A DNA stretch of 64,000 nt from Octopus vulgaris (lineage: Eukaryota). A model generated the notes under the pieces. It was not told the origin of the DNA and ran no database searches. It worked only from the letters and a program-made list of their open reading frames with translations. A program made the position numbers and the translations under genes. Location of the stretch: the NCBI GenBank assembly GCA_951406725.2, contig OX597819.1, forward strand, positions 68,758,001-68,822,000, read 5' to 3'. Below, piece after piece: positions 1-64,000 of the stretch (positions are counted from its first letter, which is position 1; each line of letters begins with the position of its first letter).

Positions 1-289
1 ATTACCCAGATTTAGCAACCATGGATTTCTATCTCATCCCCCAAGAAGACAATGCAGCTCAAAGATCAGCGTTTTGACCCTGTTATTGAAATAAAGAGCT
101 AATCGCAGTAGGACCTCGACTCGATTACGAGAAACAACTTGCATGCTAGATTCCAAATGAGGCAGGGTCGCCTGGACGGGAGTATTACTGAGCAAGGTAA
201 CTATTTTGAAGGAGATGAGGTTAAAACTTAGATAAATAAGTTATTTTTATTAAACATAAATAGTCTGGGAACCTTTGGATATTGCCTCG
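1..289 (+). mobile_element. Mariner-family DNA transposon, decayed transposase C-terminus and 3' TIR
   Basis: With frameshifts/stops it translates to (Y)PDLATMDFYL..MQLKDQRFDPVIEIK...EQGNYFEGD, matching mariner YSPDLAPxDF...GxYFE motifs; ends ...tttggatattgcctcg followed by TA. Confidence 0.75.
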
Positions 290-371
290 TATAAATTTTC
301 AAATCTTAAGTGGTCACATGCATTTTGGTTTCATATTGGACGAGATATACAATATGAAAAGGAAAAGGACA

Positions 372-394
372 GTGATGGTGATGATGACGACAAC

Positions 395-425
<31 letters not shown>

Positions 426-491
426 TTGATGATGGTGGTAATGATGGTGATGATCATGATGACGACGACGACGACGATGATGATGATGATG
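372..491. repeat. (GAT)n/(GAC)n microsatellite
   Basis: Direct reading; explains poly-D/poly-M ORFs. Confidence 0.95.
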
Positions 492-1799
492 AAAATATTA
501 ACCACTTCTCCATACCTATAAACTCCTCACAGTTGTGCTAAAAATCAGTGACCAAAGTCACGGTTCATCTTTTTTTATCTAAATATTACCCTTCTAATTA
601 CATAGCAAAAAATAAAAAAAAACTGCGGAGGAAATATTGCTGACGCACATCTCGTAATTCACACCTAATTCTTGGCAGTGTTCTCGGCTTTTTTGCACCG
701 GGTAGTCTCTGAAGAATTGCTGCACCGGGTAGGATTCTTTCAACCGCTCTTTTTAGTGCAGCTGAATTTCTATATCATTCAATATGCAAACACATGTGAT
801 TCTTCACTTTGTCATATTCTCCATAACTTCCGCTATCCAGGAAGAACAATCTCGCTTCACATTGTTCTCTCAGACAAATCTCTTTTGATGAGTTTGGTCA
901 CATTCTACTTTATTGTTGCGTTGGCAAGACAAAACCATCGTTTGTAATTTTTATTACTATATTTTCACTTATTGTTTGGGTGTATGAGAATATTGTTGAT
1001 GTTGTTGCTAAAAAGAATCACTAAAGTTGATCATAAAAGTTGCGTTGTTAATATAAATGTTATCGATTTTCTTTCCTTAACTTTTAAAATGTGTATGTCA
1101 GGTTATAAATATATTTTTGCAATGTTTTGATAGCATTGTCCGTGTTTGCATGTGTATGTTTGTATTTAAGTATGTGTTCGTGTGTGCGTGTGTGTGTGTA
1201 TGTGTGTATCAGTGTGTCCGTCTGTGTGTGTGTGTATGTATGTGTCAGTGTGTCTGTGTGTTGCTATAGTTTTCATCTCATTTCCAGATATTCTTCTCTT
1301 TCCGGGTGCGTAACTACTGATTCTTTTAACCATTTTACTCACGTATTCAGACAAACGAAGATGAAATATAATTTGTCTGCAGAACAAATATTTTACCTTC
1401 GAAGTTACCCTCTCAGGGCAGGCTTCCAAATTTCAAAGCGCTTCTATATGCAAATGTATACATACACACGCATACACGAACATATATATATATATATATG
1501 AGCACACACACACGTTCATATATGTTTGAGTGAGAGCGACTGCATAAATATATGTATGTGTCTGTCTGTGTGAAAATTGTAGGAGAAATGACGTTTTTCA
1601 GAAAAACAAGCAGCCGTATAACTGCACAAAGAAGAAATTAACGCAGGAACAGTAAAATGTGATATAGACATCACATGAACCAACATGAATTAATGCATGA
1701 AAATCATTTGCATGTGATGACTTTCACTACGTTATTTCAATATCATCTATTTTGTCTGTTTATTTTCTCCTCAATTGACTTAAACACGTGTGTATACAT

Positions 1800-1838
<39 letters not shown>

Positions 1839-1870
1839 CATTCATACATACGTATGTATATATACATACG

Positions 1871-1906
<36 letters not shown>

Positions 1907-1925
1907 ATATATATATATATATATT

Positions 1926-1986
<61 letters not shown>

Positions 1987-2292
1987 CAGATATATATATA
2001 GATAGATAGATAGACGGATACATACATACATATATACATACATACATATATTCATACATATATGTATATATATATATGTAAATATGATATGTGAGAATTA
2101 TTCGATAGCCATGATACAACTGCGAGTTTCAGATGTGGGAGCCCCTGATATGTGATATTTTCGCTTAAGTGACCTTTAAGCTAAATTGGATGTCTGCAGA
2201 GACGAAAGGAGCCAATTAATATATATATATATATTTAGGGGGGGGGGTATGTGTGTGTATACACACACACACTCACACACACACACACACAC

Positions 2293-4350
2293 ACAAAGAA
2301 ACTCGCGTCTCGAAGATCTGCTGAAGAAATTTCAGCTACCAGATCATTACAGACTGGACGAGCCGAACGTCTCAGAGTAAAGCTGTATGAATGGCGACGG
2401 AGGGTTCAAGTCTTACTTAGGCAGGAAAGGGATAAGAGCTAGAGATAAGGCTAGTTTTAGTTGTCCACAGCTTGTTCAGGTGTTATAAACTGACCAAATG
2501 ATAGCAGAATGTGAGAAGACCCAAGTCTGCAAGCCGAAGGGTGGTGACACTGATCAGAGAGGACCCCACCAAGGGGGACGAGATTAGTAACTTCCGGCCC
2601 ATAACTCTGCTCAACACAGAGTTGAAGACTTTGGCGAAGATGTCAGGAAAAATGTTGCGCAGGTCGTGGCCAGACTTGTGCGGAGGACGCAAACTTGCGC
2701 AATCCGGGACAGGTCGATCCACGACAACCTCCATCTTATACGCTACTCCTGAGAGAAGGTAGGGAAGCTTTCTGGTGCAGGAGCGGTACTGGTACATATA
2801 GACCAGTCTATAGCTTTTGATAGGGTCGACCATCGTTACTTGGCGGCGGTCTTCGAGAAGGCTGGCCAAGGCCTGACCTTGTCGCGGTTGGATTGCTGCT
2901 TTGTACATCGACATCGAGTATGTCGCTAAAGTTAATGGTTTCTTTTAAAAACCTTACAGGATCGAGCGTTCAGTTCGTCAGGAATAACCCCTGTCCCCAC
3001 ATTTGTATGTATTGGCTCTTGAGCCATTGCTGTGGGAGCTGGAGGCACTAGGGGTGTGTTGCATGATCTATGGTATGGAAGAGGAGCTACGGCGTATGCG
3101 AATGACATCTCCATCATCGTGGAGGATGACGGCCAGTTTCCAGTGGCGGAAGAGGCCATCAAAAACTATGAGGCGGTGGGAAGAGCAAAGATTAACAAGG
3201 ACAACTCAGTCGGTTTGCAATTCGGTACCTAGGGGAGCAAGCCGATGACATCCAGTATCATCGTGGGGAGTTGGGTGGAAGGTCCTGTTAAGCTGCTCGG
3301 TGCTGGTTTGGTCCGGACCTCCAGATAGAGAAGAATTGGAGCGAGGAGACCGGCAAGGTGACTGCTCTGACCCAGACATTTTCTGACCGGGTGTTATCGT
3401 TGCTAGGGAGGGCGGAGGTGGTGCAGATGTCTATAGCATCAGTTATCACCTACCGCCTGAGCGTGGTGCCTTGCCCCGACTTTTGGCCGAACAAGCTGGA
3501 GAGAATCCTTTTCCGCTTCTTGTGGAAGGGAGGAAATGCACTTATGAAGCGCTCTGTCTGGTGTCAGAAACTGCTAAAGAGTGGGTTAGTGATGCCTTGG
3601 CTGAAAATACGAAAATTCGCGTTAAGGTTGAGGCATATCTGGCTTTACCTGGATGGTGAGCAGGTGTGGTCTCCTCCCACAGTTAAAATCCTTAACGGAC
3701 AGTGATACATGGATCAAGCAGAGACCTAGACTGGGGGGCTGGCAATTGGAGTGCTGACATGCACATCAGCTACGCTCTCGGACGAGCAATGCCGGCAACA
3801 AGAGTTCTACTGCGGATATATATAGCGGGATAGTGGGATCGAAGTCCGAAGACACTTTGGAGGAGAGCTTGAGCTACGATGGAAGTCAGTTGATCAACCT
3901 GTTCGGAAGAACGCTCGGGCCGGGGTATCTGGATAATTACCAGAAATCCCTGGTTTGGCAGTGTTTCCGAGGGCATTACCAGTTCGTAATAAATTGTCAA
4001 GGCACGGAAGTATCGTGTCACCGACATATTCAAGGTGCGAGCAGGATAGGGAAACTGTTTTGCACGCATTCGTGGAACGTCCGGAATTATCGGGACTCAT
4101 AATTTTTACAGAACAACTGTTGTCATCGATGGGAAGAGTACAGCTATCAGCTGAATCCATCATCGGGTTTGTGCCGCCTCCCTCCCGTAGCGGGAAGAGG
4201 AAAGCCTGTTGTTTCTGCGTGGTGGCCATATTAAAAAAAACAGTATGGAAGATGCGGTTGAAAGGGATTGTGACGGGTACCTTTGTATCTTGTCAGGGGT
4301 TGGACAACTGTTTTAGTTACAACCTCAGCAGTAAGATCAGGCTAGGATGC
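2293..4350 (+). pseudogene. Decayed Tx1/L1-clade LINE ORF2 fragment (RT + C-terminal zinc-binding region), 5'-truncated
   Basis: Fragmented ORFs: ISNFRPITLLNTELKTLAK (2511 ORF), IDQSIAFDRVDH (~2797), LYVLALEPLL (3003), ATAYANDISII = degenerate YADD (3032 ORF), VKLLG, LSLLGRAEVV..FRFLWKG (3358), SRCEQDRETVLHAF zf-RVT-like (3955). Many frameshifts; GC-rich relative to flanks. Confidence 0.88.
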
Positions 4351-4997
4351 CTTTCCTTCATGCTAAACATTGCGTTTAGCAATGTTTCATTTTAAAACCC
4401 ATTTGTAATTTAACTATTGATAAATTTTTAATCGTATAAGCTACTTCACCCTTTTATGTTTATTTGTCCTTGTCCGTCCTCTCTATGTATTTCATTTAAT
4501 TGGCTACAAAAGCCGCACACAGAGGTAGTAGCTTCGGGCTGGATAAAACACAAGATGAATGAATGATAAAGCAAATAATGAAATTGGTGAGGGAAAACAA
4601 GCGTCACCAGACGATCGCTGCTTCTCGAAAACATTGTTCTTCGTTTCTTTTTTAACAAATTGAAGTTATAAACCTCTTACTTTAATTCGATTGAACCCAA
4701 GATCTTACAGATGAGGCACTAAGCCTCTTACATTTTTCATAATGGGCCACTTGTCCCTACAATACGAAGTACTGAGCCCCTTAATTATTTTCCCCCGTGC
4801 CGGCACCCGACCAGGCTCAACGCCTCACTTAAGAACCTCCATGGTGCTACGTGGGGGATCGTCAGCAGGAAGCGGAATGTGTCATCGGGAGGCCAATCAG
4901 GGTCCTTAGTACAGGTTAGAATCCCTCCCTTCCGACATTCTTTGGTAAACTTTTTAACAAATTCTTGAATTATCCCTACCTTGTGTATATGATTGGG

Positions 4998-5178
4998 TGT
5001 CTGTGTTTGTCCCCCGAACATCGCTTGACAACCGATGCTGATGTGTTTACGTCCCCGTAACTTAGCGGTTCGGTAAAAGTGGGAGATAGAATAAGTACTG
5101 GGCTTACAAATAATAAGTCTTGGGGTCGAGTTCTTCGATTAAAGGCGGTGGTCCAGCATGGCTGAAAAAGTAAAAGAG
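4998..5178 (+). mobile_element. SINE family A, 3' half
   Basis: Matches 15235-15425 (catcgcttgacaaccgatgctg...gtaacttagcggttcgg...aaggcggtg.tccagcatgg). Confidence 0.85.
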
Positions 5179-5209
5179 TATACACACACACACACACACA
5201 CATACACAC

Positions 5210-5242
<33 letters not shown>

Positions 5243-5399
5243 CACACACAGAGGCATAGATAGATACATACCTACACACATGCATGCATACATCCAATGC
5301 ATACAGCCAGCCATCCAAGCTGACAGACATATAGACAGACACAAATATATAGATACACACATAGAAATAGTTACATAATTCTATAATATGCTTCGATAA

Positions 5400-6170
5400 C
5401 CACGTTTCTTGTATTTACAGTTCTCGCCTCACGGCCACGGAGTTTGCAACTTTCTCGTCGGTAAGATCATCGACTACCTTCCGATGCCACGGGACTCATG
5501 GCTTATATTAAGACAATTAGACTAATCAATTATAATATTTCGTCAATAAAAAAGCCCCTAACGTATCCCACTCTCACAACATTTACCTAAAGGCTACCAG
5601 CATGTTTCGTATATTATTATCACGCTATGTCGTACTTGCTGCCTTATGCTCTTCAATTTCTCCCTTTATTAATTTCTCTCTTTCTTCTCTGCTTTCCTTC
5701 TTTTTACCTTCTTGCCTCGATCCCACAATCATATGCAATGTTACAATACTTTCAGTCATTTCATATAAATTTCATCCAAAGATTTCCTTCGATTCCTACA
5801 GTTATATACTGTATTAGAAGCCCCAATTATTATATAACACTATACGTACTTCCACAGTTAATAGTCGCTGAATAATGTGACTTCTCAATTAAGTTTCACC
5901 CATTGGCGCAATATCTTAATCGTATTCATTCTTCTTAGCTCGTCTCACAAATCTCTTGAGTCCATCAATGTTACTGTATTTAACTAACACAATGGTTTCA
6001 GTAATATTTTTCTTTACTTCTATTTTGCTTCGTATTCTCACGTTATCTAATCTAATTAAATGTGATGTAACTTATTACAGGCATGGATCTCTCCGACTAA
6101 CTACATTATCTATCTAGTGTATTCATGTTTTAAAATCTGGCGTTAGCTTTCATATCGAAGCTAATTTCAT
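5400..6170 (-). mobile_element. Possible old LINE (RTE-like) 3' fragment
   Basis: Non-microsatellite sequence whose reverse strand resembles RTE tail composition; no clear motif recovered. Confidence 0.25.
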
Positions 6171-6440
6171 ATAGAAGTAAAAGAGAGCATTAGTATCGTA
6201 TCATGCATTGTGCAAGAATCCTGCTCAAAGTCGGCTAAATATAGAGAATATAAAAGCCAAGCTAAGGCAAAAACCTCATCATAAATCTTTATTCCAAAAC
6301 GGTGCTTACCTATTATAATGGTCATTGTTAAACTTGTTATCTACGAATTCTTTTCATATTATCTCACATTTACCGACACACATGACAATACAACGAAGTA
6401 TGTAATAGAACGCTTCCTTATGTAGAGATATCTGTATATT

Positions 6441-6482
<42 letters not shown>

Positions 6483-6808
6483 GCATAAATGCATATGCGT
6501 GCGTCTGTGTGAGAGAGAGTGTGTATACGTTGTGTGTATATGTTAGTGCGTGCCTAGCTATTTAGGTATGGCGATCGCTGTATGTCAATTATAATCGACG
6601 AATTACATTTGTCAGTCATTTATGAATCTGGAAACTAGAAATCTCACATCAGATAGACCGCTTCATATATAGATCATAGATGATGTTGTATTCGATATTG
6701 TACATATCGTTTGTTATCTTTAGTTGTTACAATCATTGGAATGCGGCCATGCTTGTGCAGCGTATTTCATCGAGTAGTGGACCAAATTGACATTACATCT
6801 ATGTTATA

Positions 6809-6925
<117 letters not shown>

Positions 6926-7245
6926 TTTACTGAGACTGCCACTTATTCTGATCGCTTTCACTTTCTGAATCACTGAATGCTGTGACATAATGAGAGCAAC
7001 ACTTGTTGCTAAACGATGATGGGGAGGAGGAGAAGAACAGACTCCAAAACACATTGACATTTACGCACCTACATACGTACACACATTCACACACACATGC
7101 ATACATGCATACATACATACATACACACATATACACATACATTCATTCATACATACATACATACATACATACATACATACATACATACATACATACATAC
7201 ATACATGCATGCATACATACATGCACACACATATATATATATATA

Positions 7246-7335
7246 CCTTTAAAGATTAAAGGTATTTAAATGTATTTTATAATATGCTGGCCGATGATAA
7301 AATTTTTTCGAAAAATTTTATCCTATATTAAATGT
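7246..7335 (+). mobile_element. Fragment of the ~478-bp HHR repeat family seen at 56251-57410
   Basis: cctttaaa...ataatatgctggccgatgataaaattttttcgaaaaattttatcctatattaaat aligns with 56945-57020; flanked by TA-type microsatellite. Confidence 0.75.
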
Positions 7336-7773
7336 ATATACATATACATTCATATGGATGTGTGTATATATGTGCATATGTATATATATATATGCTTGCA
7401 TGTGCGTGCGTGCATGTGTATGAGAGAGCTTTTTTAATAACTGTAAGGGTATGGAGACGTATGTGCGCCTGGGGGGTATGTATATAGTATATGAAACGAG
7501 GTGTGTGAAAGTGTGTGGAAGATAATTTAAACTGAAGAATAATTTCGATTTCAAAAAACAAATAAAACCATTAAGTTTTAAAAATTAAAACAAAAGAATT
7601 TAAAGGTGTGTGGAAAATGTTACTGAAAGCATGGGCATCGCACTGAAGAAATCTTCTCTACGTAAAACACCAGGCTAGTTTACTAAACCTGTGATTCTGA
7701 ACCTGTTCACAGTTGTTCCCAGCCCTTTTATTGAAATGAGTTTTCCACGGACCCATTTTGATATACTTATCCT

Positions 7774-7827
<54 letters not shown>

Positions 7828-7844
7828 TATATATATAAAACAAA

Positions 7845-7905
<61 letters not shown>

Positions 7906-7906
7906 T

Positions 7907-8119
7907 CTTTTCTACTCTAGGCACAAGGCCCGAAATTTTGAGGAGGGAGCCAGTCGATTAGATCGAGTCTAGCATGCAAATGGTGCTTAATTTATTGACT
8001 TCGAAAGGATGATAGGCAAAGTCGACCTCGGAAGAATTTGAACTCAGAACGTAAAGACAAACTAAATACGATAAAGTATTTCGCCCGGCGTGCTAACGTT
8101 TCTACCAGCTCGCCGCCTT
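7907..8119 (-). mobile_element. SINE family B (tRNA-derived head), near full length
   Basis: Reverse strand aaggcggcgagctggtagaaacgttagcacgccgggcg...ctgagttcaaattc (A/B-box-like)...gccttgtgcctagagtagaaaag; multiple copies in window. Confidence 0.88.
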
Positions 8120-8242
8120 ATACACACACACACACACACATACACACACACACAAACACACACCTATATATATATATGTAATACATATATACATATATAT
8201 ATACATATTTATATATATATGTATATATATATAAATATACAC

Positions 8243-8326
<84 letters not shown>

Positions 8327-8879
8327 TGTATGTATATGTATCTGGCACTGGATCTAAGTTGGACGAGTGTTCAGTTGTTAATTAACTAAAAACGTGAATG
8401 TAACTTGCATGCTTTAACACACAACAACAACGCACTCACATACTTGTCATTATGCCTCTCACCCCCACCTAATACACAGGCACAAATGCATACATATAAA
8501 CTGCACACAATCTCATACACATGCACACGCACACTCTCATACGCACACACGCACACACAAACACATACGCACATTACACTATCACGTGTGACCGTAATGT
8601 AATAGTGCGGCAAAGTTTTACCTTTTGAATATCAATTGCATACCATTTGAAGAACGTTTATGGAGTTTTCATCTATACAATAGCACTGAAATATATATAT
8701 GCTAAACCGAGGATATTAAAAAATATATTACGTCAAGATGTTACGCTATGCTGTCAACCGTGGCGCGCGGTTGTGAAGCGAACTTCTTAACCCTTCGATT
8801 CCACTGTATACGCTGTTGATCGTAAAAATATAAAGAGCGGTTGGATGTTAGTCAACGGTATCGATGCAAGTATCGTACC

Positions 8880-9160
8880 GGTAGTTATTTTATCGATCAA
8901 GAAAGGATGAATTGCAAAGCCGAACCTCGCGTCAATAGAACTCAGTACGAAAAGTCCAAGAAACGCCGCAAAATATTTTGTGCAGCATCCTAACGATTCC
9001 ATATTGGTTTCAAATTTTGATATAAAGCTAGCAAATTTAGTGAGAGAGTATGTCGATTATATTGATCCCAATGTTCAACTGGTACTTATTTTATCGACAC
9101 CAAAAGTATGGAAATCAAAATCGGCCCCGACGGCATTTGAACGCAGAACGTAAAGTCGTA
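8880..9160 (-). mobile_element. Two diverged SINE family B fragments
   Basis: Repeat ttattttatcga...gaaaggatg...gaactcag core of family B. Confidence 0.6.
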
Positions 9161-9420
9161 AGAAGTACCACTGATGTATCATTCCAGATTAAATATATGA
9201 ATCATTATTATTCTGCTCAACACTGCAGTGATTCGTTCGACAGAGAGCTTGCTACGATCGTTGATGTTTTAAAAATTGCTAATTATGCTCGTGTCCCAGA
9301 TGTCTATAACACTAAATAAATATATCTACAGAGACTCAGTTAGCAGGTCGTTGTACAGCCTCTTAACGGATATGACAATGTCGTAGACCTCCACACCATG
9401 CTTTCCGAAAAAGAAATATA

Positions 9421-9459
<39 letters not shown>

Positions 9460-9469
9460 ACATTCATAC

Positions 9470-9683
9470 ACGAAGACACAAACACGAAGAAACACAGGAA
9501 AATAGAAAAAAAACCCCCAAAAATTGGGAACCTGGTACAAGCAATGTATTAATACGACGCTCAGAGAAGAAAAAGAGTAGACGATTTAGGTTTCGAGCAT
9601 AGCTCTTCGTCGGAAAAAGGCAGAATTTCCAAGACCAGGAGGAAAAAAACGCCAGCAATCACGTGCAGTTCCATTTTTGAAGT
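9470..9683 (-). mobile_element. Short PLE pLTR-like element with minimal HHR (family H1)
   Basis: Related to 10195-10402; reverse strand at 9584-9617 reads TTT CCGACGA A GAGC tat GCTC GAAAC CTA AAT; bounded by (CA)n and (TA)n. Confidence 0.65.
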
Positions 9684-9831
<148 letters not shown>

Positions 9832-9866
9832 ATCTATGTATGTCTATTCATACGTACATACATACA

Positions 9867-10050
9867 TAGAAGAAATGAGGTACTCAGAAATCCAATTGGT
9901 TTTATATTTACAGATATGTATTAGTATGTTACATGTTTTTATACATTATATATCATATACATGATACATGATGTATAAAAACATGTAACATACAAATAAA
10001 TATCTGTAAATATAACACCATCCGTATTTCTGAGTACCTCAAATCTTCTA
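9867..10050. repeat. Inverted repeat (~87-bp arms, short spacer)
   Basis: agaagaaatgaggtactcagaaat...gttacatgtttttatacat vs atgtataaaaacatgtaac...atttctgagtacctcaaatcttct. Confidence 0.9.
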
Positions 10051-10086
10051 ATATATCATACCTGTACATCATCTCCAAACCTTCTA

Positions 10087-10402
<316 letters not shown>

Positions 10403-10574
10403 ATATATATATATATATATACACACATATATGTGTGTGTATGCATGCATGTATATATAGAACTATTAACTGGAACCAATAATCAGCCCTGACCTTATTT
10501 TAATTCAATTTCATCTCAGTTTAATCTTTAGATTCTTATTATTGTAAATGTAACCTATAAGTACTATTTCAAGA

Positions 10575-10697
10575 CTTGTTTTATTTATATTTCCTGAGCG
10601 CCATACTAATACAATTGTTTGTTTGTATTCCACCTGCCTTCGTCTTTTGTTTATTTCCGTAAACCTGCTGTTGTCTATTTTCATAAAGCTTCCCGTT
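10575..10697 (+). mobile_element. 3' part of family H2 short element
   Basis: ttcctgagcgccatactaatacaattgtttgtttgtattccacctgccttcgtcttttg matches 58711-58770 and 27220-27290; ends in (TA)n. Confidence 0.7.
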
Positions 10698-11072
10698 ATA
10701 TATATATATATATATATACATACACACATACATATATATACAAATATATATCTATATAGATATGAGTGTGTGTATGTATGTATATATATATGTGTGTGTG
10801 TGTGTCTGGTGTTTGTAAATACCAGTAATGAAACACAGTAAAAACTAATATTGATAATGTGTTAAGAAAGGAAATGCACATTTAATATTTATATGAAATG
10901 TTTTAATATGAACAGTCGAGAAAATTTATTATATTGGGTTAAAACATCAATTAGATAACTGAACTAGAATTACCTGAGGTAAGGCATTTTTTAAAGTGGT
11001 AATTAATAAATATAGAATTAGCGACTCGCCGTACATAAGCACATGACATTCGTACAAACGTAGGCGTAGTTA

Positions 11073-11212
11073 TGGCTGCGTCGTAAGAAGTTTCCTTCAC
11101 AACCATGTAGTTCCCGGTTCACGTTCACTGCATGGCGCCTTGGACACGGACCGTCTACTATAATCTCAGGCCGACCAAAACTTGTGAATAGATTCGGTAG
11201 ACAGAAATTAAA
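11073..11212 (-). mobile_element. SINE family A 5' half, diverged (head reads on the + strand sequence ggcgtagttatggctgcgtcgtaagaag; strand call uncertain)
   Basis: Similar to 15031-15180 (ggct...gtaag...catg...ggttca...cactgcatggc.ccttgg...ggccgaccaaa). Confidence 0.5.
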
Positions 11213-11525
11213 TATAATCATATAGTATAGAAATCAATATGGGTGGTTGGGCGTAATATAAACAGTATAGGCAAACTTTAGTCCTCACTAATTCTGATTG
11301 TACAAGCACATAAGTTGCTAGAAACAAGAGTTAAACGACTTATCGCTGCGTAATAGCACATTTATGTATACTGACATGGGAGATAACTGCCCCATGATTT
11401 AATCAAAGCTAGAAGACTGAAATGCAGAGATTTGATTTCTGATTTGATTTCTGATCTATTTAAACGAAAATATTTCGTTCGTTTGCTGGTTCTCTTTCTA
11501 AAAAATAAGATGCATTGCAGACTCG

Positions 11526-11562
<37 letters not shown>

Positions 11563-11644
11563 GTGTATACGTATGTATGTATGTATGTATGTATGTATGT
11601 ATGTATGTATGTATGTATGTATGTATGTATGTATGTATACGCGT

Positions 11645-11791
11645 GTGATACAAAGCTTACTTCACAACCACATGGTTACGGGTTCAGCTCCATGGCCTGG
11701 CAACTTGGACAAGTGTATTCTTCCATATACCCGGGCTGACCAAAATCTTGTGATTGGATTTGGTAAACGGAAACCGAGAGTAGCCCGTCGG

Positions 11792-11834
<43 letters not shown>

Positions 11835-11844
11835 TATATATATA

Positions 11845-11881
<37 letters not shown>

Positions 11882-12045
11882 CCGATGTTGCTCTCCTTAC
11901 GTTCTCGCAACTTAGCGTTTTGTCAAAAGCGACTGATAAAATAAGTACTAAACTTACAGAGAATAAGTCGTGAGGTTGATTTTATCCGTTGAAGGCGGTG
12001 CTCCAGCATGGCCACAGTCAAACGACTGATACAAGTATAAAACAA
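11645..12045 (+). mobile_element. SINE family A with internal (TA)n
   Basis: caaccacatggttacgggttcag...ggaaac...(TA)n...accgatgttg...aaggcggtgctccagcatggcc...acaagta. Confidence 0.8.
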
Positions 12046-12343
12046 AATACTTGAAAAGAATATATACGTTCACATCTGTGTATAATGAACAACAACATAT
12101 ACGTAAAAATACACACACTCATATACGAGCAGCTAACATTCTCAGACACACACACACGCACACACACATTAATCTCCCTGTGTATATATACGTAGGTGTC
12201 TATATGAAAATTTAATCTTGTGTTTTTATTCACACCCTGTAAAGAGATTTCGCTGAACGAAATAATTCCGAAGGCAGTCTGTAGATTTTCAAATGTTAAT
12301 ATTTTATTAGCATGTAAGAAATAAATCAATAATACACACACAC

Positions 12344-12528
<185 letters not shown>

Positions 12529-12976
12529 TGTATATGTATATATTCAGATACAGACATTAAAATATTTACATTACCAAATAACTAAGTTCATATTCAACTA
12601 TCATCACTTCAGCATTTTTTATCCGTCTTCATTTTTGATTTACGTGTCAATATAATTTCTCGAGATGAAAGAATTGTTTTGCATAATTTAATAACGATAC
12701 AGTAAATTGGAACGTTCCTCTAGTATGATGTCTCAAACCTGCAATTTTTACATCGATAGAGAATTATGGTGTCATGAACTTTAATGCAAAAGTTGAGGTA
12801 AAATCATGTTGCACCTGGTTTTACAAAGCCATACCGGTTTATCGCTGACTGAAAGAAAATTCTTCTTAATTAATCAGCTAATGATCGCTGTACAAATCAT
12901 TTTGCACATAGCAGTGATGAATGTCATGTATCCCTGCTTTTAAAATCAAATAATGATAACAAAAGTAGTAGTAGTA

Positions 12977-13030
<54 letters not shown>

Positions 13031-13520
13031 TTTTCCTGTTAGCAATACCCACGCATTGGATAGCCATCGTTGGCCATGGCGATTCCACCCTACTGTGGTT
13101 TTCCTCATCATTATAACCTCTGTCAACTACATAATCGGGCATGCTTATTGGATCGACAGGGGATTCTTTATATGAAGTTTTGGGATTTGAAAATTCTTCA
13201 CAACCCAAAATATACTCACATTTGTCGATAATGAAGATAGCACCGCCCTTATCCGCCAGTTCAATAACAATAGAATCGTTATTAGCTAGTCGTCAGAGTG
13301 TGTAAGGTTGGGAATTTGTGGGGTTATTCCAGGACTTTTTCCCATTTGTTTTAAGGCTTTCTCTAATGCCTGTCTGACAAAATTCAAGAAATTCCAGTAC
13401 TGCTTGTGAACGTTCATCCCGAACTTCATCTGGATATCATTTCAGATTCTTTTTAATCCAGTTATGCCACATTTGATCATCATCATGTATTTTTTCAGTA
13501 AGCATAGCATTTTCTGACTC
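13031..13520 (-). pseudogene. Possible old LINE RT fragment next to (TAG)n
   Basis: Reverse strand QALEKALKQMGKSPG resembles the E-x-x-ALKxM-GKSPG motif preceding non-LTR RT domain 0. Confidence 0.35.
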
Positions 13521-13544
13521 CTCGTTACCAATCGATTACAACTA

Positions 13545-13697
13545 CCCCTCTGTTCAACTGGTACTTAATTTATCGAACCTGAAGGGATGAAAGGCAAAGT
13601 CAACCTCGGCTGAATTGGAAGTCAGAACCTAGCGACGGGCGAAATGTCACTAACCATTTCGCCCAGTGCACTAACGATTCTGGTAGATCGCCGCCTT
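13545..13697 (-). mobile_element. SINE family B, partial
   Basis: caactggtacttaatttatcga...aaggcaaagtcaacctcggc...ctaacgattctgg...cgccgcctt. Confidence 0.85.
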
Positions 13698-13710
13698 GAT
13701 GATGATGATG

Positions 13711-13774
<64 letters not shown>

Positions 13775-13964
13775 GGCAGATGATGTTAGTGATAATATTG
13801 TAATGATGGTATCAACTGCAGTCACCGCAGTAACATTGGCAGAACAATTATGATTAGCCGCACCGTCGCAGCAGTAGCAGTAGCATCAGTAGAGTAGTAG
13901 TGGTATTAGTAGTAGTAGTAGTAGTAGCAGCAGCAGCAGTAGTGGTAGTAGTAGTAGTAGTAGT

Positions 13965-14040
<76 letters not shown>

Positions 14041-14069
14041 ATAGTAGTAGTAGTAGTAGTAGTAGTAGT
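13698..14069. repeat. (AAT)n, (GCA)n, (GTA)n microsatellite cluster
   Basis: Direct reading. Confidence 0.9.
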
Positions 14070-15030
14070 GTTTTGGTTATTTATAGATTTATTCTGCTGC
14101 GCCGCAAAGATTTATCATTGTTTTAACGTTACTATATTAAGGAGGAGAAGCAAATATTAATTTTTATGTATTTTTACATGTTTAAAACTATATTATATGC
14201 TCTTTGCTTGTATTTTACGGCAACCATCAATTCGACATTGCTAGGCTACGTTTGCGATATCGGGGAATATCGCATAAAGGTGATAAAAAGCTTCTTCACT
14301 CCCCGGAAGGTGATGGTCGTGGTGGCAGAGGGAAAGACCAATATCTTGTCTATGGGAAATGCTTTCTCAAATCGCAGCAATATTTTAGGCATTAACCTAA
14401 ACTCTGAAAATATATCTAAAAAAGTATATTGGAAAAATATTTATGGCAATCCTCTGCAAATTGTAATAAAGATATATGTGTGATAATAACTGCAACAACA
14501 ACAGTGACAGCAGTAACATTAGGAGCCTAAGTTTATAAGGTTGCTTATGGGTGGTCGCTCAAAATAGTGTTATCTCCCTCATCATATCCACCTTCCTTAG
14601 GAATCGATGAACACATTGAACAATGTAGTTCGTGATCCATCATCGGGAAAATAAAACAAAACGTGATGGTCAATGTCGGAAGGCTTGCGAACATAGAATT
14701 GATTGATATCAGCTTAGCTGAGAGGAAGTTAACAAGAACTAGCACAACAGCACCGACGACATCATGAATATCATCAACATCATCATCCAAGTGTATAGTG
14801 AGTGAGGTGGTGGTAGTAGTGGTGGTACTAGGAAGAAGGCATTGACAATACCAGAAAAAATACGTTGCCTGCTTAAAGAAAACTCTATTTGATATTGGAA
14901 AACGCACTTAGCCTACACATGCAAGAAAAAATACTCACGAATGTAGCACAAAGAAAACAATTATTTTGTTACAGATTGAGACCTAAAGCAAAGTCATTGT
15001 ATCATCAATTAATTCTCAGTATTTTATACA

Positions 15031-15429
15031 GGCGCAGGAGTGGTTGTGTGGTAAGTAGCTTGCTTACCAGCCACATGGTCCTGGGTTCAGTCCCACTGCA
15101 TGGCATCTTGGGCATGTGCCTTCTGCTATAGCTTGAGGCAGACCAAAGCCTTGTGAGTGGACTTGGTAAACGGAAACTGGAAGAAGTCCGTCGTATATAT
15201 GTATTTATATATATGTGAGTTTTTGTGTATGTGTGTCTATGTTTTGCGCCTCCCACACACATACATCGCTTGACAACCGATGCTGGTGCATCCCCGTAAC
15301 CTAGCATTTCGGCAAAAGAGACCGATACTTGGCTTAGAAAGTATAAGCTCTGGGATTGATTTGTTCGACTACAGGCGGTACTCCAACATGGCCGCTGTCA
15401 AATGACTGAAACAAGTAAAAGAATTAAAG
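15031..15429 (+). mobile_element. SINE family A, full length (tRNA-derived head)
   Basis: ggcgcaggagtggttgtgtggtaag (A box)...gggttcagtccc (B box)...ccttgggca.gtg.cttct...body...gaaacaagtaaaagaa tail; more than 8 copies in window. Confidence 0.9.
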
Positions 15430-15477
15430 ACTGGAATACGTCTCCAAATTCTTTGCAACCATTTAGATATGCTACTT

Positions 15478-15771
15478 TCAAATTTTGGCACAATGCCAGC
15501 AATTGGCATCGGAGTAGAATAAATGGATTACACCGACCCGGTTCATAGATGCTTGTTGATATATCAACCACGAAAGGATGAAAAAGGTAAAATCAACCTC
15601 GGTTTTACAGTTCTATATTTAAGAGAGAGGGAATTATGTACATTATTTACATTATTTACATTCGACGGATATTTGTCCATCTTATTTGTTGTTAACGCAA
15701 CGTTTCGGATTTCATCAGGTGTCTTGGGGAAATTTCGAACTTGGGTTCTCTTTTCCTAAGGCATTGTTCAA

Positions 15772-15837
<66 letters not shown>

Positions 15838-16015
15838 GGCCACTGCATGGAATCTAACTCGGTATCTTGGGATCGCAGCCCACGCTCTCAACCACTACGC
15901 CATATGCCAATGGGCATAACCGCGGTGTTATTTGAACTCAGAATTTAAAGGACGGACGAAATGCCGCTAAATCTTTTTCATCCGGCGTGCTAACGATTCT
16001 GTCGGTTCGTCCGCT
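15478..16015 (-). mobile_element. SINE family B interrupted by the 15608-15917 insertion
   Basis: Left part ends ...aatcaacctcgg; right part resumes ...atttgaactcagaa...ggcgtgctaacgattctg. Confidence 0.8.
15608..15917 (-). mobile_element. tRNA-headed SINE-like element carrying (TAA)n and an HHR motif (family H3)
   Basis: Reverse strand: TGGCGTAGTGG A box, GAGTTAGATTCC B-box-like, (TAA)n, then ACAC CTGATGA AATCC GAAAC GTT GCGT (15695-15722); imperfect 13-bp TSD aacc(t/g)cggt(t/g)tta at 15595-15607/15918-15930; second copy 55048-55230. Confidence 0.75.
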
Positions 16016-16249
16016 TTATTTATTTAGATTTATTCTGTTTAATTACCCTCACATTGAAGTAAGGACGAAACTCTAATTATGGAGAAACTACTCTTTGTAA
16101 CATGGGTCTCAAAACTGGAAATTTTATAGGAGAGTATTGTAGTTCGCTTGAAGCATTGCGTATTGTTTATGATGAATAAAAGGTTTTGAATGGTACAACA
16201 ATGCACTATAATATAGACAATCGGTTATTTACATGTAATTTAATCGCCC

Positions 16250-16430
16250 ATAGTCTGATACGATATTTCGGAATGATATTCCTTCTTCAGATATTCTTAG
16301 ATGGTGTCGCTGCTATAATCGGTTTTCTAACGCCTTTCTTTTTTTTATTTTCTGGAAGAATCTCGGCAGTGGTCTCACGATAATCCTTTCGGAATTTCTC
16401 ATGAGAAGTGTCTGAGGTCCGAAAATTTGT
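16250..16430 (-). mobile_element. Tc1/mariner transposase C-terminal remnant
   Basis: Reverse strand, across frameshifts, gives PQTL...I..TTAEILPE...ALENRL..RHHL, resembling the KPxTLxEL..I..I.PE..ENxxxR...GxHL tail. Confidence 0.35.
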
Positions 16431-17375
16431 ATTTTTATATTAAATGCCCAAATATTTACATTGTATATATTTGAATGGAATTGTACTTGGGCCAATTTAA
16501 ATCTAAGAAAATGTTCCAAAAATTTCGCCACGGCTATATATCTTTGCTATTATGTTAAGCTGTCGTATGTCGAAATTTGGCCAAATGTATTTTTTTCAAT
16601 TTTTTTTTGTAATAATTGGTTCATTTTGTCAAACTATCTTATCTTCAACTCCTTCAAATACCATGATATCAAAAATTGTCAAAGTGTAGCACAACGGTTT
16701 TGCTATGGAATGATGAAACTATTTTTTCGTTTCCTGAAAAACAACATGTTTGACTTACGACAGTTTGCATGGTAGCAACGATATGTTGCCATCATGAATC
16801 AGTGGTCACTATTTCTAGCAGGGAGATCTTCTGCATAAAGGTTTTATCATTGGGCTCTATACTTTTGTAATAGTACAATACCACTGCATGCTATATTACC
16901 CTGTGGGTCGTTTGCTGACTACATAGACAAACAAAAAGATAGAAAACAGTTGTTCGTGAATGTAGGATACAAAAAAAGAAAATTATGTTTTCAAGAACGT
17001 GATAAAGTCAAGAATTTAATTAATGAAAGGCATGTAGTATATACGTGCTAAAGATCACGATTTAATTTTAAAATATATTTCTAAAATTGAATTTTGAAAC
17101 TCACACGAAAGAGAATTAACGACACAAAGCTACATAGTGACGATGTCGTTGTTGCTCATGGTTGCTATACGTTAGTGTGTGTGTGTGAGTGTGTATGTTT
17201 GTGTGTGTGTGTGTGTGTGCCTGTGTGCCTGTGTGTATGCCTGTGTGTGAGTGTGTGTGTGTGTACATACATGTGTGTATGTAAATGTATGTATGTGTGT
17301 ATCAATGTATGTATTATGTGTGTGTGTGTGTATTGAGAAATAGATCGATAGATAGACAGACAGATGGATAAAATG

Positions 17376-17420
<45 letters not shown>

Positions 17421-17699
17421 TCTGTGCGTATGTGTGTGTCTGTTTTGTTTACATGTACGCAAGACGTTAGTGATTAAATAGTAATTGAATCTGAAGAACA
17501 CCTTGCTATATATTTTCTTTTCAAAGTACGTTCGTCAAAGAAATATATATATTTGAGACGAATTATTCAAACACTGGAAAGAACCAACCAGGAACGTTCG
17601 CTAGTTAACTCTGTTTAAACACAATCTGATATTATTCGAAACAAACAATAATACCCTTTTCCTTCCATCCTGTAATTCTGAGTTTGCTCTTCGCAGTTT

Positions 17700-17937
17700 T
17701 ATCTTTTGCATTCGTATTATTCTCTGAAATGTGAACCCTTAAGGGTTCACATTGTTTTGAATTAATCATTCTTCATCTTCTAGATTCAATATTTTGACGA
17801 TGTGGTTGTTTATTTTTTAGAGTAACTTTCTGGAGGATATGTATCAGAGACGGAATCTGAACAGTTTGAACATAAATGGCACTTTGTCTGTTACAACCAC
17901 GCGTGTTCCATTTGATCCAATCAATGGGACATCCTGT
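17700..17937 (+). mobile_element. Tc1/mariner 3' remnant
   Basis: tgtatcagagacgga...cagtttgaacat (CI..G..QFEH) followed by atgggacatcctg TIR-like end. Confidence 0.35.
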
Positions 17938-19870
17938 TCGTGAAATTAACGAGCAAATAGCTGAGCACTCCATAGGAATGCGAATCCTTAACGTGCTTCT
18001 CGGAGAGATTCTGCGTGACATGGAACTTGATGAGGTAGGTCCTTTGAAATACAGGCGCTACTCAAATTTCCAGTTGATTGAAATAAAGTGTATTGTTCCA
18101 GTATACCGTGGGTCGCCAGAAATTGAACTCAGGATCCTACGACCGTGAGCCGAATATGCTACGAAGCTAAGCCGCGTGTCTTCCTTCAATCATTGTATAT
18201 CTGAACCTGATATGACCGGTTTCAAACACATCATTTTCCGTCAGCCTCGCTAATTGGTTTGTCAACTGTTTGCTAAACAGATAACACCTATATGACATAA
18301 CGAATATAATGCTACATTCATAACGAAATTACTAGATTGTTACATCTCTTTTCAATTAAGCTTTTTTTCTTTTTCTTGTGGTGGTGGGTGCAAAATAATT
18401 AGTCTAAATGATTAACGTGGAAGATGACATTGTCTCGGAAATTAGCACCTGTAAGTTTGAAGATGGACGGTTCAGAACTCTTTTAAATATGTAAATACTT
18501 TCTAATTAAATTCGTACACAATTTGTGTCCGCAGTTCATCATTACTATGGCCTTCGGTATGGAGAAAAATTATCTTTAAATTTTGAGAGAAGAAACCAGC
18601 TTTTTTGAAGGAAATCTTCAGTGATTTCTCCAACATCTGATACTAACAACAATAATTTCATGTGTGTCTCTTTTATCCGTAAGAAGCAGGTATACTATAT
18701 AATTGGGGTTTTCTCATTGTAAAATAGATTCTATTCATTTTATCCATAGTGTTAGTAAATTTAGAGTAACTAAGGTTCTCAATAAAGGAAGTTTCAATTG
18801 AGTGAAAAAGTTTTGATATTAGTTTAAGTTCCTCCCAGGTCGACTGTGCCTTTCATTCTTCCGGAGTAATTAAAATGAATACAAGTCGATTTCTGTGGTC
18901 GATGTGATTGTGTACCCTTTCCCTCAAAATAGCTGGTTTTGTGCCAAAATGTGAGACGAACATTAAAGAATAGCTATTAGTAATTATATTTATTGAGGAC
19001 TCGAATCCTATAGCACTTCACTGGGCGTGCTAACGTTTCTGCCAGCTCACCGCCTTTCTATTGTGAATGCTTGCAGTAGATTTGTATGAGGAAAATGCTG
19101 CTTGTAAATTAGGATCAACAAACACAAGTTGATATATTAGCTGTACCTAACCGGCAAATGATTAAGTAGTCCACAGTTCTCAAGAGCAACTACTTACTTT
19201 CAGAATGTAGCATAGAGTAGAAAATTATATTTCCTTTTTCTTACAACATACATACACACGCACATGCGCACGCAAGGACGCAGGCATGCACAGTGACAAA
19301 CAGACACATACACGCACACACATGCACGCAGGTATATCGTGCACGTTTTCGTATATCCAACATAAAGTATGATGCATATTCTATTGAATAATATAATCGT
19401 ACTTCAAATATATTTGTGTTTCCTTTTTGTTGCATGACAGCATTTCGTATTGCAGGTGAATCCCTAGCATGTTTTCAACATTACTGGAATCAAACACAAT
19501 GTATAACTTGCAATGAAAAGAATTCAATAAGTGTACTTGGTGGATTTCCTTGGTCTTTCATCTTCCTGTGTCACTATAGTCGTTTGGAGATACACACACA
19601 AGTATTATATCAATAACTCTTCCAATTATTTAATACTCTGATAGACAAATGTTTGAAGAAGTTTGAACGTTAACGTTTAGCTTCGACATCATAGTGATTG
19701 AGAAAACCCACAATAACTGTTTGAAAAATATTCAGGTTTGCCTAATAAAATGGATTGATATACCAATTAAGACATTTTAGAATAATAAATGGATGCTTTA
19801 AAAATATAAAGCAGGGGTCGCGAAAGTGCTCGATATCGACCCCGACTATTCAAGGAGTCGATAAGTGCAC

Positions 19871-19944
<74 letters not shown>

Positions 19945-19952
19945 CATCATCA

Positions 19953-20031
<79 letters not shown>

Positions 20032-20035
20032 CATT

Positions 20036-20070
<35 letters not shown>

Positions 20071-20085
20071 CATCATCATCATCAT
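19871..20085. repeat. (ATT)n microsatellite (target of adjacent R4/Dong copy)
   Basis: Direct reading. Confidence 0.95.
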
Positions 20086-20445
20086 TGCCTTTGCACAGCT
20101 TCTAACGCTGGAGATGTACTAAGATGTCAGCTGTTCACTACCAGTGAACAAAGGTAACATTCCATATTTTTCGAGCAACATACTGAGTATTCGAGCGGTG
20201 CCAAGCAGTGCTATTTTCTGCATGTGTTCCACCCTTATTGCAGCCCCTATTTGTTCCATGTACTTCTCGAGATTTTACTCACAGTTTCCAGGGCTTCCGA
20301 CAATTATTGGTACCAATACCACCTGTTTCATCGACCACAACTGCTTTACCTCCCAAGCTAACGCGTCGTATATATCTACTTTTCTGTCTTGCTTATCGCA
20401 TACCTTGGGCATTCTATATGCATGATCAAACATAGTTTGCTGTAA
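20086..20445 (-). pseudogene. R4/Dong-type non-LTR retrotransposon 3' end (restriction-like endonuclease C-terminus + 3' UTR), 5'-truncated
   Basis: Reverse strand: KVCDKQDRKVDIYDALAWEVKQLWSMKQVVLVPIIVGSPG / KNLEKYMEQIGAAIRVEHMQKIALLGTARIL = RLE tail (KxxKY..W...VPIVVG.LG...QK..LLGTARIL); (ATT)n on both sides. Confidence 0.85.
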
Positions 20446-20462
20446 TGTTATCATCATCATCA

Positions 20463-20527
<65 letters not shown>

Positions 20528-20570
20528 GTATTGCTATCATTATTATTATTACTATTATTATTTATTTATT
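20446..20570. repeat. (ATT)n microsatellite
   Basis: Direct reading. Confidence 0.95.
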
Positions 20571-20599
20571 TTCTTGTATATGCCTGGAGATCGATATGG

Positions 20600-21300
20600 A
20601 GTCAAATTAGATGCAGGTAGATGCAGTTGTAGATGCAGTTGTTTGGCTACAGATGGCGGATCGCCGTTATGAGCTAAGTCTTGACGAACAGCTAGGCTTT
20701 GGTAGCTTTGTGAGTTGCTTCACTGCATCTCTCGCTTATGCGTCTGCCCACATTTTGCACGTATGCAGTTTTGCCTCTGGTGGGCTGAGTTGATTCCTTG
20801 TGTACGAACGGATTCTTACTGGCGGCTTTTCTATAAAGATTTGTATTACTGGAACTCTCCTTTTTGATCTTGATTTGGAAATCCTGCAAAAAGATTGTCC
20901 CGGTTTTCTATATCAAATCTGATGTAGCTATAGACACTGTTGAAATTTTGTATGGCGATCGCTTTCTCCCGTGAGTAATTTCACTGTTGACTTCGCTGGA
21001 TCATTAATTATTTGTTGTATGGTGTCAAAATCTTCTTCGCTCCAAACTGCGACCTGGTCGCTGTATATTTGTGAAATGCAGCGAAACACCGTTGTCACTG
21101 ACACGGATACCTTGCAGTGTAGAGCGAAGAAAATTTTGATATCATATCAAAAACAATAAAGGTTTCAATGGCGTTAGCAGTGTTTGTGTTATTCTGAGTG
21201 GCTAACTTATGTTTTCAAGGCTGCTGTGGTGAAAAATAAACTATTATTCCTTTTATATCTTCAGGGAAAAGAAACACTATAATGATCCCTGTACTTGAAT
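20600..21300 (-). mobile_element. Possible decayed RTE-clade LINE 3' region
   Basis: Weak similarity of reverse-strand translation to the RTE C-terminal GExxxG..R / CxxC..CxSR motifs. Confidence 0.3.
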
Positions 21301-21696
21301 TTGTACTCCACTGTTGAGATTACTATAAGATCTTAATATGAAATAGTGTACATAAAATATTGAGATAGCAGATCGTTTCCACGGCGGGCGAAATACTTAG
21401 CGGCATGAAAGTTGACCTCGGTGGTGGTTGAATGAAAGCGTTCAAATTCCACCGAGGTCAACTTTGATTCTTACGTGCTTAATAAAATAAGTAGGAGGTG
21501 AAAACTAGGCTCGATCTAATCGATTTACCACTCATTCGAAATTGCTGGCTTGGGCCAATATTTAAGAATTAATAGGAAATAATCTATACTCCGCAGTCTT
21601 TCGTATACACTACGCATTCAGTTATAAATACGATCATAAATAATACGATCTGAAATAATCTTCGATTATCTAACTTATGTTTCTCATACCTAAATA

Positions 21697-22030
21697 GGCG
21701 CAGGAGTAGCTGTGTGGTAAGGAGCTTTCTTACCACCCACATGGTTACGGGTTCAATCCCATCCCAGAGTGTGACACCTTGGACAAGTGTCTTCTACTAT
21801 ATATATGTACACACGCACACACACATATACGTGTCTGTGTGTCTATGTTTGTCCTCCCCCGTCGTTTGACAACAGATGTTGGTGTGCTTACGTTCCAATC
21901 TCTTAATGGTTCGGCAGAAAGAGGCCGATAGAATAAGTACTGGGGCGTCAGTTTGTTAGACTAAATACGGTGCTCCAGCATGCCCGCAGTTAAATGACTG
22001 AAACAAGTAAAAGAATAAGAGAATAAAAGA
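21697..22030 (+). mobile_element. SINE family A
   Basis: ggcgcaggagtagctgtgtggtaag...gggttcaatccc...aaatgactgaaacaagtaaaagaataa. Confidence 0.88.
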
Positions 22031-22544
22031 ATTAATCGGGTGGATTTCAAAGGAGAGGGTAAATCCTGTGTAACCTCAAGCAATACTGAACAAGCACGTC
22101 TTGTGCATTTTGAACAAACGACCAATGGTTAAGAGGAAGTGAAAACCTAATAAGTTGACTGCTTTACAGCATGACTGCTCTCGTTTCTTTAAATATATTT
22201 CGTATATTATCTAGCATGTTTTATTTTCTCCATCACCTAATATGTAACAGACGAGTGACTCGTTTCAAATAGAAAATATGAAATGATTTATGTCTCGTTT
22301 AAATTAATAAACATTATTTATCACTCCAACACAATGACAGAGATTGTCCTGTTAGTGACGTCGGTGAAGCCGGCGCACACTTCTTGGTGTGAACGCTTTG
22401 CTTGTCATGGCGGCAGCGGAGTGATTTTGGTAACACTTGCGCTGGTGACTGTGTGTGTGTGCGGGCGTGTGTATGAGTGCGCGCACGTGTGTGCGTGTGT
22501 TGTTTGTGTGTGAATGTGTGTGTGTTTCAGCTAATGCTGGTGGA

Positions 22545-23934
22545 GTTGGTGGCGGGGTTGGCATACGTTTGCGTTAATGCTGGTCGTGGAGCATATTTGC
22601 TATAATGTTGCTGATGTTGCTGTTGGTGTTGGTGGTTTGTGCTAGATGTAGTACTGGTGATGACGTTTGTGGTACGGCATATGTTTGAGGTAATGGTGGT
22701 AGTGGTGGTGGTATTGCTGGCGTAGATTTAAGGTATTGGTTGTGGTGGTGGTATTGGTGGTGGCTCATATTTGTGCTAACGCTGGGTATGGTGGTGTTGG
22801 CGTATATTCGCGGTAATGGTGGTTACGGTCGTGGTGGTATTCGTATTTGATATAATGGTGTTGGGGTGGTGGTGGCGGTGGTGGTGTGGTGGTTCTGGGG
22901 CGGTATGTTTGAAGTAATGGTGTCGTGGTGTGTGCTTATAAATGTAGTGGTTTGTTTAGCGTTGTTGGTTCTGAATGTTATTGGCGGGAGTGGAAAAGTA
23001 AGTAGTAGTGTCCGTCACAGATTTTTTTAATTTCTTCGGTTTTTGGAGACAATATTGTTGTTGATGATGGCGCTGGTTGCCTAAATATTAAGAGCGGTGG
23101 TGATGATGGTGGTGGTGGTTATGGATATAGTAGCGGTAGTGGTGGTTGTGGTGTTGGTGGCGGTTTTGATGGTGCTGATAGTTTTGATAGTGGTGATGGT
23201 GGCAGTGGTTGTGGTGGTAATGTTGGTGGGGGTGATAAAAGTCATGGTGGTAGTGGTTGTGGTGATGGCGACGGTGGCAGTGGTTGTGGTGCTGATGATG
23301 GCGGTGGTGATAAAAGTCGTGGTGGTGGTGGTGGTGATGGTAGCAGTGGTTGTGTTGGTGGTTGTGGTGGTGATGGTGGTGGGGTGGTGATAACGGTCGT
23401 AGTGGTGGGGGTGTTTGTGATGGTGATGAGAGTCGTGCTGTTGGTAAAGGTGTTGGTGGCGAGTGGGGGTGAATGTGGTGGTGGTGGTGACAGTGGTGTT
23501 GGTAGTCGTAGTGGTGGGTGTGATGTTGGTGGTCATGGCAGTAATGGTAGTGGTAATAGTAATGGAGATGCTGGCGGTAGTGGGGGTGGTTGTACTCTGG
23601 GTCGATGCAGTATGGTAGTTGTATTATTTGTTAGAATGCCGATGTCGACGTTAGTTTCGTTTATTTTCGTTGTGCTTGGCTTCCGTATTACAACATACTT
23701 GATCGGATTTAGAATTTATTTGTAATTGCATTCCTTTTGCATGTTGTTGTTGTTGTTGTTGATGATGATGATGATGATGATGACGATGACGACGATGACG
23801 ACGATGATGATGATTATGATGATTATGATGATTATGATGATGGCAATGACGACGATGAAGATGACTACGAGAACGACGACGACGACCACGGCGACGACCA
23901 CGATGATGATGATGACGATGATGATGATGAAGAC

Positions 23935-23974
<40 letters not shown>

Positions 23975-24100
23975 TTGACGATGATGAGAGCCATAAAGGA
24001 CGTGATGTCATTTGCTTTGAATACATTATATCATATAAACTGTGCCACTCATATTACTTTTGTTGTTCCTCTCAGATTCGTTGTTTGTGTCATTGCCGCA

Positions 24101-24131
<31 letters not shown>

Positions 24132-24480
24132 TTGGTGTTGGTGTTGATGGTAGTGACTTAGACAATACGGGTGATAATATTCATATTATCGGACCATAGT
24201 TTATTACCTTTGATAATAATGAATATAGTAAAGAAGTTCTTGCTGTTGATTATGATGATGATGATGACGATGATGATGATGATATTAGACGTACGAGTCG
24301 GTATTGCTTTATGATAGAACCATAACAAAATTGGTTGGATATGCTGCTGAGGTTAATGATGCTGTTGGTATTTAAGGACGATAATGGAGGTGGTGGTGGT
24401 CCGGATACTGGTGGAGGTGGTGGTGGTCCGGATACTGGTGGAGGTGGTGGTGTTCAAGCACTGTGTTGGTGGTGGTAGTC
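22545..24480. repeat. Long degenerate GGT/GAT/GTT trinucleotide low-complexity tract, including a 27-bp tandem repeat at 24386-24450
   Basis: Direct reading; generates poly-V/T/D/M ORFs; (tggaggtggtggtggtccggatactgg)x2+. Confidence 0.85.
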
Positions 24481-24909
24481 TTACAGAAGTTCTAGTTGTT
24501 TCTTCTGTTTTCTACGGTAATGATTATCGTGTCAACAGTTGTTGCGGAGATGTTGGCTACATTGGATACAGTTATCTTGATTGAGCTGGTGATAACAACA
24601 GTTGTATGAGACGTTGTAGCTATTGTTGTGGCGATAATGGAGGTCGGTGTCCTGATGACAATGATAATAATATGAGTAAATTATTGAAAGCAATGCATTG
24701 ACGTAGTTAGAGGTGAAAATGTTAATAGTAGTGTTGGACAGGGAATGTTTCTGATGGAAGTCAGCTATGATCTTCAGTGCTACTCATTATATTACTTCGT
24801 CGTTTGCAATAGTTTTAACAGTAAGATATAGAAGTAGAAAAATTGTGACGAGAATTGTTACTTGTAAGGAGAAACGTGTGATTATTATTCAGTTAAGACG
24901 TTATGACAG

Positions 24910-25133
24910 AGAAGGAAAGGGAAAATAAGAAAGCTTCTATCAATGCAGAAAGTTTGTTTCTTTTAAAACAAAAAAAAAAAACTTTATATTTCGGGCGCAA
25001 AGCCCATCTTCAGAAGAACGTAGACCCAGACTGTTTCCTTCAGAGGGTGATAATTTATACCTGAAATATAAAGGTTTTTGTAAAACGTTCTGCGTTGTTA
25101 GAAGACTTCTTATTTTCCTTCTTCTTTTCTTTC
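24910..25133. repeat. Diverged inverted repeat of a pLTR-like unit with divergently oriented HHRs
   Basis: gaaaataagaaagcttctatcaatgcagaa...ctttatatttc vs gaaatataaagg...ttctgcgttgttagaagacttcttattttc. Confidence 0.8.
24982..25016 (-). ncRNA. Minimal type I hammerhead ribozyme, canonical core
   Basis: CTT CTGAAGA T GGGC tttgc GCCC GAAA TATA AAG: stem I CTT/AAG, stem II GGGC/GCCC, palindromic ATAT stem III, AUA triplet. Confidence 0.8.
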
Positions 25134-25269
25134 ATCGGTACAACAATGCTTCAAGCAAACTACACCGCTTTACTATCATGATTAATGTGTACAGACTTCC
25201 GTGTAGTTAACATGTCTCTTTTATAGTTCTGATCACTAGTAAATATTTTCCGAGTCATATAAGCTTATA

Positions 25270-25470
25270 GGGTCGGTTTCCACGTTGCTCACCTAGAGAG
25301 GATTCCGGTGCGTTGCAAAAAATACTCATTTTTTGCCAAGTACGTGAACTGGAAAAACGTGAAAGGAATTGATTTGCTCAAAACACAAGGCATCACCTGT
25401 TCCAGGAATTGAAACCCCAAACTTACTATCAGGAATGCAACTTCTTAACCACTAATCCATGCACCTCCAC
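25270..25470 (-). mobile_element. SINE family C, diverged
   Basis: Similar to 29395-29572 (tcattttt.gcca...gtgaactgg...acgtgaaa...ttgctcaa...ccaggaat.gaa...taaccactaa). Confidence 0.65.
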
Positions 25471-26670
25471 TTGTGATCACTGGATTCTTACTAACATAGA
25501 AGTGTTGTAATTGTCGCCAATGTTAATTACACTCTAGGGAGCCTTGATAATGTATATCCAAGATGCTTTAATCGTGAATAAACTGTCGTTTCAAGCCATG
25601 AGCAGTCGATTCTAATTACGAAAAAATATCCGTTTCAAATATACTTGATCCTAAAACGTATTACATGATATGTCCTTTGGTTCTAAAGGGATTGAAGAGT
25701 GTATAATTTAAGATAAATGTGGAACTATTTCTAAAGACCAGTTATGATTTCGTTTTATCTCCAGGGTACCACCAACTTAAAATGATTAAGAATCTCTGCC
25801 AGAGTCCGTGCGCAATTTCAACGAGAAGAGAATAACCATCTCTCATTTGGTTCAAACTATATAACTATTCTTAACACAAAAACTTTCGACCAATTCTACT
25901 TCCGAGAAATAATGAAAGATTTATCGTTAGATTTATATAAATTATTGTGAAGGTAACATTTTTGAGTTTTCATTACTGTAGCTTGTAATTCAGTGTGTAA
26001 TAGTAATGTTAGAAGATGTCAGTGTGATAGCTGTGGTTTATATTTCTTGTAAACCTAAACACATAAATTTAGGTGTTCAGCATCACTTCAATTTCCGCAG
26101 GTTTCTTCACCAGTCACCTAATATATCCTGTAAAATATCACCGCTTTTCTATTTCTGGTCGTTGGGGAAATCAGAAATGATCTATGATTTTTGCAGACAT
26201 TCACCATTTGCAACATAAATTCTTGAGTACCATTATAGAGCTCACCAGAATTCATAGAACACCGGACGTGCTTTTACATTTTTAAGTTGAAATTCTGCCG
26301 CTGACGCCAACATCGTCATTCATCTTTTTTTTTCCGTATTTGATAAACTAAATACCAGTAAAGTAGCAGAGTTGACTAAATCGATAATACTCTGCAAAAT
26401 ATTTGTGAAATAATACGTATGTTGGAAATCAATAAAAAATATTCAGTTAATGGTACTACTGTTAATACAGTGAGTTTGAAAAAGGCGGAGAATTGCCCGA
26501 TCTGTGAGCACGCCGGACTAAATGATTAGCGGCGTGTCCTCCGGCATTATTATTGAATTCACTCTCCACCCTGAGCAGATTTCATTTAAAACAAGTAGCA
26601 GTTGATCATAAGGATTGAATAAATCGACAAGAGCTCCCTCTACATGCTTTGCGCGAATAGTGAATATATA

Positions 26671-27710
<1,040 letters not shown>

Positions 27711-27756
27711 CCGGTGTGCTAACATTTCTGCCAGTGAAATTAATTCAAAAGATGTC

Positions 27757-27971
27757 TTTCTCCACTCTAGGCAAAAGGCCTGAAAGTTATGGGAAAAGAG
27801 CCAGACGATCTGAATGCCCACCAGTACGCAACTGGTACTTAATATATTGACCCCGAAAGGATGAAATGCATAGGCCACCTCGGCGAAACTTGAACTCAGA
27901 ACGTAAAGACAGACGAAAAACCACTAAGCATTTCGCCCGGCGTGCTAACGATCCTGCCTGTCCGCTGCCTT
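27757..27971 (-). mobile_element. SINE family B, near full length
   Basis: Aligns end to end with 7907-8119. Confidence 0.88.
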
Positions 27972-28240
27972 AATTAAAAAAATATTAAAAGAAAATACAT
28001 AAAGTCCGTAGAGTACCGTAGATGAGTAAACGAAGAACGGCACATACTGTAAGGAAAACGAAATTTGGGGGCGGGGAGTGTTTGGCGTTGTTTTGCATTT
28101 AAAATAAAATGAATATATACTAATTATAAAACTAATTAAGAAGAAATATACAACACACTATTGTTTCTACTTAGAGGATTTTCACCTATTGCGGACGGTT
28201 TGGGAACGCAACGCCAGCGATAGTCGAGGGATTAATGTGT

Positions 28241-28287
<47 letters not shown>

Positions 28288-28415
28288 GCAAAAATTTAGA
28301 TTCAGATGAATATGGATCGTAAGTTGTGGCACCAGAATTTAGTAGGTTTTATCCATGCAATTTCAAAGTAAGAAGGTAAAAATCAAAATAAGGAACAAGG
28401 ATATCCAGAGGTAAT

Positions 28416-28500
28416 GCAGTACGATCGTTTCATGCAACTCCATTTAATTTAACAATGCAATCCTTACACCAATTTAAAATGCAGACCAATCTTCAGCTGC
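28416..28500 (-). ncRNA. Type I hammerhead motif with canonical core and long stem II insert
   Basis: GCAG CTGAAGA ...~60 nt... GAAAC GATC GTA CTGC: stem I GCAG/CTGC, palindromic ACGATCGT stem III, GUA triplet; stem II imperfect. Confidence 0.7.
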
Positions 28501-29394
28501 ACAAAGACATATAATTTAATTAAATTACAACAGATGGAAACATTAGTATAACTATACCTAGAATCTCCAAGAAGTTAAGGAGATAGACAAAGAACATGCT
28601 GTCTTACTCCAGCATAGAAGTTACTAAGCTTTTCAAGAAGATATACATTGTTAGACTCTGCCTGTCACTGATTTAATTTTTATGGGGTCAGTTTTAATTT
28701 ATAGACTAGTTTATCAAACCACTTGTGTATCTAAGGCAGAGAGAACAGAAGGCAGTATCTGTTAGGGATAGGGCTGAAGGAGCAGACAGACATCATAGCT
28801 GGTATTGTCATGAAATCAAGATTTATTAGAAGCAATATCATGAGGTTTGCTAACGGAAAACTTAAAACAAGTTGTTACCTGACAATTAAGTACTATAGTA
28901 CTAAAGTTAAATATTTAAAACAATGTTGCTATATTATATTTACAGTTAAAATTTAGGGTTATTCAGAGGATTATTAAGAAGAATATTATAACAAATGGAT
29001 AGAAAGTTTAGAATAATTTTTAGTATATTCCAAACTTTTACCACAATAGAGGGGGGAAAAGAAATTATCCAGAAGTAGTTTAATGTTTATACATATTGAA
29101 CACTTAAATATTAACTCATCAGATAGTATCCGAGAATATAGATTAATTGGTATATAATTGGTATTAATAAATGAGTATTGAGGTAAAGGAACATGTTAAG
29201 TATATATTAATAAAATTATAATCTAAGCAGTTTTTTATAAGTATTGAATATACCAGCATAGTTTTATATAAGATAAGTATGAATTTATAGAGATACAAAA
29301 ATTAGATTAATTTTATAAATAAAGGCTAATTATAAAATAATAGAGAAATAAAATAACCAAGTAGGGCAGAACACCATAGAAAAGGAAATAAAAT

Positions 29395-29572
29395 AGCAGC
29401 TGGACGGGATGCCAGTCCATCCCAGCGTTAGTCATTTTTGCCAGCTGAGTGAACTGGGGCAACGTGAAATGAAGTGTTTTGCTCAAGAATACAACACGTC
29501 GCCCGGTCCAGGAATCGGAGTCACAATCTTACGATCATAATGCTGACACCCTAACCACTAAGCCACCCACCT
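29395..29572 (-). mobile_element. SINE family C (tRNA head)
   Basis: Reverse strand gtggcttagtggttagggtgtcag (A box)...ccgattcctggaccggg...cttgagcaaaacacttc...gatggactggcatcccgtccag. Confidence 0.8.
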
Positions 29573-29770
29573 TCGTACTAATACTATGTTAAAGTATATG
29601 TAGCTTATTAACATCAATAGATAAGATTTTTAGAAAAAGTATAATAATTCAAAATATATTAGACTAAAAATTATATATTTACCTATTTAGCTAATATCAA
29701 TAAAATACTGATGTCTGGTATCAGCTAAAGGGATATTTAAGTTAAAGAGCAATCATATTTTACACTTATC

Positions 29771-29865
29771 TTTTTTAAAAAAACTAAGGGTTATATTATA
29801 GGTTTTATTATTGTTAACAATAATAACTTCTTAAATCTATAATATAACCCTTAGTTTTAAAAAAA
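29771..29865. repeat. Hairpin/palindrome
   Basis: aaaactaagggttatattatag / ctataatataacccttagtttt arms enclosing the ttattattgttaacaataataa palindrome. Confidence 0.9.
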
Positions 29866-30688
29866 TCCGTAGAAACAACTTCAAAAATTGGTTGCTATCT
29901 AAATGAGGAGATATTCGACTCGGAGAAGTTTGTACTTCTTCAAATGTAGACTATTTGTGTGACAGTTGAGAAATGGGGCTTTTGGTAAGGGTATAATTCC
30001 CACTCCTCCTTGGTGCAAACAGAGCAAAGACTATCATCCCTCATGAATATTTTAGGTCAAGAAAATACATTGTAATTTATATCGGTTTCAATTTTTGGCA
30101 CGAGGCCTGCAATTTTGGAGAGGTGGGTAGTAGATTACATCGACCCCGGGCTGAATGAGGAAGATGCGAAATCTTGTTTGAGACATTAGTGTGGTTTGAG
30201 ACATTTAATAGGTGCTTTATGTGTCTCATAAAAAGGCTATCGTTGAAACTTTTAATGTTGGTGAACAGAATAGTGAGAACAGTGACAAACGATTTTGTCC
30301 CGAATGTTGATGGATCATAGTGTCCTGACGAATGGTACGATGTTATATAACTGGATTTGTAATTAGAATTTTCTTTAATAATTAGAATTGCGTAGAAGTT
30401 GTTGCCTAGTGGTTTTAAGATTCTACTAATGAAAAGCCAAGCATGTGTATCATATTTGAAAACTTATTCCAGCACTTTTTCCATGACAAAATATTGCTTC
30501 TTATACGCTTTTAAACATTCTGTACGTGTATCAATCAAAAAAATTGAGAGAAATGGCATATGCTTAATTAACATGAGAATTGACGTTGGAATGACAGGGC
30601 TATATGGATTCTTTTCAAAGACCAGTTTACTGTAAAATGTCACATTGCCAAACGTAATATCTAAAAGTATGTAGTTCAACATTTAAAC

Positions 30689-30922
30689 CAGTGGTTCGAA
30701 AATGGTGTCCATATGACCCATGGGGGGTCTAAATAAGATATATTGTTAAAGTTTATGTGTAATAAATCGGTTATGATTCTACAATACACAAAATATTTTA
30801 ACAAATTTGTTTTATACAATTCCTAATAACATTTAATCATAAAAATAAAAGTAATGGAATTCCAGTAGTGTAAAGGAGGTACCGAAGAGGTTCACAGGTA
30901 AAAAAATGGCAGAAAAGCATTG
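30689..30922. mobile_element. Possible hAT-type MITE remnant
   Basis: Starts cagtggttc..., contains gaccc.tgggggg, ends ...aagcattg; resembles CAGTGGTTC TIRs. Confidence 0.3.
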
Positions 30923-31479
30923 CATTAGACAATGTACCAAACTGCTCACAGAACTGAAATGTAAATTTTTTCAGAATATGAGGTGTGGTGTAGTTTGTAT
31001 ATTCGTCCACAGTACCAGCCAAAAGATCAATGGATGTTGTGTATAACATCTTTCGGCTGCAACATAAGAAATAAGAAGATAAAAAATGTAGGAGTTGATG
31101 ATTTGCACGAAAATATTTTTGATTAATATTCGTAGTAACACTTTTGGCGAGAATGTTGAGATCAAACGATACCAAGGTCAGTTCATTCGGTTCAGGTGTA
31201 AATAACGTGAGAGATGAAAAGATGAGCGGACAGTTGTTGACAAGAGATTCAGGCTACGAAATCAGCATGAGTAAGGAGTGGTCCCTGATGATCTTGCCAA
31301 GAATAATTAGAGCTATTTAAATAGTAAATAAATGTCTACTGGGAAAAAAAAGCACAAAGTGATATAAAAAATGAAAAACAGTTGGCTGAAGGCAACAAGT
31401 AAGGATTATGGAAACTGAGAGGAACGCAAACGAATGAGTTAAAGTGCCATATTAAAACCCTATCAACTCTGAAGAGATA

Positions 31480-31695
31480 TTGATTTCAAATTTTCGTACA
31501 AGGCCAGAAATTTGAATAGAGAAGGTAAGTGGATTACATCGACACCAATGCTCCATTGTTACTTTTTTCATAAACTCGGCAAGGACGGAGTGTAGAATTG
31601 ACCTCAGCTGAATTTGAACTCAGGACGTGTAGGCGGACGAAATACCGCTAAGCGTTTCGTGCGGCGTGTTAACGAATCTGTCAGCACGTTGCCTT
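31480..31695 (-). mobile_element. SINE family B, diverged
   Basis: gacctcagctgaatttgaactcaggacg...cggacgaaataccgctaagc...gttaacgaatctg...gcctt. Confidence 0.8.
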
Positions 31696-32922
31696 ATCTT
31701 TAAAGCTATATTACAAGTAGGACGCTGTAGAATACAAGAAAAACTATAAATGGCGTTCATATCAGCAATTACAAAATACATCTGAAATAAGCACCAAATC
31801 GGTACTGACAGGGCTGAACAGAACGACTGGTATCATACGTCCTGCATTTCTTGACTTGGTGTTCAAAACCCAGTGATATCACCTTTCTTTGCCTTACCTT
31901 GTTCTATCTTAGAGACGCGTATTCTTATCCAAGATGGAGACGAGTAGCAACGTTTACATATAGCAGGCTGGATAATAGTAGAGATATTTCTCACTACATG
32001 AAACAATTAAGAGACTTGTTAACCCACAAATAAAGAATACACACACACATACACGCACACACGCACATACATACACTTATGAACACAGGTACATATACAC
32101 TCATACATGCATATATATATCTATATGCAATTAGCATGATTCAGGAAGATGTCAGTTGTGTTTAGATAGCAAGCCTCCGTGTATGCTACAACGGCGTGAG
32201 TACGATACACAGATTTTTTAGGCTGAACCCAAGACCGACAAGGATATAAAATTTAAATAAGAGCCTACGGTAAGGAGTAGTTGAACGATAAAGTAACGTT
32301 GAAAAATAAACAAAACGAACAAACATTCTTTGGAACCGATGAAATACTTTCTATACTACGTTTAAATTACTAATACATCTACAGAAAAAGAAATAAAGAT
32401 TTAAAAGCTGCTGATTTATACCTGAAAGTACGTTAGACGCTTAGATAGAAAATGTGGTAGTAAAGAACGGAAAACCCTTAGATAAATCAGTTTCGTAGAC
32501 TGTTATATTAATACTTATAGGGTGGTGGGAAGTAATAAAATAGACAAAATCCTATTAATCTAAAGTAGTAAACAAATGAATTGAAGATGAGCAGTAAAAA
32601 TATGGCCGCAGTTGAGGATATTTTAATGTTCAAGAATATATTATGAAGTTAGGTAGCTAGGAAAGTTAAACATATACGAAATTTTTATTATGTGTACACA
32701 TAAATAATTAGACGATTTTAGGCAAAGATATGGACATTTACGCAAATAAGTAAATATACATAGCAGGTAATGTTCAGATAACATATATAAATATTTAGGC
32801 ATTTGTAAAACGCGAAGAAGGTAGTAAAAACATGAAGGCGTTTCTCTTTAAAATCATACAAATCGTAATAAATCATAACAATCTCATATAAACATTCGTC
32901 AGAAATAATTTATATACATATA

Positions 32923-33085
32923 GGTGCAGGAATGGCTGTGTGGTAAGTAGGTTGATTGCCGACCGCATGGGTCCGGGTTCAGTCCCACTGCATGGCTCCT
33001 TGGGCAAGTGTCTTTTACTATAGTCTCAGGCCGACCAAAGCTTTGTGAGTGGATTTGGTACACAGAAACCGAAAAGAAGCCCGTA

Positions 33086-33131
<46 letters not shown>

Positions 33132-33563
33132 AATTTTAATTGTTTTGTTTGTGGTTTTTAAATTTTTAATATCAATTGATATCAGTTTTTTTAAATTTTT
33201 AATATCATTTGGTATCGTTTTTTTTTTAATTTTTAATATCATTTGATATCTTTTTTTTATTTTTAATATCAATTGAAATCAGTTTTTTATTTTATATGTA
33301 TGTATATATGTATGCATGTATGTATGGATGTATGTGTGTGCATATGTTGGTATGTCTGTGTTTGTCCCTCAACCGTCGCTTGATAACCGATGCTGGTGTG
33401 CTTATGTACCCGTAACCTAGCGGTTCGACAAAAGAGACCGATAGAATAAATAGTAGACTTACAAAGAATAAGTCCTGCGGTATATTTCCTCGACTAAATG
33501 CGGTGCTCCAGCATGGCAGCAGTCAAATTAATAAAGCACGTAAAATAATAAAAAAATAAAAGA
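32923..33563 (+). mobile_element. SINE family A with internal ~31-bp minisatellite (33155-33290)
   Basis: Head and tail as 15031-15429; internal tttttaatatca(a/t)ttg(a/g)tatc...ttttt repeated about 4 times. Confidence 0.88.
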
Positions 33564-33783
33564 ATATATACATACACGCACGCAAACATACAGATATTTG
33601 TATACATTACATCTTATGTATACAGGTGTATATAAGTAAATGCGTGTTTGTATGTATATATTAAATTTGATGATATACAAATGGCAGTTTACCGGTAAAG
33701 TACGTTCACAAGATTGGTGTTCATTGGGTACGTAATTAAAGAGAGACAGAAAATGGAAGATACCAGAATCTTTATTGATAGGT

Positions 33784-33856
33784 GCAAACGTTTCGACCCA
33801 TCTAGCGAATGGGAATTTTGCAACTGATTTCGGTGTAGATGTGTCTCCTCAGGTGA
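33784..33856 (-). ncRNA. Type I hammerhead motif with canonical core and long stem II
   Basis: CAC CTGAGGA GACACATCTA...TAGATGGGTC GAAAC GTT TG: 9/10-bp stem II, ACGT stem III; stem I imperfect. Confidence 0.65.
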
Positions 33857-34291
33857 TTTCAAGAGTATCTCGTTAAAATAAATTCTGACTCACAGAACTA
33901 ATTACTGCATGTTATCTTCTTGGTCTTAATATATAGAAATTGCAAATTGAGGGACACTGAAACATTCTTCTAGGTCATTAACAAAGATCAGATACAAAAA
34001 GAAACAAATACACGCAACAGCGTAAAACAATATTACATAGGTAATAATTCATGCACCTCAAGTTAATTAATTCCAACATCATCAAGCTTTGGCACATCAG
34101 CATATGTTCTATATGCTGTTTCTGTTTTAATATTTAAGAATAACTGTAGGTATATAGAACGTCTGAATCTGACTCCTGAGTCGATGAAAGCTGATACATT
34201 TTCACACGTGTCGTCCAAGAGGAGAATGCTTTCCTGAAATAAATTCTGCGACATATCTTCACTCATCCAAGTGTATTAGATCGTCTTAGAA

Positions 34292-34380
<89 letters not shown>

Positions 34381-34401
34381 CCTACCTACCTACCTACCTA
34401 T

Positions 34402-34459
<58 letters not shown>

Positions 34460-34543
34460 GTCTGTCTGTCTGTCTATGTCCGTCTGTCTCTGCCTCTCTG
34501 TCTTTCTTTGTCTGTCCCTGTCTCTTTCTGTCTCTATCTGTGC

Positions 34544-34596
<53 letters not shown>
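34292..34596. repeat. (TCTA)n/(TCTG)n/(TG)n microsatellites
   Basis: Direct reading. Confidence 0.95.
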
Positions 34597-36706
34597 TATG
34601 AACATAGAGAAGGAGAGCGAATGAGAGAGAAAGAGAGATGTCTGTGTGCGCGCGTGAATTATCAAGCACAAGATCGTAATGTTCAAAACAATGCACGAAC
34701 CATGTGATGGAAAGCAGGGACTCGCAATGATCTGTATTTGTTTCTATGCCCAGGAAAAATATGGGACATTGACAATCTTTTAATACATATATTTAGTTTT
34801 GTTTCTCTATATTTCGTTCTATATAAACACACAAGATATATTGTACGAAATTGAACATATATACACCGAGTCTTGCCGTCATATAGGTGTATTTACGTCT
34901 GTAAGCTTCCAAAAATATGCACCACCCAATTTCCTTTCTTATCATTTTCCTATGCCTCCCAAATATTTCTCGCCTGATTCGAAAACTAATTTTCATTCCT
35001 ACAGCAAATTCCTCATAAGTTGCTTTTACTGACAAAGGAAATATTATTCTACATTTACATTCTTTTATTCTATAAATGTCTTCATCACTTAAAATAGCGA
35101 AATCTCCCAAACCCGCCACATACGACAAAACCACCAACAAATTGATATGTACAAAGAGATAAATTCACCACCAAGTTTCATCTTCAACATTCATATATTC
35201 TCTCACTTTATCTGAGCTTTGATAAATGAATTTAGCTTGGAATTCTAAATTCCATAGCTAGCTGGTAACTAAGACAACAAAAACACTTCGAATTTTGTTT
35301 CTTTTCTTCTTTTATTCCATTTTCCCAAATCAGCGTTCACAACATCCACAACATCCACACACAGATGCACAAACGCATATTTAATCGCTCTTGACTTTGT
35401 CGATTATCCATTGGTAAATAAAATCTTTTAAGTAAACTACCAGCAACTAAGATTTCCATGTCAGTTGCGGATTTAATGAAATACCCACCTGCTTTCTACT
35501 TGAGCTCACGCAAACAAGTACAAACATGCATATATACATATGAAGGAAACTAGGATTTGCGTTAGAAACCTGCTTCTTCTCTATTGACAAGAAATCTTGA
35601 AATAAAACTGAATAACGACAAACATACATATATACGTAACGCAAATCCTTACTTCGTGCGCTACAAACGATAACGATATATGAGACTATAAAAATCTGCT
35701 CTTTCACAACCTTGTTAGCAAGTAGGTGGCCGATCAAAATTCATTGTAAATTAAAAGGAGTCAAAGAACACATAAATATGTAGGTACGTACAACTACGTA
35801 AACAATCTCATATTCTACACTAAGGCACGTCCAAGTAAATACCAATATAATATCGTTATAATATGACCTGTAAGGAACGAAACAAGCAAATACGAAAACT
35901 ACTGATCCTTGACTCTTGGCCAAATGGGAACCTACTATTAGACACTTAGATTGGTTGCCATAATTTTACTCATTGAAAATATATTGTAAATGTGAAACTC
36001 TTTCGTTGATATCTACGATTAAAATCTCGTTAATACAGCCCCTCCCCCCGTCCGAGTACTCATGCTTGACATCAAATATTCGCAGAACGTTTGCCTTCTG
36101 AACATCTACACCTTTAGAGTATCGCACAGGTGTTAAATTCGAGCTTCGCTTGACTCATGACGCTGTGCAAAATACTCTTCACAGAGCTAAGTAGTTCATA
36201 CAGATTCGATTTCAGAATTATATTCCAAAGCTTCAAATGGAACTTGACGACTCATATCTAATATTTCAAGGGAGGTATCGCATTAAAATCCAATAAGAAT
36301 ACCGATTGTTAAAGCAGCGTATTAACATAAAGGCGTGGGTTCGAGAAAAAACAAAACAAAATGAAATTAATTTAAGATTTCCTCCTTGTATATATGAATA
36401 TTATTAATTTACATCTCGCCCACATCCTTCAATGAGGATACATAAACCGACAAACATACAGAGGTAAGCATGCTTTAAGCACACACGCACACACACTTAT
36501 GTACAGAAACAAGTACAAATATAATCTATATGGAAGTATGTAAATATGTAAATATGAATATGTTAATAAATATATGATTTAAGATATTTAATTTTAACGC
36601 TACATTCTCAGGATGCATGTCATAATATTTGTAATATGCTTCTAAAAATTTCTTGAAGCGATTGTATAAGTTTATCCTTTCTAAGTATAATATTATCAAT
36701 TTATAA

Positions 36707-36744
36707 TCTGTCTATCTATCTATCTATCTATATATCTATCTATA

Positions 36745-36840
<96 letters not shown>

Positions 36841-36994
36841 CATCCATCCATCTATCTATCTATCTATCTATATATCTGTCTATCTATCTATCTATCTATT
36901 TATCTCTATCTATCTTTCAAGATATCTACCTCTTTATCTATCAATCTATGAATATGTATTCATTTGTAGCTTCCTCCCACCTAACTGTCTCTTT

Positions 36995-37060
<66 letters not shown>

Positions 37061-37080
37061 GTATATATATCTATATCTAT
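36707..37080. repeat. (TCTA)n and (TA)n microsatellites
   Basis: Direct reading. Confidence 0.9.
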
Positions 37081-37767
37081 TCATAGATATACATACCAGT
37101 ATTTCTCATTGATTCTGTTTATATGCATGAAAATTGGAGGTGGGTATGATATTCATTATTACAACGAATATTGTTGATGATATCATTCAAATATTATGTA
37201 TTTATTATATATTATCCAATACTTTTAAAATTCTTTTTCACTCATGCACCTTTTATTTACATGAAATCCTATAGATATGACAGAATTACGCCATTTTGAT
37301 TTTCATTAAAGTCTTTTCGTTTTCTTCGCATTTTCCTTTTACCTCCTTTTCTTTCCGATATTTCCGTATAATATAAATTCATATTGTCCATTTCTAAATA
37401 TTACTAAATACGGCATATTTATGGTAATAATTTTTCTTGAGGAATGCAATTTTGCTCGACATCGTTGCATTTTTGATCTCCTTAGAAAATGTTTTATGTG
37501 TTATGGGTATGAAAATATTTAAAATAGTTTATGTAAGATATATATATATATATTATAAGGGAAATAATAATATATGTTTACATGCGTCTCTCCATATTTG
37601 TATGCATATATATATAGGTGTCTGTATGTGTGTATTGGTGCGTGCCTGTGTGCGCATGCGTGTATGCGTGCGTGTCCCCGTATATATATATCCCCAAAAT
37701 GTATGCATAAATATCTAAATTTATAAGATAATATCTATTTGAATAAATATACACACACACATATATA

Positions 37768-38259
37768 CTAGCTGAAGGTGACCCGCTCTACGCGCAGGGT
37801 AAGAGTGTGGTTGTTACTTTATGTTGCTTCCTTTCTGTTTTTTTTTTATCACCACATTCTCCCTCTGTTTCTCTCTCCTTTCTCCCTCACTTTCCCACTC
37901 TCTTACTCTTCCTTTCTCTCGGACTCTCCCTAGCTTTCACTTACTTTCTATCTTTCTCTATCTATCTCTGTCCCATTTATAAACAATAAAAGATCTTGAC
38001 TAAGTTGAGAAAGAAAAATGTTTTGAAAGATCAATCATAAATAGCAGGCAGTGACAACGGAAAGGTCTGCTTCAAAGTGGACAGCAAAATACTAACATTT
38101 AAAAGGGACAGACGAACTTGCGAGTTGAATAAAATTTTTTAAATTATTGGAAACCAAAGTCTGAAGGACTATCTGTGGATAGTAGACTCACTATTGCTAG
38201 CACTTCTTAACGAAAGACAGCAACGTAGAGGCAGTTTAACGGCTGTTTTATAAATCAGA
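37768..38259 (-). mobile_element. Non-autonomous Helitron
   Basis: Reverse strand A|TCTGATTTATAAAA ... accc-tgcgcgtagagc-gggt hairpin, caccttcag CTAG|T: TC 5' end, subterminal hairpin, CTAG 3' end, A^T target. Confidence 0.75.
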
Positions 38260-39480
38260 TTCCTATCTAGTAACTTTGATTAGAATATGGAAGCCACGCT
38301 GTCTGTCTCATACAACGTTGATGGAAACAGCAATATGTAATTTCATGATTTGGACCCATCGGCGTACAAATTAGTACAGGCAATGATATTCGTATTTAAT
38401 TGTCTTTAGCCAGTTAACATATATAATGTTATTTTGATCATATTTCTACTTAGTGTTTCAACCAGTTATTTAGACACAATGTGGCTTGTTTGGACTTACG
38501 TTATGGAAATGAATATATCGTCATATTTGCTAAAAGGCTCCAAACAAGCAGTTTTTAAGATAATTAGGATAATAAAGCGAAAAATTGTAATTCATTAACG
38601 TAAATCCACATATCCTATGTTGTGTTCAAATGATCCATGGAAAAGTTACTTTAAACAATAAACAGTTATTATTAGTAAGAACGGCATCTATTCAATGGCA
38701 TAGTTGAGGATATTATGTTTAATTACAAGAGCAACGATAAGAGTACATAATTGCTAGGGCAACACCAGAAAGGTTAAGTTATTTTGTCTCCCGGTTCTCC
38801 CTTAAAATTAGGTCTAATATATTAAAATTTTAATTACTTTTAAAGATAGGAATTTCCTATTAAAACTCCTCGGTTATATTTCAATAGTCACATAGTTCAG
38901 ATTAGCTTCAACTTCATCTCTGACATGAAACAATCCATGTCACACAAATCCACTCCTGCTGCAAAAGCTCGGTGTTCATGCTACGACAATTGCAGTTTAT
39001 GCCAGTTTATGCGCCGTTTATGTCTTACAACCTTAAGCCAGATTAACTGAGGAAGAGGACAAATCGACAGCGGAAACCGCAAAACTAACCAAAATCATAG
39101 AATCAGTAACATAGTACCTCAGTCAAACACATTGAACAAAGAATTACGATAATTTTTGAGGTGTGCAGCCTTCAATGACATGCGAATGTGCATGGTTTCA
39201 AATTAGCTTTTCTCTTAATGCTAAGGAGAAAATCTTTACCGCCGTATGCACGAGGGAAAATTCATATTCCGTTACTGGACACCCACCATATTCCCCATTT
39301 ATCCTAGTATACGCTTTGCCTAATATACATCTTTATATTGTTTATTTCTAAATTTAAACGCGTATTTTCCCAGATATATATGAATTTTCTTTTGAAAGTT
39401 CTCACCATGGCCAGATCTTGTAATCACTCGTTGCTTATGGACCCACATTCATGAACCCATATTTATGTAATTATATAATT

Positions 39481-39756
39481 AGGGCGTGTGGCCTAGAAAT
39501 TAGGATGTTGAACTCACAACTGGAAGATCGTATTTCCAATTACTTGACTGGGTGGTACCTTGTGTTCTTCAGCAAAACACTTCATCTCAAGTTGCACTGC
39601 GATCATTTTCACACCTGACGTATGATACACCATGCACCTATCAGGGAACGTCGACCTGATGGAGGGTGAGAGCTAATGTCGAGCACAAATTATTTGATAT
39701 TTATAAAGCAAATCGCTGGTGCAGATCGTTCAAGAAGAAATTGAAAAACTGTCTTT
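39481..39756 (+). mobile_element. SINE family C-related, diverged
   Basis: gggcgtgtggcctag...ttaggatgttg...tgtgttcttcagcaaaacacttcatctca. Confidence 0.6.
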
Positions 39757-40392
39757 CTCAAACTACGGAGTCTACCATCACACCCCCACCCACACCCCCA
39801 CCACACAGACATGCACACACACGCACGCATATAATCATCAGGCGTGTGGGTGTCCATGTGTGCCGTGTATATGTGCGTGGTTGTAAACAGAGAAACCTCA
39901 TATATATATATATATTCATAAGCACGTATATATTTATGCGCATATATACGTGTGTAAGTTACAAGTAATTAAGAGAAATCTGAAAGAAATATATGGGTCT
40001 TAATTGTTTTTATTTGAACCAAAACAATAACAGATTCAAAATTACTAATGCAGAGAATTATATTTGAAAGTTCATTAATAAAATTTAAATTGGAATAAAT
40101 TTAATTTGCAAGTATTGTTATTGAGTTACATAAAGTCTTAATCAGTTTGAAAACGAAAACAAATCTCAAGTGTTTAAGTGTTTCGCCCTAAAATCTCTTC
40201 AACCAGTATCGAGACGAGACAGACTTGACAACCAAAAGTAGTAATCTTCATTTTTTGCTAGAGACCATATATATATATATATATATACATACATACACAC
40301 ACATATATTTATACACAAACATATAAATTTATGTATATATATATATATAAGTGTGTGTGTGTATATATATATATAAATACACATAGACACAT

Positions 40393-40429
<37 letters not shown>

Positions 40430-40780
40430 CATATATATATATTTGTGTGTGCGTGTGCGTGCGCGTGCGCGCGCGTGTACTTTATTTAAAAGCAGCAGAA
40501 ATATAACAAAAGATGTTACTCAGATTTTCACCTTCCCTGCTGGCATTAAGTTGGTTATACTAAATTTTGTCAGAGAATCCCCTCTTAGATTTAAGGTTTT
40601 CTTCGATTTTACAATGGGATGAAGTTATATAGAATATGTTTTCAAATCGGCAGCTGAGTAGAGCTGTTAATTTGCCGTCTTTGTAATTATAGCTTCAGTT
40701 CCAGCTGCCTCAAAGCTTTGTGATGGAAATATAAGGAAACTCTGCAGTGTATTAACATGTGTTAAAACTCTGCAAACATA

Positions 40781-41269
40781 GGCACAGGCATGGCTGTGTT
40801 GTAAGAAGGGTGCTTCCAAAAGCACATGGTTCAGTGATCAGTCCCACTGCGTGACACCTTAGTCAAATGTCTTCTGCTATAGACACGGACCGACTAAGTC
40901 CTTGTGAGTAGATTTGGTAAACGGAAACTCAAAGAAGCCCGTCACACACACACAACACGCGCACACACACACACATATATATATATAGAAAGATAGATAG
41001 ATACATACATACATACAAACATACATATACATACATGTGTGTGTATATACTTACGTGTGCGTGTGTGTATGTGTTTGTCCTCACCGTAATCGCTTGACAA
41101 CTGATGTTAGTGTGTTTCCGTCCCTGTAACCTAGCGATTCGGGAAGAAGGACCGATAGAATAAGTGCTAGGCTTATGAAGAATAATTCCTTGGGGCAATC
41201 TGTGCGACTACAGGCGTTGCTCGAGCATGGCCGCAGTCAACTGAGTGAAACAAGTAAAAGATTAAAAGA
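40781..41269 (+). mobile_element. SINE family A
   Basis: ggcacaggcatggctgtgttgtaag...cagtcccactgcgtg...gaaacaagtaaaagattaaaag. Confidence 0.88.
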
Positions 41270-41294
41270 CTAGTCATGCTGGAGCAACACACGG

Positions 41295-41485
41295 CCAGCA
41301 ATATCAAGGAAGGGGAAGAAGTTTGCATCGTTCCTACCCCCGTGAAAAACTGGTACTTATTTTATCGATCCCGAAAGGATTAAAAGCAAATTCGACCTCG
41401 GTGGAATCTGAACACAAAACGTAAACATGGACGAAATGTCGCTAAGCATTTTGTCCGTCATGCTAACAATTCTGCCGTCTCGCAT
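41295..41485 (-). mobile_element. SINE family B
   Basis: aactggtacttattttatcgatcccgaaaggat...gacctcggtggaat.tgaac...gctaac. Confidence 0.8.
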
Positions 41486-43014
41486 TATTGGTTTTATTTT
41501 CGATTTCATTTTCATTGATATATTTTCGTTGGGTGAAACACGATTCATGGCAAATTCTGTATCTTTTATTCTCACAATCTCCTCTCAAATATCTGTATGA
41601 GTGCGGCGACGAGCAGAATCGCTCTAGTTAAAAAGACCTGACTTGTACAGAGTCCGTGCTGATGTTGATTAACTTCAGGTGAATTCTGACAGATAAAACC
41701 ATAGACATTTTTATTCATAAAACCGCAATAACAAATGTGAGTCACAATTTCCTGGGATGTGCTGTAAAATTAACAATATATGACTGCTACTTCTAGCATT
41801 CAGGCGACCATATACACAGTTTGTCACTGGCTTGTGCGGAGTTTTTGTTGACATAGGTTTGATACAGTGCTCAGCCATTGATTTGTCTTGATTGTGACAT
41901 GGCTTGAAACAAAATGCGCTGGGATTGGTTTAGTTTCAATATTCGAACCTACGTTCAAACAAACTATATTTTTCCACTGAGAAACAACTTGAAAATCAAT
42001 TCTTTCAAACTGAACTCTACATTTTATTTGTGAATTTGTTTCTACGGGTATGTGTATGTGTGTGTTTATAAATATATGTAGCTCCGGACCTAGGTTTCAT
42101 AAGGCCGGTTGCCCAGTTTCCAGGGCGTACAAATGACTGAGATTGCAGCGTCCCCTCTACATGGGAGACAGGGCCACAGCAGGTGTCAAGACTAGCAATT
42201 TTAAGAGAAACGAACACAATAATTATATCTGCAGTAGCTTCTTTCATCAATAGCGGGAGACATAAAAGGCAAAGTCGATCTCAGAACGTAAAGATTCGGA
42301 AGATATGACAGTAACTATTTTGAGCAGTGAGCTAAAAATTCTACCAACTCGCCGATGTCGTATTATTTATTATGAAGAAACAAATTACTCACAAACAAGA
42401 GGTCTTTTTATTTACTGTGAGTTGAGTTAATGGTATTCGACACATGTTTTTCATGATTATTGTAACAAGTCAGAAGAGATTTTGTACCGTATGACATTAA
42501 TAGCAGTCGACTAGACCGAGAAAATTAGATATTCTTCAGAGATATGGGCGTATGGAATTTAGAACTAGAGTTAAACTGTAAATTTAGATATGACGAAAAA
42601 AAAAAAAAACAAATCAGTAAAAATATTAAAAAACAGAAAAACGTATATTAACGCTGGAAATATGTAGATAGAGGTATAAACGAATATACAAAAAGTTAAG
42701 CTAAAAAAAAACGAACAGATAAAAATTTAGGAATCTAAAGAAAATATGTACATAGGCTATGACACTATTCTCATGTGAACATATATTTAAATATACAAAC
42801 ATGTAAGCGGAAAATTTCGAAAGCAATAAATGAAAAAATAGGACGAAAGAAAAACATAAATAATAATTGGGGCGATAAAACTTTTCCCTGTGCGGGTAGG
42901 TACAGCTGAAAAAACATTGTAGAAAATTAAGATATCGCAAATATAATAAAATATATATATATATACAGAGAAACAGAGACTAGATAAGAGGTATATATTC
43001 GTAGATGTATAAGG

Positions 43015-43034
43015 TATGTCTGTACATGTATATG

Positions 43035-43072
<38 letters not shown>

Positions 43073-43232
43073 CATATGCATATAAACACACATATATATA
43101 CGTGTATATATATAATTATGTATATATGCATATATTATATACATAAATATATATATATAAATATCTATATATATAAGTGCATATATATGTATATATATAT
43201 ATATGTGTGTGTGTATATATATATCTATATGC

Positions 43233-43292
<60 letters not shown>

Positions 43293-43348
43293 ATGCATAT
43301 ATGCGTACACTAGCACACATGCTTTTATGTCACTATTCATACATACAT

Positions 43349-43390
<42 letters not shown>

Positions 43391-43454
43391 ATACTTACGT
43401 GTGTTTTGACATATAAGTACACACATGAACCCACATACATATATTTGGTTGACG

Positions 43455-43519
<65 letters not shown>

Positions 43520-43787
43520 TTGAGTGATGTCTATATGTATGTATGTATGTACGTATGTATATATATATATGTGTGTGTGTGTGCTGTGTGTGTGTTGTGT
43601 GTGCGTGGCTGTGTAGAACTTACATAAGCTAGGAAAACTAATTATTTAAAAGTACAAAGTAATATCTTCTTTCTGAGTAGATTTGAAAAGTTCTGATAAA
43701 CTAAATGACTGCTATGACGTCATTAGTTACACAGAATTTCCTGTAGATTACGGATAATACTATTAGATGTACATATGTGTGTTTATA

Positions 43788-43833
<46 letters not shown>

Positions 43834-44226
43834 TTATATATATGTGTGATATATATATATATATATATATGTGATAGATATGTATATATATATATACATA
43901 TATGATATTTATATATATATATATATTTATTATATGTAAATATGTATATGTGCAAATATATGTGTATATGTGTGTAGTGTAAAATTTGTGAATACAATAT
44001 AGGTGTATGTGTGCATGTGTGAGTGTGTGCTCGCGCGTTGTTGTGCGTTTGTGAGTCTGAGTGTTTCAGCTTGTATTTTGTCTCTCTTAGTCGGATGTGT
44101 GTATATATATGTACCTATGTAGGCGAATAGATAAGAAATTTAATGATAACCTAATACATCGTTATATATGTGTGGGTTGGTGTATACGTATATGTCTAAT
44201 GTGTTTGTCTTACACTGTTATGTTAG

Positions 44227-44279
<53 letters not shown>
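43015..44279. repeat. Compound (TA)n/(TG)n microsatellite field
   Basis: Direct reading; source of YI-repeat ORFs. Confidence 0.85.
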
Positions 44280-44280
<1 letters not shown>

Positions 44281-44281
<1 letters not shown>

Positions 44282-44607
44282 ACCCACATAAATACAACCC
44301 ACATAACCAAACCAAAACGCTACTACCAAACATCCACCCCAGGAACCAACCATACAACCATAACAAACAACAAATGCACTACGGAGGAAACAACTACCAA
44401 CACAATACACCTGAGGAACTAAGACGTAACACTAGGTTCAACAACAGACTCCAGAACAGAGCACCACAAACTCACTCTGACAATTATAACAACATGAGAC
44501 AGATAAATAATAGCTTTGAACATAACTACACCAACCATTTTTTAGACCCCACACACAGGAACAGGGACACACGATGGCAAAGGACAAACAAAAGAAACCT
44601 CAGGTAA
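44281..44607 (+). CDS. Upstream N/Q/H-rich ORF (C-terminal part, open from truncation point) of the PLE
   Basis: No stop from 44281 (NPHKYNPHNQ...MHYGGNNYQHN...NHFLDPTHR...NLR*); contains in-phase T TTT TTA at 44538-44544 leading -1 into the RT frame. Confidence 0.5.
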
Positions 44608-45308
44608 TTAAGATAATCAATCTCTCAAACAAAGAACTTACACCTAACGAAATAAGCATACTCTCCAAAGGACTTAAATTTACACCCACCCCACAACGTT
44701 CTAATTATTATGAAATGAAAGATGATATTTCGGAATTTTGCAGAAAACTAAGACTCACCGAGGCATTTCAAGACAAACAAATAGAGGAGGACTCAATAGC
44801 TAGAAACAAGAGCAATTACACCCCCACCAAAGGTAAGAATAAAGCCTTAGACCGCTATTGTGACTACGTAACTAATTTCCCGTTTCAATTCATCAAGAAA
44901 CAAAAACACAGCCCTAACTTCAACAAAAGAGAATGGAACGACCTCATCAAACTAAGAGAAGACAAAACAATAACAATTAAGGAGGCAGATAAGGGCAACG
45001 CGATTGTAATAATGAATACAAACAATTATAAAAATTTAGTGCTATCCCTATTAAGAGATGAAACGTATTATGAAAGGGCCCAACAGTATAACCAGCAAAA
45101 AATAATGCATAACCTTAGGACATTAATCAACACATACCAAGAAGTACTCACGAACAAGGAATATGAATACATCACTAACTTCAAATGCAAATCGAGTTTG
45201 TTCTATGGTATCCCTAAGGTACACAAAAGCCAAACCATTAGAGAAACGTGCAAAACATCCACCCCGACACACTCATCAAAATCCCTTCACCAAATGATCT
45301 TAAACTAA
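44574..45308 (+). pseudogene. PLE polyprotein N-terminal/pre-RT segment
   Basis: IINLSNKELT..E..ILSKGLKFTPTP, ITIKEADKGNAIVIMN..Y, LFYGIPKVHK, all PLE RT N-terminal motifs; frameshift near 45255. Confidence 0.9.
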
Positions 45309-46375
45309 GACCGATAATAGCAGGGCCAGCATGTGAAACTCACCGCCTCAGCAATTTCTTAGACACACTTCTTAAACCTTTCCTAAAACACATCAAAAGC
45401 TACGTAAGAGACGATATAGATATGCTCAACCACCTCACTAAAACAGTCAATGAGAAAACCCTTCTAGTATCATTCGACGTAGTTAATCTTTATTCTAACA
45501 TCCCTCACAACCTAGGAATAGAAGCAATCACCTTCTGGCTGAATAACTACCCCTTTGAACTCCCAACTCGCATAAACAAAGACCTTATAATAGAAGGACT
45601 TAGATTCATTTTAGAGAACAATTATTTTATTTTTGACAATGATTTCTACAGGCAAAGATCGGGAACAGCGATGGGCACGCGTACTGCACCATCTTTTGCC
45701 AACCTAGTGATGGGATACCTCGAGAAAATACTATACCGGATGACACTCGAGAAATATGGAAACACCTTCGCCACCTATATCCATAACAACTGGAAAAGAT
45801 ACCTCGATGACTGTTTCATCATCTGGGACAAAGGCATAGAGAAACTTGAGGAATTTAAAATTCTATTAAATGGAATAAATGACAATATACAATTCACGAT
45901 GGACCACAACGAAAAAGAATTACCATTTTTAGACATCCTCATTAAGAAAACCGGCAACAAAATAGAGACAGATATCTACTATAAACCGACAGACTCTAAA
46001 CAGTACCTACCCTTTGATTCATGCCACCCACGACACACTAGAATTAATGTCCCTTTTTGTTTAGCTAGAAGGATTTGCACCATAATATCAGACACAAACA
46101 CCCGACACACACGTCTCCAGGAACTTAGAACCACACTCACAAATAGAAACTATCCACAGCCCCTAATAGACAGTGCAATCCAACGGGTACTTAAATTAAG
46201 TATAGAAGACCTGAGACAAACAAAACCAAAAAAGAAAGAACAATTAAAAACCCTTCCCTACATCTCTACACACAACCCACTCAACAATGAGGCCTTCAAC
46301 ACCATACTACAAAGCACAGCCCTACTAAAGGGAGACCCAAAGATGAACCGGATCCTCGAAACACACCATCATTAA
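45248..46375 (+). pseudogene. PLE reverse transcriptase core + thumb
   Basis: LRPIIAG, SFDVVNLYSNIPH, YRQRSGTAMGTRTAPSFANLVMG, WKRYLDDCF, LPFLDI, YYKPTDSKQYL..SCHP. Confidence 0.95.
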
Positions 46376-46397
46376 AAGTAAACGGCAACCAAAATCC

Positions 46398-46871
46398 TTG
46401 AAAAGGATTTTAACCCAAGCTACACTGCACTCAACATCAACCACAAAACCAGCAGTTAGAAAATGTGGAAGGCCCAACTGCGGAATATGTGTCATCTTGA
46501 AAGAAGGATCAGAATTTATACTGGAACAAGGCCACCAGTTCACCATTAGAACAAACTTCACCTGCGCATCAGAAAACTTAATTTACGTCATAACATGCGC
46601 AGGCTGCAATAGGCAGTATATAGGCCATACAAAAAATAGCTTACGTAACAGGATGGCGGTGCATAAATCACAAATTAGAAACCCTGATTACCGCAAAATA
46701 CCGGTCAGCGGACACATAGATAGATGTGCTGGAAATGTAAATCCGAAATTTACAACTAACCCGCTCTATAAATTCAGTGACAACGCAACCTTCACACAAC
46801 GCCAAAATAAAGAACTATATTTCATAAAAAAATTTAGACCAAGTTTAAACACCCTGGGCCAGGAATACTAA
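46398..46871 (+). pseudogene. PLE Cys-rich linker + GIY-YIG endonuclease
   Basis: KCGRPNCGIC...FTCASENLIYVITCAGCNRQYIGHT...LRNRMAVH...H...RQNKELYFI...PSLN; joined to RT by an apparent 2-bp deletion at ~46365. Confidence 0.92.
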
Positions 46872-47038
46872 AACAAAAGATAAGTCCTCCGAAAAGGAGA
46901 ACCTAATTTCACCACGGCCGCTACTTCAAACAGACACTCACTCTGACGGAAATATGCCTTAGTAAAAAAGGAAAAAAACTATTTCGTGCAAATCTGACCC
47001 TGATACATACGATACAGCTAAGGGTCAGACCCGATTCT

Positions 47039-47435
47039 GATTGGTCAACAAGTTGATGACGTCTAGCTCTGCTAGAATGGACAGGATACAAACAGGGGAC
47101 AGTCATTAGTCAGAATATTGATGACGTCCTTTTCTGCTTGAATAGTCACCTAACAAGTACAGACAGGGGGCAGATCTAATGTAGCTATAAGTCGTGATTG
47201 GGCAGAATCTGGATGACGTCCCGCTATGCTTGACTAACGAAGCGACTGGTCAAGACAGGAAACAAACAAGAGGGAGTTATAATGCAGCGATTGGTCAAAA
47301 TAATGATGACGTCCCGTTCCACTTGATTAAAGCCACCTAACGAAACGATTGGTCAAAACATTGATGACGTCACGCTACGCTAGATTGACCACCTAACAGG
47401 CATTATAAAACCGAGCATTTCACAAAAACTCACTA
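47039..47435 (+). promoter_or_regulatory. Putative pLTR promoter: 5x [ATTGG-N12-TGACGTC] modules, TATA box, Inr
   Basis: Modules at 47039, 47104 (ATTAG), 47196, 47289, 47347; TATAAAA 47404-47410; TCACT 47430-47434. Confidence 0.65.
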
Positions 47436-47741
47436 GAACCACCCAGCGAACTTCCACCATAGGCCATCACAATTGCTTAAGGTAAAAATGAATTCCTCGC
47501 TCTTTCGGAAACATCAATCTTCTGTATTGACCGCTTTCCACCACTTTGATCTGTTTTTTGTATTGAATACGTATCGCCACCGTGGGCCACTGCATCGAAC
47601 ACTTTGAACATATACTTCAAACTATATATCAACTATACATGAACTATATATCAACTATACATGAACTCTAAGATGTCTGACTCCGTTGTGTATTATAAAT
47701 GAATTTCTTGTGTTTGACGGCATGAGCTGTCTCTTTTTATA

Positions 47742-47790
47742 TATAACTTTTTTTTGATAAGGTTCATTTCAGGAACTGAAACATGTTATA
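47742..47790 (+). ncRNA. Degenerate hammerhead motif in the PLE 3' end
   Basis: TATAAC(T)n TGATAA GGTTC atttcag GAACT GAAAC ATGTTATA: stem II GGTTC/GAACT, palindromic AACATGTT; core mutated. Confidence 0.5.
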
Positions 47791-47848
47791 ATGTATATAT
47801 AAAAATTAAAAATTGTATAATACAGCAGCATTTTCGAACTTCATTTTT

Positions 47849-47939
<91 letters not shown>

Positions 47940-49234
47940 ATATATACATCTATATATATACACATATATATGTACATATATATATATAAATATATATACA
48001 TATATATACATATACATACATATATATATGTATGTGTGTGTATATGCATATATATATGTATATATATGTGAGTGTGTGTGTCTGTTTGTGTGTGCGCGCG
48101 TGTGTATGTGCGTGTGTGTGTGTGTATCTGTGTGCATGCATATGCCTGTGCGCATGCACAGCTGTTTGTCTTGTGCGCCTCTCTACGAACAAGTGTTTCT
48201 TGTTTGGGAAAAGATGAAATTACGAAATTACGTCCGCGCTTTAGAAAACAATGCAATGTTATATCAGGCTAAATTGAATCCATCGTATGGACAATTAAAT
48301 ATATACACCGCCATTATTGACTTGATTAAGCACAGATACAAGAGAAACACTCTTCACACCACATACACAACATAAATATTTCCTTCCAAATCGTTTCTAA
48401 AGCTCCATTAACAAAATATTATTATCATTTACACAGCCTGGTTCTTAGGGTTTTATGACGAAAAGAAATGTATTTGCTATGGATTCACTCCCTCCATTTC
48501 TATACATTACTCATAGAATTAGTTGCAGAGGCTTTGTTCTCGGATGGATTTATCCATGTTGGCATTACATTCCTGTTTGATACATTTCGGGCTGTTTTGC
48601 CATACACGTGGCAAACTTTATGTATTGCATAAAATATTGTCTGTTTTACGAGTGTTATACAATAACGTGAATACTTCCTCTTTGTTGCTAGTATCTATAA
48701 ATTGCTGGAAATTATTTTGTTCTGTGGTTTGGTCTACGAAAATGTCACGTTACACCACATCGCTTTAATTCGGTGCCATTTTATTGCAGAAGTAATTATG
48801 TCAAATATTAGGATTTGGAAAGGAATTTATGATTATTTTCCCCTCGTACATGCGTTCGTGCGTGCCAGTGTGTATGTGTGTGTTTGTGTATATATATATA
48901 TATGTGTGTGTGTGTGCATGTAATGCAGGGCTGTTTTCATTTAATAAACAATATGGTAAACTCGAAAAATACCATCACATAGCGTTGTAATTCAAGAAAC
49001 TGATCATAAAAGATATAATAGATTATTTAAAACAAAATTAATGTTGGGATAACAAGATTATAAATTTTGATGTATTGATGTGGAAGTTATATTTGCAAGT
49101 CTACACATATGCATACACATATGTACATATATACATGTACCCACACATATATATGTGTGTGTACATATATATATCTATGTATATGTATATATATATATGT
49201 ATATGCATATATGTATATATATACATATATATAT

Positions 49235-49273
<39 letters not shown>

Positions 49274-49596
49274 TGCACATTCTCCCAATCGAGCAGTTAC
49301 AGCTACATACCTGCGAGCATTTTATGTATGTATGTATGCAGCTATGTATATATAGATATACAATCTATTCTGCACCTGTGTACGCAAATACCTAATGTGC
49401 AACTATATTCAACATGCTTATACTTATAGCTATACATGTATATTGAACTAACACTATTCATGTGCACAGAGAATGCAGAGACAGATCTTATTCAAGCATA
49501 TAGATTTACATTATATGTACACACTTACATATACATATTATACACACACATACACACATACATATGTGGGTATTACTCTCTCTCTCACTCTTTATT

Positions 49597-49646
<50 letters not shown>

Positions 49647-49762
49647 TTGATATATGTACACACACACACACGCATACACACACAAATATATATATTTAAA
49701 TGCTGAGATGCATGCCTGCGATGAATATCTTTCTGCGGTTATTGTTTTATGTATTCAGAATA

Positions 49763-49835
<73 letters not shown>

Positions 49836-50530
49836 TAAAAAATGAAAAGAGGAAGAACAGGAAAACATTTAAACGCTAAACCAAATTATTACCCACAAGA
49901 GCTAGAAATCAATTCAAATGAGACGATTAATATGCACAGGAAGAACATATGTTAAATTCCAAATAATTATGTTACCTGTGAGCAAAAATATATGCAAATT
50001 TTCCCCTAATGCTGATGCCTACATACTGCTCCGATATAATTTTTACATTCATACATTTAAATACACACTCTTTGTTGATGACATACATACAAATTACGCT
50101 CAAATTTATATATACACACATTTCTTTTTACATACATTCACATAAAGCCTGACAGAGTGTTTTCCGCGTGTATATGTCTATCTATATATTTATATAATAA
50201 TGTACATACGAATTTAATTCTCTCGCTTTCGCTCAGTTACTTCATCATATCCAAAAGTATTAAAGTAATAAAACTGCTTAACATTCTATTTAGGTTTACA
50301 ATTAAATTTTAAAATCAATGAAATTCATCACAATTTTTATTTTCGAATATATACCATTATCCATGCGCACAAATACATAAAACGCATAGACATATTTAGA
50401 TATATTTATACATGACGTACCTACATATATATGTACAGATATACAACCACGTACGAGCAGAAACATCAACACGCGTATATACACATACACAGAAAGACCA
50501 CACTCTCATAAATACATAAATACATATATA

Positions 50531-50591
<61 letters not shown>

Positions 50592-50639
50592 GCAGCCTTA
50601 TGTTGCATGCATCAGTTTTTTGCATGTTACATACGTCAA

Positions 50640-52250
50640 GCCGTAGTTTCTATGCTTTTCACGTTGTGACAACCCTGATTTAACCACCCCATCGATGGTA
50701 TGAAATCTAGGGAGCAGTGCCAAACCAGTTTATTCATGAGTCATAATTTTGCCATCCTTCCACCGTTTCCACATATTTTTGATATTTCTCCATATTCTCC
50801 TGAATGACACCTTTACATCTTTTCAGATTACAGAAAAAACGTGGAAGCTTCTGACATCTGTACAAAGTCTTTTGTTGCGACATTTTCTGTAACCATGAAT
50901 TCCTTTCTCACGTGCCACGTTTCAGCCTTGTGCATTACCAACAATGTTTAGAACATGTTCTCAGAAGCTTGTCTTAGGGATTTGCCAGGTTTGGTGAAGA
51001 CTGTATATGCAGATGGTTCTCACTGTGGTGTTCACGAAATTGTCATTGCTTTAGCTCTGTCATCTCTTTTATTCTGGTATTATTCTACTTGTTTCTCTCA
51101 TTAGACCACGACCATACTGAGGCACCGCCTTGAAGAAGTCCAGTCGAACAGATCGACCCCGGTAACTTAAAGCCTTTATTGTATCGGTCACTTTTGCTGA
51201 ACCGTTAAGTTATACTGACGTAAACACACCACCACTCACACACACGCACGCATACACACACGCATACAGACAAACAGAAAGACATACATATATATACTAC
51301 AGGCCTCTTACTGTTTCTGTCTACCAAATCTATTGGAAAGGCTTAACTCAGCTCGAGGCTATAATAGAAGTCACCTGCCCAATGTCCCACATATTGAAAC
51401 CGGAACCATGGGGCTAGAAATCAAACTTCGTATCACGCAGCTATGCCACTTCCTATATATCGACTTTTTGATAACAGCTACGTATATAGCGTAAGACGAC
51501 TCCCTAAAGGTCCAAGATGCCAATTCACTGCCACAAATGAACGCCCCTGTAAAATCTCACAATCATAGACTCTGCAGGTTAGATTTATCACACTATTCGT
51601 CTTATTTATCCTCGATCAGTGCTCATGTTTCATTTGGAGCAATAAAATCTCGGCTTTCCAATGTGCTGTTCTAATATGGTGTCCTGCTACTACATGATCC
51701 AGCCGATTCTCGTGATATTCTGTTACCCATAACCCCACCCTGCGCATGAGTTTCGAATCCAGATTATCCGCAGCATCGTGTGCTTTCCAAATTCGTCCAC
51801 TCTTAGGTCACTGAACTCCCAGTATCGCATCCATCCATCCCACTGATAGAAGAACATAGCAAGTCCTTCTTGAGCCTATTGTGCATTTACAATATATTTT
51901 GTTGTCAGTAAACAGTGACCGGACTTAGTTCACTACATAACCCATGTTATATTCAAATGAACTTGGTGTCCCTCCTCTTAAATTTTACATCTATGAACAT
52001 CAGGGTCTTATTGAGACCAAAGACCTGAGCATGAGTGGGTATCTAGCATCTTAATATATTCAAAACATGAAATTGCTGAGTAAATTTATCCAGCCAATGC
52101 CATTGAGACTGATTTCTAACGTTTGCTTTCGTTTCAAAACATATTGGAAACCTCAGATATAAGTCGTCTATATTTCGTCGACACGGCGCTGGTTTCTTGA
52201 TGGTAACTAAGGCCTCCTAAAAATTAAGAGAATATAGTCATCATGTTTTG
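50640..52250 (-). pseudogene. RTE-like LINE fragments interrupted by a SINE family A copy (51050-51455, - strand)
   Basis: Reverse strand VMHKAETW (~50925) and GCDTG (~51830) resemble the RTE LYGxETW motif; SINE A in reverse orientation. Confidence 0.4.
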
Positions 52251-52470
52251 CCAGTATGCGTCTTGTGTGTGTGTGTGTGCATGTGTTGTGTGAAACTGTA
52301 AGTGTGTGTGGGCGTTTGTGTCTGTGTGTGTTTGTGTGTCTTTGTGCGTGTGAAATTATATATCTATGCATACAGATACAGTTTTACACACACACATTCA
52401 TGCATATATATATACTTATATATATAGACACATCTACCTATTTTTCTTTCTCTCTCTCTCTCCGTATATA

Positions 52471-52573
<103 letters not shown>

Positions 52574-52859
52574 GTGCGTGTGTGTGTATACATATATATT
52601 TATAAATTTCCCCCTCTACCAATTCAGGGAGGATACAACGAATAAGTAAAGAAACTCTCTTTATTACAAAATACAGGCCACTTCTTAACGGGTCTACGAC
52701 AAACGATATATACACCTCAGCTTTAGAATAACACAAATACACACGCAAATATTACATCCCCAAAGAATCCATTACAAATCAACCCCAATCACAGCTATAA
52801 CCCATAACGTGCCAACTTCAAATCATACAACACCTCACTACTTCCACTCATTCATATTC

Positions 52860-52918
52860 TCCCTTCTCTTTCTTCTCCTTCCTCTTCTTCATCATCATCA
52901 TTATCATCATCATCATTG

Positions 52919-52949
<31 letters not shown>

Positions 52950-53080
52950 CTTCTTTTTCATCATCATCATCAACATCGTCATCATTATCATCATCATCAT
53001 CATCATCATCTTCTTTTTCTTCTTCTTCTTCTTCTTCTTCTTCTTCTTCTCCTTCTTCTTCTGCTCCAGCTTCTACTTCT
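52860..53080. repeat. (CAT)n/(CTT)n microsatellite
   Basis: Direct reading. Confidence 0.9.
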
Positions 53081-53511
53081 TAAGTTTATCACTAATGCTT
53101 TTTAGTATAACACCTACGCAAATTCTATAAATAAACCTTTCAATAGAAATATTCTCATGAATTGAACTGCAACTGCTAGCCGCTACTGACCATTCGAAAT
53201 ACGACAATCAAGGCACTCCCAAATTTCCCACTCCTTCTCCTCGTCATCCTTCATGTTCTTCTACCCTACCAGGAATTCACAACGACCTCGAACCCACAAG
53301 TGTAAACAAGAGAGACAGAGAAAGGCAGAAACAAGGAAAATGCCACTTATATTTGAACACTATACAAATATTCCTTTCAAAAACTTTTCTTTTCATTTTT
53401 CTAAATTTAATTATTTAATCGTTACAGTTGAAAAGGTCTCAAAATGACAGAAACCGGTACTGAAATGTTCTTTATAAAATTATTTTAGCATTTTCTATCT
53501 TGACTTGTTTA

Positions 53512-53554
<43 letters not shown>

Positions 53555-53557
<3 letters not shown>

Positions 53558-53653
53558 CATATATTCCTTCTTCCCTGAGCATCCAATAATACTATATTTG
53601 TTCCACGTCCTCACGTTGTTGGGTTTTTTGTGTTTTCTTGTTTGGATTAACTT
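53555..53653 (+). mobile_element. Family H1 3' fragment
   Basis: Reverse complement of 10195-10290; flanked by (TA)n. Confidence 0.8.
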
Positions 53654-53661
53654 TATATATA

Positions 53662-53697
<36 letters not shown>

Positions 53698-53724
53698 TGT
53701 ATGTATGTATGTATGTATATATAT

Positions 53725-54110
53725 TGAGGGAGAATTCACGAAAAAGAGGCGAAGTCAGGTGGTGTAGACAACAAACCGATGTATTAGTTTAACGCTCGGA
53801 AAGTGAAAAAGTCTTTGACGTTTAGAGCCTACGCTCTTCCACAGAAAGGAACAGGGAGAGAAAATAAAGAATGTGTAGTAGTTAATGATCTGTCATGGTG
53901 AATACCAAAGAGTGGGGTCATACATGAGAGCTAGGAAGAAGGAGAGATAATAAAGTAGTGTTGATCCCAAGACGAATGTGCGCGTTCGTGTGTATAAGAG
54001 AGTATGTATTTGCATGTGGAAGAGAGCTGGTGACCTTGACGTGTGCGTGTTTCATGTATAGGTATGTGGATGTTTGTGTGGATTTTGGAAAGTGGTCAGT
54101 ACTTGTGTGT
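53725..54110 (-). mobile_element. Longer family H2 element with HHR-like motif (53813-53848)
   Basis: Reverse strand CTTT CTGTGGA A GAGC gtag GCTC TAAAC GTC AAAG. Confidence 0.7.
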
Positions 54111-55047
54111 GTCTGAGGTGGAGTTATGTGATGTGGTGTGGTGTGGTGTGGTATGGTGGTGTGTAGTGTGAAGGTGTGTGATACGGTGGTGCGTTGTGTG
54201 GTAGTGTTTTGATCTGGGGTAGGCAGGAGTGGGAAAAGCAAGGGTAGGGTGCGGGTTAGCAAAAGAGTGAGAGAGATGGAGACACAGACAGAGACAGAGG
54301 CACATACACAGACAGACAGATATACAGATATCTAGAATTAGATATAAATAGACATGTGTTCAATTTTGTTATAAACATACATATTTCTTTTGTTATATAT
54401 TTTGTAACTTGTATCGATAGTTATAGAATGCTTATGTTCTGTTCTGTTTTGTTATTTTTCTGTTTCTATTATACCTGTACACACACAGACACACACACTA
54501 AACAATATGGTGAAACCTGCAATATACAAAACGCTTTGTCTTAGTGACACACTAATTTTAATGGCACAATAGTTCACAATGTCTTGAGAGGATATATTAA
54601 TGAAATAATTGCACATTTAAACGTCTATCCATGGTGGAAACAACATGATTTATTTGTACAGATATCAAAGTAGACCACTGAGATTTCAACATTTTCAGAT
54701 CTTAAAAGATTTATGTGTGAAAATCATCTGCTTCGAAAACGTTTTAATAATCGTATATATCTAAATCACAATAGCACATTACTTACATACTCCAGGACAA
54801 AGAAAAAATAAAACACTCTCAATACATCAAACGAAACAATTGGAAATAAGCATGCGTTGAATTTGCATATCTACATCGTTTCTTGGGGAAACAAATAAGA
54901 TTGAAATTAGCATAATAGATTGTCTATTTCTTTATGAAAAGTTTTCGATATTCGTTTCAGATTTTGACGCAAGGTCAGCGATATAGGTGAAGGGGCTACG
55001 TCTTCGTTTACATTGCTCCCGAAGTTCAAATAGTACTTATTTTAATC

Positions 55048-55230
55048 CAGTTCTATATTTAAGGGATGGGGAATTATTTACGTTATTTACATTTGACGGA
55101 TATTTTTCCTCATTTTGTTTGTTGTTAACACGTTTCGGCTGATATACCTTCCAGCTTTCATCACGTGTCTTGGGGAAATTTCAAACCTGGGTTCTCATTC
55201 CTAAGGTATTTTTCGATGTTATTACTATTT
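55048..55230 (-). mobile_element. Second family H3 copy (3' part) with HHR motif at 55127-55168
   Basis: Aligns to 15608-15775; reverse strand ACAC GTGATGA A AGCTG gaaggtatat CAGCC GAAAC GT. Confidence 0.78.
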
Positions 55231-55231
55231 T

Positions 55232-55760
55232 TTTCCTTCATTCTTCAAATTGTCTTCCGTTTCCCGCTGAGTGTTTTCCGTACACCTAGAGAAGAGAAGC
55301 TCAATGTATGCATTCCCAAATTACACAAGCAAATTCACAGGTAAAATATGTATTTAAAAATTCAATAAATAAATAAATTCATGAATGGATATTGTTTTCA
55401 CAGAGATAATGCTCTTCTCAGTACATGAGATGTTTGAGTTAACACGATTTTTTGCACTTCCTGTAGGGATGGTAAGTCTTGTGTCATTTTCAAATTGGTT
55501 TCAGTACCTTTTTGTATCCTTCCTAGTTATCCTACAATTACTGGTACTGGTACATCGCCTTGAGATGACACATTTTTTCAATTTCTATTAGCAAGTCTTT
55601 ATATTTACTGATCTTGTCAAATTCTTTCACGGCTACATTGTGAACGCAAGGAATACTCCTGTCAATTAATAAACACATCTTTTTGATCAGATCTTTTATA
55701 ATAGACATATTTCTCATAATGTCACATTACATACCTTATAATTATCGAAAGATTTGATTT
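55232..55760 (-). pseudogene. R4/Dong-type retrotransposon 3' end (RLE domain + 3' UTR)
   Basis: Reverse strand IIKD..KMCLLIDRSIPCVHNVAVKEFDKISKYK...EKMCHLK..VPVIVG*LG...LQEVQKIVLTQTSHVLRRALSL*. Confidence 0.82.
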
Positions 55761-56055
55761 TTTACGATATACACTTAATTCATTAGAGTCATTTCTCGAT
55801 GAGATTTCTTTAAAAATGAAACCACTGAGCATTATTATATATCTCAATATTGCACGATTCAATTTAATAGGTGGCCCCTTCCTAACGATTTCGATCATGT
55901 AATAATGTTAATTATTGTACAGTTATTATACGTCAGATTATTGGATGATTGCATATATTACATATATTTACGAGATTCCGCTTGTTGTTCTATTATGTTT
56001 AAAACAAACATAACTATACAGCTCAACTCTAATCTTAAGTAGATATGTTTCATTT

Positions 56056-56094
<39 letters not shown>

Positions 56095-56488
56095 ATTAGA
56101 GATAAAACCACTATTAGGCAAATCAAACAGTGAAAAACATAAGCCAATACATAAAATTAATTTTAAAATATAAAAGTTAAAAATTAAAAAATTATTAAAA
56201 TAATTTAAACTTATAAATTTTAAATACATATATATATATATATATATATATTTAATGTAGGATAAACTTGTTTTCGAAAAAAATTTTTATCAATCGCCAG
56301 CATATTAAAAAATACCTTTTAAAGGTTAAAATTATAAGCTACTTATAAATAAGGGCAAACGAAAAAATTTCTAATGCCAAATATGCCGGAAAATTGGACA
56401 TATTGTCCATTACCATATAATTTTTCACAGAACGCACGATACTCGAAAAAAACCGACAGAAATTTCTAAAAAATTCCATTATTACCAT

Positions 56489-56539
56489 ATCGGACCGATT
56501 TCAGGGTTAGTTCATAAGAACCCTCCCTTCGTCGGTGAT
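56489..56539 (-). ncRNA. Type I hammerhead motif (left arm)
   Basis: ATCA CCGACGA AGGG agg GTTC ttat GAAC taa CCCT GAAA TCG GTC CGAT. Confidence 0.7.
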
Positions 56540-57209
56540 AAATGTGGTAAAGAAATAAATCAGATACTTACTCATACCCATGGAAGAAGCAAAACACTAA
56601 GTCATGAGCACAACTAAGTACCCCAAATACAACCAAAATAGAAATACTCCAACCCATTCGAGCCACGTGCGATTTGAACTGAGGCTCTCACAGAGTGAGA
56701 GAGTACGGAAGTGAAGACTTAAATTTATATTTAATGTAGGATAAAATTTTTTCGAAAAAAAATTTTGTTAATGGCCAGCATATTAAAAAATACCTTTTAA
56801 AGGTTAAAATTATAAACTTCTTTTTTCGAGTAGCGTGCGTTCTCTGAAACATTATATGGTAATGGAGATATGTCCAATTTTTCGGCATGTTTGGCATTAA
56901 AAATTTTTTCGTTTGCCCTTATTTATAAGTAATTTATAATTTTACCTTTAAAAGGTATTTTTTAATAAGCTGGCCATTAACAAAATTTTTTTTCGAAAAT
57001 AATTTTATCTTACATTAAATATAAATTTAAGTGTTCACTTCCGGACTCTCTCACTCTGTGAGAGCCTCAGTTCAAATCGCACGTGTCTCGAATGGGCTGG
57101 AATATTTCTATTTTGGATGTATTTGGGGTACTTAGTTGTGCACATGACTTAGTGTTTTGCTTCATCCATGGGTATGAGTAAGTATCTGATTTATTTCTTT
57201 ACCACATTT

Positions 57210-57260
57210 ATCACTGACAAAGGGAGGGTTCTTACGAACTAACGCTGAAATCAGTCCGAT
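57210..57260 (+). ncRNA. Type I hammerhead motif (right arm)
   Basis: ATCA CTGACAA AGGG agg GTTC ttac GAAC taa CGCT GAAA TCA GTC CGAT; consensus with left copy = CTGACGA core. Confidence 0.65.
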
Positions 57261-58236
57261 ATGGTAATAATGGAATTTTTTAGAAATTTCTGTCGGTTTT
57301 TTTCGAGTATCGTGCGTTCTGTGAAAAATTATATGGTAATGGACAATATGTCCAATTTTCCGGCATATTTGGCATTAGAAATTTTTTCGTTTGCCCTTAT
57401 TTATAAGTAGTATATATATATAAAATACATTGAAGATGAACTTGAATCTTGTTTGCTTGCTTGCAATGTTACAAAGCCAAACTGTCGCATAATGGCAAAC
57501 TATTTTGAAAGTAAAGTGTCCCTCAATTGTGAACGCAAACGGAATAAAACAATTTTCGCGAAATCGGACCAGTGGCTATTGATATATTCGGGTTTTGGAG
57601 AATAAATATTCAAACGGTGCTTAATGGGAAAACACTCTGAAAACCACAATCCTGAAAGGCTAGAATCTCAAACCTTTCCATTAGACATTATGATCACCAA
57701 ATTGTTTTAAAGTGAATTTGAATTTAAAAATATGGTAAATATTTCGTAAAAGACCTGTTCGTAACCTCGTTGTGAAATAGTTTTTTTACCCTAGGTTTCT
57801 TTCGTGTGCATTCAGTGTATCTCACCGCAAAATATTCGGTTGCTATTTCTAGCAAACCCTGCTATAAAAGCACCACAGGTGGCGGTAGCAGTTTCATTAC
57901 ACATGTCTTCACTATGGGCAGCAACAGCTCCTGTATTCAAGATAAGGTTTTCATTTCTTACAACGTTATATTTACCTATCTGTCTGTCTTTCTATCTTTC
58001 TGTCTGTCTGTATGTTTGTCTATCTATTTATCTATCTACATATCTATCTAAGCGCTTTTATGTGTTTTAACTCGTAATTCTTTTATTTCTTCTGTTTTGA
58101 ATACGATACATTTCTTTCTGCAAGCGTTCTCATTCGTTTGAAGTTATTACCCATTGCTGTCTACAAAAGTTCTTCTTTCACTCCTATTACTTTCTTTACG
58201 TCAGTTCGACTTCAAAAGAAATGGATTCAGAGTTGC

Positions 58237-58392
<156 letters not shown>

Positions 58393-58544
58393 TGATCCCT
58401 CTATGTAAGCGTTCTTATTTATTTTAACCCATATTTCTTTCATTTGTTTTCTAACGTAAATACGATACATTTCTTTCTGCAAGGTTTGCGGTTTTTTCGT
58501 GTCCCTTGAATTATTGGTGACTCACCGGGTCACGGGTAGTCCAG

Positions 58545-58602
<58 letters not shown>

Positions 58603-58605
58603 GTA

Positions 58606-58644
<39 letters not shown>

Positions 58645-58654
58645 TGTGTATCTA

Positions 58655-58790
58655 TCTATGTCCCTTACTGTAGAAGAGCGTAGGATCGAAACGTAAAAGA
58701 CTCTTTCTATTCCTGAGCGTTATACTAATACATCTGTTTGTTTTGTACACCACCTGTCTTCGTCTTTTGTTTTTTGCGAAACTCTCCCTA
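58655..58790 (+). mobile_element. Family H2 short element with HHR-like motif (58664-58699)
   Basis: CTTA CTGTAGA A GAGC gtag GATC GAAAC GTA AAAG; between (TG)n and (TA)n. Confidence 0.75.
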
Positions 58791-58796
58791 TATATA

Positions 58797-58830
<34 letters not shown>

Positions 58831-58945
58831 GTGTAATAAATAAAATATATGCATACATACAAACATATATGTACGTACCTACATCTACATGTATGTATAC
58901 ATGCATATATAAATATATATACGTGAGTACAGAACACCACAACTA

Positions 58946-59060
58946 GACGTAGAAGTCAACGAGAAACGAAAACGGAAAAAACATTTTTTTACAACAGAAA
59001 AACAGAGACGTAGAACTCAACGAGAAACGAAAACGGAAAACCATTGTTTTACAACAAAAA
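58946..59060. repeat. ~60-bp tandem duplication
   Basis: agacgtagaa(g/c)tcaacgagaaacgaaaacggaaaa...acaaca x2. Confidence 0.85.
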
Positions 59061-59636
59061 ATGACAGAGTACAGGACATACTACACAAGGAAAAATCCCC
59101 TATCATCAGCTCTCACTAGTTCGACTCCAGCGTGTTTCGAAGGCAAGACAGGACACGACTCGCCAAACCAGTCCTTCCTACGAGAGAATTAAAATAAAAT
59201 TACCTCGCAGAGGGTTAAAAACAAGCAAGAAAAAATGTAACACAAACAGGACGTAAAAACGATACAAATAAGACTACAAAATAAAATACAAGATAAAAAT
59301 ACATGTACAAGAAAATACAATAAGAGAAATAAAAAGAAAATACAATACGAGAAATCAAAATAAACAAGAAAGCAAACGAGAAAACAAACGAAAAGGCTTT
59401 TTTTTGGCTTAGACGGAGGAGGTTCTAGCAGCGCATGGGAACACAAATGTTTATCTTTACAGTTTGAAAGCCGCGTGTAAAAGGAAGTATTTTTGGCTAG
59501 CAGTGACAAAGATGAGGAAGAGTGAGAGAGCGAGAGATAGAGGAAGACAAGCGGCCGAGAGAGAGATGAAGAAGAGTGAGAGAGAGAGAGAGAGTAGGGA
59601 AGGTAAGGCAAAGACATAAAGAATTTCGCGTCATAA

Positions 59637-60149
59637 TCTATATATATAAAACTGTAGTTGTGTGAGTGTCTGTCCCCTTCGATTTAGATTCCTAACTACT
59701 CCCACATTTTGCGGTGCAGTTTAACCAAATTCGGGTATCTTATAGTCGTGATTCATATCGAGCCCGTCTGAGTATTAGCGCGCGTCTACGATGAGTCTAC
59801 GATTTTAAAAATAATTTAACATAATTTTTTATTCCATTTTAATGCATAATTTTTCGTGTGTCGATGGCGGCGGAGTTGGCGTCCATGGTCACACCTGCAC
59901 CTGTTTGCTTCTCCCCCTTCTTCCCTCCCTCGTGAATCTGTGGGGAAGGGAGTGTAAGGAAATCAACGTTGTAAAGCGTTGTCAAGGAGACCAGCGTTCT
60001 TTTAGAACAACGACTTCATGGCTTGAAGACACCAAAACAGAAATGGCTAAGAAAGCCCGAATTGGCATCTATAAGGGAAGTAACTCTCTAAAAATGCGTA
60101 TATGGTTATTTCCCTTACAAACCCGAGCAACGCCGGGCGATACTGCTAG
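59637..60149 (+). mobile_element. Non-autonomous Helitron
   Basis: A|TCTATATATATAAAA 5' end; 3' cccg-agcaacgc-cggg hairpin followed by cgatactgCTAG; CpG-rich interior suggests a young copy. Confidence 0.85.
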
Positions 60150-60406
60150 ATATATATAAAACAGTACTGGGAGAATAAGAAACGGAACATATATGTATGT
60201 ATATGTATATAGATGTATATACATCTGTGTATCTACGAATCAAAAATTCCTTGGTTTATCACGTAAAAGATGAAGTCATGTCGAAGTCGTAGAATAAGCG
60301 CAATTATATAAATATTAGAGACTTCACATTCATCTTGATTCTGTTCAAAGGAGATAATTCAGTTACCATGCAGCATCTGTCAACGAACGTCACTCACTAA
60401 TTATGA

Positions 60407-60614
60407 TTTTCTACGCTAGGGACAAGGTCCGAAATTTTTGTGGAGGGGCCCAGCCGATTAGATTGACCCCAGTACACAACTGGTACTTAATTTATCGACC
60501 CCTAAACAATGAAAAGTTGACCTCGGTGGAATTTGAACTCAGAACGTAAAGACGGACGAAATTTCGCTAAGCAATTCGCCTGCCGTGTTAACATTTCTGC
60601 CAGCTCACCGCCTT
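60407..60614 (-). mobile_element. SINE family B, near full length
   Basis: Aligns with 7907-8119. Confidence 0.88.
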
Positions 60615-60866
60615 GTCACTCACTAAGTATTGCTCAACGCCGGACTGTAATAGCGGACACTTACCCAAGATGCTTCACAGTAGATTTTTAATAGATTTTG
60701 ATATCTTTAGTATTTGTAAACCCTATACGATTGGTGTCTCTTTTTTCTCGACTCTCATTAAATTTGGTTTCTTCATTTTCCGTCTTCTCTACTTTTCGCT
60801 GTTTGTTAATTATTTTTATTAGATTTCATGTAATAAATTTGATACAGATTAAATTTAACATCTATA

Positions 60867-61047
60867 GGTGCAGGAATAGATCTGCAGTGAAGTAGATTGC
60901 CTTGCAGCTGTGTGGTTTTGGGTTCATTCTCACAGTGACACACCTTTGCTAAGTGTCTTCTGCTTTAGTCTCGGACCGACCCGTAGGCTGCTAATAAATT
61001 TCGTCGACGGAAACAGTCTCGAAGACCATCCTCCCTCCCTCCCTCCC

Positions 61048-61087
<40 letters not shown>

Positions 61088-61100
61088 AGTCTCTTTCTCT

Positions 61101-61193
<93 letters not shown>

Positions 61194-61465
61194 ATCGAAA
61201 TCTCAACTCAAAAAATAACAGTGCATGAGGAACTGAAAGCAACGTGAATAAATACGTCAGACCCAATAATGTGAATGATAATGGGTTAAGTCCCTGTAGG
61301 TTAGCGCTTCAGTTAAAGAGAGCGATATAGTAAGTACCAGACTAAAGAATACAGCAAAACAAGGAAAACAACATTAGAACGGAGATTGATTTATATAACT
61401 ATAAGCCTTCGTGATAATTGCTACAGCATGGCGGCAATCCAATGACTAAAGCAGGTGAACGGATT
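60867..61465 (+). mobile_element. Diverged SINE family A with microsatellite centre
   Basis: ggtgcaggaata...gggttcattctcac...ggaccgacc...; tail cagcatggcggcaatccaatgactaaagcagg. Confidence 0.55.
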
Positions 61466-62310
61466 ATAGATAACAGACAAAAGTTTTATCTCAGTTTCGC
61501 TGTAAAATATTTTGACTTTTCACTTCTCAACATTAAAGTTCTTCTTACACATTTCGCCTGCATTGTCTTCGAATTTGTTAACATCCACGAGATTTCCTAT
61601 TGAAATAGTATTTGTAACAAATGTGTTTATACCAACCTGATAACAGTTTTCAATCTATAGAATCTTAATCTTCGTTCATAATCGCTTTATATTTAACGTA
61701 TCACAAACAATTTTCAAAGTAACTGAATTATCTCCTTTGAACAGAATCAAGATGAATGTGAAGTCTCTAATATTTATATAATTGCGCTTGCTCTACGACT
61801 TCGACATGACTTCATCTTTTACGTGATAAACCAAGGAATTATTGATGCAAAATCTACAATGCTCATCACATTTCGGTTATTTGATATTGATGGTGCGGTT
61901 CGGAATATTCCGCGTTCCATAAAATAGTTAAAGCTTCTATCATTTACTTGTTTCTCTCATTGGACTGTGTCCAGTGACAGGCAACATCTTGGAAGAATTT
62001 TTTCGAATAAATTGCCACCACAAGATGTTTGTTTATACAGTTTGGTATATAGATTCAAAGTGTCTTTTGCCAAACTTCAAACTTACGTCGTGGTAAACAA
62101 ACCAGCACCAGCACCACATATAATGCCATGATATCAGCGAACGCAAATATACACACGCTTGCGCATGCGCGCGCACACACAAACACTCACACACACATAT
62201 ATATATATATATACAGATATATATTTCTTTATTACTTTATTTACTTGTATCAGTATAGGTATCGGCGTATGTATATATATATTGTATATGTATATACCAA
62301 GAGACACTCA

Positions 62311-62351
<41 letters not shown>

Positions 62352-63177
62352 TAATATACACACACACACGCTCACATACATGCGACTGCTTTTGCAGAGT
62401 TTACAAAATGGCTGTGGAGATTTTAGAACATTCATAAATAGGTCTTACTGCTGTTTCCAGAATATTTAATTACATCCCTTCATTGGAGTCGGTCTGAGAA
62501 AATGGTTAAGCAATAGTCAATTTAGATAAGATATAAAATGAAGACTGAAATGAAGGAATGAAAATAGATGTGAGATATGCAGGTATATTTCATTTGTAGA
62601 TCCATTATTTAGGCAAAATGGTATGCATATAAGATTCCAATACCTTGTGAGTGAATTCCAATAGTACTTAAAATTGGTCATTCCAAGTATAGAGTTTGTA
62701 CACAGTGCTATTGAATCGAGGGTTTATTTAAAATGACGTAAAATTAAGGAATGTATTTGTAAGTTCAAATCGAAAACTGACCACTAACTGGTACACTTTC
62801 TGTCACTTCATCTCTTTATTATCCTTCTCCTTTTCTTTTTTCTTTCCTTTTGTCTTCTTTTTTTCTTTATTCCTCTCTTCCCGTTTTCGATTTAACCTTA
62901 CATATACATTCCCTACTTTTAGGTCACTTTAAATGCTGTAATTCCTATTTAGAAATGTTCTAAAATATTCACAGCCCTTGTTTTTATCTCATTCTGAAAA
63001 AGAAATTGTATATATACGCATGCTGATATATGATATACGTTGGACTCCTTATTCGCATATTCACTGAACCCGGAGCTTAACTATGGTCTGTCCATAGCAC
63101 TTACTCAGCATTATCTGACAGCTTTTGGGTCTTATGGACACCATTACCTCTCATAACATCTATATGTGACTATATAT

Positions 63178-63217
<40 letters not shown>

Positions 63218-64000
63218 GAATGTATGAATATATATATATATACTCATATATATGCATATTATTATTATTATTATTATTATTTTCTTTGCATGTGAGTACT
63301 AGTTTCTTACAGTTCACTAGCACACCGCAAGAAGGCAAACCTTACGACATGCTACGGATGTAGTTAACATTTGGCTATAAAGTCAAATGCAGGATTCCAG
63401 CTGTTATAGTGGACATGTTTTAGCAACAGACTCTTGTAAACTCACCATGCATTCACTAGAAGCAGATGTCGCAAGAAACTATCATCAACACATTACAAAA
63501 CACAGATCGACATTAGTAGAGGATGCCTTTTTCAGAATGTATTAAATTCTTCAGAAAATCAAGAAAGAAAATTAATCATCATGCTAATACTGATATCGCA
63601 ACATGATGACAAAATACACACGCAAACACACACACATCAAAACAGTTGTCTTGTGGCTTCTGGCAGGAAAATCTAACAATCAAATAGTATGACTACAACA
63701 AAGGAATTTTATATGCGACTCCTGATTTGGACGATTAACTCGGAATAATACATCGGCGGAAAAATATGCATAAACTATAACGAAAACATAATACTGGTGA
63801 ACATAGGGTGTAAGCAGCCGGTAACAGCCCTTGTGTCCTCTCCACCCAAGCCAAGTGGGTTCCCATGTATATGCGGGCTGAAATAGTAGACCCAAAGATC
63901 CACCGTCCCCCACTTTATATAATCGTAACGTATAATAGTAAGGAAATATCCAAAGCCTTTCTGTCCCTATCTTCGCTACATCAGAAACAATACTAATGCT

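Follow-up and report, generated by a model that had tools for sequence, protein, structure and literature searches.

A probable decayed insertion of a hammerhead-bearing, retrozyme-type repeat with Penelope-like insertion anatomy in the genome of Octopus vulgaris

A stretch of 64,000 nucleotides of Octopus vulgaris DNA (contig OX597819.1, positions 68,758,001 to 68,822,000; hereafter the window) contains at 56251-57410 a non-coding repeat of ~478 bp in two outward-pointing (head-to-head) arms, each ~1.2 units long, which raises the question of what kind of element left this structure, which machinery integrated it and whether it can still be a source of RNA. Animal retrozymes have been proposed to spread via circular RNAs, and to our knowledge the direct, insertion-level evidence for such spread, or for an origin of retrozymes from Penelope-like elements (PLEs), is thin. 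A derivation of animal retrozymes from PLEs is put forward in a 2026 preprint (10.64898/2026.07.22.740005). The locus is probably the decayed insertion of a hammerhead-bearing repeat of the non-LTR retrozyme type, likely integrated in trans by PLE RT/GIY-YIG machinery, and as such a dead, unremarkable representative of a class already described, that of animal non-LTR retrozymes or non-autonomous PLE passengers.

The left arm consists of an outer full unit (56251..56728, minus strand; unit positions 1-478 as read on the plus strand), whose 3' end at 56251 is of a long form with a tail, and, upstream of it, a 5'-truncated inner partial second unit of 94 nt (56729..56822, minus strand; unit positions 1-94). 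The sense RNA of this arm is assigned to the minus strand since the end at unit position 1 is fixed and the opposite end variable across loci, and since the hammerhead lies on that strand. The right arm (56821-57410) runs in reverse-complement orientation, with unit positions 90-478 followed by 1-201 when read from 57410 inward; along the plus strand it is made up of an inner partial unit (56821..57019; positions 201 down to 1) and an outer unit (57020..57410; positions 478 down to 90), the 3' end of which, at 57410, is of a short form without the tail. The left and right arms comprise 1.20 and 1.23 units, respectively. The tail itself, ~89 nt at 56251..56339 (minus strand), is the sequence that separates the two alternative 3' termini and is present in the left arm, not in the right. 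Both outer (3') ends lie in (TA)n, as read directly from the sequence: a (TA)n microsatellite at 56226..56250 flanks the left arm and another at 57411..57422 the right.

The hairpin pairs 56339-56815 with 56934-57410, the two stems agreeing in 461 of the 478 columns of their alignment (96.4%, with 2 gaps) and enclosing a loop of 118 nt (56816..56933; from sequence reading and the fold), which holds the head-to-head junction, at about 56818-56822 with microhomology in a T-run, as well as that portion of the right inner unit for which the left arm lacks a counterpart. An inverted-repeat search returned arms of 441 nt at 56326-56766 and 56983-57423 with 95% complementarity, and the locus folded as single-stranded DNA at -531.5 kcal/mol, with 463 of 513 pairs formed between left and right. 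These coordinates and matching columns bear out the original prediction, made from the sequence alone, of inverted partial dimers with outward arms, a ~477-bp hairpin and a 118-nt loop, with both outer ends in (TA)n. The dispersed fragment it placed at 7246 is likewise present, as an isolated piece of the tail region only (7246..7332, plus strand; unit positions 1-72, 83% match) that ends ...ATCCTATATTAAA and has microsatellites on either side.

Regarding coding capacity, the repeat was predicted to lack an open reading frame, and no frame of more than 69 aa from an ATG was found at the locus, so the RT and GIY-YIG reading frame of an autonomous PLE is absent; a Pfam search of 16 other open reading frames of the window gave no match. 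Since the element has no RT/GIY-YIG reading frame, it is to be regarded as a passenger of PLEs and not as a PLE.

The repeat belongs to a dispersed family (family A) with at least 3392 first-look candidates in the 2.8-Gb genome. Among the matches listed, those that span more than 300 nt of the window unit share 86-93% identity with it; the units are of 473-478 nt, with a GC content of 0.31-0.34. Two samples of top-scoring loci were analysed, a first of 28 independent loci and a second of 28 junction-spanning loci, with 6 common to both and 50 in all. In the first sample, most insertions terminate at unit position 1-3, the 3' end being fixed across loci and the 5' end variable, and the 3' flanks are mostly (TA)n; four (L017, L018, L026, and L028) stop 2 nt before the opposite end of the unit, and in three others (L022, L029, and L030) the start lies at unit position 14, 18 or 42. 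A partial second unit on the same strand, variable in length, is present in 22 of these 28 loci and an adjacent inverted piece in nine, seven of which have the outer end of that piece at unit position 83-95. Outer ends of inverted arms at about 83-95 recur in the second sample and at the window locus. In the second sample, the same-strand length ranges from 0.75 to 1.92 units, with none at 2, and 13 of 28 loci have an inverted part. These results answer the call for a survey of copy number and tandem structure that accompanied the original prediction, in that the family is abundant and partial tandems recur in the sampled loci. Where two arms are present, one long and one short end were found at 13 independent loci besides the window locus, two long ends at one and two short ends at none, six being unclear. 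A diverged sister family (family B) has 3' ends at 116 or 219 nt past the cleavage site, corresponding to a tail of about 103 nt, and its arm pairs are short and long at four loci and long and long at one. The module that families A and B have in common extends from about 105 nt upstream to about 200 nt downstream of the cleavage site.

The recurrence of this anatomy bears on two explanations at the DNA level. The inversion might stem from faulty assembly or, at a later time, from the palindromic duplication of what had been a simple insertion of 1.2 units; PLE-type structures are described as troublesome for assemblers (PMC8557442), and the arms are more alike than the tandem units. The two outer units share 96.7% identity (13 differences in 389), compared with about 91-93% for tandem units; the left inner unit has 91.5% identity to the left outer unit. 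The right inner unit matches the left outer unit at 90.5% and the left inner piece at 93.6%. A palindromic duplication, however, predicts symmetric arms, whereas asymmetric long and short outer ends, with differing inner ends, are found at the 13 other independent loci and in the sister family. This explanation is thus highly improbable, and an assembly chimera, named beforehand as an outcome that would overturn the prediction, is unlikely because the inversion with its long and short ends recurs at independent loci. Long inverted arms, TA-rich flanks and the lack of an open reading frame would equally be expected of a DNA transposon of the foldback or MITE type, with its long terminal inverted repeats and TA as the target; 19 of the 28 loci in the first sample, however, have no inverted arm, paired arms end at differing unit positions, inner ends are variably truncated and the units are partially tandem, and we give such an element next to no credence.

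The majority sequence of family A contains a complete type I hammerhead, with one motif per unit. Its helix I is UUAUCA/UGGUAA, followed by the core CUGACGA, helix II (AGGG...CCCU), GAAA, helix III (AUCG-GUC-CGAU) and A17. The conserved type I core (C3 U4 G5 A6 N7 G8 A9, G12 A13 A14, an A15.1-U16.1 pair and H17) is intact in the family majority. A strict hammerhead descriptor was passed outside the window by 23 of 34 copies of family A and 29 of 36 copies of family B, and it had no match on either strand when the window was dinucleotide-shuffled 60 times. Comparison of the two families revealed compensatory changes at five pairs (17:69, 26:52, 33:45, 58:65, and 8:78), and across the 22 hammerhead pairs 94.5% of cells are paired, as against 23-44% with the partners slid by 1-3 columns; the covariation spans two lineages only, and the count of pairs with both sides changed was matched or exceeded in 37 of 500 shuffles. 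RNAalifold, unaided, recovers helices I and II, not helix III. An earlier register, with a 1-bp helix III and cleavage after GUC, was dropped, as the sister family shows a 4-bp helix III and cleavage after ...CCGAUA.

In the window, the hammerhead-derived motif is present once in each arm, which agrees with the predicted one motif per unit, and both copies are mutated in the core and fail the strict descriptor. A covariance model (R1), searched on the sampled loci and the window, and alignment to intact copies locate the left-arm relic at 56470..56552 (minus strand, 105 bits), with the core CCGACGA (U4C) and a predicted cleavage position between 56488 and 56487. The right-arm relic (57197..57279, plus strand; R1 91.1 bits, with non-standard pairs marked) has the core CUGACAA (G8A), one further mismatch each in helix II and helix III, and a predicted cleavage position between 57261 and 57262. 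Position 56534 is G in the window and A in every covering contig of four sequencing runs, whose contigs carry family fragments and whose RNA or DNA nature is a guess; since all of these contigs have the family base, U4C is private to the left-arm copy. Rfam gave no hammerhead at the gathering score in the window and none at E<=10 in the region of the locus, nor did it match an intact family copy. This negative result is weak because a canonical-looking hammerhead of another family was missed too, and the Rfam models for hammerheads seem to be blind to long helix II inserts. One Rfam table was dominated, among the matches listed, by microsatellite-type miRNA matches.

Could the window locus nevertheless be a live retrozyme source, with transcripts of its arms self-cleaving to yield a ~478-nt linear or circular RNA, as originally predicted? 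The hammerhead is complete in the family majority, and two ribozyme sites at unit spacing exist elsewhere, at loci L002, L008, and L013, where the unit-length monomers between the two sites, treated as circles, folded better than shuffles (z = -3.2 to -5.6). Each window arm, however, has a single site, so that two cleavages at unit spacing are impossible there, and both cores are mutated, with mismatches in the helices as well and with U4C confined to the left-arm copy. A live source at this locus is extremely improbable, and this part of the prediction is not upheld. The broader proposal of a PLE-dependent retrozyme stands in its other parts, i.e., a non-coding repeat, a hammerhead in the family and a recurring PLE-like anatomy, without the release of a monomer from the window locus.

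Regarding the machinery, a young PLE resident in the genome has a reading frame of 781 aa with RVT_1 plus, at its C-terminus, a GIY-YIG domain; a genome search for GIY-YIG returned 6136 first-look candidates, and of the 148 matches listed at least 16 fall within the open 781-aa frame. The genome also has other PLE families, with 27-50% identity in protein sequence. The target of the 781-aa PLE is likewise (TA)n, and its two alternative 3' ends are separated by a tail of 32 nt, the long form ending ...ATCCTATTATAAA; the repeat ends ...ATCCTACATTAAA, and the two have in common the terminal motif ATCCTA..TTA.AAA with a short palindrome before it. A copy of this PLE lies in the window itself (44290..47860, plus strand), 8.4 kb upstream of the repeat locus; it is 99% identical and 5'-truncated, it terminates within (TA)n in the short 3' form, and its coding sequence is broken up over three frames. 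The 781-aa family is therefore named here as a candidate supplier of machinery in trans. Beyond the short terminal motif, blastn found no similarity between the repeat and this PLE, and no hammerhead was detected in it with the descriptor, with Rfam at E<=5 or with model R1.

The same searches address the explanation that the unit is the pseudo-LTR (pLTR) of a coding PLE and no independent element, which had also been listed as an outcome that would overturn the prediction. The pLTRs of PLEs bear hammerheads and build tandem and inverted structures (PMC4209133; PMC8557442), and PLE-like coding fragments lie within 1.5 kb of five of 58 family loci. The other 53 loci, however, show no PLE-like coding similarity within that distance, blastn of the unit against three full PLE copies and 12 GIY-YIG loci gave no match apart from a separate adjacent insertion in one locus (L044), and model R1 finds no such hammerhead at PLE loci; the pLTR explanation is accordingly very unlikely. 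Somewhat less improbable, and still unlikely, is a SINE-like passenger of LINEs or a short dispersed satellite with no relation to PLEs. Target-primed reverse transcription mediated by LINEs likewise gives fixed 3' ends and 5' truncation, but a poly(A) or LINE-type tail is absent, the two discrete 3' ends, the one-arm tail, the head-to-head arms and (TA)n together constitute the published PLE signature, and the resident PLE is likewise two-ended.

The preferred reading, a passenger integrated by PLE machinery, draws on features that the locus displays and that are reported as hallmarks of PLE insertions, with their bias towards (TA)n (PMC8557442): a partial tandem, an inverted 5'-truncated copy, a one-ended tail and a target in (TA)n. 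In vitro, cleavage and extension take place on both DNA strands, and the tail corresponds to the stretch bounded by two internal sites of RT initiation (PMC11167929). By this route, a break in (TA)n would offer two 3'-OH ends, both of which would prime reverse transcription of a multi-unit RNA, each starting from a different one of the two internal start sites, and the two cDNAs would then be joined head to head via microhomology of a few bases, which would produce the inverted repeat of 477 bp. Cleavage after ...CCGAUA is predicted for the hammerhead of intact multi-unit transcripts, and two tandem sites would allow release of a structured ~478-nt RNA, which may be circularised.

Regarding the template, arms differ by 0-3.8% and tandem units by 7-15% at the window locus and at L098, L101, and L103, and the greater divergence of tandem units at several loci hints, at the level of sequence, at linear multi-unit templates; on the same grounds such templates fit better than rolling-circle copying of one circle. 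Alternatively, later gene conversion between the arms, instead of a heterogeneous template, may be behind their likeness. A master element with two fixed variants was considered and rejected, as no column separates the 26 outer from the 17 inner unit pieces. A more specific joint reading is tentative, and we would sooner expect it to fail in some part than to hold as a whole: the retrozymes would be copied from linear multi-unit transcripts, not from monomeric circles, by a Neptune-like PLE without a hammerhead, whose dimeric machinery primes from both ends of the (TA)n break and uses each start site once. From the single use of each start site it follows that every double insertion would have one tailed and one tail-less arm. 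If this reading is true, the window locus, L098, L101, and L103 are footprints of heterogeneous linear templates.

The window locus is a dead copy without evident function. Its near-perfect inverted repeat of 477 bp could be a fragile site and, if read through, could give a hairpin RNA. Family A, family B and the resident PLE form a clean genomic data set, with two discrete 3' ends, a one-tail rule, (TA)n targets and measurable identity of arms versus tandem units, which can be used to test how PLE machinery acts in trans and which type of template, circles or linear multimers, is copied.

Among known systems, newt satellite 2 and Schistosoma Sm-alpha also have a type I hammerhead in short non-coding animal repeats. 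Their helix III is of a palindromic form of 1-2 bp that needs dimers, whereas the octopus repeat has a helix III of 4 bp with a loop of 3-4 nt and a long helix II (26 nt). Animal non-LTR retrozymes are described as non-coding repeats of low GC content with one type I hammerhead per unit (Cervera and de la Pena, 2020, PMC7229834; Li, Clavereau and Pollet, 2026, 10.64898/2026.07.22.740005) and a unit length of 51-972 bp (10.64898/2026.07.22.740005). The octopus repeat is similar in being non-coding, with a GC content of 31-34% and one type I hammerhead per unit, in having thousands of copies, PLEs in the same genome and a monomer predicted to be strongly self-paired, and in its length of 478 nt, which falls inside that range. 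It differs from classical retrozymes, known as dimers to long arrays, in that no copy among the 50 top-scoring loci reaches two same-strand units, and in that tandem units differ more than arms at several loci.

The likeness to PLE insertions, as described for Penelope/Poseidon, Neptune, Nematis and Naiad (PMC8557442), extends to partial tandems, an upstream inverted 5'-truncated copy, a one-ended tail and a (TA)n microsatellite target. Unlike the PLEs described there, the repeat has no RT/GIY-YIG reading frame, and its tail of ~89 nt, like that of about 103 nt in family B, compares with 30-40 bp given as usual for PLEs in the same source. The closest experimental comparison is PAc, a Poseidon element of Anolis (Frangieh et al., 2024; PMC11167929), which was studied in vitro, the octopus repeat being known here from genomic footprints alone. 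In contrast to PAc, a hammerhead is not detectable in the candidate partner PLE, and whereas the PAc initiation site is not homologous to its target (PMC11167929), both 3' termini of the repeat abut UAUAA-like tracts beside (TA)n. PAc and the repeat have in common the order of parts along the RNA, a hammerhead being followed after roughly 100-150 nt by two RT start sites that bracket the tail, and the use of both DNA ends at the octopus loci is in keeping with PAc's cleavage and extension of the two strands in vitro (PMC11167929).

The original prediction for 56251-57410, comprising inverted arms, a hairpin, (TA)n ends, absence of an ORF and a dispersed fragment elsewhere, was borne out in all points. 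With unit positions 1-478 numbered along the + strand of the left arm, this arm contains a full unit (56251-56728, unit positions 1-478) and a partial second unit (56729-56822, unit positions 1-94), and the right arm is the reverse complement, with unit positions 90-478 and then 1-201 read inward from 57410. A repeat search of the window detected inverted arms of 441 nt with 95% complementarity; in the register first proposed, 56339-56815 and 56934-57410 match in 461 of 478 aligned columns, and folding as single-stranded DNA gave -531.5 kcal/mol, with 463 of 513 pairs joining one arm to the other. (TA)n adjoins the outer ends of both arms, and an ORF scan of the repeat locus found no ATG-initiated frame longer than 69 aa. 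The arms indeed point outward, since the unit's 3' end lies at position 1 and the sense strand runs against the unit numbering. The fragment near 7246 exists as well (7246-7332, + strand, 83% match to unit positions 1-72) and represents the 3'-terminal part of the unit only. Long (TACA)n, (TA)n and (TG)n microsatellites border this fragment (7150-7245) and a Penelope-like element (PLE) copy (47850-47960), and insertions of different elements cluster within the same (TA)n tracts here and at sampled loci L011, L039 and L044.

Regarding the family to which this unit belongs (family A), a DNA search of the 2.8 Gb genome (227 contigs) gave 3392 first-look candidates, 40 of which were scored, and wherever a listed copy spans more than 300 nt of the window unit, its identity to that unit is 86-93%. 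In a first sample of 28 independent loci from this search, the majority of copies terminate within unit positions 1-3; in L017, L018, L026 and L028 the copy ends 2 nt before the far end of the unit, and L022, L029 and L030 begin at unit position 14, 18 or 42. The opposite insertion end varies among loci. Because one end is fixed and the other variable, the fixed end is the 3' end of the retro-copied RNA. A partial second unit on the same strand was present in 22 of these 28 loci, an adjoining inverted piece in nine, and single units in four. In a second sample of 28 loci, obtained with a probe across a unit junction and including six from the first, same-strand length ranged from 0.75 to 1.92 units, reaching two units in none of the 28, and an inverted part was present in 13.

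The family A majority sequence contains, in the sense orientation, a hammerhead motif with helix I UUAUCA/UGGUAA plus a distal 3-bp extension, core CUGACGA, a helix II of 26 nt with AGGG/CCCU closing it, GAAA, and helix III AUCG-GUC-CGAU followed by A17, with the cut predicted between A and U in ...CCGAUA/UGGUAA. A sister family, family B (456-nt unit; 2756 first-look candidates), is about 76% identical to family A across unit positions 39-342 and has kept the fold. Five pairs show compensatory changes, namely A:U to G:C at 2.1-1.1 and at 10.1-11.1, an inner helix II pair, a helix III pair (C:G to U:A) and a distal helix I pair, which amount to five events at most since only two lineages are compared. 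In an alignment of 10 family A and 10 family B copies, 94.5% of cells were paired, against 23-44% with partners slid by 1-3 columns, and the covariation score was above all 500 shuffles; the number of doubly changed pairs, six, was reached in 37 of the 500. RNAalifold, unaided, recovered helices I and II and paired the core in place of helix III. A hammerhead descriptor written for this analysis matched 23/34 family A and 29/36 family B copies outside the window, and across 60 dinucleotide shuffles of the window, loose sites occurred at 0.15 per shuffle and strict sites not at all; given this rate, one loose match at 24652-24699 (+), with a 5-bp helix I and a 1-bp helix III, is probably due to chance.

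The Rfam hammerhead models matched neither the window nor one intact copy; this negative stands, but is weak evidence against a hammerhead, since an apparently canonical motif in L039, CUGAUGA...GAAAC-GAUC-GUA, which belongs to another repeat, likewise escaped Rfam. The Rfam 15 hammerhead models (E<=10) had no match in L018:1690-1860 or L039:90-600, whose motifs fit a full hammerhead core and helices with a long helix II insert. Family B was seen at L044:5555-5991 and loci L047-L075; its 3' ends lie 116 or 219 nt past the cleavage site, and head-to-head pairs are common. Its copies are about 95-97% alike, which makes it younger than family A. Further hammerhead-like CUGAUGA...GAAAC motifs with a short, often palindromic helix III occur in other repeat families, at L039:131-208(-) and 455-532(+), on opposite strands of L012 (1023-1086 (+), and 2722-2785 of the reverse-complement read), 491 nt apart in L062 (154-244 and 645-735 of the reverse-complement read), and in L015, L034, L038, L048 and L055. 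As several form inverted or tandem pairs, the genome seems rich in hammerhead-bearing repeats.

The window locus itself is a dead, decayed copy. The left-arm site (56470-56552, - strand) has core CCGACGA (U4C) and the right-arm site (57197-57279, + strand) has core CUGACAA (G8A), and its helices II and III each contain one mismatch. All contigs from four sequencing runs covering position 56534 have the family base, so U4C is private to the window copy. With one ribozyme site per arm, unit-length RNA would not be excisable even if the cores were intact. Two sites at unit spacing were detected in L002, L008 and L013, whose monomers (473-478 nt), folded as circles, outperformed their shuffles (z = -3.2, -5.6 and -4.0; 40 shuffles each), and the family B monomer gave z = -2.1; cleavage and circularisation at the family level are predictions.

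Inverted arms have their outer end within unit positions 83-95 in 7/9 loci of the first sample, and this was seen again in the second. Across both samples, 13 independent loci plus the window pair a long arm (position 1-3) with a short one (about 83-95), one locus pairs long with long, none short with short, and six are unclear. The approximately 89 nt between the two ends behave as a one-ended PLE tail: PMC8557442 describes the tail of PLE insertions at one end only, and Frangieh et al. (PMC11167929) equate it with the sequence lying between two internal sites at which reverse transcription starts, and show both DNA strands to be cleaved and extended. Direct reading found UAUAA-type tracts adjoining both unit termini, which may have a role in priming on a (TA)n end. 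The left-arm top strand has cDNA polarity and begins at the long site beside the left (TA)n, and the right-arm bottom strand has cDNA polarity and begins at the short site beside the right (TA)n. An origin in which both 3'-OH ends of one break prime cDNA synthesis fits these polarities and start sites and is likely; the cDNA 3' ends would then be joined via T-run microhomology at about 56818-56822 and each strand filled in against the other. The one-tail rule of arm pairs merits genome-wide follow-up.

Regarding the template, the outer units of the window arms differ at 13/389 positions, and at 0/111 within unit positions 90-201, and the divergence between inner and outer units is 7-9.5%; at unit positions 39 and 41 both inner pieces have a derived base that almost none of the 25 other copies compared has. 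The contrast is sharper in L098, L101 and L103 (arms 0.6-3.3% apart, tandem units 12-15% apart) and absent from L082 and L085. Since rolling-circle units would be born identical, the window, L098, L101 and L103 favour a linear template, transcribed from an array of units that had diverged. Gene conversion between inverted arms could, however, mimic alike arms and diverged tandem units; there is no fixed two-variant master element. The contrast between arm and tandem-unit identity merits genome-wide follow-up. L103:1222-1955 is a near-perfect palindrome without spacer, in which the long arm differs from the adjoining inner unit of the other arm at 1/174 positions, and 13/86 positions separate that inner unit from the one in tandem with it.

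Searching the genome for GIY-YIG sequences returned 6136 first-look candidates, and among the 148 matches listed at least 16 fall in a 781-aa open frame. This frame scores 28.9 bits for RVT_1 (slightly below the Pfam cut-off of 29.6; window copy 32.4) and 27.9 bits, above cut-off, for a C-terminal GIY-YIG, with a CX4CxxC motif upstream of GIY-YIG and cysteines inside it, features that PMC8557442 ascribes to Neptune/Nematis-type endonucleases and ties tentatively to (TA)n targeting. The element (resident PLE), a candidate source of the insertion machinery, is about 4 kb and inserted in (TA)n. Its 3' end takes two forms 32 nt apart: the long one, ending ...GCTAATCCTATTATAAA, occurs in L045, L035, L044 and the upstream partial copy of L043, and the short one in L043/L037, L038, L039 and L041. 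The window copy (44290-47860, +) is 99% identical to an intact copy and has the short 3' form in (TA)n, lacks about 390 nt at the 5' end, and its ORF is divided among three frames; the family is very young and abundant. By blastn the family A repeat has no similarity to this PLE, the two having in common only an ATCCTA..TTA.AAA terminal motif preceded by a short palindrome, and no hammerhead was detected in the PLE by the descriptor, Rfam (E<=5) or the covariance model R1. That the unit is the pseudo-LTR of a coding element was rejected, since PLE-like coding fragments lie within 1.5 kb of 5/58 family loci and four of the five represent other PLE families (27-50% protein identity).

The element belongs to an already known class: it operates in the manner of an animal non-LTR retrozyme-type repeat and can be classed as one (PMC7229834; 10.64898/2026.07.22.740005). 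Its insertions carry the footprints of PLEs; the element is not a PLE itself. It departs from the classical picture in that the sampled copies are short (less than two units), helix II is long, and the tail measures about 89 nt.
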